Origin: Centroscyllium fabricii
Lineage: Eukaryota
Direction: 5' to 3'
Length of the DNA: 64,000 bases
Assembly (NCBI GenBank): GCA_051313645.2
Contig: JBNRSN020000034.1
Coordinates: forward strand, 24,180,001-24,244,000
Part shown: positions 1-64,000 of the stretch, piece by piece
How the letters are laid out: each line of letters opens with the position of its first letter
Numbering within the stretch: position 1 is the first letter of the stretch
Program-made: the position numbers and the translations under genes
Notes under the pieces: model-generated
The model's input: only the letters and a program-made list of their open reading frames with translations
Told to the model about the DNA's origin: nothing
The model's database searches: none

Positions 1-169
1 TCAAAATTTCTCGACTTACTCGAAGTACAACGACGTATGCAACTTATGGCCAACGTATGCCAGCGTGCTCTTAATGTATGCATAACGTACCCATAACGTA
101 TCCGACGTAACCCAGCGTTTTAGCCAAATTTGCATACGCTGGCTAAAACGTCTAGGTGTGACATGGCCT
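1..169. mobile_element. PIF/Harbinger-type MITE family A, right end (truncated by window edge)
   Basis: Ends in ...GGCTAAAACGTCTAGGTGTGACATGGCCT followed by TCA; near-identical to the end of the 23316-23919 copy. Confidence 0.85.
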
Positions 170-734
170 TCAGGAGCCCTGGCTGAGTGTTCTTTTCTTC
201 TCCTCTCCCTAGAGTGGGGGCATTGAGGGATTGGGGGGGATTGAGGGATTGGGTTATTGCGGGATTGGGGGGATTGAGGCCATACAGTGCCTTGGCTAGC
301 TCAGTACAAATGGGGCATGGAACCTAGGATCATCTTGGTCCACATGTGTGTATCAAGAAATCGAAAGAGTGACTTAATCTATTGTGGCCACAAAGGCTGC
401 CTGTGTTGAAATGATCTGGTCACAGAATGGAATTAACTATTCGCAGGCATGTAATTACAGCAAATTCTGCAACTCACCAAAAGCATACCACAGGGAAGCG
501 AGGTTTCCAAAGAAAATTACAAATCTTGCTGATCTCGCTCAGAAACCTCAAAAAAATTTGGTCCTTGAAATTTTGCTGCGCGATATTTGTGACATTCACG
601 TGAAATTTCTGCACTTGCTATTGTAACTTATTAAAATAAATGGACAAGACAGCTGCTAATTTCACACATTTCACACAGCTACGTTAAAGCAAAGCGTGAT
701 GCATATTGTAGAGCGCAAACACACCATTCTGTGT

Positions 735-1090
735 GGTAGCTGAGCCACACAGTCCTGGCTGGTCCCAGGTTCGATTCCTTATCAGTGGACACAGCCCCAT
801 AACTCAGCTGGGACCAGCGGAAAAGGCTCTGACCCTGACAGTTTCCTGAGTTAGGAAGGGAGTCAGGTGGTGGGGCAGGGGAGCCCACAAATCGACCCGC
901 TCCTGATTTGGTATTCCGTGACTCCAGTTGGGAAAAAATCGTGCATGCATGGCCATCGAGTGAGGGGCAGGATCGGGATCGGCTGCCACGTGGAATAATC
1001 TGATGGCACAAGCTGCCTACACTTACACAAGAAGGACTGTAGGACAGATCCCAGCATGAGTCAGTGCTGCAGGAGAGAAAGGCAGAAAAA
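735..1090 (+). mobile_element. Old tRNA-derived SINE, AmnSINE2-like
   Basis: B-box GGTTCGATTCC at ~768-778 plus the recurrent body (CTCCTGAT...GTGAGG.CAGGATCGGG). The family name is from recall of the consensus and was not verified. Confidence 0.55.
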
Positions 1091-2146
1091 TCATGAATCT
1101 TTTTCTGAAAGGGGGCCTCGCTGGATTTTTGAGCGTAACCCACTATTGCGATGGCTGCTATGCATCACAGATGCCTCTGAGATTATTCCCGGAGAGGCTC
1201 GCTCCGCCTGAGTTACTCAAAAAGTATAATTTCACAACATTTGCATACCACCCATCAAAAATGAGCCGTGAATTCATGTGTCCCCCAAAGTAGCCTGCAT
1301 TAACCCTGTAATGATCGAGAGACCTTTTAAAAGTCACTGGGGCTTTCTTCTAACAGCATGTGGAACTGACTATATATAGCGAGAGACATTATAAAAGCAT
1401 ATTTTCAGCAATGGCAATGGATGAGAATCTTTCAATTCATTACAGTATTGTAATAAGGGAGAAGTCTGCAATTCCGCAATTACTTTTAACTGTAATCATA
1501 CCTAAAGTAATCTTAGCTTTATCCTAAAATAAATAGGTTTGCACTGCAATATGTAAAATTTATTTACAGCTAATATTTAAGGCTGCTTATTAATGTAATT
1601 ACTGTTATGTTGTACAATGGGCTGATTAGCATGAAAAATCACAGAGGATTAAAGGGGACATTTTTAAATGCCTCCTGAAATATTGATGTTTTACTCTCCA
1701 GTGTCCCGACGTAGGTTAAAGCATCTTCAGGAAACAAGTAAAGGGTTAAAACAGTACCACCGCACCGCACCCCACCCGCCCCCAACCCTCCTCACGGCTT
1801 ACCTAACTGCATTGTAAATATAAGGAGTGAGGGGGACAGGACAATGAGATGCAGTACCATCAGCTACACGCTGCCCTTTTAGCTGTTGTGTCTGAGCCTA
1901 ATGTAATTACCATATGATTGTCTTTCTAAGAGTTTGCCTGAAGAGCGGATTGGTGTAATTATAAAGGCGATGCGGTGGCTTTCAAACATTCTCATTATTA
2001 CTGCTGATTCACCATGTAACCGATATGTCACTAGAACTGGAATGATGTCAGCAGCGAGCAACCAGAAGAGGAGAACTGGCACAAGACAATTACGACAAGT
2101 AAATAACTAGCAAGATGCAAGCCTATGCTTTGATTTACTGGAATTG

Positions 2147-2370
2147 AAGACAGAAAATGCTGGGGAAAAACACAGCGCTTTAGGCAGCATATGAGGAGGC
2201 AGAAACATGAGTTAACAGCTCATCCAAACTGATGAAAGTCTGATGGAAGGTCTTCGACCTGAAACGTTAACTCGGTTTCTCTCTCCACAGATGCTGCCTG
2301 GCCTGCTGAATGTTTCCAGCATTTTCTGTTCTTAGTTCAGATTTCCAGCATCTGCAGGATTTTGCTTTGC
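2147..2370. mobile_element. Penelope-like terminal-repeat remnant, two arms in inverted orientation
   Basis: The left arm (ACAGAAAATGCTGG...GAGTTAAC) is the reverse complement of the right arm (GTTAACTC...CCAGCATTTTCTGT). The centre carries a hammerhead-like motif related to the 3' end of the Penelope fragment at 29125-29160. Confidence 0.7.
2237..2272 (+). ncRNA. Minimal type I hammerhead-like motif (variant core)
   Basis: AGT-CTGATGGA-AGGTC ttc GACCT-GAAA-CGTT-AACT: 5-bp stem II and palindromic AACGTT at stem III. One core position deviates from CUGANGA. Confidence 0.5.
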
Positions 2371-2489
2371 TTTTATTTCCCCCTCCCCCACCGCTCCCCG
2401 TGACCCAATGCCAGTGGCAATTCACTAATTGCAATCGGTCACGGTGAGTGTTCTGATTGGAAAAGCCCAGTCAACGTGTTGATGTGATG

Positions 2490-2890
2490 TTGAGCCCTGC
2501 AGGCCAGGAGGTTCCAGATTTAATACCTGCTCTGTGCTGAGTTACCTGATCTCAAGCGGGTTACTAGAGGTGTATATAATTGGCCTCAGTGGCTCTGGCC
2601 TATGGGGTGAGAGGGAAAAGAAATCAGCTGGCGGGGCGGGGAGAGGGCCAGGGACAGGGACCATCCCTACTCCTGATCCAGTGACCCCCCTACTGGAAAG
2701 TGCATGCATGTGGACGTCAAGTGGGGGTGGGAAGGAGGAAAATATCGGGCTCGACTGTGATGGCCTCCCAACCATTGAACGGCACTCACTCGGTAGGCAC
2801 GCCCCTGAAGAATGGCCATCAGAGTGAGACAGCAGAGTGTCCGAATAGAACGCTAACCCAGCAAGAGCCCTTCTTAAGAATGGCAAATGA
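2490..2890 (+). mobile_element. Old tRNA-derived SINE, AmnSINE2-like
   Basis: Shared motifs TGTGCTGAGTTA.CTGATCTCA, AATTGGCCTCAGTG, CTGGAAAGTG and GAAGAATGGCCA. Confidence 0.6.
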
Positions 2891-3026
2891 ATAAATTACA
2901 CTCTACCGCCCCTCTCCAATTTGTTTCCCCCTCCTCCCCTGAAGGCGCTTATTCCCACTGGGTACAATTGCACGGGCTCTTGCTCAAGAAAAACATCATC
3001 ATATCCTAGGTGTAGAAACAGGAACA

Positions 3027-3854
3027 ATGGCTTATGTTCTTGCGGTCAATGGAACTGAATGTCAGGCACTGCATATAACGGGCGGCCAATCCGATACTGC
3101 CCGCTTTGCACACCGCCGTGAGGAATTTCTAGGCCTTCTAGGTCCAGAACCCGAAACGTTAACTCAATTTCTCTCTCCATTTTCTGTTGTTATTGGAGGG
3201 AACAAAGTAGTACCTATATTGTTAAGTGTGATGGGACCAAAGACTTTCAACCTTTTGCGTACTTTAGTGCATCCAGATAAACCAGGGACTAAACAATATA
3301 GTGAAATAGTGGAGATACTAAAAGGGCATTTCTCACCCAAACCCCTAGTCATAGCCGAGAGGTTTAGGTTCGATAGGCGTAACCAGGAAGAAGGTGAAAC
3401 AGTGACCATGTTTGTAGCTGCACTAAAAAGACTATCAGAGCACTGTGAGTTTAATGATGTGCTAAATGACATTATAAGAGACAAGCTAGTGTGTGGTATG
3501 AGAACTGAAGCCATACAGAAGAGATTATTAACGGGGAGTAATTTGACTCTACAAAAAGCCATTGAAATCAGTATTTCCATGGAATTGGCAGCTAAGGAAG
3601 CTCAACAGTTGGGTGCAACAGAAAAAGTGCACAAAGAACGAACAGAGAGCCCAGGGCCATGCTTCCATTGTGGCAAAATGGGGCATTTTGCGTCTGCATG
3701 CTGGTGTGTGGACATGGATTGCCACAGCTGTGGTAAAAAGGGGCATATTCAGCATGCATGCAGAAATAAAAAGGACCCAGAGAAAACGTCAAAGACAGAA
3801 GGAAGAAAAAAAAAACATTCAGACAAAAGACAAAGAAGCATGTTCACTCTGTAG
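3027..3854 (+). pseudogene. Gypsy gag ORF (275 aa; the first ~54 codons are non-Gypsy flank)
   Basis: HFSPKPLVIAERFRF, RDKLVCG, and the zinc knuckles CFHCGKMGHFASAC and CHSCGKKGHIQHAC. Confidence 0.8.
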
Positions 3855-6800
3855 AACAGGGCAAAACAGAGGCAAGTGACACTTCAGAGGAGGAACAATC
3901 ACTGAACGTGCTGACTGTAGCTGGGGATTCGCAGGGCTACTGGGGCTCACCCTTGCTAGAGGAGCAGCCTGTGCAAATGGAGATCGATACCGGGGCAGCA
4001 GTATCTCTTAGGTCAGAGACAATCTACAAAAAGACATTATAAAGCACCTTCCACTTCAGCCAGCTAACATAGCGTTAAAGACATATACCAGTGAAAGAGT
4101 AGCCGGGCGGGAGAGGCATCACTGAAGTCACCGTTCAGTTGAATGGACAAACTAGGAAGTTACCACTTTACGTAGTTAAAGGAGACCAACCCTCCCTGCT
4201 GGGATGTTCGTAGATGGAGAGAATAAAACTAGACTGGTCATCAGTCTACATGATGTCACACAATGATCCAGGCTTACCCGCCATTTTAAATAAACATGCA
4301 GAAGTCTTTAATGGAGAACTGGGTAGCATGAAAGATATCACTGTGAAGCTTCGTATTAAGCAGGCTAGCAAGCCTAAGTTCCTGAATGCACGACCCGTAC
4401 CTTATATGATCAGAGCAAATGTCGAGGCTGACTTAGAAACCCTAGTTGAAAGCGGAGTACTAGAACCAGTCAGTGTGAATGAATGAGCAACGCCCATCAT
4501 ACCAGTGCTCAAGAAAGGGGGTGGAGTCAGGATATGTGGGGATTTTAAAGTAACTATTAACCCTGTATTGTCAGTGGAACAATATCCGCTTCCCCACATT
4601 GATGATTTGTTTGTGGAACTTGCTGGGGGCCAGAAGTTCAGCACAATCAACCTCTGTCAAGCCTACCTGCAAATGCATGTGGATGAACAGTCACAAGAAA
4701 TGCTGACTATTGTGACACACAAGGGCCTAGTCAGGTATCGTCGACTTCATTTTGGAATCACATCAGCTCCAGCGCTTTTCCAACGTGCTATGGACCAGAT
4801 TCTCAGTGGATTGCCTGAAGTTCAGTGCTACTTAGATGATATCTTAGTTACTGGGTGCGATTACCAAGACCATCTGCGTAACTTGGACGCAACGCTACAG
4901 AAACTGAGGGATTACGGACTCAGAGTTCGCAGGGACAAATGCGATTTTTTTCAGGCATCAGTTGAGTACCTCAGTCATGTGATCGATGCCACAGGCCTTC
5001 ACAAGGCCCCGTCCAAGACCAAGGCAATCGGGGATGCCCCAGCACCTGAAAATATCAGCCAGCTGCGTTCTTTCCTGGGGTTACTGAACTACTATGGATG
5101 GTTCATACCGAACCTAAATGGGAATGGACTAACAAGTGCCAGGAGGCGTTCACGACAGCAAAGGACACGCTCCTGAAGTCAGAGGCTCTGACGCATTTTG
5201 GCCCTTCATTACCAATACAGTTAGCTTGCGATGTATCGTCATATGGTGTGGGAGCGGTCGTTTCTCATATCATGCCAAACGGGAAGGAGAAGCCGACAGC
5301 ATTCGCATCTCGGACTTTGAACAGAGCTGAAACTAACTACACCCAAAGAGAACGAGAAGCACTGAGCATCGTTTTTGGCATTCGCAAGCTTCATCAATAT
5401 TTGTACGGGAGACAGTTCACCCTACTGACAGATCACCGCCCTCTCACGACCACCTTCGGGCCACATACAGGGATTCCATCACTTGCTGCGAGCAGAATGC
5501 AAAGGTGGGCATTGCTGTTGTCTGCACACACCTTTGACATTAGATATCGCAAGTCTGACCTGCACGGCAATGCCGACGGTCTTTTCAGGTTGCCGCTGCC
5601 TGTCACCAAGCCTGTGATGCACAGCATGGGCATCTGCTACTTCAGGCAGGTGGAGAACGCGCCTGTTACTTCGACACAGGCCCGATGAAGCACCAGAAAT
5701 TACCCAGTGTTGTCTGCAGTGCTGGACATCATCGTCAGGGGCAAGCCTGACAGCGATGACCCAAACCTGAAACCATATCTCTTAAGGAGAAACGAACTAT
5801 CGGTGCAGTCTGGATGTTTGCTCTGGAGGAGGAGAGTGGTTATTCCACCATCGCTACAGAAACCAGTGTTACAGCAACTACACTGCGGAATGGTTCATAT
5901 GAAAGAAATAGTGAGGAGCTACTTCTGGTGGCCAGGTATGGATGGACAGATTGAGGACCAAGCTAAAACCTGTTCCTCATGTCAGAGAGTTCGTAATGTG
6001 CCACAGCTTGCACCTCTTCACCCCTGGGACTTTCCGGAGGAAGCATAGCACCGCATTCATGTAGGCTTTGCAGGTCCATTCGAGGAGAGAATGTTCCTGG
6101 TGGCTGTTGACATGCACAGTAAGTGGCCAGAAGTCACTATAATGAGCTCCACTACCGCTGAGAAGACCATTGAGAAGCTGGGTGAGGTGTTCAACCGATT
6201 TGGATCTCTGATGCAACTTGTCTCAGACAACAGTCCACAGTGGATGTCACAAGAAATGGCTACATTCCTGCAGGTGAATGCGTGCAACATATCAGGGCTG
6301 CACCATACCACCCCGCGACCAATGGTCTAGCTGAGAGGTTTATTCAGACCATGAAACACTCTCTAAAGGCATCGCAAGGCCAGGGAATGCTTCATCAGTG
6401 CCTGAATAGTTTCCTGTTGAGTTACAGGAACACACCACATGCGACCACAAAAGCATCACCTACCACTCTACTGCTCAAAAGAGAGGCTATGAACCAACTT
6501 CGACCTGCTGAAACCGCCAAAGGTGAAAGACGTGGTACAGTATCAGCAGGACAAGCAGATCAAGTGACGTGAACAATGCTCCAAAGACAGAGTCTCCAGT
6601 CCAGGTGAACAAGTGTTGGCACGGAACTACAGTGGTGGACCTAAGTGGGTTCCTGCTACTGACATTGCACAGACTGGTCTAGTATCCTACACTGTACAGA
6701 CACCCGAGGACATTGTCTGGAACAGACACACCGATCAGCTTCTACAAAGCGCAGCAACACCCACTGGACCACCAACAGCAGTTTATCTGCCATTGGGTGA

Positions 6801-7017
6801 CGCTGTGGGTCATCCGCCTTCTACACCGAGAGGCTCACCTTCTGAGGAAGCAGCTGCTTCAGCCCCTATCTCATCAGCAAGGGAGACCTGCACACAGGCA
6901 CCTCAGCCGCCTACACCTGTGTTGATGTCACCAGTGAGAGACAATGAACTGGAGAGCCAGGTTGACCGCCAGTATCCTGCCAGAGAGCGGCGGGCCCCTA
7001 TACATTTGAACTTATAG
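3855..7017 (+). pseudogene. Gypsy pol (PR-RT-RH-IN), fragmented
   Basis: ORF pieces 4214-4486, 4505-5176, 5098-5688, 5707-6048, 6091-6330, 6240-6572 and 6613-7017 carry collinear pol motifs; probable TGG->TAG/TGA stops near 4211 and 4484. Confidence 0.9.
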
Positions 7018-7144
7018 TTCAGAGGCTTACCCTTCATCTGGGCAGAATAATCCCCATGGGTATAGCCAGGGTTTGAGGAAGTCTACCCTCACTCCCAAGT
7101 TATTGTGTTTAAAAATGTTGTGGTTCTATTGGGACATCTAATGT

Positions 7145-7340
7145 AAGAGGGGAGGAGATGTTGTGTATTTTGAATGTTGTATTTGAATTGTTCCACATAG
7201 CTTACTGTAGTTGTGATGTGCAATGCACTATGGGAAATAGAGTGCAGTTAGTGGAGAGGACATGCTCACTAAAGATGGCCATTAACTAAACTCTGTCTCC
7301 TGCGTACTCTTTTAATTGTTATACAGACAAGGTTATGAAA
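7145..7340 (+). repeat. Polypurine tract (7145-7158) and 3' LTR starting TG at 7159
   Basis: AAGAGGGGAGGAGA is immediately followed by TGTTGTG; the right LTR boundary is approximate. Confidence 0.7.
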
Positions 7341-7595
7341 CCCCTGAGACTTAACAGACATAATCCTGGAGGTTTCACTGTCCAACCACCCTGTCCCGCC
7401 CAGTAAAACAGCTTTTTCCACATCTACCAATATTTTTCACAAGTAATAAATTCAAGTGTTCAAAGAAAATGAAACAAAAAATCCTTTTTTAACGCCACTA
7501 TGATTTTTCTCCCGGGTGTTGCTCGCAGGGGTGTCCAAGACATTAATCTGTAATTCCTGCAGATTCCAGGGCAATCATGGAGGGTTGACAACCCG
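7340..7595. mobile_element. Old hAT-like MITE, related to 22758-23023
   Basis: Ends GGAGGGTTGACAACCC and shares internal sequence with the 22758 copy; ends resemble a TAGGGTTGCCA-type TIR. Confidence 0.5.
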
Positions 7596-9569
7596 AAGGT
7601 GAACACAGTCGAACAGTGTGCAGACACTCATTTCCAGGCTGACACATGGAAAAGTGGCCACTTGGATGAGGTACCGGGGGTGGGGGTGGGGAGGGTGGTG
7701 GCTGGGGTTGTCGGAACTCAAGAAGCTCTATCCCTGCAAACGTTCAGGAGAGGCGAGGGGGAGAGGGGAAAGCGAGAGGAAAAAAAAGTGCTGAACCCAA
7801 GCACGCAAAGGGTTAATTAGGCTGGGAATTAAAGTTGAACGGTTCTTGAAGTGAGTCTTTAGTTTTAAACTAGGACGTCTGCTGTCATCTGGTAAATCTG
7901 ACAAGGTCTGCATTTTATTTGGACAGTGTTATTAATAATACAGTGATATATGAGTGCTGCATCCTCTTCCTCTCTAATAATAATATTTATGGTACATTTC
8001 CAAAAGGTATTATGCAGTGCCTACCATGTTAAAAAATTCAGTATTCCGAGGTACTAGTGTGTGTGCAGCAGTCCTGTCACAACATTGACTTTGGATCACA
8101 GTACAACAGAGAAGATGCAGGGTGCCACATTGAATTGCAGAAAATTATAATCCCGATCCAGTTTTTCACACAATTCCTAAACACTTCATAACATTCCTAT
8201 ATCATACTGGCCGACTTGAAGGTGTCTATTCTCATTCCCTTCCCACCGTTCTTTCTCTCTCTCTCAGTATCTCCTCCCTCCCCCGCTCCACCTCTACATT
8301 ACACTCCTCACTTCCTACATAAACTCCACTGGTTGGTTCAATCCCCTTGGTGAAAAACACTGCTCTTTCCCACCACATGTGCAAGCAATGTTCCTGCTTT
8401 CAGTGGCGACAAGCTGGAGCCACAGCCTTCCGTTCGAGAGGGAGGGGGGGGTCGAACTTTGCTACGTGTTGCTAAGAACAACACAAACACTGCCTGCCCC
8501 CCACCCACCCTCGCTCCACTGCCCACACTGAACTCATCAGTGGGTCTGAGATTTATTGCAGCTGATGCCAAACTAAGGCTTAATTCACAGCTACCTACAA
8601 TGACACCAGTGATAGGAAGCACAACACTGCTTCCTTATTCTGTTACCTTTTACCCTGCCTGGGACTCTCGACCCTACCCACAAGCTTATCCCCTTCAGTT
8701 CAAGTCAAGACCGTTACAATTTCCTTGCCTGTGATAACATTAAAATAAAAAAATCAATTTACAGATTATAAATATTTTCTCTCTCTTCTCTTGACTTGAA
8801 ACAAATAATTAAACAGGGACTACTTAGAAAGCATTGCTGATTCAGTATACAGTGTTTGACCTCAGTGAATAAGGCAAATGCAGCAACTTGTGAATATACA
8901 GCAATTTTCACATAACAAAACACCTTAAGGTGCTTTACAGGGGTAGGGAGAGTTAGTGAACACCGAGCCGGAGAGAAATTAGGGGAGGTGACCCCAAGCA
9001 CCCACTTGGGAGAGATCAAATCTGAGGAGGCTTTTGAGGGAGGCCGAGAGGTTTGGGGAGGAAGTTCGGCAGGGCTGGAACTTGGTGACTGAAGGCTTGG
9101 TCACTGGGGAAGGGGGAGGTTTGAATACACAGTAGGCCATAGCTAGAAGAGTGAAAGGCACGTGCTGGACACACAAACATTCTGCCTTGTGGTCTCTGAC
9201 ACACAAGCTTTCACATGAAGGTTGTCTAACTTGGACGTGCATCCTGTGAGATTTTCGTTCCGATATTTTCCGGCTGGAATTCGGAATATATATTTTGCTT
9301 CTTCGCCCATCCAGCTTTCTCCGCTGCCTTTCCCAAAGGTCTTGACAAGCGTTGGCGGAAGGTTCCCTGGGTGCCCGTCGGGTTTACTTTACCCACGTGG
9401 GAGTCTTCACAGGTGAGCCTGGTGTCCACAGGGTATTTGAATGAACCCTGCCCACAATCCCAACTGCTGTGTAGTAACCCCTGTTAGAAGGCGCCCCATA
9501 TCCACACATGGCAACAATTGGGAGTGGGAAATCTGACCAATTTCCTCCACCCCTTCCCTATCCCAGTGC

Positions 9570-10005
9570 TCAGGAAAGGTTGAACAGGCTGGGGCCCTTT
9601 TCTCTAGAAAAGAGATGTCTGAGGGGTGACCTAAGAGAGGTCTTTAAGATTATGAAAGGGTTCGATGGGGTAGACATAAAGAAGATGTTTCCATTGTGGG
9701 GGAGTCCCAAAATTAAGAGCCATGAATATAAGATTGTCACTCATAAATCCAATGGAGAATTCAGGAGAATCTTCTTTACTCAGAGAGTGGTTAGAATGTG
9801 GCACGCGCTACCATAAGGAGTAGTTTAGGCAAATAGCACAGATGAACTCAAGGGGAAGCTGGATAAACACATGAGGGAGAAAGGAATAGAAGGTTATGCT
9901 GATAGGGTTAGATGAAGATGGTTGGGAGGAGGCTCATAAACACCGGCATGGGCCTGTTGGGCCGAATGGCCTGTTTCTGTGCTGTACATTCTATGTACTT
10001 CTATA
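9570..10005 (+). mobile_element. CR1/HER1-type LINE 3' end
   Basis: Encodes ERLNRLGPFSLEKRCLRGDLREVFKIMKG...FFTQRVVRMW (CR1 ORF2 C-terminus), followed by the GGGCCGAATGGCCTGTTTCTGTGCTG tail. Confidence 0.88.
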
Positions 10006-10601
10006 TAGTTGTAGCCTTGAGATCATGTGAACCGCATTTTATAAGAATATAGAAATGACAGGTTGTCTTAAAAGAGCTGATGGGACAAACTGCGAGAGTG
10101 GCCACTGAGTCATGGATCACGCTTCATCACAAACCAGCCCGTAGGTGCCTAAAGGGAGAGCCCAGATCAGTGGAATTCTTCACAATTAAATCTGCTGAAT
10201 GGGGAAAGTCTCCAGGGTCCCAGCAACAACAGAGCTACAAGAGGGCTGGTTTCCGAAACACTGCAGGAGCTCGACTTAAATACCAAGCCAGATAATAAAT
10301 TATCTATTAAAATTCAATATTTGTGGTTAATGCCTTTTAATATAATATGAAAAGCATAGGGTTGAACTGGATCCTAGAACAGAGTGGGGTTAACTAGTGT
10401 CAGAGTAGGAGGGAAGCTATTGAAGTGTGTATCCAGCCTCAATACATTAACAGTCTGATTTCCAGTCTGGGTTGAGTTAGCTGATATCAGCCAACTTGAT
10501 CTTAGCAGTTGAGGTGCTACAATTGGCTTCAGTACCCTTGGGCGAGCTCCTGGGCTGCCTATGTAACAGTCACTTCACCTCAACAGTGATTCACTCCATT
10601 T

Positions 10602-10950
10602 CAACAACAACTTGCATTTATATAGCTCCTTTAATGTAGTAAAACATCCCAAGGCGCTTTGCAGGAGTGCAATCAGTCAAAAACTTGACACCCAGCCACA
10701 TAAGGAGCTATTAGGGTAGAGGACCAAAAGTTAGGTCAAAGAGGTAGGTTTTAAGAAGTGTCTTAAAGGAGGAGAGAGAGGTGGAGAGATTTAGGGAGGG
10801 AATTCCAGAGCTTAGGGCATGGGCAGCTGAAGGCTCGGCCACCAATGGTGGAGCGATGAAAACTGGGGATGCACAAGAGGCCAGAATTGGAGCGCTGAGC
10901 TTTCAGAAGGTTATAGGGCTGGAGGAAGTTACAGAGATAGGGAGGACCAA
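10602..10950 (-). mobile_element. L2-type LINE 3' end
   Basis: Minus-strand peptide RSTIGGRAFSCPCPKLWNSLP and the ...GCTATATAAATGCAAGTTGTTGTTG tail. Confidence 0.8.
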
Positions 10951-12195
10951 GAGGCAATTTGGGGCATTTCTGGGGTGCTGTAGAAATGCAAGTCCTCCTT
11001 TGCAGGCCATCAGCCCCCTGCTGGAAAGTGCATATGTATGAACGACGGGGGGAGCAGCGGATTAGACGTGGCTCCGATACCGTCCCGCAACCGTCAACTA
11101 ACCCGCTGACACCCGTTGTGCAGGCTCACACACAAATATGGCCGGGACTATGGGCATCTGTGGAACTCTGGCCAAACAAGAGTCAGATCCTTCAGCAGAG
11201 GAGGTGAGAAGACTGAAGACTGACAGAAAAGCCTATGAAAACAAATCACATATGAAAACCCTAGGCCTTAGGCAGAAAGGTGCGAGGTCCATTGGAGAGG
11301 GGGAGGGGGGCAGGGTTCATGGATGCTAGATTAATATATTTGCAAAAATTGGCAAAAAGAGAAATATTCCCTAATAGGTTCAAATGGCTTTTTTCTAAGC
11401 AATTTCTGAGCAGCAGAAGGTAAGGGCTCCTTCCCCCAAAGCCAACCCACCCCTCCCCACATGCACACAAGAGTGATTTAAACTGGTTTTTGAATAAAGG
11501 AATACATAATGAGGGCTAAACCTGTGAACTATATTGGAGCACTCTCAGTCTGACTGTAGAAGGGACATTATGCCTTTAAGAGTGTGCAAAAACTTAAAGA
11601 GGTGAAATATTTGTGCAGTGAGAAGGTCACCTAAACCTGGATTTTATTCCAGCATAATGGAAAAGGAGGAGGGCAGGGGGTAGTTGGGATCTTGCCAAAT
11701 GTAAGTTAAACTTTTTCACACATTTCACTTCCTGACATTGAAGCTGTCAATCAGTGTCTCCCAACTCCCCTGAGCCACCTCTCCCAGGCTGGTTAGTGGT
11801 AAGAAAACACACATAGAAGGCCAGTCCCTGCATTTGGGCCCTTCTCTGACAGATGCTCTGACTTGCTACTGACAATCCAGTGACAGGAAAGGGTTCTCTG
11901 CAGCTAGTGCCTCTGCCCATTTCTGCATTTGCTGTCAAAATATTTTTTATAAAGCAGGCGTTTGTCAAAATACGTGTTTTCTTCTTTTTTTTTAAATGAA
12001 GAAAACTGGCAGTGTGTGTTGCTGGCTAAAAAAAAACTTTGAAAAATCTGGTTGTATTCTGCCACCCTTAGCCCGCATCTTGCTACAACAGAACGTGTGT
12101 GCGTGCGAAGCACTTTCAGTGATTGCCTTGAGCCTGCTGCTAGTTCCGTGGGTAAAAGCATGGCTGGTGCACACGGGCCAGGACACACGGTGTAA

Positions 12196-12883
12196 TGCCC
12201 CGGTTTCACTGGAGGCTACGAATTGCCGAATCGTGCCGATTGTGAAATTTGGCCGATTCGTGGGTAATTCTTGCGATTCGTAGCGGATTCGTAGCGGATT
12301 CGTAGAGTTCACGGAAGTTCGCGCGATTTCCTTGAGGTTTCAAGAAAGTTTTTGTTTGTCAAAAAATTTCGTGGGAGGGTTCACGAATGCCCAATTCGTG
12401 ATAGATTCCTAAACAATTCGTGACCCTTTCTTACCATTCTTAACCCTTTCTTACCGTTCGTAACTGATTCGTAGTGGATTCCTAGTGCATTCTTGCCTAT
12501 TCTTGGGCATTCTTGATTTTTTCAAATTCGTGGAAAAACGCCGAATTCATCACGAATGTCCACGAATGTCCACGAATGCACTACGAATGCACTACGAATG
12601 CAATTCGTAGATAATTCGTAGCTAATTCGTAGAATTCGTAACTAAATCGTGGAGGTCGTAGTGGATTCGTTAATTAATTCTTCATATTCGTGAGTGATTC
12701 GTACCTCATTCCTACAATAATTCGTGATAGATTCTTAGCCTTGTCCAGAATCGCCAAGAATTCACCAAGAATCGCCAAGAATCAACCAAGAATTTTCGCA
12801 TTTTTTGCAGAATCGCCAAGAATTTCAATTCTTGACGATTCTTGATATTCTTGACATTCTTAGCCTCCAGTGAAACTGGGGCA
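12196..12883. mobile_element. PIF/Harbinger-type MITE family B (688 bp)
   Basis: TIRs TGCCCC(G/A)GTTTCACTGGAGGCTA(C/A)GAAT; TAA TSD at 12193-12195 and 12884-12886; interior built of ATTCGT/ACGAAT/AAGAAT sub-repeats. Confidence 0.85.
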
Positions 12884-13124
12884 TAACGTTAGCACTAAGG
12901 CACACAGACCATGGAACGGCCAAAGGTTCACTCTGATCCTTTGGCCTGTGCTGAATTCATTGATCTCAACTGGAAACATTTCCCCACCAATGTTCCCTCT
13001 AATTTTTATTTTGGGCTGCCCGGTGTCATTTCCAGTTGCGGCAGCTGGTGAGCAGCCTGCGCAGGACCTCCCGATTGGAGTGCGACCGTGTGCCTTAGGG
13101 AGAACAGTATTCTGCACTGAACCA

Positions 13125-13460
13125 GAGTTTGTAGATGCAGAGAGGATGTTTCCCCTCGTGGGGGAATCTAGAACTAGGGGGCATAATTTCAGAGTAAGGG
13201 GGCACCCATTTAAAACAGAATTTTCTTCTCTCAGAGGGTCGTGAATCTTTGGAATTCTCTTCCCCAGAGAGCTGTGGAGGCTGGGTCATTGAATATATTT
13301 AAGGTGGAGACAGACAGATTTTTGAATGGTAAGGGAGTTATAGGGAGTGGGCAGGGAAGTGGAGTTGAGGCCAAGATCAGATCAGCCATGATCTTATTGA
13401 ATGGCGGAGCAGGCTCGAGGGGCCAAATGACCTACTCCTGCTCCTACGTCTTATGATCTA
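13125..13460 (+). mobile_element. CR1/HER1-type LINE 3' end
   Basis: ERMFPLVGESRTRGH...NLWNSLPQRAVEA and the GATCAGCCATGATC...AATGGCGGAGCAGGCTCGA tail. Confidence 0.88.
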
Positions 13461-14479
13461 ACCACTGCAGAAAGCACGGAAGGCTTTTTAAAATTTATTT
13501 TGGTGACTGTTCAAATTAACGTGCTGCAGTATCTCGGCTTGGCAACAGTATCTTTGTTTGTGAGCCTGGAGGTTGGAGGTGGAGGTGGTTGGAGAATGGC
13601 TATTTGAGCATGGAGGGCATCACAGCTGACGACTCACCTGACATTCGCACCAACCCTCCCCCCATCCCACACATGAACACACACACCTTTAGGAGTCACT
13701 GAATAGCAACGAGGAGCAGAAAGCTTTGCTGGTTTCTTTCCTCTCCTGAGCCCAGTTGGTAGGCGGGCTAGTTGGTCCAGGAGGATAGAGGGCCATCGCT
13801 CCAATTCTATGCATGACGAGTGTGAGCAGTCACATTTGAAGGGTGGGAGGTGAAAATGAAGCAAAAGTCATCCCTGCCATTCTCAATCAGTCCTAAGGGG
13901 CCAAGCGTCCATTTGGCTGAGGCCTAGGAGCAGGCTGCTTGCCTGATCTCATGGCCTGGGGAAGGTTGCGTAATGGGAGGAGGAGGGGGACCTGAAAACT
14001 AACCTCTCCCTCCAAAAAAAGGGTGCTTAATATTTCTGAAGTTGATAAGTCTTCACAAATTCATATTGAACTTTAAATTGCATTTACATTGACTAAAATG
14101 GCCAGCTCGAGTGTTTCTTTCATCCTTTCAGTTTTTTTGTGATGCTGTTCATTTGTGAGTCACCGTTTAAAGGGAAATTTTAGTCTTAGCCAACCTAAAA
14201 TGTTACTTACACAGCTGTTAGTGCTTAGTGTTATCTCTGAAGCCCGAGATGTGAAATCTGATCTATCACTAGAAGTTCTCCTTCTGCATTTTGAAATGTT
14301 TATTTAGCAAATAAAACCATGACGCTTTTTTTTGTAAGTCACAAATCCCAGTTGCTATCGGTGATTGCCTTGAAGTGGCACTGAGCTCTTGCTGTTAGAG
14401 GGCCCAGGTACATAATGCCTATGAACTGCACCCTATCCTCCTCAGCCACTGGAAGATCAACGCCTTCAAAATCAAACTC

Positions 14480-14920
14480 ATAATCTGCTTTCATTTCTAC
14501 GTGAGTTCCCCCAACCCCTGGACAGTTTATTCATCTCCACTCCTGAAGGCGCCGACATGTTGGGGTACAGTTCCGCACCTACCCCCAGGTACCTCAGCCA
14601 AACATGTGACTGGACAGTGAGTGTCGGCAGGCCATTCAACCATGGAGAGCAGCACAGCCGAGCCTGATTCTGTAACACACACATGTTTATATATACATAT
14701 ATGGATAGCAATTAAAAACAGGGATTGAGGCTGATTTTCTTCCACTCCCTAGACTGGGGCACAAAGACCCATCTTATTGGGTTTACCTTAACCCTAACCC
14801 TTTGCTGCCTGCGGCTGAGATCAACTAATTCAGTACAGATTGGGTATCAAATCTCGGTTCTACCTGGCCTGTACGGCTCAATATCACACCATGCAGTGCA
14901 TTCACCCACTGAGCTCACAT
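14480..14920 (-). mobile_element. Old tRNA-derived SINE, AmnSINE2-like
   Basis: Reverse complement of the same body (GACAGTGAGTGTCGGCAGGC.ATTC.ACCATGG). Confidence 0.6.
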
Positions 14921-15350
14921 CATACAATGGTGGAGTACAGTTCATTTCATTCTTGACTGTAATGACTTGAAGGGAAAGGAGAAGATGGCAACACTGAGAA
15001 TGCCAAGCATTTTAATCATCTTTTGTTGGGAGGGCGGGAGGGAAAGCGAGGAGGATGTTGGTGGGCCAGTTCTTCTGACTAATTTAACATTCAAATGATC
15101 AAACAGGCCCAGATGTGGCCCAGTAGGCTTTAAGCACCCCGTGTTAAAGGGAAACGGAGTCCTTTTGTTTTACAGGCTAGCGATTAAACTGATCGCAGAC
15201 TGACTCTACGTGGTAGTTCCTCTGGCATCTCAGCTACTTCAGTTGAACCGAAGCTCTTTCATGAGCAGCTCATCCACATTATTCCAGAGTTTCATGGTGG
15301 AACTACCGACATCATGCATTGTGATTCTCAAACAACATTTATTTGAAGCT

Positions 15351-16215
15351 GCAGTGGTGTGGAGAGCGAGGACATTGGAGGTCAGTTTCTGTCTCTCCAG
15401 TTGTGTGGGGAACGAGGGCATTGGAGGCCACTTTCTGCCTGTCCAGTAGTGAGGGGAACAAGGGCATTGGGGGCCAGTTTCTGCCTGTCCAGTAGTGTGG
15501 GGAACGAGGACATTGGACGCCAGTTCCTGCCTGTCCAGTAATGTGGGGAATGAGGGCACTGGAGGCCAATTTCTGCCTGTCCAGTAGTGTGGGGAATGAG
15601 GACATTGGAGGCCAGTTCATGCCTGTCCAGTAGTGTGGGGAACAAGGACATTAGAGGCCAGTTTCTGTCTCTCCAGTCATGTGGGGAACGAGGACATTGG
15701 AAGCCAGTTTCTGCCTGTCTCTCCAGTAGTGTGGGGAACGAGGGCATTGGAGACCAGTTTCTGCCTGTCTCTCCAGTAGTGTGGGAATGAGGACATTGAA
15801 GGCCAGTTTCTGTCTGTCCAGTAGTGTGGGGAGCGAGGGCATTGGACGCCAGTTTCTGCCTGTCCAGTGGTGTGGGGAACAAGGACATTGGATGTCAGTT
15901 TCTGCCTGTCTCTCCAGTAGTGTGGGAAACAAGGGCATTGGAGGCCAGTTTCTGCCTGTCCAGTAGTGTGGGGAGCGAGGGCATTAGAGGCCAATTTCTG
16001 CCTGTCCAGTAGTGTGGGGAGTGAGGGCATTGGAGGCCAATTTCTGCCTGTCCAGTGGTGTGGGGAATGAGGGCACTGGAGGCCAGTTTCTGTCTGTCCA
16101 GTGGTGTGGGGAGCAAGGACATTGGAGGCCAGTTTCTGCCTGTCTCTCCAGTAGTGTGGGAAATTCGGGCATTGGAGGCCAGTTGCTGCCTGTCCAGTAG
16201 TGTGAGGAGCAAGGA
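15351..16215. repeat. Minisatellite, 46-bp unit (50-bp variant with CTCT), about 18 copies
   Basis: Unit CCAGTAGTGTGGGGAACGAGGGCATTGGAGGCCAGTTTCTGCCTGT; explains the overlapping repetitive ORFs here. Confidence 0.93.
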
Positions 16216-16374
16216 GATGGTAGAGCAGTTTCTCCCCAATTGTTCAGTGCAATGTTTTACTGAGATTTTCAAAGATTTTTTTAAAACTTGAGGAACAAAT
16301 AATGTACATGACCTTCAGATGGTGGAAATCAATCCTTACAAGGAGTTAATGTCTCTTTGGCAAATTCAAATCCT

Positions 16375-16906
16375 ATAAGAACGTAAGAAATAGGAGCAGG
16401 AGTAGGCCATATGGCCCCTCGAGCCTGCTCTGCCATTCAATAAGATCATGACTGATCTTTGACCTCAACTCCACTTTCCTGCCCTATCCCCATATCCCTT
16501 GATTCCCCTAGAGTTTAAATATCTATCTATCTCAGCCTTGAATATACTCAATGATTCAGCATCCACAGCCCCTTGGGGTAGAGAATTCCAAAGATTCACA
16601 ATCCTTTGAGTGAAGAAATTCCTCATCTCAGCCTTAAATCGTCGAGCCCTTATTCTGAGAATATGCCCCCAATCCCAGACTATTCAGCCAGGAGAAACAA
16701 CCTCTCAGCAGCTACCCTGTCAATCCCCTTCAGATTCTTATATGTTTCAATGAGATCACCTCTCATTCTTCTAAACTCCAGAGAGAATAGACCCAATCTA
16801 CTCAATCTCTCCTCATAGGACAACTCTGTCATCCCAGGGATCAATCTAGTAAACCTTCATTGCACCACCTCCAAGGCAAGTATGTCCTTCTTCAGATAAG
16901 GAGACC
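16375..16906 (-). mobile_element. CR1/HER1-type LINE 3' end
   Basis: Reverse complement of the HER1 tail (ATAAGAA...AGGAGCAGGAGTAGGCCAT) followed by ORF2 C-terminal sequence. Confidence 0.88.
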
Positions 16907-16954
16907 TATCATAGTAGTTTCAGAATTTGCATTCAGTTAAAAAGAAATCTAGAC

Positions 16955-17525
16955 ATAAAAAATAAAGCTGGTATCAGTAAAAGTGACCATGAAGCTGTTG
17001 GATTGTCGTAAACGCCCAACTGGTTCACTAATGGCCCATTAGGGAAGGAAGCCTGCCGCCCTTGTTCGGTCTGGTCTATATGTGATTCCAGTCTCGTGAT
17101 TGACTCTTAACTGCATGCTTTCAAGAAGGCCCACCACCACCTTCTCAGGGAACTCAGGATGGGTGATCAATGCCAGCCTTGCCAGCGACGCCCATATCCT
17201 GAGAATACATTTTTAGAAAGGAAACATGGAGCAAGATGTACAGAAGATGTCCAAAACCAGGGGCCATAAAAATAAGATAGTCACTAATAAAACCAATAGG
17301 GAGTTCAGGAGAAACTTCTTTACCCAGAGAGTGGTGAGAATGTGGAACTCGCCACCACAGGAAGTAGGAAGGAAAAGCTGGATAAACACATGAGGGAGAA
17401 AGGAATAGAAGGGTATGCTGATAGGGTTAGATGAAGAGGAGTAAGAGGAGGCTTGTGTGAAGCATAAGCACCAAAATAGACCAGTTGGGCTGAATGGCCA
17501 GTTTCTGTGCTGTAGACTTCATGCA
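16955..17525 (+). mobile_element. Two adjacent LINE 3' fragments (CR1-clade tails)
   Basis: 16955-17210 (CTGGTTCACTAATG..TTAGGGAAGGAA) recurs inverted at 35515-35850; 17245-17525 matches the 9570 CR1 tail. Confidence 0.7.
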
Positions 17526-17769
17526 AGTTACTGGGGAAGAGGAGAGCTGGAGTGGGCCAAAAATAATTAGCATAACTTGTATTTATATTGTGCCTTTAAC
17601 ATAGTAAAATGTCCCCAGGAGCTTTATCCTCCTGCTCTATCACTTCACCCCTTGCATGGTTCTGCTCCTGCCTGTTCCAACACAGCTAGTAAATCTCCAG
17701 TCACGTGTCTTCCCACCTTCACACAGCCACCTCCAGAGCTCCCCAAGGATTTATCTCCTCTTCCTCATT

Positions 17770-18980
17770 TACATGCAGCAATCCCCCAGTGACATTATCC
17801 ACAAGCAGGAAGTCAGCCCCTGTACGTGTGCTGCCCAACAACTTGCTCTGTCGCACCACGACTCTCCTTACTCCCACAACCACCTGTGTTGTCAGACTGC
17901 CTGTTTGACATTAACTCATGGATAAGGCAACGTTTCCAACATAAGGCAACAAAACAGCGCAAGACCAAAGCCATCGTTTTCAGCCCACATCATGAACCCG
18001 TTTCCTTTGCCACTTAAACATAGAAACATAGAAACTAGGAGCAGGAGTAGGCCACTCGGCCCTTCGAGCCTGCTCCGCCATTCAATGAGATCATGGCTGA
18101 TCATCCAAACCCAGCACCCGCCCCTGCCCTCTCCCCATATCCCTCTCGAGCCTGCACCGACACATATCCCACCCTATCCCCGTAACCCCACATATTCAAT
18201 CCCCCTAACACTAAGGGTCAATTTATCCTGGCCAATCAACCTAACCCGCACATCTTTGGACTTACCCTGAACCCACTCCCAGGCTTCTCACAGACTGAAT
18301 CGGGCCGTACAAAACGTTGCCATCCTGTTTGACCCAAAGCTGAGCTTCAAGTCCCATATTCCAACGTCACCAAGACCACTTCCTTCCACCTCTGCAACCC
18401 TGCCCGCTCCTGTCCCTACCTCATCAGCACTGGCACCAAAATCCTAACCCATGCTTTTGACTCCATTTCCCCAAAGTCTTTGATGCTGGCCTCCCATCTT
18501 ACACCCTCTGTAAACTCCAACTCGTCCAAACTACCCAGATCCTGGCCCACATGAAGGCCTGTTTGCCCACCACCCCTTGCCCTCATTGACCTACACTGAC
18601 TCTCTGTCCCTCAACCCACTGATCTTCAAATCCCTCCGTGGCTGCACCCTGCCCTGCCTCTGCAACTGCCTCTTACCTTGGGCCACCTCTGTACCCTTCA
18701 GCCTCCATCCCTGCACATCCCATGCCCCAGCCATTTGCCCTTGGGTGGCAGAGCCTTTATCCTCCTCGGCCCTACTCTCTTCAGCTTTCTCCCTAACCCC
18801 ATTACTTCCTACTTCTCTCTAGTCCTTTATTTACATTCTGAAGACCCCTCTTTCTGACCAAGCTTTTGGTCACCTTTCCTAACTTTCCCAAGGTGGCTCA
18901 ATGTCTGGTTTTTTTGTCCCTCTGTAAAGTGCCTCAGGACACTGCCTATATTAAAAGAGCAATATAAATGCAAGCTACGG
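17770..18980 (+). mobile_element. Old L2 LINE fragment interrupted by an HE1 SINE
   Basis: L2-like residues (VLSDCLFDINSWI, KTKAIVF) and the ...TATAAATGCAAG tail at ~18970. Confidence 0.65.
18016..18262 (-). mobile_element. HE1 (V-SINE) 3' half
   Basis: Near-identical reverse complement of ~32358-32607. Confidence 0.85.
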
Positions 18981-19996
18981 TTATCAGCAGACTCAGATCT
19001 CGGATCTCCCCCCCACTCTGGGGAGGTGTGGTGACTGATGAAGAGCAGAAAACTTTAATCTGCTGATTGAACTACAAGCCCTTACAAGCAGATCACCAGC
19101 TGGCAAGTTCCAGCAACAAGACCCCCGCAGTACAGCAACAGCAATGCTGTCAAGATTGGGGGTGCATTGCGATTCAGCTATCAGCCTGGCACACAGGCGA
19201 TTCAGCCATCCGCCTGGCTGAGATCAGCAAGCCAGCAATCAAACCTGGCTCTTTCCTGGTCTGTATTGCGCATGGGGGAAAAGAATTTAAGAAAGAAAAT
19301 GATATGCAACAAGTCAATTCAGGAAAAAGAAATGGATTGTTTCATTTAACTGTGCTTCAGTAATGTCTGTGATAATCTTCTCTTGTATAAACACCCTTTC
19401 TGAGTGTCTCTTAAAGTGACTGTATAAATATGATAAATGATGCCACCATCAAAATTAATCTCATCCATATTATGTGCCTGAGCAGTTCCATATTCCAATA
19501 ATAAACTGTATCACTGCAACTGTACAGGCACTAGAACACTGCACTCAATCTGCAATAACTCGAACTTCATTCCCAGTGTTGCAAATGACCACATTCATAC
19601 CATGTCGCTTTATGCAAAAAAGGCTCACCAGTCTTCCCAGTGACATTCATCTTTACCAGTTAATCAATGAAGGAATAATGCTTTGAAATAGCTGTTAGGA
19701 ATGAGCTCAATCACATTAAAAAGTATTTTTTCAGCATCTCCGGGCCAGGTAGGCGGGAGATAAAAGAAATCAGCCAAGGGTCCTGTTCATTATCCAAACT
19801 CAACCCCAAGAAATTGTGAAGATGTTGAGGCAGGTTGTAGCACACCTACTACTACCTCAGCTAACGCAGCACAGTTACCAGGGATTCTCCCTGCTCTTTA
19901 TGGCTCAGCACACCACATTGTGCATATCTCCATTAGAGGAGCACTGGAACCCAATACTCCTACTGCCTTATTACAGACCTGAAGTGCACATACGAG

Positions 19997-20414
19997 CCAG
20001 CCTTGGCCCAACGGTAGCACTCTCATCTCCGAGTCAGAAGGTGGTAGGTTCTGAACCCCACTCCAAAGACTTAAGCACATACACTGAGCTGGCATTTCAG
20101 TGGAGTACTGAGTGAGTAATGCACTATCAGAGGTGACGTCTTTCACGTGAGACAGTAAATCGAGTATTTTTCCAGTATCTTCCTCTGCCCTCTCAGGTGG
20201 ACGTAAATATCTCATGGCCAGAACAGCAGGGGAACTGTCGGCCAATATTTATCCACTAAAACTAATGATCTGGTCATTTATGTCATTGCTGTCTGTTGGA
20301 TCTTGTTGTGTGTTTTCCTACATTACAGTAACTACACTTCAAAAGTACTTCATTGGCTGTGAAACGCTTTGAGACATCCTGAGGACATGAAAGGCGCTAT
20401 ATAAATGCAAGTCC
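19997..20414 (+). mobile_element. SacSINE1-like Deu-domain SINE
   Basis: tRNA-like head, Deu-type core CTGCCCTCTCAGGTGGACGTAAA.ATC.CATGGC and L2-type tail GGCGCTATATAAATGCAAG. Further remnants at ~31528-31850 (+) and ~52340-52640 (-). Confidence 0.75.
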
Positions 20415-21298
20415 TTATTTTTACTATGTACTTTGCCAAGTTAACAAGGTCCTTGATTCCAGCCATGAGATCCTAGGCAGACATTCATTGTTTAAGGCAG
20501 TGGTCCTTTTTTTTCAAGCTTGGCTGTATGTAAGATAGGTCAAACCAGTTAACATCCAAGCAGGGTTCCAAGGGGTGTGAACAACTTAGGTAGCAAATTA
20601 CCCTGCATGTATAATGTTAACTCTACATCACTGATTTAGCATAATTGACGTCCACACAGACAACAGCAACGCAGACCCATTTTCTCGTAGTTCTTCTGCT
20701 CAGCCACTGGATGAACCACCGCTTCATCGGGCCTACTAAAGACGCAGAGCGTGAACACTGTGTCAGCTCAAAAATGCAGACAGGGTCAGTGTCGATTCCC
20801 AGGCTTGCTGCAATGGTCCACGGCCCATTTTTAAAATTTAAATTGGCGGGAGGGGATGGGGCAATTGAAAGAACAAGAATCCACTTAGACTATTGTTTGT
20901 TTCTGCTTTGCTATAGACCCATTGCATGCACAGAAGACTGGTCACCCAGTTTCCAAACTGCTTCTAATGGGCCTACAGAACAGCACAGTACATAGCAGTG
21001 TCCATTCGGAAAGGAGTGCAGTGGTGGCTCTGCTTTCCAACATAGAAGCTAAAAGTAGATTAAGTGACGCAAGGGTTACTGTATAGTGCAGGACTCTATA
21101 AGCCTCTACTACTACATAAACTGATCATTTTACAATCGGATGATGTACAAGATGTCATTTTGCAAGACTCTTACTGTGGAATCTCACTAGACGCAACGCA
21201 GGCCACAGAATCCTCTCTATTTCCGTCGTAGTCCTATTTCCAATCTGTGCTCCTACCCAGTGAGGCTCAATGCTGGGAGCAGAGCTTTTGCAAACTTA

Positions 21299-21885
21299 AG
21301 GCCCTGTCACACCTAGACGTTTTAGCCAGCGTATGCAAATTTGGCTAAAACGCTGGGTTACGTCGGATACGTTATGCATACGTTACGAGAACGCTGGCAT
21401 ACGCTGGGCATACGTTGCATACGTCGTTGTACTTCGAGTAAGTCGAGAATTTTTGAGCATGCACAAAAAATCTCGCCGTATCTAGCGTATGATTCACACG
21501 TTCCGCATACGCTGGCCATACGTTGTAGGCATGTTAGGCGATCGTTGAACACACCTTACCTGTGCCCCTGTCATGCCCTGTCACACCTTGACGATTTCGT
21601 ATGCCAACGTATCAACATTTATCTAAAACGTCGGCGATACGCTGCCGCGCGCTATGCATACGTTAGACTATCGTTGGGCATAAGTTGAGAATGCCGACAA
21701 CACGCTAAGCATTTGTTGGTATAAGTTATCTGTAAGTTATCGATACGTTCTGTGTACGTTACTAATACGTTATGCATACGTTATGAATACGCTATTATAC
21801 GCCCAAAACTGAAAAAAAGTCAAAAGTTCAGCGTTTTAGCCAAATTTTCATACGCTGGCTAAAACGTCTAGGTGTGACAGGGCCT
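21299..21885. mobile_element. PIF/Harbinger-type MITE family A, complete (587 bp)
   Basis: 57-bp TIRs (AGGCCCTGTCACACCTAGACG..., 1 mismatch) and 3-bp TTA TSD at 21296-21298 and 21886-21888; no credible coding capacity. Confidence 0.88.
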
Positions 21886-22757
21886 TTACCACTGTGGCGT
21901 TTTAAGACACAAGTATAGCTGCCTAAAAGCTACAAGTGAAGGCTACATGTATATGTGAATTGTACACATTGACACCTTCCCACCAATATCAGTCAAACCA
22001 GCTTTTCCCAATGAAAGACAGTCACGTCATTTTACTATAACGCTGCCTTTGCCGTAACATTGCAGATCAGTTCAGTGCTGTACATACTGCAGTCAAAGCT
22101 TTTAGCCAAAACTACCTGGCATATTGGGTTCATTTTATTTTTAAATGCCGGAGGCCACAATGTACATGAGATGAAGGACGGCTACGATAGTACTGAGGTG
22201 AAAGTACGGATGTAAATATGAAATGCAGGTAACTAAAATTCAGGCTTTCACTTACTAACTAATAAACAAAAAAAAACAAGTGTGGTGTTTACTAGGTATT
22301 CTGAGAGAGAATGTTGTTTGAAAATGAAATTAAGAGGGAAACCAGTCCGATACTGTAACTAAATTAGCATCAAATGCAAATCACTGGGTACTTAGTGGTA
22401 GAACAGGTGCAGGGAAGGCCTTTAAATGAGACAAATGAATAAAACATCCCTCTGCACAAATGTGTATGCTGACACAAAGTCAATTGCATGAATAATTCAG
22501 CAACCTTGCCGCTGATGCAGGGGTCACCCTGCCTCGACCTTTATGACAGGAAGTGAAATAAAAATAAGGGGGGGGAGAGGAATACACCAGATAAAGCTGC
22601 TGAATGAGGAATTGGCTGGAGGTATTGTTTGAGGCGCATCCACAGCACTAAGCGTGCCAAGAACCAGTAGGCACATAGTCCTCCCATCGCTGACACCGTC
22701 GTGGACTATGTGCCTCTGCAAGGCACCCAGCATCTGAGTTTTCATTGGTCCCGGGAG

Positions 22758-23023
22758 TTAGGTCTGACAACTCTGGTTGGCCATATTCCTGGTGGTTTCA
22801 TCACATGACCTCCCACATCCAACCTTCCAGCCTGGTCAATAATGCCTTTATTTTTCTCCCCCATCTCCAATATTTTTATGATTAATAAACAAAAATGTTC
22901 CTAGCAAAATGATTTTTTTATTTTATCGCCCCTGTGATTTTTTTTCAGCCCTTGCTTGCAGCAGTATGCAGGAGGTTAATCTTCCTGGACACTCCAAGAC
23001 ATTCCTGGAGGGTTACAACCCTA
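22758..23023. mobile_element. Old hAT-like MITE
   Basis: Degenerate TIRs TAGGTCTGACAAC ... GGTTACAACCCTA; homologous to 7340-7595. Confidence 0.5.
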
Positions 23024-23179
23024 CCGAGAGGGAAGGCGAAAGATCTGGAGACCATGGGCCCCTACACATACGGCCATCCAACAAACACAGGCAGCACATG
23101 GAACCAAGTCTCGGGTTACCGCCTGAGAGCCATTCTTCCGCAATCCGCGCACCAAGATAACAAAAAAGCACCTTCTAAG

Positions 23180-24095
23180 AGTTTGAGGTTTCCACTTGTG
23201 GGGAGACCAAAACTAGGGGCCATAAATCTAAGATAGTTACTAATAAATCTAATAAAACATTCAGGAAAAACATCTTTATCCAGAGAGCAGTTCGAATGTG
23301 GAACTCGCTCCCTCAAGGCCCTGTCACACCTAGATGTTTTAGCCAGCGTATGCAAATTTGGCTAAAACGCTGAACTTTTGACCTTTTTTTTCAGTTTTGG
23401 GCGTATAATGGCGTATTCATAACGTATTGGACGTATGCATAACGTATTAGTAACGTACACAGAGCGTTTCAATAACTTACAGATAACTTATACCAACGAA
23501 TGCTTAGCGTTCACAACTTATGCCCAACGATAGTCTAACGTATGCATAGCGCGCGGCAGCGTATCGCCGACGTTTTAGATAAATTTTGATAAATTGGAAA
23601 ACGCTAGCTTAAATCGTCAAGGTGTGACAGGGCATGACAGGGGCAAGGTAATGTGTGTTCAACGATCGCCTAACGTGCCTACAACGTATGGCCAGCGTAT
23701 GCGGAACGTATAAATCGTAGCATTGATACGTCGTGATTTTTTGTGCATGCACAAAAAATCTCGACTTACTCGAAATTCAACGACGTATACAACGTATGTC
23801 CAGCGTATGGCAACGTGCTCTTAACGTATGCATAACGTACCCATAACGTATCCGACGTAAACCAGCGTTTTAGCCAAATTTGCATACGCTGGCTAAATCG
23901 TCTAGGTGTGACAGGGCCTTTCAAGGAGAAGTTGAATCGAACAGCGTAAATGCCTTCAAAGGGAAGCTTGTTAAGTACACGTGGTAGAAAGGAATAGACG
24001 GATATGTTGATAGGGTGAGATGCAGTAAGGTGGGAGGAGGCTCGTGTGGAGTTGGGTGGAATGGCCTGTTTCTCTGCAGTAAAATTCGCTGTAAT
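23180..24095 (+). mobile_element. CR1 3' fragment split by the family A MITE
   Basis: 23180-23315 and 23921-24095 are collinear with the CR1 tail at 9690-9990. Confidence 0.8.
23316..23919. mobile_element. PIF/Harbinger-type MITE family A, complete, inverted relative to the 21299 copy, nested in a CR1 fragment
   Basis: Same TIRs; TCA at 23313-23315 and 23921-23923 (one extra T). The flanks rejoin to the CR1 3' sequence GAACTCGCTCCCTCAAGGAG. Confidence 0.88.
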
Positions 24096-25582
24096 AAAAT
24101 GAGCTTTATTTATTTGTTTGTTTATTTATGCATCCTTGAACAATGTTTCTGTCTCGTGAGCTGTCGTAGACCAAACATTCTCGATCCAGGCTCAGCGTTA
24201 AAACCAACTCGAGAGCTGGGGGCTTGAACATAAACTTGGTACTTTTTTTTAATTCCCCCTGTGGATGCCAGGGGGAGACCAGATGGTTCCAATTTAAAAA
24301 CTAACAGTTTCCCTTATCCCCAAGTGCTAAAGAAAATAATCCACCGACGGGACTCTTTCCTGGGAATAGCAGCGAGAGTCTGATCGCTGATACAATTTAA
24401 ACCATTTATTTAAGTTTCAGAACAAAACAGAGGAAATCTTGTTTAAATTAACCGACATGTAAGCTTTTTCCCCCTCAGAAGCGATCACTCCCACAGAATT
24501 AACCTTTCCAGCTACGTGTTCTGCCTCACCTTCATTACATTACCTAGAATTAATGCTTGTCTTCTCCCCCTTTGCCCCTCTTCTAAGAAAGGAATTACCT
24601 CTTTAAACCTCTCCAGCTCTGTACCTCTCTCCTCCCATAAGTCAATCCGTAAAACCATCCCCTTTGACCAAGCGTTTCGTCACCTCTCCCGATATGTCCT
24701 TATGTGGTTCAGTGTCAGAGTTTGTTTCATAACACTCCTGTGAAGTGCCTTGGGGCGCTTTACTACGTTCAAGGTGAGTTGTTGTTGTCCTCACTCGATA
24801 GTTACCTCTGCACAGAGATCACTAGAAAGATTCGGGTGTGAAAAGGTTTCTGATGCCGCCACAGTCAAATAGCCTGCTGACATTCCCTGTCTAGACTCAC
24901 ACATGAGGAATGGACACTTGAGCAAAGCAATGGGGAGAGTGGTTAGCAAGCACACCAGCAAAATTCAACACCTTCAGCAGAGGAGGAGGGGAAATTATGA
25001 AGAAAAACACTCTTAAATATTCTGTGTCATACACAGTATGTGCAGGAGAATGCTGCACTGATACAATTGCTGATAGTTTTACACATAGCACACTCAGAGT
25101 ATCAAAAAGGCTTTACGACAGCATAAATGTGCATTAAAAATATATAAAAGCCCTGTTTAAAAGCCCCAAACTCGGCTCTGTGAACCTGAGTTCAGTCAGC
25201 AAGTTAAGGAATGGCTGAGAGATGGCAGGGTATCGCTGTATCAAAAAACAAACACAACTCTCTAAAGTCTGCACTTCATTCCTTAAATGGGCTCCAAGAA
25301 ACTAAATACACCATTAGAGCCATTTGGAAGCAAATCTCCACTATCATTTGGCAGTGTTATCTCACCCTGGCAATTGCTATCTCTGCAACAAAATCTGTAT
25401 CAAAATCAAAGCTCTTTGCATTTACTCAGAAGGCTTGTTATTTCTTTAATCCCCCATTTATTTCCAGTTTTCTCCCCTTCTCGTCCAAATGCACGCAAGT
25501 CACGGTAGGGGGCAGTTTCCACTGGGGCCCTCTGGCAACTCTCTCAAGTGACTGTTCTCTCACATGCATGTGGACTGTTACT

Positions 25583-26012
25583 ATTATTTTGTATGACTGA
25601 TGTTACTGTAAAGCAACAACTGTAATTTAACATTTAGGTGGCTAAGCCAGATAATTGCACCAAGAGTAGCAGAGTGTAACGCTGTGATGCCTCCTTTGTA
25701 TATGTGAATATTGGGCATTGAGTTGTTCTATGTTCCATGGTCTGTCTTGGGTGACCAGTCACACACTCGAGAGTTTTCAATTCTCCACTTGTGCATCAAA
25801 TATCCACATCTGCCAGGGTTTGTAGGCATGCGGTTTAGGGTTGCCCTTAATCATCGCGGAAGATCGAAGCCAGGGATCTTCTGAGTTGAGTTTTTCGCAA
25901 GCTGTTTCTTTCTAACTTCTTACAAACTCCATTCGGCTTTCCAAGCAACATCAGGGTTGAAGTCGCATTGCCGAAGGTTAAGCACGTGGATTTGCGCGGA
26001 TTCAAGCAGTCT
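25583..26012 (-). mobile_element. 3' end of a Vingi/Ingi-like (I-group) LINE
   Basis: Hand translation with one stop and one frameshift in this stretch: KIPGFDLPR*LRATLNRMPTNPGRCGYLMHKW...VCD/GHPRQTMEH...QCP (C-terminal zinc-finger region); ends CATACAAAATAATAG. Confidence 0.7.
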
Positions 26013-26425
26013 ATAACCCAAATACTCCACATCGCTTATTAAAGTGTAACCCTAATACCCCAGATCCCTTTATAGACTGTAACCCTAATACCCCAGATCC
26101 CTGTAGACTGTAACTCTAATACTCCACATCCCTTTATAGACTGTAACCCTAATACTCCACATCCCTTTATAGACTGTAACCCTAATACTCCACATCCCTT
26201 TATAGACTGTAACCCTAATACCCCAGATCCCTTTATAGACTGTAACCCTAATACCCCACATCCCTTTATAGACTGTAACCCTAATACTCCACATCCCTTT
26301 ATAGACAGTTACCCTAATATTCCACATCGCTTTATGGGCAGTTACCCTAATATTCCACATCCCTTTATAGACTGTAACCCTAATACCCCACATCCCTTTA
26401 TAGACTGTAACCTTAATAATCCACC
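26010..26425. repeat. Minisatellite, 33-bp unit, about 12-13 copies
   Basis: Unit CTGTAACCCTAATACTCCACATCCCTTTATAGA. Confidence 0.93.
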
Positions 26426-26509
26426 TGAGTTTGGATGTCTATCCAGAGTATTTCTGCAAATTGAAACAGAGGTAAAAGATTTCTTTACAATGTGTAAAGG
26501 CAGTGAGTA

Positions 26510-26850
26510 GCAGAGCCATGCAGTGTTTGATTCCCAGTATGTGCTGATCCCAGCTATGGGCAGCAGTTGGGAGTCTGCAGTTCACCTTAACATCCCAGAC
26601 CTAGGGATGGAATTCTCACTCCTAATTGTTATTTCTAGTGACCTCCTCACCACCACGGCTCGAAAGTGCACGTGTGCGCAGATTGTTTGCAAACAAGGTC
26701 AGGCCTGGCTGTGATGCTTCCCTCATGGTAGCATAGCCTGCTAACAGTCATTGTCTCGGCCCACACATGAAGAACAAGGAACTACATGTCTTCCAGCACC
26801 CACTGAGCAGTATCCCAGCCGGATTCAATATTGTCAGGGGCGAGGAAAGT
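26510..26850 (+). mobile_element. Old tRNA-derived SINE, AmnSINE2-like
   Basis: Same motifs (GCTGTGATGC, ATAGCCTGC.AACA, CACACATGAAGAA). Confidence 0.55.
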
Positions 26851-28819
26851 AATAATAAACAAAGGCTGATAGTTCATCTACTCCTTCCTCCCAGAACTGA
26901 AGAGTCTAACTCTTTAAACAAGAATACAGTTAGTCTAAAAGCCACTGATTAGGAGCCACTGGATCCCTTGAAGTTAGAATTTAAAACAATTAGATAAAGC
27001 ATTTCTGCCCTTCTCTCAGTCCTGACAGGAAGGAAAGATCAGCCCATTGGCTGCTGTTCAGGGCTCTCAATTAACCTGATTAGTTCAACAAGCAGCTCTT
27101 ATGAATGACACCTTATCTAAAATAGAAGGAAAAGCAACTTCCTTCCTACACAAGATACCATTGGCCGTCTCCAGCCTGTCGGGTGCAGCTATTGGCCTTC
27201 GGAGAGACATGGAGCAGCCGATTGGTCTGTGTGTGTCTTGGGGACATTGTCATCTGATCAGCCCAGGTGGCACAAGATAAGCTGCAGAGGGGTGAAAAAT
27301 AGTGGCCTGTGGACAACTCTGAACACCTCTTTCAGAATCAGGTGGCCAGATGATAAGATTGCTAAAAGTAGTCCAGTCCCGCATCCGGAAAGACAAATGA
27401 GTATGCTTGAAAGGATTTAGTGACATTTAACTGATCTATTGAGGCCTAATGCTGTCAGGCTTATCAGGCAGCAAGTCGACCCCTCTCCCTCCCATATTTC
27501 TTGATAAGCCCCCTGTAGGGGTTATCCAACCTCCTACCTAAAGTTTTTACCAAAGAGTCGCAGTGCACCAGAGCACGGGTAAAACAGGTCTTTAATCTTG
27601 AACTCCATACAGCAACTGTTGGAAAAGAGCACGAAAGCACGAAGCATTGTGGGAAAAGAGATGGACAGTTCCTTAGGCCACTCAGGAACCAGGACAGGGA
27701 CGCCGGCTGCCCAATAGGGGAATGTAGGCGGAACCGGCTGTGAAATGGGGATTGTGGCTTAAAGGGAAGACCCAGGGACTTCCCCGGGTAGCTACGCTAC
27801 ACCCCCCTCTGCCCCACCCCCCATGCACTGAAGCTGAGATGGATACAAGTGTATGTATAAGCTTTGGAACTGATAAAAGGCAAATAATATGAAGAAGGAA
27901 AGAAATAAACAAAGGCTATAAAAAAAATATTAGCTGTCAGTGGCCTTCGTGTCCATTTGAATGACTTCAGATTAAGGTAATTGAAGTAATCTCATTGAAA
28001 AAAGTCAAAGGCCCAAGAAGTGACACTTCTGTACAGCAGCATATGGATGAGACAGCAGACAATATCAATATTAAACAGGTGTCAACTAACAGGATTATAC
28101 TTTATTAAAAATGTAATGCCTCAAACAGTTTTAACCAGATTTTAATCCCTTGAAATTCAAAGTTAATAACTGCCTTGAAAATACTGAGATAGATACCAAT
28201 TTACTCTCTGGTTGTCAGTTCTTTTTGCTCCCACTCCTTCCCCAGAAGGTGCCAGTCTCCAATTTATCTGTCCTACTCTGTCACTGTTTCTAATTTAATC
28301 AGAGTTTCGAGCATGTTTTGCAATTCATGAAACAAAGATGTTTTGGACCACATACTAACTTTGTTGCTCTCCATTACAGATGATCCTAAAATCTGTGTTA
28401 AAGGGAGGAATAAAGGCCTGAGGATTTACTTGAGCGGGTGTGTTGAAAATACCCAATGTCTACGGTTGACTATCTGAAATTGCTTTAAACCACTTCTCTC
28501 TTAAAGGAGCCCTTCCCCAATGGTTTGATTGACAGTTCCAGCACTGGTTGTTGACAGTTCCCATGGAAACACTCCACTGTGACATCACAGTGGAGTGGAA
28601 CCAATGGGAACGGTCAAGTGCTGGTGACTGACAGGTGGGCAGGTGGGCTCAGAATTCTTGACAGCTCGCAGCGGCTGTGAGGAAATGTTCAGAACTGAGA
28701 TTTGTCAGTTTCTGCTCACAGCTGCTGCAGCCACAGCGGAGTTACTAAGGTGCTGGAGGCATGCCATCATTTGGCAGCATGTCCTTCACACCTTGAAGGA
28801 GAAAGTTATAACCAGCGCT

Positions 28820-29120
28820 GTGCTCCCGCTGGGTTTCACCCAGCGGGGTTTAAGGTGACAGGGTTAGGGCGGGAAACAGGGCAAAATGGCCGAGGGCCCT
28901 TAAAATGGCATTAAAGATGCCAATTAAGGGCCCTTAATGAGGTGACAACCCATCCCCGGCGGCCGGCGGTGGGAAGGTTTCGGGGCGGGGAATCTGGGCA
29001 GGGGAAAATCAGAAAGCGACGGGGATATGGCGGGGGGGGGGCAGGACCTGCCGGTTCCGCTATTTTGCCGGCCAGGCCGCCGAAAACTCCGCCTCACGGG
29101 GACATGAAAATCCCCCCCCC
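28820..29120. mobile_element. GC-rich non-autonomous DNA-transposon-like repeat fragment
   Basis: GC/CpG-rich block ending TGAAAATCCCCCC, with a similar ending at ~13990; family not determined. Confidence 0.4.
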
Positions 29121-29124
29121 CATA

Positions 29125-30637
29125 GAGTCGATGTTTCGGGTTGGGACCCTTTATCAAAACTAAAGCTGGGGAATGAAACACAAGCAGGAAGACATGGGGG
29201 AGGTGGGAGGGAACAAAGAGAAGACAGTACAAAGAGAAAAGACTATGAGAGGTATTCAAAATGAGACGAGATGCTGTGGGTAGGAGACAGCTGTTGATTA
29301 GGTGTGAAAAGCTCTGGCAGAGTGGGAGGTGGCTGCCACGATAGAGAAAAGAAAGGCCAAATAAAATGTGTGGATAAGAAGAGGTAAAACTACAATGGGG
29401 GCCAGAGTTACGATCTGAAATTTTTGAACTCGATATTGAGTCCAGAGGGCTGTAAAGTGCCTAATCGGAAGATGGGGTGTTTTTCCTCGAGTTTACGTTG
29501 AGCTTCCGAAGAACATTGTAATAGGCCAAGGACAGGGGGATCAGAGTGGGAGTGAAGCGGAGAATTAAAGTGACAGGTGACTGGAAGCTTGGGGTCCCCC
29601 TTGCGGACTGAACGGAGGTGTTCCACAAAGTGGTCACCCAATCTGCGTTTGGTCTCCCCAATGCAGAGGAGACCGCATCGTGAGCAGTGAATACAGTATA
29701 CTAGATTCCAAGAAGTACAAGTAAATCGCTGTTTGACCTGGAAGGGGTGTTTGGGGCCCTGGACGGTGGGAAGGGGGGAGGTGTAAGGGCAGGTCTTGCA
29801 TCTCCTGCGATTGCACGGAAAGGTGCCGGGTGAAGGGGAAGGGGTGCTGGAGGAGTGGACTGGGATGTCTCAGAGGGAGCGGTCCCTACGGAATGCTGAA
29901 AGGGGAGGGGAGGATGCGTTTGGTGGTGAGATCATGTTGGAGGTGGCAGAAATGGTGGAGGATGATCCGTTGAATGTGGAGGCTGGTGGGGTGAAAGGTA
30001 AGGACAAGGGGAACCCTATCGTGGTTGCAGGAGGGAGGGGCAGGGCTGAGGGCAGAAGTGCAGGAGATAGAACGGACCCGGTCAAGGGCCATGTCGAGCA
30101 CAGTAGAGGGGAATCCTCGGTTGAGGAAAAAGGAAGACATATTGGAAGCACTGGTGTGGAAGGTGGCATCATCAGAGCAGATGCGGCGGAGACGGAGAAA
30201 CTGGGAGAATGGAATAGAGTCCTTACAGGAGGCGCGGTGGGAGGAAGTGTAGTCCAGGTAGCTGTGGGAGTCAGTGGGCTTGTAGTGAATGTTGGTCAAT
30301 AACCTATCCCCAGAGATGGAGACGGAGATGATGAGGAAGGGAAGGGAAGAGTCGGAGATAGACCATGTGAAGGTGAGGGAAGGGTGGAAATTGGAGGCAA
30401 AGCGAATGAACTCATCTAGTTCAGGGCGAGAGCAGGAAATGCCGCCGATACAGTCATCAATGTATCAGAAAAAGAGGTGAGGGACGGTACTCGAGTAGGA
30501 CTGGAACAAAGAATGTTCCACATATCCCACAAAAAGGCAGGCAAAGCGAGGACCCATGCGGGTACCCATAGCAACACCTTTGATTTGGAGGAAATGAGTG
30601 GAGTCAAAGGAGAAGTTGTTCAATGTGAGAATAAGTT
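29125..30637 (-). mobile_element. Penelope-like element, 5'-truncated: RT C-terminal half, GIY-YIG endonuclease and 3' UTR with a degenerate hammerhead
   Basis: Minus-strand peptides QIKGVAMGTRMGP, YIDD, YKPTDSHSYLDYTSSH...SIPFSQFLRLRRICS, IGETKRRLGDHFVEH and FRLGTLQPSGLNIEF; stop at 29408-29410; several frameshifts. Confidence 0.9.
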
Positions 30638-30719
30638 CTGTTTGCTTTCCAGGGGGAAGGTGGGGCCCCGTGAGGATGGGCAGTGTTGAGCTAATGAAAG
30701 CAGAAAAGCCAATCCTTTG

Positions 30720-30960
30720 TGTTTGCCGAGTAAGTCAATCTTAGCCAGGGTAGCAGTAGGGGCTCTAGATTGGCTTCAACACTTTGGGTTAAGCGAGGGG
30801 AAATCAGCCAGGCTTCCTTGGCTGAAAGTGTGCACATGTGGACTCCAACTGAGGGACAGGACAGGGCTGTAGCGTCCTCCACAATTGAATATTCTGTCGA
30901 CACTCATCTGCATGTGGAAGAATGGCCACTTGGGTGAAGTATTTTAGAGGTGGGCGGTCG
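30720..30960 (+). mobile_element. Old tRNA-derived SINE, AmnSINE2-like
   Basis: GGGGAAATCAGCCAGG and GAAGAATGGCCACTTGGGTGA motifs. Confidence 0.55.
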
Positions 30961-31327
30961 GTGTGTGCGGCGGTAATGGAGAGGAATGGAGTGGGGGTGG
31001 GAGGGGCAAATAGCAGAGAGAAAACATAACATGTTGAGTTTAATAACTAAAAATAATAATTTAAGTGTGTGTCTGGTTTGGTGATTAGATTCATTTGTTT
31101 AGTGACTGTCATGGTTCCAGCCACTTCCAGTGCATGTAAAGGAAACCTAATTAATAAAAGCTCCTGTCATTAGTTCTCCAGCATAATTCGTACAATGTAT
31201 GCTAATTACCTGTGTAAAAAGAATCTAATAAACCCTCTGGAATGGTAATGTATTAGTAGCTTTTACAGAGTGGTGTAAAAGTTATTGGTCTCTTCAAGGT
31301 AATAGTAATGTGCAAGATTTAGTGCTT

Positions 31328-31527
31328 NNNNNNNNNNNNNNNNNNNNNNNNNNNNNNNNNNNNNNNNNNNNNNNNNNNNNNNNNNNNNNNNNNNNNNNNN
31401 NNNNNNNNNNNNNNNNNNNNNNNNNNNNNNNNNNNNNNNNNNNNNNNNNNNNNNNNNNNNNNNNNNNNNNNNNNNNNNNNNNNNNNNNNNNNNNNNNNNN
31501 NNNNNNNNNNNNNNNNNNNNNNNNNNN
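31328..31527. other. Assembly gap (200 N)
   Basis: Run of exactly 200 N; the round size suggests a gap of unknown length. Confidence 0.95.
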
Positions 31528-32227
31528 AGTGCTGCATTGCCATCTTTTGGGTGGACTGTTGGACCAAGGCCACCATCTGCCTATTCAGGTGGACACAAGA
31601 GATCCCATCGTGCTACTTGAAGAAGAGTAGGGACTTGTCCTGGTGTCCTGGCTAACAATCCTCCCGCAACCAATATCACCAAGTACAGACTAACTGATCA
31701 TTCATCTCATTATTGTTTGTGGAGCTTCACTGTACACACATTGGCTCCCTGTCTGCCTACTTAACAAGTTACTTCACTCCAGAAGTAATTTATTGACAGT
31801 AAAGCACTGTGGAATGTCCTCAGCATTATATGAAGGCAAGCTCTTTCTTTTTATACAAGAGTAATTCGTTGTGGCTAGTCTTACAATTAGTATTTTCTTA
31901 ATGGTTATCGGTAAGTTCCATAAGTGAGCTAAATAGTATTTAACTCACTTAATAGAACAACTTACCTATTTACCAGGTTAGCACTGTTTATCCTATTATT
32001 GTACAATATAAAGAATATCTGTTTGTTATTGGTTACATTGTTGCAAATTAACAAAAATTAGAGGAAGGAAACAACTTTAAAAAAAGACAGACAATAGCTT
32101 AATTTCCAGCTAATTTCAGGAGCCAGAACTAGGCACCACGGCAAGCTCGGGTAGCATCACTTTACATTGAGGCCTGGATGCTTGCTCGGGCAATTGCATC
32201 TGAAGCTAGTCGTTGGTGATGGTGCAG

Positions 32228-32607
32228 CAGTGCACGGTGGCATAGTGGTTAGCACTGTTGCCTTACAGCACTAGAGACTCGGGTTCAAATCCGGCCTTGG
32301 GTGACTATTCTCCCCGTGTCTGTGTGGGTTTCCTCCGGGTGCTCCGGTTTCCTCCCACAGTCCAAAGATGTGCGGGTTAGGTTGATTGGCCATGATAAAC
32401 TGACCCTTAGTGTTAGGGGTGTTAAATATGTGGGGTTACGGGGATAGGGTGGGATATGTGGCGGTGTAGGCTCGATAGGGATCGAGGGATATGGGGAGAG
32501 GGCAGGGGCGGGGTGCTGGGTTTGGATGATCAGCCATGATCTCATTGAATGGCGGAGCAGGCTCGAAGGGCCGAATGGCCGACTCCTGCTCCTATCTTCT
32601 ATGTTTC
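32228..32607 (+). mobile_element. HE1 (V-SINE family), near full length
   Basis: A box TGGCATAGTGG, B box GGTTCAAATCC, V-domain GTGGGTTTCCTCCGGGTGCTCCGGTTTCCTCCCACA and HER1/CR1-derived tail. Confidence 0.9.
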
Positions 32608-33309
32608 CTTCCCTAACATTGTGAACAATCGTCGTGTTGTTAAGTGAACAGTGTCACTAAGCTCTTACTTTTGACTGTTACAGTAGTGGGGATTTTTTTT
32701 TAACATCTATTAGTGACTGTTCCTGAAATCAGAACTGTCTGATATACAAAGTGGCCTTATTATTAATATTGTTTCTCCAACTTTCCTCTATATCTTATCT
32801 GATTATAGTCACAGTGGATCTCAGACAAATGGACACACAGGACCATTGCAGTAATGGGTTCTTTCAGGCCTCACTAAAAGCAACTTAGAGACATGCAAAG
32901 CGCACCAGTGAAAGGGAATAAAATGGTTCCCAGAAGCAGTAAGTGTGCTGTCTCCCTGTTTATGTGCTTGCTAATCTAAAGCTGAGTCTATAATGCAGCA
33001 ATATGCAACTAAATGTTACAAGTTAAGAGACATTCCCTGCTTGGATACCAGAAAGCAGTATTATGGGTCCATTCTAATATTTATTATTCATAAGGACCCA
33101 TTAGTGACTTTAACAAATGGGTCAGTAGGGTTACTCTGTGCCTGTCAAATATAATGATTGAAATGACTATTTTACTACTTGTGTTACGGAAGCAGGTAAC
33201 TATAAAACAATTGTTAGGCATAAAGTCCAATTTTCACATACACACAATAGCACTTAAACCCAGTGTCCACATGAAATGATTTCACCGGATATTAAGAGGC
33301 TTGCGATTT

Positions 33310-33700
33310 TCACCCCTCATCTCCTGAAGGTGCAGGATTGAGGTTTGACTCCACAATTACTGGCAGCCTTCCGATACCTTGTCTAAGTGTCTACTATTCA
33401 CTTGTGAGCCTGGGCGCTAAGTATCTGCAGGCTATTCGACCATGGGCGGCACACTGCGGTTAAGCAGGAAACAGTCTTCACCCAACATCCATGTTCACAC
33501 ACATCCCAGCAGAGAGGGGGGTTACTTGATTGCAATCAGGAATAGGAGCCTTGTCCAGTTTTCCTGCTCTCTAACCCAGGGGCCAACTGTAGCAGCCCCA
33601 ACTGCTACCCAGCTGGGGTCGCGAGATGAGAGATCAAAAGGGTGATCTTTCCTGCAAGGTATGGCTGGGTACTGCACCATATGGTACCTTTACCATTGAG
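33310..33700 (-). mobile_element. Old tRNA-derived SINE, AmnSINE2-like
   Basis: Reverse-complement copy (GCAGGCTATTCGACCATGGG, TCACCCAACATCCA). Confidence 0.55.
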
Positions 33701-34434
33701 ATATTGGCAGGAGCTTTTCCAAATTAAATAAAGCCTACATAACAACAGTCGGTGCACTTCAAAAATAAATTCACTGTGGGAATAACTTCAAGACATTTTC
33801 ACGCACCGCATAAATGCAAGCATTTTTCTTCTCCTTTAAATGACATACTTTGGAACTTGGAACAAGGACAATTTCTAGGACAGGCTCCTTGCTGTGTTGT
33901 GACTATATCAAGATCGTTTTTAGTTAGTGCCGCCAGCTGCTTTCAGTGTGTATACTCAAATCTCACCATTACAGACTCTGAATGGCTGTTCCTGTGAAAG
34001 AACGGGTTGGGGGGAAGGTCATGTTACTGAGATTCTGAGTTGCTTTCCCAATGTTATTCCCTCAAAACAGACTGCTGTGGTTTTCCGACACTTACATCTG
34101 TGCTGGAACCACATATGGGAATTTTTTGACGGCACTGTCCACTTCCTGTGACTGCTAAAATAATTACAGCTGTGCAGTTGTTATTACGCAGCTGAAAACT
34201 TAGCACGAATGATGCTATGGGACCAGCTTGAAATAAATCACTTTCTCTTGCAGCAAAGTTTGTCTTAACAGGGCTTGGACACCACAGGCTTTAATGCAGT
34301 CCAGCTGGGAGTTTGGGAAACATTTATTATAATGGGAGGGTTTTTAATCCCTGAATTTGTTATAATGAGATAAATGTCATTAGTCAGTTGGAATAATTTG
34401 TCAAGTCTCGCAAATCTTCCAAGCCAAACAGTGA

Positions 34435-34830
34435 AATCAAGACCAGAAGGTCCCAAGTCCGACTCCTGGTCTGTTCTGAGTTAGCTTGGGCAGCAGTAGA
34501 AATTGTCCTCAGTGCCCCTGGGGTTAAGGAGGGAAAATAGCAGCCAGGTTTCCTGGTCCTGATCAATGTTCAGTGACTCTTGGTTGAAAGTGTATGTGTG
34601 AGGACATCAGACGAGCCTAGAGTCAGACTCAGCTCAGTGCATGTGTTTATTTTATATATATATATATATATATATAGATAGATATTCCCCCCCACCCCCC
34701 CACAATCAAATGGCCCGCTGACACTCATTGTCTAGGCTCACACATGAAAAATGCTCATATGGTTAAGGCACAAGAGAGATCACAGGGTCCAAGCAACTGC
34801 ATCACAGGCATAAGGGAAAGCAAGGGGAAT
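34435..34830 (+). mobile_element. Old tRNA-derived SINE, AmnSINE2-like, interrupted by a (TA)n microsatellite
   Basis: AGACCAGAAGGTCCCA...GACACTCATTGTCTAGGCTCACACATGAA; (TA)n at ~34653-34676. Confidence 0.6.
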
Positions 34831-35357
34831 GAGGGGGAAGAGAAATAGCTAGAGATTCCTATTTAGTGGCAATTTCTTTTTAAATCAAACAGCAATGTTT
34901 GTCTCCCATGTACTTAGAGAATGAAATTACATGCGTAATGTACAATAAAACCTAAATTAGTGCATTATTCTGGGCACAAACTGTCTGTGAAATGAATGCA
35001 TAGCAAACATTGATGACTTAAAAAAATATAGACCCAAAAATGCTTTTGAAGCTCATTACAAATGCTGCATTTGTAGTTTTGGAAGTCACTGCTATAAGAA
35101 AGTGCTTTGGCTGGATTGTGGCTTGCCCAGAGATGCTGACACTTCAAGCTTAATGAACACAACAGGAAAACTGTGGCTAATTCTGTAACTGAGTTGGGGA
35201 GTGGGGAATGGTAAAGAGAATGTAGCTCACTATATTATTTTTATATAACCAGACACGGCTTAACTGACTGGTCAAAATAAAAGTGAGCCAGTCCTTTAAA
35301 AAATGAACATGTATCTGAGAGTCAACGTAGCCTTTACGGCAGCTCGGAGCTCTCTTA

Positions 35358-35453
<96 letters not shown>

Positions 35454-35514
35454 TTAACCCTAAAGTGCTGACTTATCTCTCCCCTCATTTTCCGCTCCGA
35501 TTTTTTTTAAATTA

Positions 35515-35850
35515 TTCAATCTTGGGATGTTGGCATCACTGGCAAGGCTGGGCATTTATTTGCCCATCACTAATTGCCCTGGCAGTTTGATATAATTGAA
35601 TGGCTTGCTAGGTCATTTCAGAGGGCAGTTAAGTCAACCACATTGCTGTGGGTCTGGAGTCACATGTAGGCCTAACCAGGTAAGGATGGCAGGTTTCCTT
35701 CCCTGAAGGACATTAGTGAACCAGATGGGCTTTTACGACAGATATCTTAAAAGCTGAATTCAAATTCTCAAACTGCCATGGCAGGATTTGATCTCATGTT
35801 CTCTGGATTATCCAGGCCTCTGTCCAGTAACATAACTGTTACACCATGGT
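35515..35850 (-). mobile_element. LINE 3' tail fragment (same family as 16955-17210)
   Basis: GGTTTCCTTCCCTGAAGGACATTAGTGAACCAG is the reverse complement of the 17020-17050 motif; a related fragment lies at 57385-57700. Confidence 0.65.
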
Positions 35851-38746
35851 ATGCTGTCAAGGAATAACATCACCAAGATGTTCAAGTCTCACAGTGGTCC
35901 TTTTAATGTGACAGCCATCAATACTAAAGTACAGCTTTTCTAAATCAAACCATTTACCATCAGAGAAAATATTGCAGTATTTTACATGACATGATTTAAA
36001 TTTATTGAAGCATAATAAATAGGATTGCTAGGAAATATACAACTGACAAGTGTTTCATACCTAAATGTCAACCCCCAAAAAATTACAAAACAGAATAAAA
36101 TTAATTACTTTGATAATATGCATTTTCCTTTCACTCTATTCATTCCCTTTGGGGTGTTTTTGCATGTTAAAGGTCTGTATTAATGTTTGTTCTGGTGGCT
36201 AACTCAGTGTTTACCAATAATCTCAGTTCATACCTAAAAATCTGACTTTTCTGAATTTCAGTCAAAATTATGAAAGTGTGATGGTAATTTAAAAAAAATG
36301 ACGAGACATTTAATTCCACAACTTCCCCAGACCTCAACATGCTCCTCACACTTCATCTGTATTAATATTGTAACTATTGTTTCTTAACAGTTTGGATAAC
36401 AAGTATTTTTTTTGTTGCTTGTGACTCCAGATTTACTGCTGGGAAAAAAGTTGTGTTTTGTTAGAGTCGAATTGAGAAACTCACGCCATCATTTCTTGGG
36501 AGAAAAAAAGTAAGAATCGCGCCTAGTTCTGGCCCTGGAGACGGTGCTGCACAGTATACATTCACATCTGTGTCAGCCCTTCCCACCGCCATCTCAGTAC
36601 TTCTGATATGGGGATTTTACAGAGCAAGGCAGCACTTCATTAGTAAGGGTAGGCGGTATCTATTTTGTAAAAGATGGATGATTTTTTGTCGGCTGTTTGG
36701 TGTAGGTACGATTATCAATAGTTCCAAAAACTTGGCCAATAACATTGCGTCTTTAAGGTGGGTATTTACTCATCTGCCTTGGCTGCCAATCAAAACACTC
36801 CAAAACACTCCACCCACTGACCACTACACAAGGGGTGTGCAACACTTCAATGTAGAAAAAAAACTCTCTGCCGTTTCTTATATGATTGTTGCAGCATAAA
36901 CAAGTCAAAGTGAAGGATGGCACACAGTAGGCTCCAGGCCTCTATTAATAAAGGTAGGGAGAGGCTCGGCTGCAAAGGTGCAAACTAGAGAGAATTCTCT
37001 AAGTAGAAGCAAACAAAGTGTAAATATCTTCCATAAACCGTTATGTCAGGTTAACCAGTATGGCTATCAAATTATGAATAATATAGGCACAATAGGTGAA
37101 CCCACTGTAACTCTGCATAATGATTGTATAATTCCTGGTCTTTACACTTACAATTACCCTGTGACGCACTATATGCAGCCTCGTATATTTTCGATATTAC
37201 TTACACCACTACAAATAATGGACCAGAATGGAAATCCAATATAGAATGCTCATTACACGGCTCGCTAATTTCATGTTAATTTCCACATTTGCAAAAATTT
37301 CCCTTGACAAAGTATGCTGTGACACGTCTCACAGTTGCCCATATAGAACACGTCGTGTGTGTGCGTGTGTTTAATTTTGTTTTCCAATACAGGGCTGAAT
37401 ACAATTTAATGTAATATTGTAATAAAACAAAAAAAATGCACAATCGAGAAAGGATAAGGAAGGTAGGTGTCTTTGTGAAATCTAGTCCTCGCAGTGTTGA
37501 GGGGGGTGGGGGGACGTGTTATATAGACTGTGGGCCGAAGACAAAGCTGAGCTGAGCTGAGGAGAAATGGGGCGGCAGATTTGGAGAGATACTCGCCGAC
37601 AGATGGTGAGCTGAGTTCAGTATGCCACCCCAACTGCTCCCATGTGTTTATTGTTGTTTCCGCTAGCTCTGTTTTCGTGTGAAAGCTTAACCCCGTTCCC
37701 TTGTAGACATACAAGAGAAACCGACAACAGAGGATCAAGAAAAATCAGGAGAATAGCGAACTAACCAACGTTCCTTGTGTGTGTTTTAGATATATATATA
37801 TATAATGAATAAATTGTAAAAGCAATATATTAATAAATGATTTAACAAAAATGTATTAAATCTAGCGGTGGGAATAAAAACCCTTGAAAGCAGTGTTTGA
37901 TCGGAGTGCTATCTGGGATTTTTTTTTAAACTTCATTCATTTTTAATGCGTACAGATAATTATTCCTCTATTGCACATACCGTCAGAGCATGCGATCAGG
38001 CATTTAGAATAATACTCCGTCTGACTAGATTTATGTAGGATGTAAGGTACAACCCGCGGAGATGTTTTAAATTGATACTGTGTGTATGTGTGTGTTCGAA
38101 ACAGCTAAAATTAAAAAATAAACATTAATATATGGGCGCATCAGAAGTTTGATGGGTTCAGATAATCAGAATCTCAAAGGTCAAACACAGCCGCAGGATG
38201 GATCGAGGACTGCCACCTTCTTTAAAATAAAAAGAGAGGCTCTCACTGAAACCACCGCGCTTTTATCGGAACCTTCCCCATTCCTCCCGGTGTGGAGAAA
38301 TCCCAGTCTGCCACACCAAGGGATGTCCTCCAAACAATATATATTATCAGCCGCAGGCTACCTCGTTTTTTGGGGTGTTTAGTTTTAAAATAAATTGACT
38401 GCGTTTAGTCTAGAGGGAAGTTAATTGCAAGAACGACAGGCTATTTTGAGAGCGGTGTGGCCAGACCATTCAAAAGTTAACTCGCGTTAATCTGACATTC
38501 TCGCAAGGTTATACCAGATCCAGAGATATATTTTTATATCCACACACATATAAACGGACGCCGAGAAGATGTATAGTTGCGTTTAACTGATGTTGGCCTT
38601 GTGATTAATGATGTATTGATTATTTTAACAAAGGTATCATATATGTTTAAAAGTTCTGTGTTGTTAAAAATGCGGGTCTGTTTGAATGTGGATCAACACT
38701 TCTGGCTGAAATTGGGAAATTCGCTTTCTCTGACTCCAGATGCGTC

Positions 38747-38779
<33 letters not shown>

Positions 38780-40183
38780 TTGGCCTGGCCTGACAGACCT
38801 CAATAGCAGGAAATCGTGTTCAGAAAGAATATCAAAAGAACTGCGGAGATATTTTCCTAACAAGAGTTGTCTGTTGATGTTATGGTTTGTTTTGGGCAGG
38901 AAGCAGGTACATTAAGAACCAAACGTGGCGGGGAAGCGAGGATGAACATTTCACACAAAAAAATGTTTATGCGTTACAAAATAAATCTTTTTTTCCTCTC
39001 TGTAAAATTATGTCGGTTTGCAGCCGCCTTGAAATTGACCAAAGACACTTCAGGACATTGGGGAGGGGACAAATGCTGAAATGTAGATGTGGAAACAGTC
39101 AGTTCCAGCGATGGGCTTGTGGTGCAGTCTCTGTGTGTGAGACACACTTGATAGACCTGAGTCTTAAACCGTGAGAACATACAAGACCAGCATTATTCTA
39201 TTATTAATAAATATATAAACATTGAAATTAAATTTAATTTAACTCTTAAAGGAATATTTGTCTTCCATCTAACGGACAACATGCTGTTTGTTGGCTAACG
39301 TGAATCTAAACTTCGGTGAGTGAATATTTATTTACATATAGTTGTTGCTCGGGTAAAGCTGGGTGGAATGGTGAGTTATAACAAACCCTAGTATTTAGTG
39401 CTGCAGGCGGGTTGTTTACGATGACCAGAGAGAGCCAGCTAACCTGGCAGACTGAAAACAGTCACGTAAATAAATATGGCCAGAGCCTTGTGTTTAAATG
39501 AAGAACCTACAGTGTGTTGGGAGAGTCGCCCGCTTCACGCACCCCTTTAAAACACGTTGCACATTAATAAAAGTGAAAATCAGGGGCTCCATCTCACTAA
39601 ATACAAAAACAAACTCTTTACAACTTCCCCCAAAGACCCCTGAAATATTTCCATATTAAACCTTCTCCATTTCGGGATCTACACTGAAGAGAAATTCTAG
39701 CAACTCGCGCCATATACAAACTAGAAATTGTTACGACGCTTTTTTCGCGCCCTCTTCATCTTCTTTCTCTCTTCATTTCCAATTCAGTGGAACCCCCCCC
39801 CCCCTCCTCCTGTCCCAGTTTATGTGTAGGGTCCAGTAAAACTTTTTGTTCCCATTTTTTTCGCGTCAGACAGCTCAAACAGCTTTTCAGTGTCCAACTT
39901 CCCCAAAACCACTTTAATTACTCCCCCAAAACGCATCAATTTCTGCCGATACAGTTTCCTTCCCTTTGACTGTTTCAGGGTAATTCTATCGGTAACTTAA
40001 TTAGCATTAAACCCTCCCCGCATTCTTCATACTGGAGTGGGGAGAACCCCGAGATCTCCAGGACCTGTAGCTTAATCTGAAGCCTCCGGGCACGATTACA
40101 ATCTGCTCGTGTTTATTTTTTTGACAAGTTATGAAAGTTTTTCTTTTTAATTCCTTACAATGATGTATTAAAAATCCCCTTAC

Positions 40184-40239
40184 CTGTTTGGTCATAGAGT
40201 CGATAAGCCGAACGTACAAGTCCTGCTCCGTCCTTATCC
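40184..40239 (-). CDS. EBF1: EBF1 coding exon 4 (56 nt), (G)IRTEQDLYVRLIDSMTKQ
   Basis: CAG acceptor at 40242-40240, CAG|GTAAG donor, conserved COE peptide. Confidence 0.95.
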
Positions 40240-40343
40240 CTGAGTATTAAAACACATTGGCCACTCTCAGTTTCAATCTCAAGGCGTTATTACTGGCATT
40301 TAAAAGTCTGCGAGCAACACCCTTATTTTATTTTGTATCTCCC

Positions 40344-40494
40344 CATCCCCGTAATCAGGGGTTCAAACACTGGAATCCCCGTAATCAGGGGTTCAAACAC
40401 TGGAATCCCCGTAATCAGGGGTTCAAACACTGGAATCCCCGTAATCAGGGGTTCAAACACTGGAATCCCCGTAATCAGGGGTTCAAACACTGGA
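40344..40494. repeat. Perfect 30-bp tandem repeat x5 in EBF1 intron 3
   Basis: Unit ATCCCCGTAATCAGGGGTTCAAACACTGGA with no mismatches between copies. Confidence 0.95.
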
Positions 40495-41038
40495 CTCAAA
40501 CCGAATCAGCAGGAATACAACCAGAACTCAATCTGGATGGAACTGTGTTGGATTGAGAAACAGGAGCTGGCGACGCCTGATCAGGGGGTTCGGGGGGGGG
40601 GGGGGGGGGGGGCGCCTAGTGCAAGGCGAGTAACAGGGGCTTGGATGGGATGAACAGTGTAAACATTTTACTGATGCGGACCGGGTTTCTGACACGCTGC
40701 AAACCCTCCAACTCAAGTCAAATAATTTAAAAAACGCCGGCTACTTTGGAAATGCTAAACATAGTCTGGCGACAGATGTGCGGGGCAGTGGATAGATATG
40801 TGTAGAGTGAGTGAGTGTGTGTGTGAGGACAAAGTGTGGGTTTAAAACAGTATGAAGTTCACAGGCGGTAAGAAATTACATTTTCAGTTAATGGGACAAA
40901 AAAGGAACGGGACAGTAATATGCGAGCTCCCGGGGGCAGAGTTGAAGGATCGCTGGTGCCGGCACAGCGCGGACCCGCAACCACTGGCCGAGAGCTGGAA
41001 GTTCCCACAACTGTCAAAGGCGATAACAGGCCACTTAC

Positions 41039-41102
41039 CATTGCTGTAGAGCAGCTGTAATCTGTAATGAATCCCGTTATTGGTCTTTTCTGCATTTATT
41101 TC
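41039..41102 (-). CDS. EBF1: EBF1 coding exon 3 (64 nt), EINAEKTNNGIHYRLQLLYSN(G)
   Basis: TTTCAG acceptor, G|GTAAGT donor, conserved COE peptide, frame continuous. Confidence 0.95.
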
Positions 41103-41572
41103 CTGAAACAATTTTGAAAAAGGATGCGTCTTTAAAAAAAAACTTTGCCAAATAAAGTGAAACACCAGTTAAGATTTCTTTAAAAAAAGTTGTCGTGTTT
41201 GAAGACGCGAGATTGGGTCTCCAGACCATCTTAAGGATGTTTGCGGCCAGTAACCCACTCGCCCAAAGCCTGAGTTTGCTCTTTATTTAAATCTGAAAAA
41301 CTTGGCAAAAAATGACAATGCCATTATTTTGCTATTTTAATCTGAGGGGGACCGAGCTAAACACGCCGCTTTAACTCGAGCTGGGCAGTTTACTTCTTTC
41401 ATTATAGAAAATGTTGCCGATACATTGAAAAAGTCGCAGTTGTTGTATAAATGGCAGTGTTACTCTGATCTTGGTAGCGATAACTGAGAGTCAGCAGACC
41501 AGACAGGGTTTCGGGAGCTCCTGGCCACACTCCGCTTCTCCCTCCCAATAAACTTGCCCCGTTGTTTCTTCA

Positions 41573-41827
<255 letters not shown>

Positions 41828-42408
41828 TCAAAAGTTGCCTTTTCCAAGACTATAGATTTCTAACATTTACAATTTTAAAAACTTCTCATTTAAATTGGAT
41901 TTTGAATAAACTGAAGATCCCAAATAATGTAATCCATTGGAATATTCCTACTTGATTTGCGATGTTGTGTCAGCCGCGGTGAGATGGTTAACGCGACCCA
42001 GGGAAGTTCTGGGCTGTTTGGAGCAGCTTAGCTTTCATTGCAAATTGCATTATTTTAAGTTTGGTGGGCTAAACTATTTTTAAAAACGCTTTTTTAAAGT
42101 TAGCGTCACATTATTGCTGCATAACGGAAATAGGTTAATGTAGAAAAAACATCAGCCTTTACAATGACCGTCAGAATATCTCAAATTGTATAATTTCACC
42201 CAAAATGCAAAAAGACCCAAAATAAGCGAGAGACGGGGAATGATCAGAAAGGAGACATGAAACGGAATGTTTCAAAGATGTCAGATGAAATATACTGACT
42301 ACAGCTGCCTTGTTTGACTTGCAAATTGATTCTCGCCAGATCTACGATATTTTATAAATACGTCTAATATTATGTGTGTGTTAAAATTAAGATGAATTCA
42401 TTGCCTAC

Positions 42409-42542
42409 CTTTGAGCGGCGGTATTTGCATCCATGATCCCGGCTCCCTGCATCCAGGAGCGGACAGCATTGATCCCGCTTCCGATCGGTTCTTCCTTCAT
42501 GCTGCCCCCGCTTCGTTGAATATTTTCCTGAATCCCAAACAT
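42409..42542 (-). CDS. EBF1: EBF1 coding exon 1 (134 nt), [44 protein letters not shown](S)
   Basis: ATG at 42542-42540; donor AG|GTAGG at 42409/42408. The peptide matches the EBF1 N-terminus (QRSG, NAVR, WMQGAG) better than EBF3 (PRGG, NPVR, WMHTAG). Confidence 0.95.
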
Positions 42543-43560
42543 GGAAACAAGCTTCTTTTCTCTCTCCCCTCTCCTTTCTGTCGTCCAAAGCCACCAGAAC
42601 GGTTTAAGATGTTGACACGCACTGTTCACTCAAGTCAAGTATCCTCCCCCCAAAAAGTGCAAAAAATCAAGCGAGTGCTAATATCTAAGTGTGGTCCGTC
42701 GGCCACACCGGGTCACAGCTGGTGGGTGGTGGGGGGTGGAGGAGAGAGAGAGAAAAGGGGGAGAAAGGGGAGAAAGGGAGAAAGAGAGAGAGAGAGACAC
42801 GCACTGGAGGTTCGTGATCCGTATAAGTAAAATATTCCCAAAAAAGGGGGTCAAAAAGGGGAGGAGGAAGCAGGTGAGGTTTGAGAGACGCACACAAGAT
42901 CAAGTCGAGCTACCGGGTTTTGGAACACCAAGTGTCATCGTCCAATTAGAAACACGAAGTTTATTTCTCTCTCTCTCTCTCTGTATGTGTGTATTCACAA
43001 ACGGCCGTGTCTGCCAGTCCCGGCGAATGAATGAGAAAAGCTGGGCGGCGAGGTTTTCCCTTGTGAATGATGCCGGGTTTTTTTGGAAGGGGAGGGGGGT
43101 GGTGTTGTGGGTGGGAGTGATGCTTGTTCTCTGATCTCTCGGGGTGGGGAGACAGGGGGGCGGGCGGATGGGAGAGGGTGGGAGTCAGTGATGGGGGCGG
43201 ATTGCCCCTGTAGGAATTCACGTTTACCTCTCTCTCTCTCTCTGTGTGTGTCTCTCTCTCGCAGCCACGCTCTCTGAGCGACCCCACCAATCCCTATCTC
43301 TTCCCGGGGGCAACACAATCATGCAGGCCCCCCGAATGGGTCGTAGCTGGTGGGGGGGGGGGGGGGGGAGGAGAGAGATTGAACGATGACTACCAAATTT
43401 GGCAAAGCCCGCCTTCTCCCTCAGCCAATGGCTGCGCTGTCTCTGTATGATTGACAAGAAAGCCTGACAATAGAGTAAAGCTTGTTTTGTTCTTGTTTTC
43501 ATATTTGACATAACAAAGCGGCAAAGGTACAAGGAATTCACTCTTTCAAAATACAATCTG
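42543..43560 (-). promoter_or_regulatory. EBF1 5' UTR and proximal promoter region
   Basis: Directly upstream of the ATG and CpG-retaining. Contains GC boxes (GGGGCGG near 43158 and 43194), GA/CT tracts, CCAAT at 43425-43429, TGATTGACAA at 43448-43457 and a Sox-type AACAAAG near 43512. The TSS cannot be determined from sequence. Confidence 0.6.
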
Positions 43561-44051
43561 TCCCATTGGAATATTTGTTTAAATTTAATACATTGATGAA
43601 ATATTTATTTTCTGAGCATTACATGCTGTGGCTGTCCTCCGTGGGTAATTTCTGGGAAGAAAATCCCACGAGGTTCCTTGGGTCCATTTGACTGTACTGA
43701 TATCACAGAAGGCAAGATCTCTCTCCAAACAGTTCAGCAACTTACCTGCAGTTGCATCGCCCGATCTGCAAACGCCTCTGAGATTGGCCACACTGAGTTC
43801 AGGAAATTCTCAGACCCTATGTTTTAGGGATGGCGAAATTCTACATTGACACAAAGTGCGGGGGGTGTTTATTTATTTCTACATTTAGAAACTTCTTCGG
43901 AGAAATATTAGTAAATATAAGTATATAAAGACAGATGAAAATCATGTATAATATCAGGGATGCTGTGGATCAGACAGCATTTATTTCAGGGCCTTTGCCA
44001 GCTGGGTTACGGGCTGTATTCAGTGGACGAATCAGTTACTCCTTGCAACGC

Positions 44052-45262
44052 GCACACACACAACACACACACAGCACACAGATACACACCACACAACAAA
44101 CAACACACACACAAAACACACACATATACGCACACAACACACTCACACACACATATACGCACACAACACACNNNNNNNNNNNNNNNNNNNNNNNNNNNNN
44201 NNNNNNNNNNNNNNNNNNNNNNNNNNNNNNNNNNNNNNNNNNNNNNNNNNNNNNNNNNNNNNNNNNNNNNNNNNNNNNNNNNNNNNNNNNNNNNNNNNNN
44301 NNNNNNNNNNNNNNNNNNNNNNNNNNTAGATACACACATACACACAACACAGATACACACACAACACACAGATACACACATTACACACACACCACACACA
44401 TCACGCATATACACACACAACACACGTATACACACAAAACACACAAACACACAGATACACACACACACATATACACACATACACACACACACATATATAC
44501 ACACACAACACAAAGGCACACACACAACACAATCACAGACAACACACACACTTTCACACACTCACACACTCACTCACACTCTCACACAGTCACACACAGC
44601 ACACACACAGATACACACACAGATAGATACACACATACACACAGGTACACATACAGATACATACACACGCAGCACACAGATCACAGATACACACATACAC
44701 ACAACACAGANNNNNNNNNNNNNNNNNNNNNNNNNNNNNNNNNNNNNNNNNNNNNNNNNNNNNNNNNNNNNNNNNNNNNNNNNNNNNNNNNNNNNNNNNN
44801 NNNNNNNNNNNNNNNNNNNNNNNNNNNNNNNNNNNNNNNNNNNNNNNNNNNNNNNNNNNNNNNNNNNNNNNNNNNNNNNNNNNNNNNNNNNNNNNNNNNN
44901 NNNNNNNNNNNNNNNNNNNNNNNNNNNNNNNNNNNNNNNNNNNNNNNNNNNNNNNNNNNNNNNNNNNNNNNNNNNNNNNNNNNNNNNNNNNNNNNNNNNN
45001 NNNNNNNNNNNNNNNNNNNNNNNNNNNNNNNNNNNNNNNNNNNNNNNNNNNNNNNNNNNNNNNAGATGCACACTCAACACACAGTTACACACATACACAC
45101 ACACAACACACAGACACACACACACACACACAAACACACACACCACACACAACACACAGATACACACAACACAGATGCACACTCAACACACAGATACACA
45201 TAACACACATGTACACACAACACACAGGCTAACATGTAAACACACACACGTACAAATACACA
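44052..45262. repeat. Degenerate (CA)n low-complexity array with two N gaps (44172-44326, 44711-45063)
   Basis: CA/ACAC-dominated sequence; source of the His/Thr- and Cys/Val-rich ORFs. Confidence 0.95.
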
Positions 45263-48200
45263 TAGTTACGGCTACAATGCAGAATGATGCTCAGAATCCC
45301 ACCATAACAACTGTCGTTTGAGTAAGGTATGATTTTTGAAAACAAAATAGTATGACATATGAATGATAATCTTACAACCACGAGGGTGTGATTTTTTTCT
45401 TATGTAAATCACAGCACGCTGCACTGTCAGCTTTAGGTTAATACAGGTTTGACTTGTAAAATACCCCTTTATACATGGATAATGGCTTAAGATTTAAAGC
45501 GTCTCTCCTTACTCTTCCATTCAGTCTAACCGTAAATACAACAGGTAGCAACATTCAGCATTGTCCCACATCCCTCACTTTACCTGGATGTAAGACACCG
45601 CAATCCAAAGCTTGAAACTAACACAAGCCCTGAACAACGCCCGAAACCGACATCTCTTCCCCCGATCCTGGTCGGCCAACGCTCAGGACTGTGTCAGTTC
45701 AGCCCAGGTGTCGAGTTTCTCCTGTTTGCAGCCTGCGTTAAACCCTTGCAACAGCTCGTCCTCGCTGCTTCAGAGCAAAACACACGCCGAAATAACACTA
45801 CTTCACAATGAAATTAATTCCAGAGATCCCCTTTATCTGTTTTTTTTGGTGCAAATCCTACACATCACTCACACCCTGATTTCAGGGGAAATCGATATTT
45901 TAATACAAGAACTCAAAGTCCAGATGTGAATTATGTACTTAAAAAAGTCAACCTGCAGGTAAAATACAAACACAGCAGTCAGCGATGCTCCCAATACTGA
46001 AGTATCGAATGGAAATAGTTCTATGCTCTTGACTCGGGGCTATGTGCTTTGAGGTGTAGAAGATAGATGCCAATTACATAGATTGTATTGGTACAAAATA
46101 AACTTAACAGCTTCCTTTTAAAAGGCTAAACGTGTACGTGGGGACCAGGTAGATAGAGATATTTGGGGGCGGACGTGTAAAGCGGTATACGGTAACACTT
46201 TAAACAGCTAACTCTTCCTGGGAGAGGGCATGTTCCGGGCATTACTGCGACGGGTTCGGGAGAGTGTTGGCGAGGAAGACGAGGCGCTTTAAACGCCTTA
46301 TGGGCTTAAACAGAGAAAGAGGTCTTGGCGCGTCAGAAAGCAGCGATATTAGTGCAGGGCACGGCTGTCTTGTTCCCGAATAATCGATCACAAATTGGAA
46401 TGGGAAAATTTAGTAACAAGGGAAACAAGTGAGTATCAGTTTCAGCCAATATTTCTGCAGGAACCCTAAAATATTCCAGTGTGCACGTACCGCATCAAAT
46501 AACGGGGCACAATTGTGTTAAATTAAATTGAATGAATCTAAACCTTTGGCAGTAAACCTGGTGCCGGCTTAATAATAAGGGTGGCCAGGTATTGATCACT
46601 TACAGAATGCCAAACAAGCTACAATCACAGTCCCGTTAAAGCAGGGAATAGACCGCGGGAGAGTGATAACGCGGCATGTTTACTCCGGGTATTTATTTAT
46701 TATGATTACAGATTTCTTGTTACAATCGATTGCAGCCAGTGCGAGAGTTACAGATCCTTCTCGTTAGAGACATTTTACTGAAGGAGACCGAAAGGGTTTG
46801 CTTCTGTTTATTGAAGTTCTTCTCTCTGCTGCGAGACATGACAGCGATCTTTCAAATAGAGAAAAGTTTTTAAAACTAGAACGCACGTGAGTGGATACAA
46901 TAAAATATTTACTTGCTTTCTATAGTTTGCTTCGAAAAGTAACAATTTGCCCCAATTATACCAATTCTTTAAACCACAGCTGGCTGTTGAGTCATATTGG
47001 GAAAAAGTTAATGATTTCAACCCATCGATTAGGTAAAAGCGTGTTCTGTTGTGTATTAAATCGCCGCCACGGAAGGGCGTGAACGTTTTCATGAAGTGTG
47101 TGGGGAGGACAGGACCTTCTCCAGAATCTCACATACATTCTACATTATCACTGAATTGGCGACCGTTTCTCCAGCTTCCAGTGACTGGGACTTCCTCCAG
47201 AGTGTCGAATTATTCCAGGGTACCCCCATGACCTTAAAAACATTACAATGGCATTTAAAAATATTATTTTGCATTGCCGTCTGCACAGTGGCAAAATCAA
47301 ACGGTTTGGCTGGATCTTTAATAAAATAATGCACCTTTTTGTGGGTTGATTAAAGATATATGAGACTATAAATCGCGGCGTTGTTTGTTCTTGTGTGCGC
47401 ATTGTAAATACTGTCTCTCTACTCGATTTTACTCCAGTGGTCAACGGAGGGGAAAGAAATCCCAACTGGCAAAAACTGTCCCAGGAGCGGGGTTACCAAA
47501 CCGTCCCACAACCAAACCGTCCCACAACCAAACGTCAACTTTAAACATCGGGGGTGGGGCGCTTGCTACTTCAGAAAGGATGAGGGTCGGAGGAATTGCC
47601 CAGTTAGGTCGCATTTATTCCCAGAGTGTTTGGGTTTAATTCTCTGTTATTTGTGCTGCCTTGCGAATTCAATGTTTGGCGTCAGATGCCGGGTCATCTC
47701 GCACTGGGTCCAGCCTCACCCTATAACCCGAGACTGGTTTTCCCACCCGTGCTGCCTCGCCGTGCACGACTGCGGGAGCAGAGACTGGCGCTTGGGCTGT
47801 TCAGTCTCTTTATTTTCATTTTATTTGATTCACATTGATGCACATTTCTTTATGTATGTGTATGCGTGCGCCGGCCATGACTAGTTGAGTCTTACTATAG
47901 AATTCTTGAGGTATAAAATATTATAACGACCAAAATCTTTAGTATCTTTACCTTCGACAAACTGTGTTCACTTATCAAATGCTATATTTCAAAATATGTG
48001 TTTAACAGACCCAATACCGTTTAAGAGCACGAACATGGGAACACATACACCAACTATCGTGCACTTTAGATAGAACGTGTGCTTGCAATGAAAGTACAAC
48101 GTTCTGCAAGACATTAATATATTGGGAACAGGAATGTGTTGTTTTGGGGAGGGAGGGACAGCTTAAAAGAGGTAGGAGAGGGTGCTTTGGAGGAAGGGGA

Positions 48201-49849
48201 GAGGGAGAAAGAGGCGGGAAAAGGAAGGGAGTGAGGGAAATTAAAAACGATAGAGAGATAAAATGAAGACGAGCTGGGAGCAGGCTGGGGAGGACTGGCT
48301 CAAACTGGAGTGGGCAAAGAGGAGAGCATTCGGTGCACAAGCGCGCCATCGAGCGGCGAGCTGCGCGACCACAGCGGGCTCGCTGACACAAACACCCCCC
48401 ACCCCCCAAAAAAAAGTCAGTCCAGCACTTTGGGCTATCTTCTTCCCGATCACGCAGTAATTATCGGGATGTGATCAGATGAAAGTGTCCCATGAAAGAG
48501 GAAATGTTTGATAAGAATCAAATCTGCAGTAAATAACGTCGTTTTGGCGACAGTGTTGATTGTACACATTGTGTAAAGGCTCCTTTTGAAGTTTATTCAA
48601 AAGCCTACAATCAGGACATTAATGCCAGATATCGTGGAAGCAATTTCACAGAATCCAACGCTTACAAAATCTAATGGAATGCATCGCAAATTAATTTCGT
48701 GTGTTTTAGATCCGGTTTAAAAAAAAAATTTCAGCAAAACAGACACGAAGGAAAGGGCAGTGGAGGTATTTTAAGGGAATAGCGGGACAGGACGCTGCGA
48801 GATAACGGGAGGAGGTTCGTGTGGAGTCTAAACACCGGCAGAGACCAGTTGTTTCTGTGCTGGAGAATTTATGTAATACTCCCTTTGATTTCTCCTTTAA
48901 AACCTTATTCAGAAAAACGTTAAAGCCCACAAGCCAACTGAGAGATTAATGTAAGGAGGTTCTAGGGGCAGGTACCTTTACTCTTGGAACGATAACAATG
49001 AATTCAATCTCTAGTCAGATACTGCATTAGCATTAACATTCGAATTTACCGAGGGATGACTATACACATAGAAAAATGCGCACATATATACACACACAGA
49101 TATACATACTGTGTATAAACATTTATAAGCGCCTGTGCATATATACTAATACCTAAATCAAAACTACGACCTCTAGGAAGAGGAAAATAAGATAGATTTT
49201 GAGTGCAGATTCTTGGTTAGAACTGGGAAGTGGCAGATACATTAGCCCCCTTTGTGTTAGCTTTGGGGAATGAGGGGCAGATTAAGAGGTAGAGGAGGTG
49301 ATGTGGAGAGAGGGAGAAAGAGGGTGAGGGGGAGAGGGGGATGCTAATACAGAGAGAAAGACAAATCAAGGCGAGTTGGGAGAAGGGGTGAGGAGGAGAG
49401 CGCTCGAACCTGAGTGAGGGAAAGAGCAAAGTGGCTCAGATTGGAGACCATTCTAGAGAAAATAAGAGAACTTTGAATGCAGATCCTCGGTTAGCACTGG
49501 TAAGTGACAGATAAGTGAAGCCCTTTTGTGTTATTTTTTGGGACTGAGGGACAGATTAAAAGAGAGGTCTGATCAAAAAGGAAGGGAGAGCAGAAGAAGT
49601 AAGAGTGAAGAGGCAAGCTCGTGGCTCCGATCACCCGAAGCAGTTACTGGGTTTAATAACCTAAATAGTTTATTTTTAAACTGCAAAGGGATTGAAAAGC
49701 ACTGCATGATATAATAACGTTATCTCAAGTCAGGTGGTGAAATGGCATAAAAAAATTAAAGGATGGAAACAGTTCTAGAACGCAAGAGAATAGAGTGGAA
49801 AATCGACAGGAGAAATAGCCAAGAAAATAGGGGCAATAAGCGATGGTCT

Positions 49850-50080
49850 TAGGTTGCTTTAGTCAATGTTGAGAACAGAGGGCTTCAGATCGAAAGGGAC
49901 ACAGGTGAGCCGCTGCTCCTTGAGCGGATTAGGAGCCCACTCAGAGCAGTGTAGGAGGCCAAAGGCAGGAAGACTGGATGGGAATTGAGAAGAGGAATTT
50001 TAAATGGTGAAACTTCTGGAGGTCAGAATCGCAATGGCGATGCTCAGTATAGCGGACACCCAATCTGGGGTTGGGTCCCC
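49850..50080 (-). mobile_element. Old Penelope-like GIY-YIG fragment
   Basis: Aligns by eye to 29420-29660 (ATGTTGAG..CAGAGGGCT, CAGTGTAGGAGGCCAA, CACCCAATCTG). Confidence 0.6.
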
Positions 50081-51407
50081 TAAAGACAATAACTTGTATT
50101 TATATAGTGCCTTTAATGACGCACCAGAGCGCTTCACGGGCCACGAGGGGTACTTTCCAAATACAAACAGGACAATCAAGTGAGTGAGATAAATTGGCAC
50201 CGATATACCTGGGCCGCGGTTAGAGTGCCGGGACTCCGGGGCCACGTGAACCTGGGGCTGCAAGCTGGGTAGATCGGAGGAGATCCCGGTAAATTGTCCC
50301 AGGGGAAGAAACGCCTGTGGCCCTGGACAATGGTGTGGGGATGGAGCCGTGTGCAGGTGCGATCTAGAAATGCCGATCCATATACACACGCACGCAACCC
50401 CACACAATATGCGCAGGCCATGAACACAAAGAAACAAAGTTATACACACACACACACAAGCGGCTGTTCACATATATCTTGCTAACTAAATATTCATAAG
50501 TACCCCTTTCCCAATTCACTAATTCCCTCACCTAAGCGTCTAAGTGTTTTCGGTTCAAGGAATCGGGTTAATTGCATCACTTCGGTCACAAATATTGGTA
50601 TAAACACTCCCTTCTAAAGGGACTTGGCATGCTGTGAGAGAATAAAGCAGTGAATGGGTTAAGTTATTGTGGGACGGGGTGAGGGCAAAGTGTGCAATGC
50701 TGGGTCCTGACCTGGTGCGGTCTCTGCAGCTGGATTTCCGATCGAGAGGTCTGGAGATAGACAGCGACCATCACAATATCAAGAGTGACATCAAGTGGCT
50801 GAGCGTGGACATTACAGCAGGGGCTGAGGAAAGGGGGGGGGGGGGGGGGGGGGCGAGGATTGAGGGGCTGCGGATGCTGAACAGGATGGCGCTTGATGCG
50901 TACGCCTGAATGTGCATTTAACTAGCTGGCCCCTGATAACTGCAAACCTCCCCGAGCCTCTCCCTTCATCTCCAAACGTGCCGCCTCTTCAATTCACTAA
51001 CGTAAAATAAAGTCACTAGACTCCGAAATGAAGCTGTTCTCGGAAGCACGAGTCTTTGACCCCGGGCTCATTCTGGCAAGTCCTAAATGTCCTGTCAGCG
51101 TGAAGAGCTTCGTTCGCTTTAAACTAGCACATTCCTCCTGCAGGAAGACCCCGTTTGCTCCCACCGTCCCCTTCCCCCTACTGCGATAGTTTTGTCCAAC
51201 TCAAAGCAAGAATGAAATTCGGCTGCAGAGAAACACAACGCGCGAGTTCAAGCCTCTGAGCTCGAAACGTTTAAAAATCGGAAACCTTCTGGTGAAGGCG
51301 AGCGATGTCGGTGTCAGCAAATGGAACAGGCGCGATTAAAGGCAGGCGGTGTCGGTATCAAACACAACCAGATCAGACAGACACTAACGCTCCCTCGACT
51401 AGGAAGG

Positions 51408-51667
51408 CCTGATGTGGAGGTGCCGGTGTTGGACTGGGGTGGACAAATGCAAGAAGTCACACAACACCAGGTTATAGTCCAACAGTTTTATTTTAAATCA
51501 CAAGCTTTCGGAGCGCTGCTCCTTCGTCAGGCGAAAGAGAAGTTGATCCAAAGAAAGCACATATGCAAGGGAGAGAGAAATCTGATCTCTCCCACATCAC
51601 CGAAAGCTTGTGATTTAAAATAAAACTGTTGGACTATAACCTGGTGTTGTGTGACTTCTTACATTTG
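51408..51667. mobile_element. Young 260-bp Penelope-derived non-autonomous insertion with ~70-bp inverted arms and a 13-bp TSD
   Basis: TCGACTAGGAAGG at 51395-51407 and 51668-51680; arms 51442-51511 and 51600-51669 are reverse complements with 1 mismatch. Confidence 0.85.
51499..51533 (-). ncRNA. Minimal type I hammerhead ribozyme motif, intact core
   Basis: Minus strand CGC-CUGACGA-A-GGAGC agc GCUCC-GAAA-GC-UU-GUG: CUGANGA and GAAA boxes, 5-bp stem II, palindromic AAGCUU at stem III and a short stem I. Confidence 0.7.
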
Positions 51668-51684
51668 TCGACTAGGAAGGACCG

Positions 51685-51990
51685 ATTTCCCTTAGCAGAT
51701 GGGTCAATAACCAGGGGCATAGACTTAAAGTAATGTGTAGAAGGATTAGAGGAGAGTTGGAGAATTTTATTCACCCAGAGGGTGGTGGGGGTCTGGAACT
51801 CTGCCTGAAAGGATGGTAGAGGCAGAGCCCCTCATCACATTTATAGAGTAATTGGATGTGCGCTTGAAGTGCCGCAACCTACAAGGCTGTGGACCTAGAG
51901 CTGGAGAGTGGGATTAGGCCGGATCGCTCTTTGTCGGCTGGTGCGGACATGATACTCCGAATGGCCGCCTTCGGTGCTGTACATTTCTCT
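51685..51990 (+). mobile_element. CR1/HER1-type LINE 3' end
   Basis: TTCACCCAGAGGGTGGTGGGGGTCTGGAACTC and the CCGAATGGCC..CTTC.GTGCTGTA tail. Confidence 0.8.
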
Positions 51991-54900
51991 GATTCCACTC
52001 TCTGCCCCATCAATATGGCTCAGCCCCCAACCTTGCAGAGCCTCAGTTAGCCACTGTATCACCCAGTTCCTTCAACAATGCTGCTTCTAGTAAATGACAC
52101 TCAATAAACGGGTTACTAATGGAAGTATTAAAACAACGCTTGCACGGGATCCCAGAAAGAACAAAGTTACAACGCTTCCAGAAAGGTTTTTCTTTAAACC
52201 ATCAGGTCATTTAAACTAGGCCCATGTGAATAAAGATTTAATTCAACCCCAGTTGAACTAGTTTTCTGACTCCATCATATGTGATTTTTTTTTATCCCAA
52301 GGACTTTCAGCGCCGTCCCCACTCAAATATAAATACAGCACAGAACGAACTTGCATCGAGACAGGGGGGGGGGGGGGGGAAGAGAGAGTGAGAGTCGTTC
52401 CGACCTCAGGACCTACCCAAAACACTTTATAGTCACTTTTGAAGTGTAGTCCCTGTCATGTATGAAACGCAGCTGTCAATTTGCGCACAGCTCCCTCAAA
52501 CAGCACTGAGGTCATGAGCAGATCATGCTCTAGTGATGTTGAATGCAGGATAAATATTGGCCAGGACACCGGGAACATCTCCCCTGCAACACGAGTGTTA
52601 TTTTATCGTCCCGTTTCTCCCCTTTCCAAAATCTGGCATCAATCTGTACGTGTAGAAAGCATGCTTCATTTTTACAGACTGCTCTCAATCTTTTTCACTC
52701 GTGGGGTTATTTACAAGGAGCGGAGTGAAACATTTGTTGACGATTAACAGGATCCAACTGGATGCCGTTAAAGCAAGACATTCCCACAGATGATGTATAG
52801 ATTCTCCCATCCCCCTGGTGTGTAGGGTCTGTGTCACACCGCCAAATGGCCTGTGATGTAGCGAGAACAGAAATGCTAATTTATTTAATGTAAACCCAAG
52901 ATTTGTTCCGATCAATCATTTCATTCAGTCTGTCAAAGTCCCCATTATGTCTTGAACCATTTATGCCGAGACTGGGAGATAAACGGCTCAGTAGCATACG
53001 AGGGGAAGTATTCTGCCTTGTCGCGAAAGCCAGCCAAAGAAATCACCGCAGATAAATGTCCCGAAGTCAGTGGCGAGGCTTATTTTCCCAACAATGTGCT
53101 GTCAAAGGGCAGCAGTTCAGCGCGAATCACGTAAAAGTTTCACTTTCTCGATTCATTTAAGCATCAAATCCCCCCAGCTCCCCGCATATCAAAAAAAACG
53201 GATCTTATGTTGTACGCGGAATTCTCGACGGTGAGTATTTCAATAGCTGCAGTCTGTTAATTGAACCACAACTCGTGATTCGCTGGGGAAGAATGACCCG
53301 TGTGAAACAACTCGCCCCATCCTCTGCGCTGTGCACGGTTCCTTCAACCATGCGCCCTCACATCCAATGCAGAATTTCATCTCATATCTACTGTTTCGAT
53401 TCACAGACTGTACATCCGGAGCCCCCACCCCACTCCAACCCTTGCAGCTTTTAAAACCTACAGGCTCCTTTCTCAGCACGATAAGCTGAAAGCAAATTTC
53501 TACAAACTCAGCCATCAGGCAGGAGTTTGCACCAAGAGCTTGCTGACGCTTCTTCCAAGTTTAGATATCAAAAGCATCATTGTAGCCCCGGAAGGGTTCA
53601 CCTTTTTACATATTCAATTGCCCAGGAACACGCGGTATTAATACCCCCACTGTAAAAAGGCGCGGAGTTGGACATCTCCACCGCACAAGAGCCCAATGCC
53701 GCTTGGCGTTAGCTTGGTTTCAGAGGCGCGTTACACTTATAGCAAAGGACATCAAATCCCTCCACCTCCTCGCCCTCTGTTCCCAGACCTTTTGTGCAAC
53801 TTATTCCAGGGGACAAGCACAATTACAAATACGATTGAACCGTTTAAATTGTGCTGTACGGAATAGATTGCCCCTCACACCGACGGTTTAAATATTTCAG
53901 CATATCGGAGGCTTTCGACACCGTCCACCGCTTCGAGCGAGAGAGAGAAAATAAAATCACCCGCACAAATCAGTCATTTCACCAAGAGTTCTAATATTTA
54001 CTACTATTTCAGAGTTCCAACCAATTTTAAGCAGGTTTTGGTTAATAACTAAATAAACAAGCTCCCGGTACTTTCCCACTTGGCTCGCACTGGTCAATTA
54101 CACGTGTTAATTTCAACTTCACCCGGCTACAAGAAGCCGGTCCCAAATTATGCACGTCACCTTATAAAATATAGGTTTGGGTTATTTTAAATAGCAGCTT
54201 AGGACGCAGAATGTGCCGCTTATGGCAATGACCCCCCCGATTTATCGCCGGGTACCTTGTGTAGGTCATAAGTTTTCAAACTGCGGTCTCCAGGTCCCAG
54301 GGAGTCATCAGATTTCGGTTGGTCTCTCAACAGATTTCTGTACTTAGACATATTAGCATTGTTATAGGTTTCAATATTAACCACGTTTGTGAAGTATTGA
54401 TTTGATTTATTTCCAGATCTTTCAGTTTGTATTCTCTTGGACTTATTAATTGATTTAAAATACAAGCACATTTAAAATTTAAAGTCAAACAAGCACATTC
54501 GTGTTTTAAATCTGTACAGATGTATAGACCAACAAAACACGTTTGCTGCCTGTAATGGCCTGGGGGTAAGTCTAACATCTGGATATTTCGGGAAGGGTAT
54601 CGCCCAGCGTGTCAGTCTTTAGAGGGGACCTACAATACATGTCTTTCTACTCGGGGTTCCTCAATAATAAAGCAACACACACACCTGATCTTTCGTGGCT
54701 GTTGTCGCCAGTTAGCTCTTGTACACTGGCATGAAATTAACAGCTCCACAACTCTCAAACAGAAAGCCAAATTGTGTACAACACTCTGCATTCCTGAAAC
54801 CCTGTTGAGTAAGCAAATCTTAAACCAAGAAGCAGCGAACTGGTGTCCAGCAATGGGCTCACTGTCTCCACAGTCCCGCTGCTTCACCCACCGCCAGCCC

Positions 54901-55639
54901 CACTAAAACCCACCCCCATGGCTAAACCCGGGGACAACTTTCAATTTAAACATGTTACGAAGACTCAAGGTAATGTTTATTTTTTTTCTCACTAAAATTG
55001 TGAATAAACAAACAATACAATAATTTTTCATTGGCTTGTACTGAACTCGGGGTAGCTGGCCGTTTCTCGCTCTGCTTTTAGGGGATCCGTTTGGTTTTGT
55101 GCCATTCGATATCGACACAACTCCTGACAGGACCAGGCGGGAGACTGGAGTCCGATTTCTCAGTCTGAGTGTGGGTAAAGACTATAAGCTCAGGCTGTGA
55201 ACGGAATTCTGCAATATCCCGTCCCATCGATCCCAGGCGTTAATTGGCGTCTTAAACCGTTTTCAACTGCGTCCGGAGCCAACAAGAACAAAAAGGTTCC
55301 TTCTGAACCCAGTATTTTTCCAACTAAGTAAGAATGAGAAGACGCGTACGTTATGCAGAATGCAAGAATTATATTTGTGCAATTATTTAAATACTCATTT
55401 CTGAATCCAATTCTGCAGTGGTCTCCCACCCACCCCCCGCATGCGGTTGGTTAACATCTGAAGTTAAGAAAACTAAGATTTCACCAGTTTAGATGTTTAT
55501 TTTGTGAATTGTGACGGCGTTAGTTGAAATAATCGAGCAAACTGCCTAGAAATTGGTCGCCGGCGGTGGCGCTAGTCGGGCAGTATCGGATCCACCGACC
55601 ATTATACACAGAGCTCCTTACTGTCTTCAGGAACCTCTT

Positions 55640-56030
55640 AAAGAGAGGTAGAGAGGTTTAGGCAGACAATTTCAGAGCTCAGGGCCCAGGCAGCTGAAGG
55701 CACGGCCACCGATGGTTGAGCGATTATAATCAGGGATGCTCAAGAGGTCAGAATTGGAGGAGCGCAGATATCTGGGGGTGGGGGTTGTGGGACTGGAGGA
55801 GATTACAGAGATAGGGAGGGGCGATGCCATGGAGCGATTTGGAAACCAGGATGAGAATTTTAAAATCAAGGCGTTGCTTAAACGGGAGTCAATATAGGTA
55901 AGTGAGCACAGGGGTGATGGGTGAACCGGACCTGGCGCGAGTTAGGACAGGGGCAGCCGAGTTTTAAATGATCTCAAGCTTACGGAGGGGAGACCATAGG
56001 AGGCCAGCCAGGAGTGCGTTGGAATAGATC
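55640..56030 (-). mobile_element. L2-type LINE fragment
   Basis: Minus-strand peptide RYLRSSNSDLLSIPDYNRSTIGGRAFSCLGPEL. Confidence 0.8.
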
Positions 56031-56070
56031 AGCACCATACATCAGCTAGCTCTCACTTCTAGAACCTGTG

Positions 56071-56165
56071 CAAGCAGTCACACAACACCAGGTTATAGTC
56101 CAAGTTTTATTTTAAATCACAAGCTTTTGGAGATTATGCCCCTTCGTCAGGTGAAAGAAAGACTG
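56071..56165 (-). mobile_element. 95-bp insertion of the same Penelope-derived family, 12-bp TSD, hammerhead with GAAA->AAAA
   Basis: CTAGAACCTGTG at 56059-56070 and 56166-56177; minus strand CAC-CTGACGAAGGGG...CTCC-AAAAGCTT-GTG at 56153-56118. Confidence 0.8.
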
Positions 56166-56244
56166 CTAGAACCTGTGGCCGAACACTAACGCTATACATC
56201 CCGAGACCCCATTTGTCCTTTTCATTACTGCTGCATACTATGTT

Positions 56245-56280
56245 AACGTTGGACTATAAACCTGGTGTTGTGTGACTTTT
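56245..56280 (+). mobile_element. 36-bp insertion of the same family in the opposite orientation, 13-bp TSD
   Basis: TGCATACTATGTT at 56232-56244 and 56281-56293 flanks GTTGGACTATAAACCTGGTGTTGTGTGACT. Confidence 0.75.
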
Positions 56281-56293
56281 TGCATACTATGTT

Positions 56294-57310
56294 GACAGTT
56301 CAAGGTCCTTTTCCACTAAACCTCCAACCCATTTCCTGTGTATTCTCTTGTAGATGTTTCCCATTGTATTCTGTGTATTGCTGCACATGTACCACTTTTT
56401 AGTCCAATTCCTCAAACTGTTCTGTTCACTCAGCAAGTGATCCAGTTCCTTTCTATCCACAGCTGCTCCGAGTTCAGCATCACTGGTAACCCCCCCGAGC
56501 TTCATTACTGAGCCTTCCTCCAAATCATGAATCAAAAGCAACAATGGCCCCAGAACCAATCACTGGCGCCACCATACTCAATGTTTTCCAGGTTGATGCT
56601 ACTTTCTTAACAACTACCCTTTAATCTCGGATTCCATCAGTTATTTATTTGCTTCTAAAGCCTCTCGTATATTCCTTGCCTCTACTTTATAAAGTAATCT
56701 CCAATGTGAAACTTTATAAAAGACGTTGCTAAAGTTTAGATGTATTACATCTGCTGAATGTACCTTGTCAACTCACTGCTACATCCTCAAAGAATTCCAG
56801 TAGATTGGCAAACACAATCTACCACCTGTAAATGCTTGCTGACTTAAAAAAAATCATTTTATGTTTCTCCTGATGCTTTGCTATTCTTTCAGGATATCTT
56901 CCATTATTTTCCTAATTATCAATGACAAGCTCACAGGTCTATAGTTCCTTAAATTATCCTTTCATTTCTTTATACAAATTGGCATCACATTTGACTCTCT
57001 TCAATGCATTGGTATAACTCCAGTATTAAGCAATACCACAAGGTATCCATCAAGTGTGACCAATTTAATTTCCTACCTCCTTTAATACTTTGTATTGAAA
57101 TCATTCTGGGTCAAGTACCATACTCTCCTTCAGTATCCTTTGTCAATCATGTCTGTATGTTAGTGTTTCTTTCTCTTGCCCTCTAAATTTCAATCTTACA
57201 TGAAGAACGCAGTCCTCCGCGTCATTTGTAAACACCGACACAAAGAAATCATTGAGGACATCTGCCATTCCGGGGTCATCAGTTGTCATGTCCCTCCTCG
57301 GTCTCATGGT
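56294..57310 (-). mobile_element. Old, heavily decayed CR1 ORF2 (RT) fragment
   Basis: Residual peptides MADVLNDFFVSVFT, VLGPLL and EKDL; NYRPVSL-like sequence near 56925-56947. Confidence 0.7.
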
Positions 57311-60300
57311 TTCCTTCATCACCTGTTTTTCCTGATTTTTGCACAATCATAATCTAGTTATTTATTGTGTCGCTTATTTTAATTAATTCTTGGGATAAGG
57401 GTGTTGCTGGCAAGGCCGGCATTTATTTCCCATTCCTAGCTGCCCTCGAGGTGGTGATGGTGGTGGGCTTTCTTCTTGAACCACTGCAGTCCACGTGGTG
57501 AAGGTACTCCCAGTGTTATTAGTGAGGGAGTCCCAGGATTTTGATTCAGTGGCAATGAAGGAACTGTGATATATGTCCAAGTCTGGATGGTGTGTGACTT
57601 GGCGGGGAACCTGGAAGTGATGGGATTTCCATGCACCCACTTCTCCTTGTCCTTCTAGAGGCTGGAGGTCATGGGTTTGGGAGATGCTGCCAAATAATTG
57701 CCCATCCAATATCTTAAACTCTTCCACCTATATTCAATCCAATCTTCAATCCATTGGTATTAGTTATACAGAAGTTTTATAATGAATATGAATTTGTTGC
57801 CTTAGGATGTTTTACGTTAAAGGAGTTCTATAAATGCAAATTGTTGTTTTTTTTAATCCCTTAACCTCCACACATATGTGCATTTAATTTCCTGCCTCCT
57901 CTACTATAACTTTTACTTGAAGGGATGTATTTATTCTGCAGTCCCCCAATTATGCCTCTGAATATATTCCATTTACTCTGTGCTTACCCAATCACCACAG
58001 TGTATCCCAACCCGTCATTCCTCATCCCCTCAAATACTGCCCTTCCTGATGTTAAAATAAAAATAGAATGCAACTAAGATTTTTAAGTTTTATCCCAAAC
58101 TGGTTGCTGTTGGCTAGTTGCTCTCTGACTGATCATATCCACCATTCCAAGGCTAAGACGGTTTTCTTATTGCTTCCATGACCATAAAAATGTCAAAAAA
58201 TTGCAATTCCCATTTTAATCTTCCCAACTACAAGACATAAGAAACGGCAGTTATGAGCAACCATGACAGTCTAAAACTAAGGGCAACTTGGAAGAACAGA
58301 GTGGAGCAAGATCTCATAATATACGCAATTAATCCAATCAGTCATATGTCAATGTAGCTAAAGAAAAGAAAATCTTTTATTTTTTATTTGTTCAAAGACG
58401 TTTGGTTAGTCATCGGTTAGTTAAATGCACCAGCCAGTGCTGAACTAAACCATCCAGCACAAAAGTCCAAGGTTTTATCTGCATCAACAATTTAAATTAA
58501 TGTGGTTGTTTTCATGGAATAAAACTTTCTAAAGAGCAGTGACACCAAGCAGGAAGTAGGAGAGAAGCCAAGGGAGATGGTTGAAGAGGTAAGTTTTGAG
58601 GAAGGTTGAGAGATAGCAGTGAAGAGGTATGGCAGAGAGCGCCAATGTGCAGGGTCCAATGACTGAAGGCTTTGATGATTTAGCAGAGGGAACCTCAACC
58701 ACATTGCTGTCAGGGTTCCACATAGGCTTCAGCAAGGAGGGGGGAAATCTCATTCCTCACAACTAATCAGCGACTGCTGATGGATGTTGGGTGAGGAGAG
58801 GTGTGGACTCGTCTGCAATGCTCTTCATGGCTGAATCGCCTAGACTCAGCTCTTCATGGCTGAATCGCCTGGTCATAGTCTAGACTCACACCAACAGTGA
58901 TTACTCGGCGAGTTAGTGGCCATGCGACTATGAGTCGTGAGAACACGTTCACTATATCGGTGGGGAGGCTATTCTAAGGGAAGAGCAGCAGGTGAAACAC
59001 CAATGGTGAAACACTCCCAAATACAGGCAGATTAAAAACTGAACTGTGCCTCATTAGCGACAAATTACTTACACAATTTGATATTTTGGGGCCAGTACTG
59101 CAGAAGCAGATACAAATCGCAGACCAGTAAAGAACCTGCCTATTCCAATACAGCTGGAACTTCTGTTCATTTTACTAAGTTAAAGGTGCTATATAAATGC
59201 AATTTGTTGTTGTTGATTATCTGTGGTTGTGTGTATGGGTTCACTTTCTCTCCTTACTAACCTACTTGAAAGATGATTTAAAAACTTTGTCCCATTCCAG
59301 GCATTTCAAAGAAAGCAGTTCATTAAGAATAATTATTTGATGTGTACCCCACGCGATGATTTATCATTGCAGTAGACATTTGTATTGGACCCCACCCCCC
59401 TACCCCATGGTTCAGGGAGTAATTGCACTGCCCAGATACTCTGTGCTATTAGCCAAATATCAAAGCCACTATCATTATTCTCAGCAGCCCCTATAATAGG
59501 GAGGAGAAGCAACAGTCAGAATTCCCACTCCTGGTCACTTTTCAGTGATTACTGCTGGAAATTGCTCGTTTGCAGACATCGGGCAAGAATAGTATGTGAT
59601 GCCTGCCACGTTTCAATAGCCTGCTAATATTTGTTGTCTCAGTTCACACATGAAGACTGGCCAATTAGGTTAGGTAACAGAAGATGCCGGTGGAAATATA
59701 TCCCAGCCAAGTTAACACCTTGACAAAAGGGAAATAAAATTGAAAGGACAAATTACAAGAAAACAATTGGACATAGAAGATGGCGGATTTTGCAGATATT
59801 AAGATATCAGGGGGTCATTACATGGGACTAATCTCAAAGGGTTCCAATGCTGCCTTAAAACATGAACGCAAACCCGGAGTGATTTGGGATAGTATTTTGA
59901 AAGTTAGACTGCAGCTCATCTATCAGCAACTTGTTTATAAGTTGTACTGTGGAGTTGATGACTCTGTTCTTTTCACTATTTTCTCTGTATCATGACGGAC
60001 TCTATGCTTAATGCATTTCACCTACCTTAGAGATAATGATACCTGCACTAAATTGTTCATCAGTGCAATGGAATAAAACAGATATTTACTGAATAGCAAG
60101 CCACTTCTTGCCAGGAACAAAGTTATTATTGGAAAATCCAGATTAACAAAGGAACTTGAACGTAAGGGTATAATTAGTCAAAACAGAGCTCAGTAACATG
60201 CCAAAATGTACATACTATATAAATGAGCAGTTATCAATACAATTTGCTAGGTTTTGTAACCATGTCGACATCCTAATCATTTTTGATCAAATTGCACCCT

Positions 60301-60539
60301 CTACAGGAGTTATGCAATAGAGCCAGTGACAAAAACATGGAAAGTTTGTAAGGTTTTGACATCTATACCACAAGGCTTTCAAGCAACTGCAAAGATTTTT
60401 GGCATCTCCACATTTATCATGTTATAATATATTTATATATATTTGTTATTTTTTCTAATTTTCTCCTCTCCAGTCCAGAAGACAGGGAGCAGCAGCCCTC
60501 CAGTGCCTCACCCGAGTGGCCATTCCTCCTGAGAGCATA

Positions 60540-61110
60540 GAAAATGATTGTTGGCAAAGCAATTGAGCAGGGAAGCAGAGAGACCTCGGAGTCTTACAAG
60601 ACTCAACACATCCAACCAATGCAGAGCAGCCATCAACAAAGCCAATAAAATGCTGGACTACACAGTCAACACGGTAGAACACAATTCTGAGGAAGCTGTG
60701 ACAAAACAGTTTAGCACTGTGGTGAAACCACATCTTAAGTATTGTGTCTGGCTTTGGTCGCCAAGACACAAGGGAGACATTCAAGCAGTGGAGACAGTGC
60801 AGAGAAGAGCCACAAGGCTGATCCCCGATGTCTAAGGACTGCGTAATGAGGAAAGACTAGATAAAAATGGGCTGCTCAGGGCACAGATTCAAACTGGTAA
60901 AAGCTAAATTAAAAAGTTTAGGACAGATGTCAGGAAATTCTTCTTTACACAGTGAGTGGTCAATATTTTGGAACAGACTTCCAGGAAAAGTAGTGGAGGC
61001 AAAGCCCCTAGAATGACTTAAGGAACAATTAGATGCGGAATAGGAGGGCACAAGATTCTTTCTGGATAGATGAACTGCTGTGGTCAGAATGGCCTTCCTT
61101 ATCCATAACT
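60540..61110 (+). mobile_element. Old CR1 3' fragment
   Basis: NQCRAAINKANKML...VKPHLKYCVWLWSPRHKGDIQAVETVQRRATRLIP. Confidence 0.82.
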
Positions 61111-62269
61111 ATCCCATGATTATAGTTGAACTCCATCCTGTCCTCACCCAATGTCCAACTTCCAGCAGAGGTCACTAAAAGGCAATTAGGAGTAGGGACT
61201 TGGAGAGTTCCCGATTTTGAAGTATTAAGATGAATTTGCAGTGAAACTGAAGGATGCCAGATTTTTGTGTCCATATAAATGCATCATTGTAATTACTTGT
61301 AATGAAGGCCATGTGTGATAAAGTGTGCAGTTGACGATGGACATAAGAACAAATTTTGAATTAGATTTTTTTAAATATCCAATATAAAATTTAATTCTCT
61401 GATCATTCATCATAGCTAATTTCCAGCTCATGGTTAATTTACCTTCAGTGAAGAGAGCCAATACAAACTGCTTGTCTTCCAAGTTCATTAATTAGCCATA
61501 ATCTGGTAATCATCTTTTAAGAGATGTGAAATGGATTCAGCAAGTTAGGCATGAAGACTGTGCAAGCACAACTAATTCAGGCCAACTTAAATTAAATTCC
61601 GAAGTGAAATGGTAACCAACACAGCACCAATGACCCATGTGCAACACCTTCAGTAAACCTCTGAAATAATAAATAAGCCATTTGGTCACTGCCAGTGAGC
61701 AATCAGAAACTTGCTGACAAGGCACATTGCTTCACTGTTTTGAGTTAGCGGTCTATTTTATAGTTGCTTTCTCTTCTCTCCCTCACTATATTGCTCATCT
61801 CTTTCCTTGGAGGAGATTCATGCTGGGGAATGAATCAAAGGGCAAGGGAAATCCTTCTGCACCTCACCCAAGTGTCACTATTCAAGTGTGAGCCGAGGCA
61901 GCAAATAGCAGCAGGCTATATAATCGCACAGGGCATTATAGCGGAGCCCGATGCTGTTCTCACCCATACGATACACTCAGTTACTATGTTCTCCTGCTAC
62001 ATGGCCATAATAAAATCTGTTGCATGTTCAAAGCCAATGCTTGTCCAACTATGACCCCATCCTCATGTTAAAGCGTATTCGGATAGCATGAATTATACAT
62101 CAGATCCTTGAGGGCCTTCCTCAATAAGATCAGTGACTTTTCTGACTTCCTTTTGTACACTGCCTCTCCGAATACACTCCGTGGAACCAAATAGTCACAA
62201 TATTTTGATAAAAAGTATGTTCCAAAGGTGCAATGATGTGTTCAACTGTTTTGCACTAGTTTTTTTTTG

Positions 62270-62640
62270 TTAATTTTCTCCCCTCCTCTCAAGGCACCAA
62301 CTTATGCACCAATATGGCTTCACGGATGCTGGCAGTTAAGATGCCGTTCTTCATGCGAGCGCTTGGACAGGGCGTGTTGAGCAAGCTGTACAGGGATCCC
62401 AGCCGAGCTTGGTTCGATATTCAATCAACCTCCACTTGTACACTTTCCAGCAGGAATCACTGGATTGCAATTAGAGGGACTGCTTTCACCTCCCTAAATC
62501 CAGAGGTGCAGAGACCAAGTGTAGTGCACCTACCTCAGCTGGGATAAGCTAAGTCAGTAGAAACTGGTGCTTAAACCTGGAACACACCTGTTTGTGCAGC
62601 TCAATACCAGTGGTGGTACCTTAACCCATTGCACCATCGG
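62270..62640 (-). mobile_element. Old tRNA-derived SINE, AmnSINE2-like
   Basis: Reverse-complement copy (TTCTTCATG.GAGC, ACTTTCCAGCAGG.TCACTGGAT). Further copies at ~58690-58930, 59440-59730, 61800-62000 and 63690-63960. Confidence 0.55.
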
Positions 62641-64000
62641 CGTGGCCAACACCTTCCTTCTAATGACGACTATTTCTTCTGGACCATTGGCTGGTCTAAC
62701 ACCTTCCTTCTAATGATGAGTATTTCTTCTGTCTTAATACTTTTATTACCATTAGAAGCAATACCTTTTAGTATATTTGATATGTGCCACACTTGTACTT
62801 GTGGTATAAACAGAATACACATTGATACATTTATTTCATCCACGAGCAAAAACATTGCAGCTTGCTTATGATGGATTTTGGGTTCTTCACTCATGGGAGA
62901 AATGCTACATGACAGGAGGTAAACAATAAAACGCACCAACAAAATAATACAGTGCAGCTTGGTTTTAGTTTATCACCTCTTCACTTTGTGCCTTATTGAC
63001 TAGTACAGTGAACTATAACCAAATTGGTGCCACTCAAAGGACAATTGGAAAAAGTTATTCCAATGTACCAATCATAAGGAAGGTATGTACACCAACATTT
63101 CCTGGTCATTACTATTCCAGCTACTCTATGGTATTGAGAACCATGAGCGTTCCTTGACTGGAAATTCTTCTGAATAAATCTTCCCGACTTGCCAGAATGG
63201 ACAGTTTAACTGGCTTTGAACTGTGCAAAATCTCTGTCAAACTGAACAAATTAGTTTTAAAATTCTTAACTTTAGCAAACAGATAGTCAGTTGCCATGAC
63301 GAGGTTACTAGCAAGAATCTGAGTTAGTTATACGTTTGGTGTATTACACTGTCATAATGTCTAGGGGTCCTCTTTACAGTGTGTGCAAATATGGCAAGTA
63401 AAAAGGAAAGATTTTAAATAGCAACATAACAAAAAGTGAAAGAGCAGTGCAATCTGGCACATGGGTACTGGCCAACCAGATTACTTGCCCGATTATATAT
63501 ACCAGAGTGGAACTTTGAGTAATCAGTGTAATGACACACTTGAACGGCACTTATCAGACATGCATGTGAAACCTTCCCCTTTGCCCCAATTGATGGCTTA
63601 GAGAGATAATCCAATTAGTAAATGAGCCACACAGACCAGAACATTCCAAAGTTTGATTCCCAGTCTGTAGTAAGATAGTTGATCTTAACCTGATCTTAAC
63701 CAGGGTGGTGATAGGAGTACTATAATTGGCTTTAGAACCTGAATTAGGGAGAAGAAAATTCATATGTTCCCTGCTCCTGATCAGTATTCAGAGACCTCAT
63801 GAGGTCTCCCATATTTGAAAAGTTCACTGCGATTCATCATCAAGACTCACATATGAATGACGAGCACTTGGTCAAGACACTGGGGGATGCAGTTGGAATC
63901 TTACACAATCAAAAGTCAACGCCTTCTGTACAGGAGGGAAGAAAATAATGGGAGAAATCTGGCAAAAAAGGACAAGAGCAAGATTTCAGCACCAGAATTG

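Follow-up and report, generated by a model that had tools for sequence, protein, structure and literature searches.

The 260-bp insertion and its surroundings

The window, that is, the whole 64,000-nucleotide stretch of DNA analyzed, contains the first exon of an EBF-family gene (MFGIQENIQ...), which starts at about 42542 on the minus strand, and, 8.85 kb from it, a 260-bp insertion. The insertion is enclosed by two copies of TCGACTAGGAAGG, at 51395 to 51407 and 51668 to 51680 on the plus strand (13/13 identical); the perfect 13-bp direct repeat described in the original prediction, which had been made from this sequence, is therefore real, and mismatched flank pairs used as a control gave a duplication of at least 9 bp in 0 of 300 cases. 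Two bases, CC (51408 to 51409), stand between target and element, as the family 3' end maps to 51410 and the duplication ends at 51407. The insertion lies at the edge of an older, unrelated repeat (51674 to 51995), which has 33 blastn matches of 67 to 83% in the other loci examined, starting inside the duplication, and which presumably resembles the 3' part of a CR1-type LINE. A position 9 kb upstream of EBF1 had been proposed; the EBF-family start is found close to that distance, and the paralogue is presumably EBF1.

Several other repeats occur in the window. Nested long inverted repeats (197-bp arms, 89%) that enclose shorter repeats occupy 21295 to 23920 and probably represent a MITE or DNA transposon; another piece lies at the window start (1 to 174). 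Minisatellites with periods of 46, 33, and 30 bp are located at 15297 to 16240, 25974 to 26490, and 40315 to 40527, the last within the EBF intron region. A second, more decayed two-armed insertion (56069 to 56285), 4.4 kb from the 260-bp insertion, belongs to the same pLTR family; it is 86 to 89% identical to natural copies, and its stem II is altered.

The 260-bp insertion contains inverted arms at 51439 to 51511 and 51600 to 51672 (73 nt and 97% complementary, with one of the two mismatches inside the right duplication), and as a whole it folds as one long hairpin (fold z-score of -18.9). The two arms of about 70 bp seen earlier are present, but the 88 nt between them belong to the upstream part of one 190-nt arm. 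This long arm (51410 to 51599, minus strand) comprises the last 190 nt of the 3' untranslated region (UTR), or pLTR, of a Penelope-like element; it is 93.7% identical to both pLTRs of a tandem copy (L061) and up to 98.4% identical to other copies, and its 3' end corresponds to the A of the ORF start codon in the tandem copy. The short arm (51600 to 51667, plus strand) is an inverted second pLTR piece extending from -101 to -34 relative to the 3' end; it lacks the 34-nt "tail" (51410 to 51443, minus strand) of the long arm. The element 3' ends of both arms face outward, at the duplication, and at the edge of the short arm four of the five following element bases match the target (TCCAC/TCGAC), forming a microhomology. 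The start of the long arm (51590 to 51599) is nearly the reverse complement of its own 3' end (51410 to 51419) and represents a possible pause site; with such ends, the RNA of the 190-nt arm is predicted to close into a terminal stem. Three loci chosen by likeness to this insertion (L003, L007, and L024) likewise begin within a few bases of the long-arm start.

The insertion is young within its family: its duplication is perfect, its arms mismatch at 1 of 68 sites (compared with 4.2% family-wide at nonpolymorphic sites), and the closest copies among the loci compared are 98.4% alike in the element sequence. The claim that it was recently active draws support from the duplication and these nearest copies; against it, no identical copy is present among the loci compared, and the left junction is filled in two samples, with the flank running unbroken into the element in contigs that drop rare variants and one of which may come from the assembly source. 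No empty-allele joint was seen among the 15 joints viewed of 334.

This setting also bears on the possibility that the insertion was retained for a regulatory effect of its hammerhead or hairpin on the nearby EBF gene. The hammerhead lies on the strand of the gene and upstream of it, and the filled junction in both samples fits such retention; however, about 97,000 matches in 7.2 Gb amount to one per 74 kb, a density at which finding a copy no more than 9 kb from a gene start is unremarkable; the window itself contains another, decayed copy, and the insertion is located at the edge of an older repeat. Among sequencing runs containing the sequence, no RNA run was listed, an outcome that carries no weight for or against expression. 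We give this explanation almost no credence.

The hammerhead motif and its predicted state

On the minus strand, the sequence UCGC-CUGACGA-A-GGAGC-AGC-GCUCC-GAAA-GC-U-U-GUGA (51498 to 51534) constitutes a minimal type I hammerhead, whose stems I and II appear in the local fold. Stem I (UCGC/GUGA) is formed by 51534 to 51531 and 51501 to 51498, the core CUGACGA occupies 51530 to 51524 and is followed by an extra A (51523), stem II is formed by 51522 to 51518 and 51514 to 51510, and GAAA (51509 to 51506) leads into the AGCU helix III. The last U of AAGCUU (51502), which we take to be U17 by standard hammerhead numbering, is the cleavage position, with the cut predicted between 51502 and 51501. 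The complete core with an extra A after A9 matches what had been proposed, as does its restriction to one arm, since the short arm has just the 3' half. The proposed stem III, AAGCUU, is palindromic, but only AGCU forms the stem, the final U being the cleavage position; stem I, absent from the earlier description, is present. The motif is the sole match in the 64-kb window at up to three mismatches (0 expected), and the same scan found no second same-strand core near the insertion; an Rfam scan of 50500 to 52500 returned four chance matches up to an E value of 10, none of them a hammerhead.

In folding models, the energy penalty for imposing stems I and II is 26 kcal/mol for the full insertion and 6 kcal/mol for the long arm alone, and the predicted pairing partner of the short arm is GAAAGCUUGUGA. 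The inverted arm likely blocks the 3' half of the ribozyme, so the hammerhead would be folded shut in the insertion. Each core position is conserved in 52 to 58 of the 58 copies selected by sequence outside the motif, 37 of which pass the intact-core pattern; hammerhead position 7 (C in 22, T in 19, G in 16, and A in 1) and loop II are variable, and the sequence upstream of stem I divides into subfamilies. A core kept while position 7 and loop II vary is, judged from the alignment rather than by a formal test, the pattern expected if the motif matters to the family. According to the available text of PMC4209133, a lone minimal motif showed no cleavage, and dimers cleaved at a low level; in the corresponding portion of PMC11167929, Poseidon PAc RNA is cleaved only with protein, and cleavage is dispensable for insertion. 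The hammerhead of the present family travels as part of the pLTR and probably works at the family level in full-length RNA, as a dimer or with the element protein.

The parent element and its fold-back copies

Of 30 loci selected with an RT fragment, 28 have the pLTR stretch downstream of an RT-EN ORF and in the same orientation, one of them being the query's own locus. A natural 756-amino-acid frame matches RVT_1 (Pfam, E value of 1.8e-9), and the Atlas clusters nearest to its C-terminal part are GIY-YIG (feature score of 0.95 to 0.96, Pfam share of 18 to 31%). The ORF also contains a C-x4-C-x2-C linker (CHSNLCKTC in L049) and YIG. Pfam found only the RT in the ORF and detected no GIY-YIG domain, the assignment of which rests on motifs and Atlas features; three short ORF pieces gave no Pfam family, and a PDB sequence search with the 756-amino-acid ORF gave nothing below an E value of 0.06. 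A phage collection, which has little bearing on this question, contained no match. L061 is a partial tandem, pLTR-ORF-pLTR, with units of about 3.09 kb, the stretch terminating at the A of the ATG that opens the following ORF; the unit stands both before and after the ORF in L061, L062, and L064, as a partial-tandem pLTR overlapping the ORF start, and upstream of the 190-nt stretch other copies run on into the 3' UTR and the ORF end. The ORF link, the RT and GIY-YIG evidence, and the L061 tandem together identify the insertion as pLTR of an endonuclease-bearing Penelope-like element. From the linker cysteine motif, the parent is probably of the Neptune/Nematis type, for which the available part of PMC8557442 gives CX2-5CxxC between RT and EN. 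The expectation of a Penelope-type hammerhead in an insert made by a Penelope RT/GIY-YIG protein, with a Penelope ORF to be found ending in this arm, was borne out in both respects.

Other arrangements of the element were encountered. L063 (G000:C1266:179451000-179458500) and L066 are multi-kilobase head-to-head palindromes of near-full-length copies with arms 95 to 97% alike, and the center of the L063 palindrome lies near the predicted ribozyme cut. A small tandem array at G000:C693:1154093-1154747 has seven pLTR-word matches, mostly at 52-bp spacing; it derives from the part just 3' of the hammerhead, and its spacing is too short for the core. L187/L188, L206 to L208, and L210 are short internally deleted copies consisting of pLTR, about 90 to 130 nt of the ORF start, and pLTR again, some with duplications; these are closer to a nonautonomous derivative than the 260-bp insertion is.

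The genome search returned 2,088 candidates, and nearly all of the 40 scored align to 51599 to 51410 at 95 to 98%, not to the whole insertion. The genome contains 11,627 exact matches to a 36-nt hammerhead word, 96,869 to a 33-nt downstream word, and 509 to a pLTR-ATG junction word; the reversed controls had 0. From the first 100 places listed per word, we sampled 90 for each pLTR word and 70 for pLTR-ATG, nearly all on one or two large contigs, and mapped the copies on ten natural references, because a single reference inflates truncation at -132/-155 owing to a second subfamily. Dropping four loci seen twice left 176 position-picked copies and a two-armed set of 72 including this insertion. 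In the downstream-word set, an inverted piece lies upstream in 46 of 90 copies, and two arms both reach the 3' region in 36 of 90. A duplication of at least 9 bp is present in 50 of the 71 scorable two-armed copies; 12 to 13 bp is the mode (31/71). Copies without an inverted piece have a target-site duplication in 10 of 40 cases (one sample). Similar fold-backs of 150 to 350 bp with a duplication of at least 9 bp make up 33 of the 176 position-picked copies, and by extrapolation such stubs likely number around ten thousand genome-wide, which leaves the locus itself of little weight.

This survey bears on the proposal that the 260-bp unit is a nonautonomous retrozyme- or MITE-like element, transcribed, self-cleaving, and copied whole by a Penelope protein. 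The insertion has its own duplication, an intact core, and a young look; short fold-backs cluster at about 195 to 225 bp, with a mode near 200 to 225 bp and both arms starting near -120 to -132, and 2,556 comparisons yielded three distinct pairs of near-alike junctions. In addition, pLTRs suffice for trans mobilization in Adineta (PMC3846280, in the text available), and animal retrozymes are reportedly pLTR derived (bioRxiv 10.64898/2026.07.22.740005, likewise). However, the two-armed copies span 114 to 1529 bp rather than a fixed unit copied as such, the junction 20-mer of the insertion is in no other of the 345 loci compared, and the top whole-length matches among the 40 scored (87% and 86%) have other junctions. 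All of the near-alike junctions come from the breakpoint pile-up, a zone in which some resemblance by chance is to be expected, and the present insertion is not among them. Retrozymes are defined in the available part of the same preprint as head-to-tail units with a hammerhead each; here the window holds one core, the arms are inverted head to head, and the ribozyme is predicted to be blocked by the inverted arm. Two same-strand cores within 1 kb were found in 6 of 180 loci (five distinct pairs). With the arm being the 3' end of an autonomous element, the self-contained, protein-less element originally envisaged is not upheld, and we regard this proposal as quite improbable; fold-back hammerhead inserts in such genomes should be read as Penelope integration products, not as retrozymes.

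Tail rule, breakpoints, and the proposed integration

The preferred interpretation, which we hold with high confidence, is that the insertion consists of two head-to-head pLTR pieces of an abundant RT- and GIY-YIG-bearing Penelope-like element, likely from one integration at a 13-nt staggered cut, and that it is a predicted dead end with the hammerhead folded shut. The copies as a set bear on how the two pieces came together. Of 69 two-piece copies, 61 carry a single tail, 8 carry none, and 0 carry a tail on each arm (p = 5e-11 against independent arms), and arm 3' ends fall at 0 to -2 in 40 of 90 and at -24 to -42 in 50 of 90. Among the one-tailed copies, the arm extending further upstream is the tail-less one in 30 and the tailed one in 14, and in the other 17 the two are within 5 nt of each other; in many cases, therefore, neither can have been copied from the other. 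The arms agree at subfamily sites (56/61, 55/63, and 38/47) far above random pairing, and an origin of the arms from unrelated subfamilies was rejected on this ground.

A single cDNA that folded back or switched template onto itself, the second arm being a DNA copy of the first with its tail trimmed by the endonuclease, would make the strict one-tail rule natural and would account for the agreement at subfamily sites; in this insertion, the short arm indeed lies wholly within the long, tailed arm. In the available passages of PMC3846280, self-priming on an antisense template is the favored suggestion for inverted junctions, and the tail is ascribed to endonuclease resolution in those of PMC8557442. 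On the other hand, in the 30 one-tailed copies mentioned above neither arm contains the other, and at hammerhead position 7 the arms differ (G versus C or T) in 9 of 48 copies, above the 4.2% background, a post hoc count from a sample partly chosen for C. These mismatches hint at two templates of one subfamily. The arms of this insertion also differ at the family-polymorphic site 51661, possibly by later mutation. We consider copying of one arm from the other unlikely, though it deserves serious weight, and at this one locus the short arm may be a fold-back copy of the long arm.

Double priming at both ends of a 13-nt staggered cut is, in our analysis, the best reading. It is suggested by the published finding that both target strands are cleaved and extended and that two RT start sites flank the tail (PMC11167929, in the portion available), together with the pattern in which neither arm copies the other; inverted pLTRs, an optional tail, and duplications have been described for Penelope-like elements in the accessible text of PMC3846280 and PMC8557442. 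The element protein would cut both target strands 13 nt apart, and each free 3' end would prime reverse transcription of pLTR RNA, one start at the tail end and the other at an inner site about 35 nt upstream. Both cDNAs would stop early, at -189 and -101, and would be joined at their 5'-truncated ends.

The 5' starts are concentrated in the hammerhead region and at its 5' border (12 at -103 to -76, 30 at -133 to -104, 5 at -163 to -134, and 43 beyond), and the insertion (-189 and -101) falls off this mode. A separate short template could also give the 195- to 225-bp cluster and its shared arm starts. In six ORF-containing copies (L192, L281, L282, L284, L295, and L313), the start falls between -139 and -136, slightly 5' of the hammerhead (scan p = 0.01); a transcript start, a pause, or a splice acceptor may lie there. 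At the predicted cut, junction words number 410, versus 307 and 285 beside it, a 1.39-fold excess (nominal p = 3e-7) to which microhomology and deletions may have contributed; by eye, about 7 of 30 such junctions are internal deletions or local duplications. Among copies running into the ORF (of 70 loci, 9 without an anchor and 1 duplicate were dropped), 27 have their start between -200 and -60, and 3 of these begin at -92 to -90 (p = 0.018). Ribozyme cleavage as the source of most 5' ends was rejected, given the modest excess of cut-site junctions; cleaved RNA is a minor template at most.

A broader hypothesis, which we put forward tentatively, is that the tens of thousands of short fold-backs may record two-ended integration in which a dimer of the element protein primes both strands of a 12- to 13-nt staggered cut, with one start always at the tail end and the other at the inner site, and frequently with two different pLTR RNAs as templates; most cDNAs would reach the template end or pause at the 5' edge of the uncleaved hammerhead (with a transcript start near -137), and a small share would end at the ribozyme cut. 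If so, the cut-site ends would give a first genomic indication that an animal Penelope hammerhead cleaves in vivo. For Penelope-like elements, an inverted pLTR, a tail on one side, a duplication, and a minimal hammerhead have each been published before. Our literature search, conducted outside subscription journals, Repbase/Dfam, and supplements, found nothing on this shark family or on Penelope twin priming; the family may well be catalogued there. It forms a large natural record of Penelope integration, the later steps of which are left unresolved in the available text of PMC11167929 and PMC8557442, and it offers testable constraints on the process in the form of the one-tail rule, the pile-up of breakpoints, and the mismatches between arms.

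The closest likeness is with Pen2/Pen2a of Adineta (PMC3846280; scheme in PMC8557442), which, in the passages available, share the head-to-head inverted, 5'-truncated pLTR with a 30- to 40-nt tail at one end only, a short target duplication, a parent ORF with RT and C-terminal GIY-YIG, and partial tandems. The pieces described here differ in being too short for any ORF and in a copy number in the tens of thousands, and their duplications peak at 12 to 13 bp rather than the 8 to 10 bp quoted for Adineta. The hammerhead has the architecture of the metazoan PLE pLTR hammerheads in the accessible part of PMC4209133, with a short helix I, an unpaired base between 9 and 10.1, G10.1-C11.1, a palindromic 15.2-16.2, and no loop 3, whereas its helix II has 5 bp instead of 7 to 8 and its cleavage triplet is CUU. 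The motifs described there are mostly single, from truncated elements, with some opposite-strand pairs 100 to 700 bp apart; in contrast to those pairs, the opposite arm here carries just half a ribozyme. Poseidon PAc of Anolis, studied in vitro (PMC11167929, in the text available), likewise has two preferred 3' ends flanking the tail, a pLTR hammerhead near the ORF start, and little sign of cleaved RNA as the main template; however, its tail ends 111 to 118 nt into the ORF rather than at the start codon, and the linker cysteine motif here suggests a Neptune/Nematis type instead. Animal non-LTR retrozymes, as described in the available part of bioRxiv 10.64898/2026.07.22.740005, are similarly small, noncoding, and pLTR derived, with a type I hammerhead, but they are tandems, whereas the insertion is a single head-to-head product with no shared junction.
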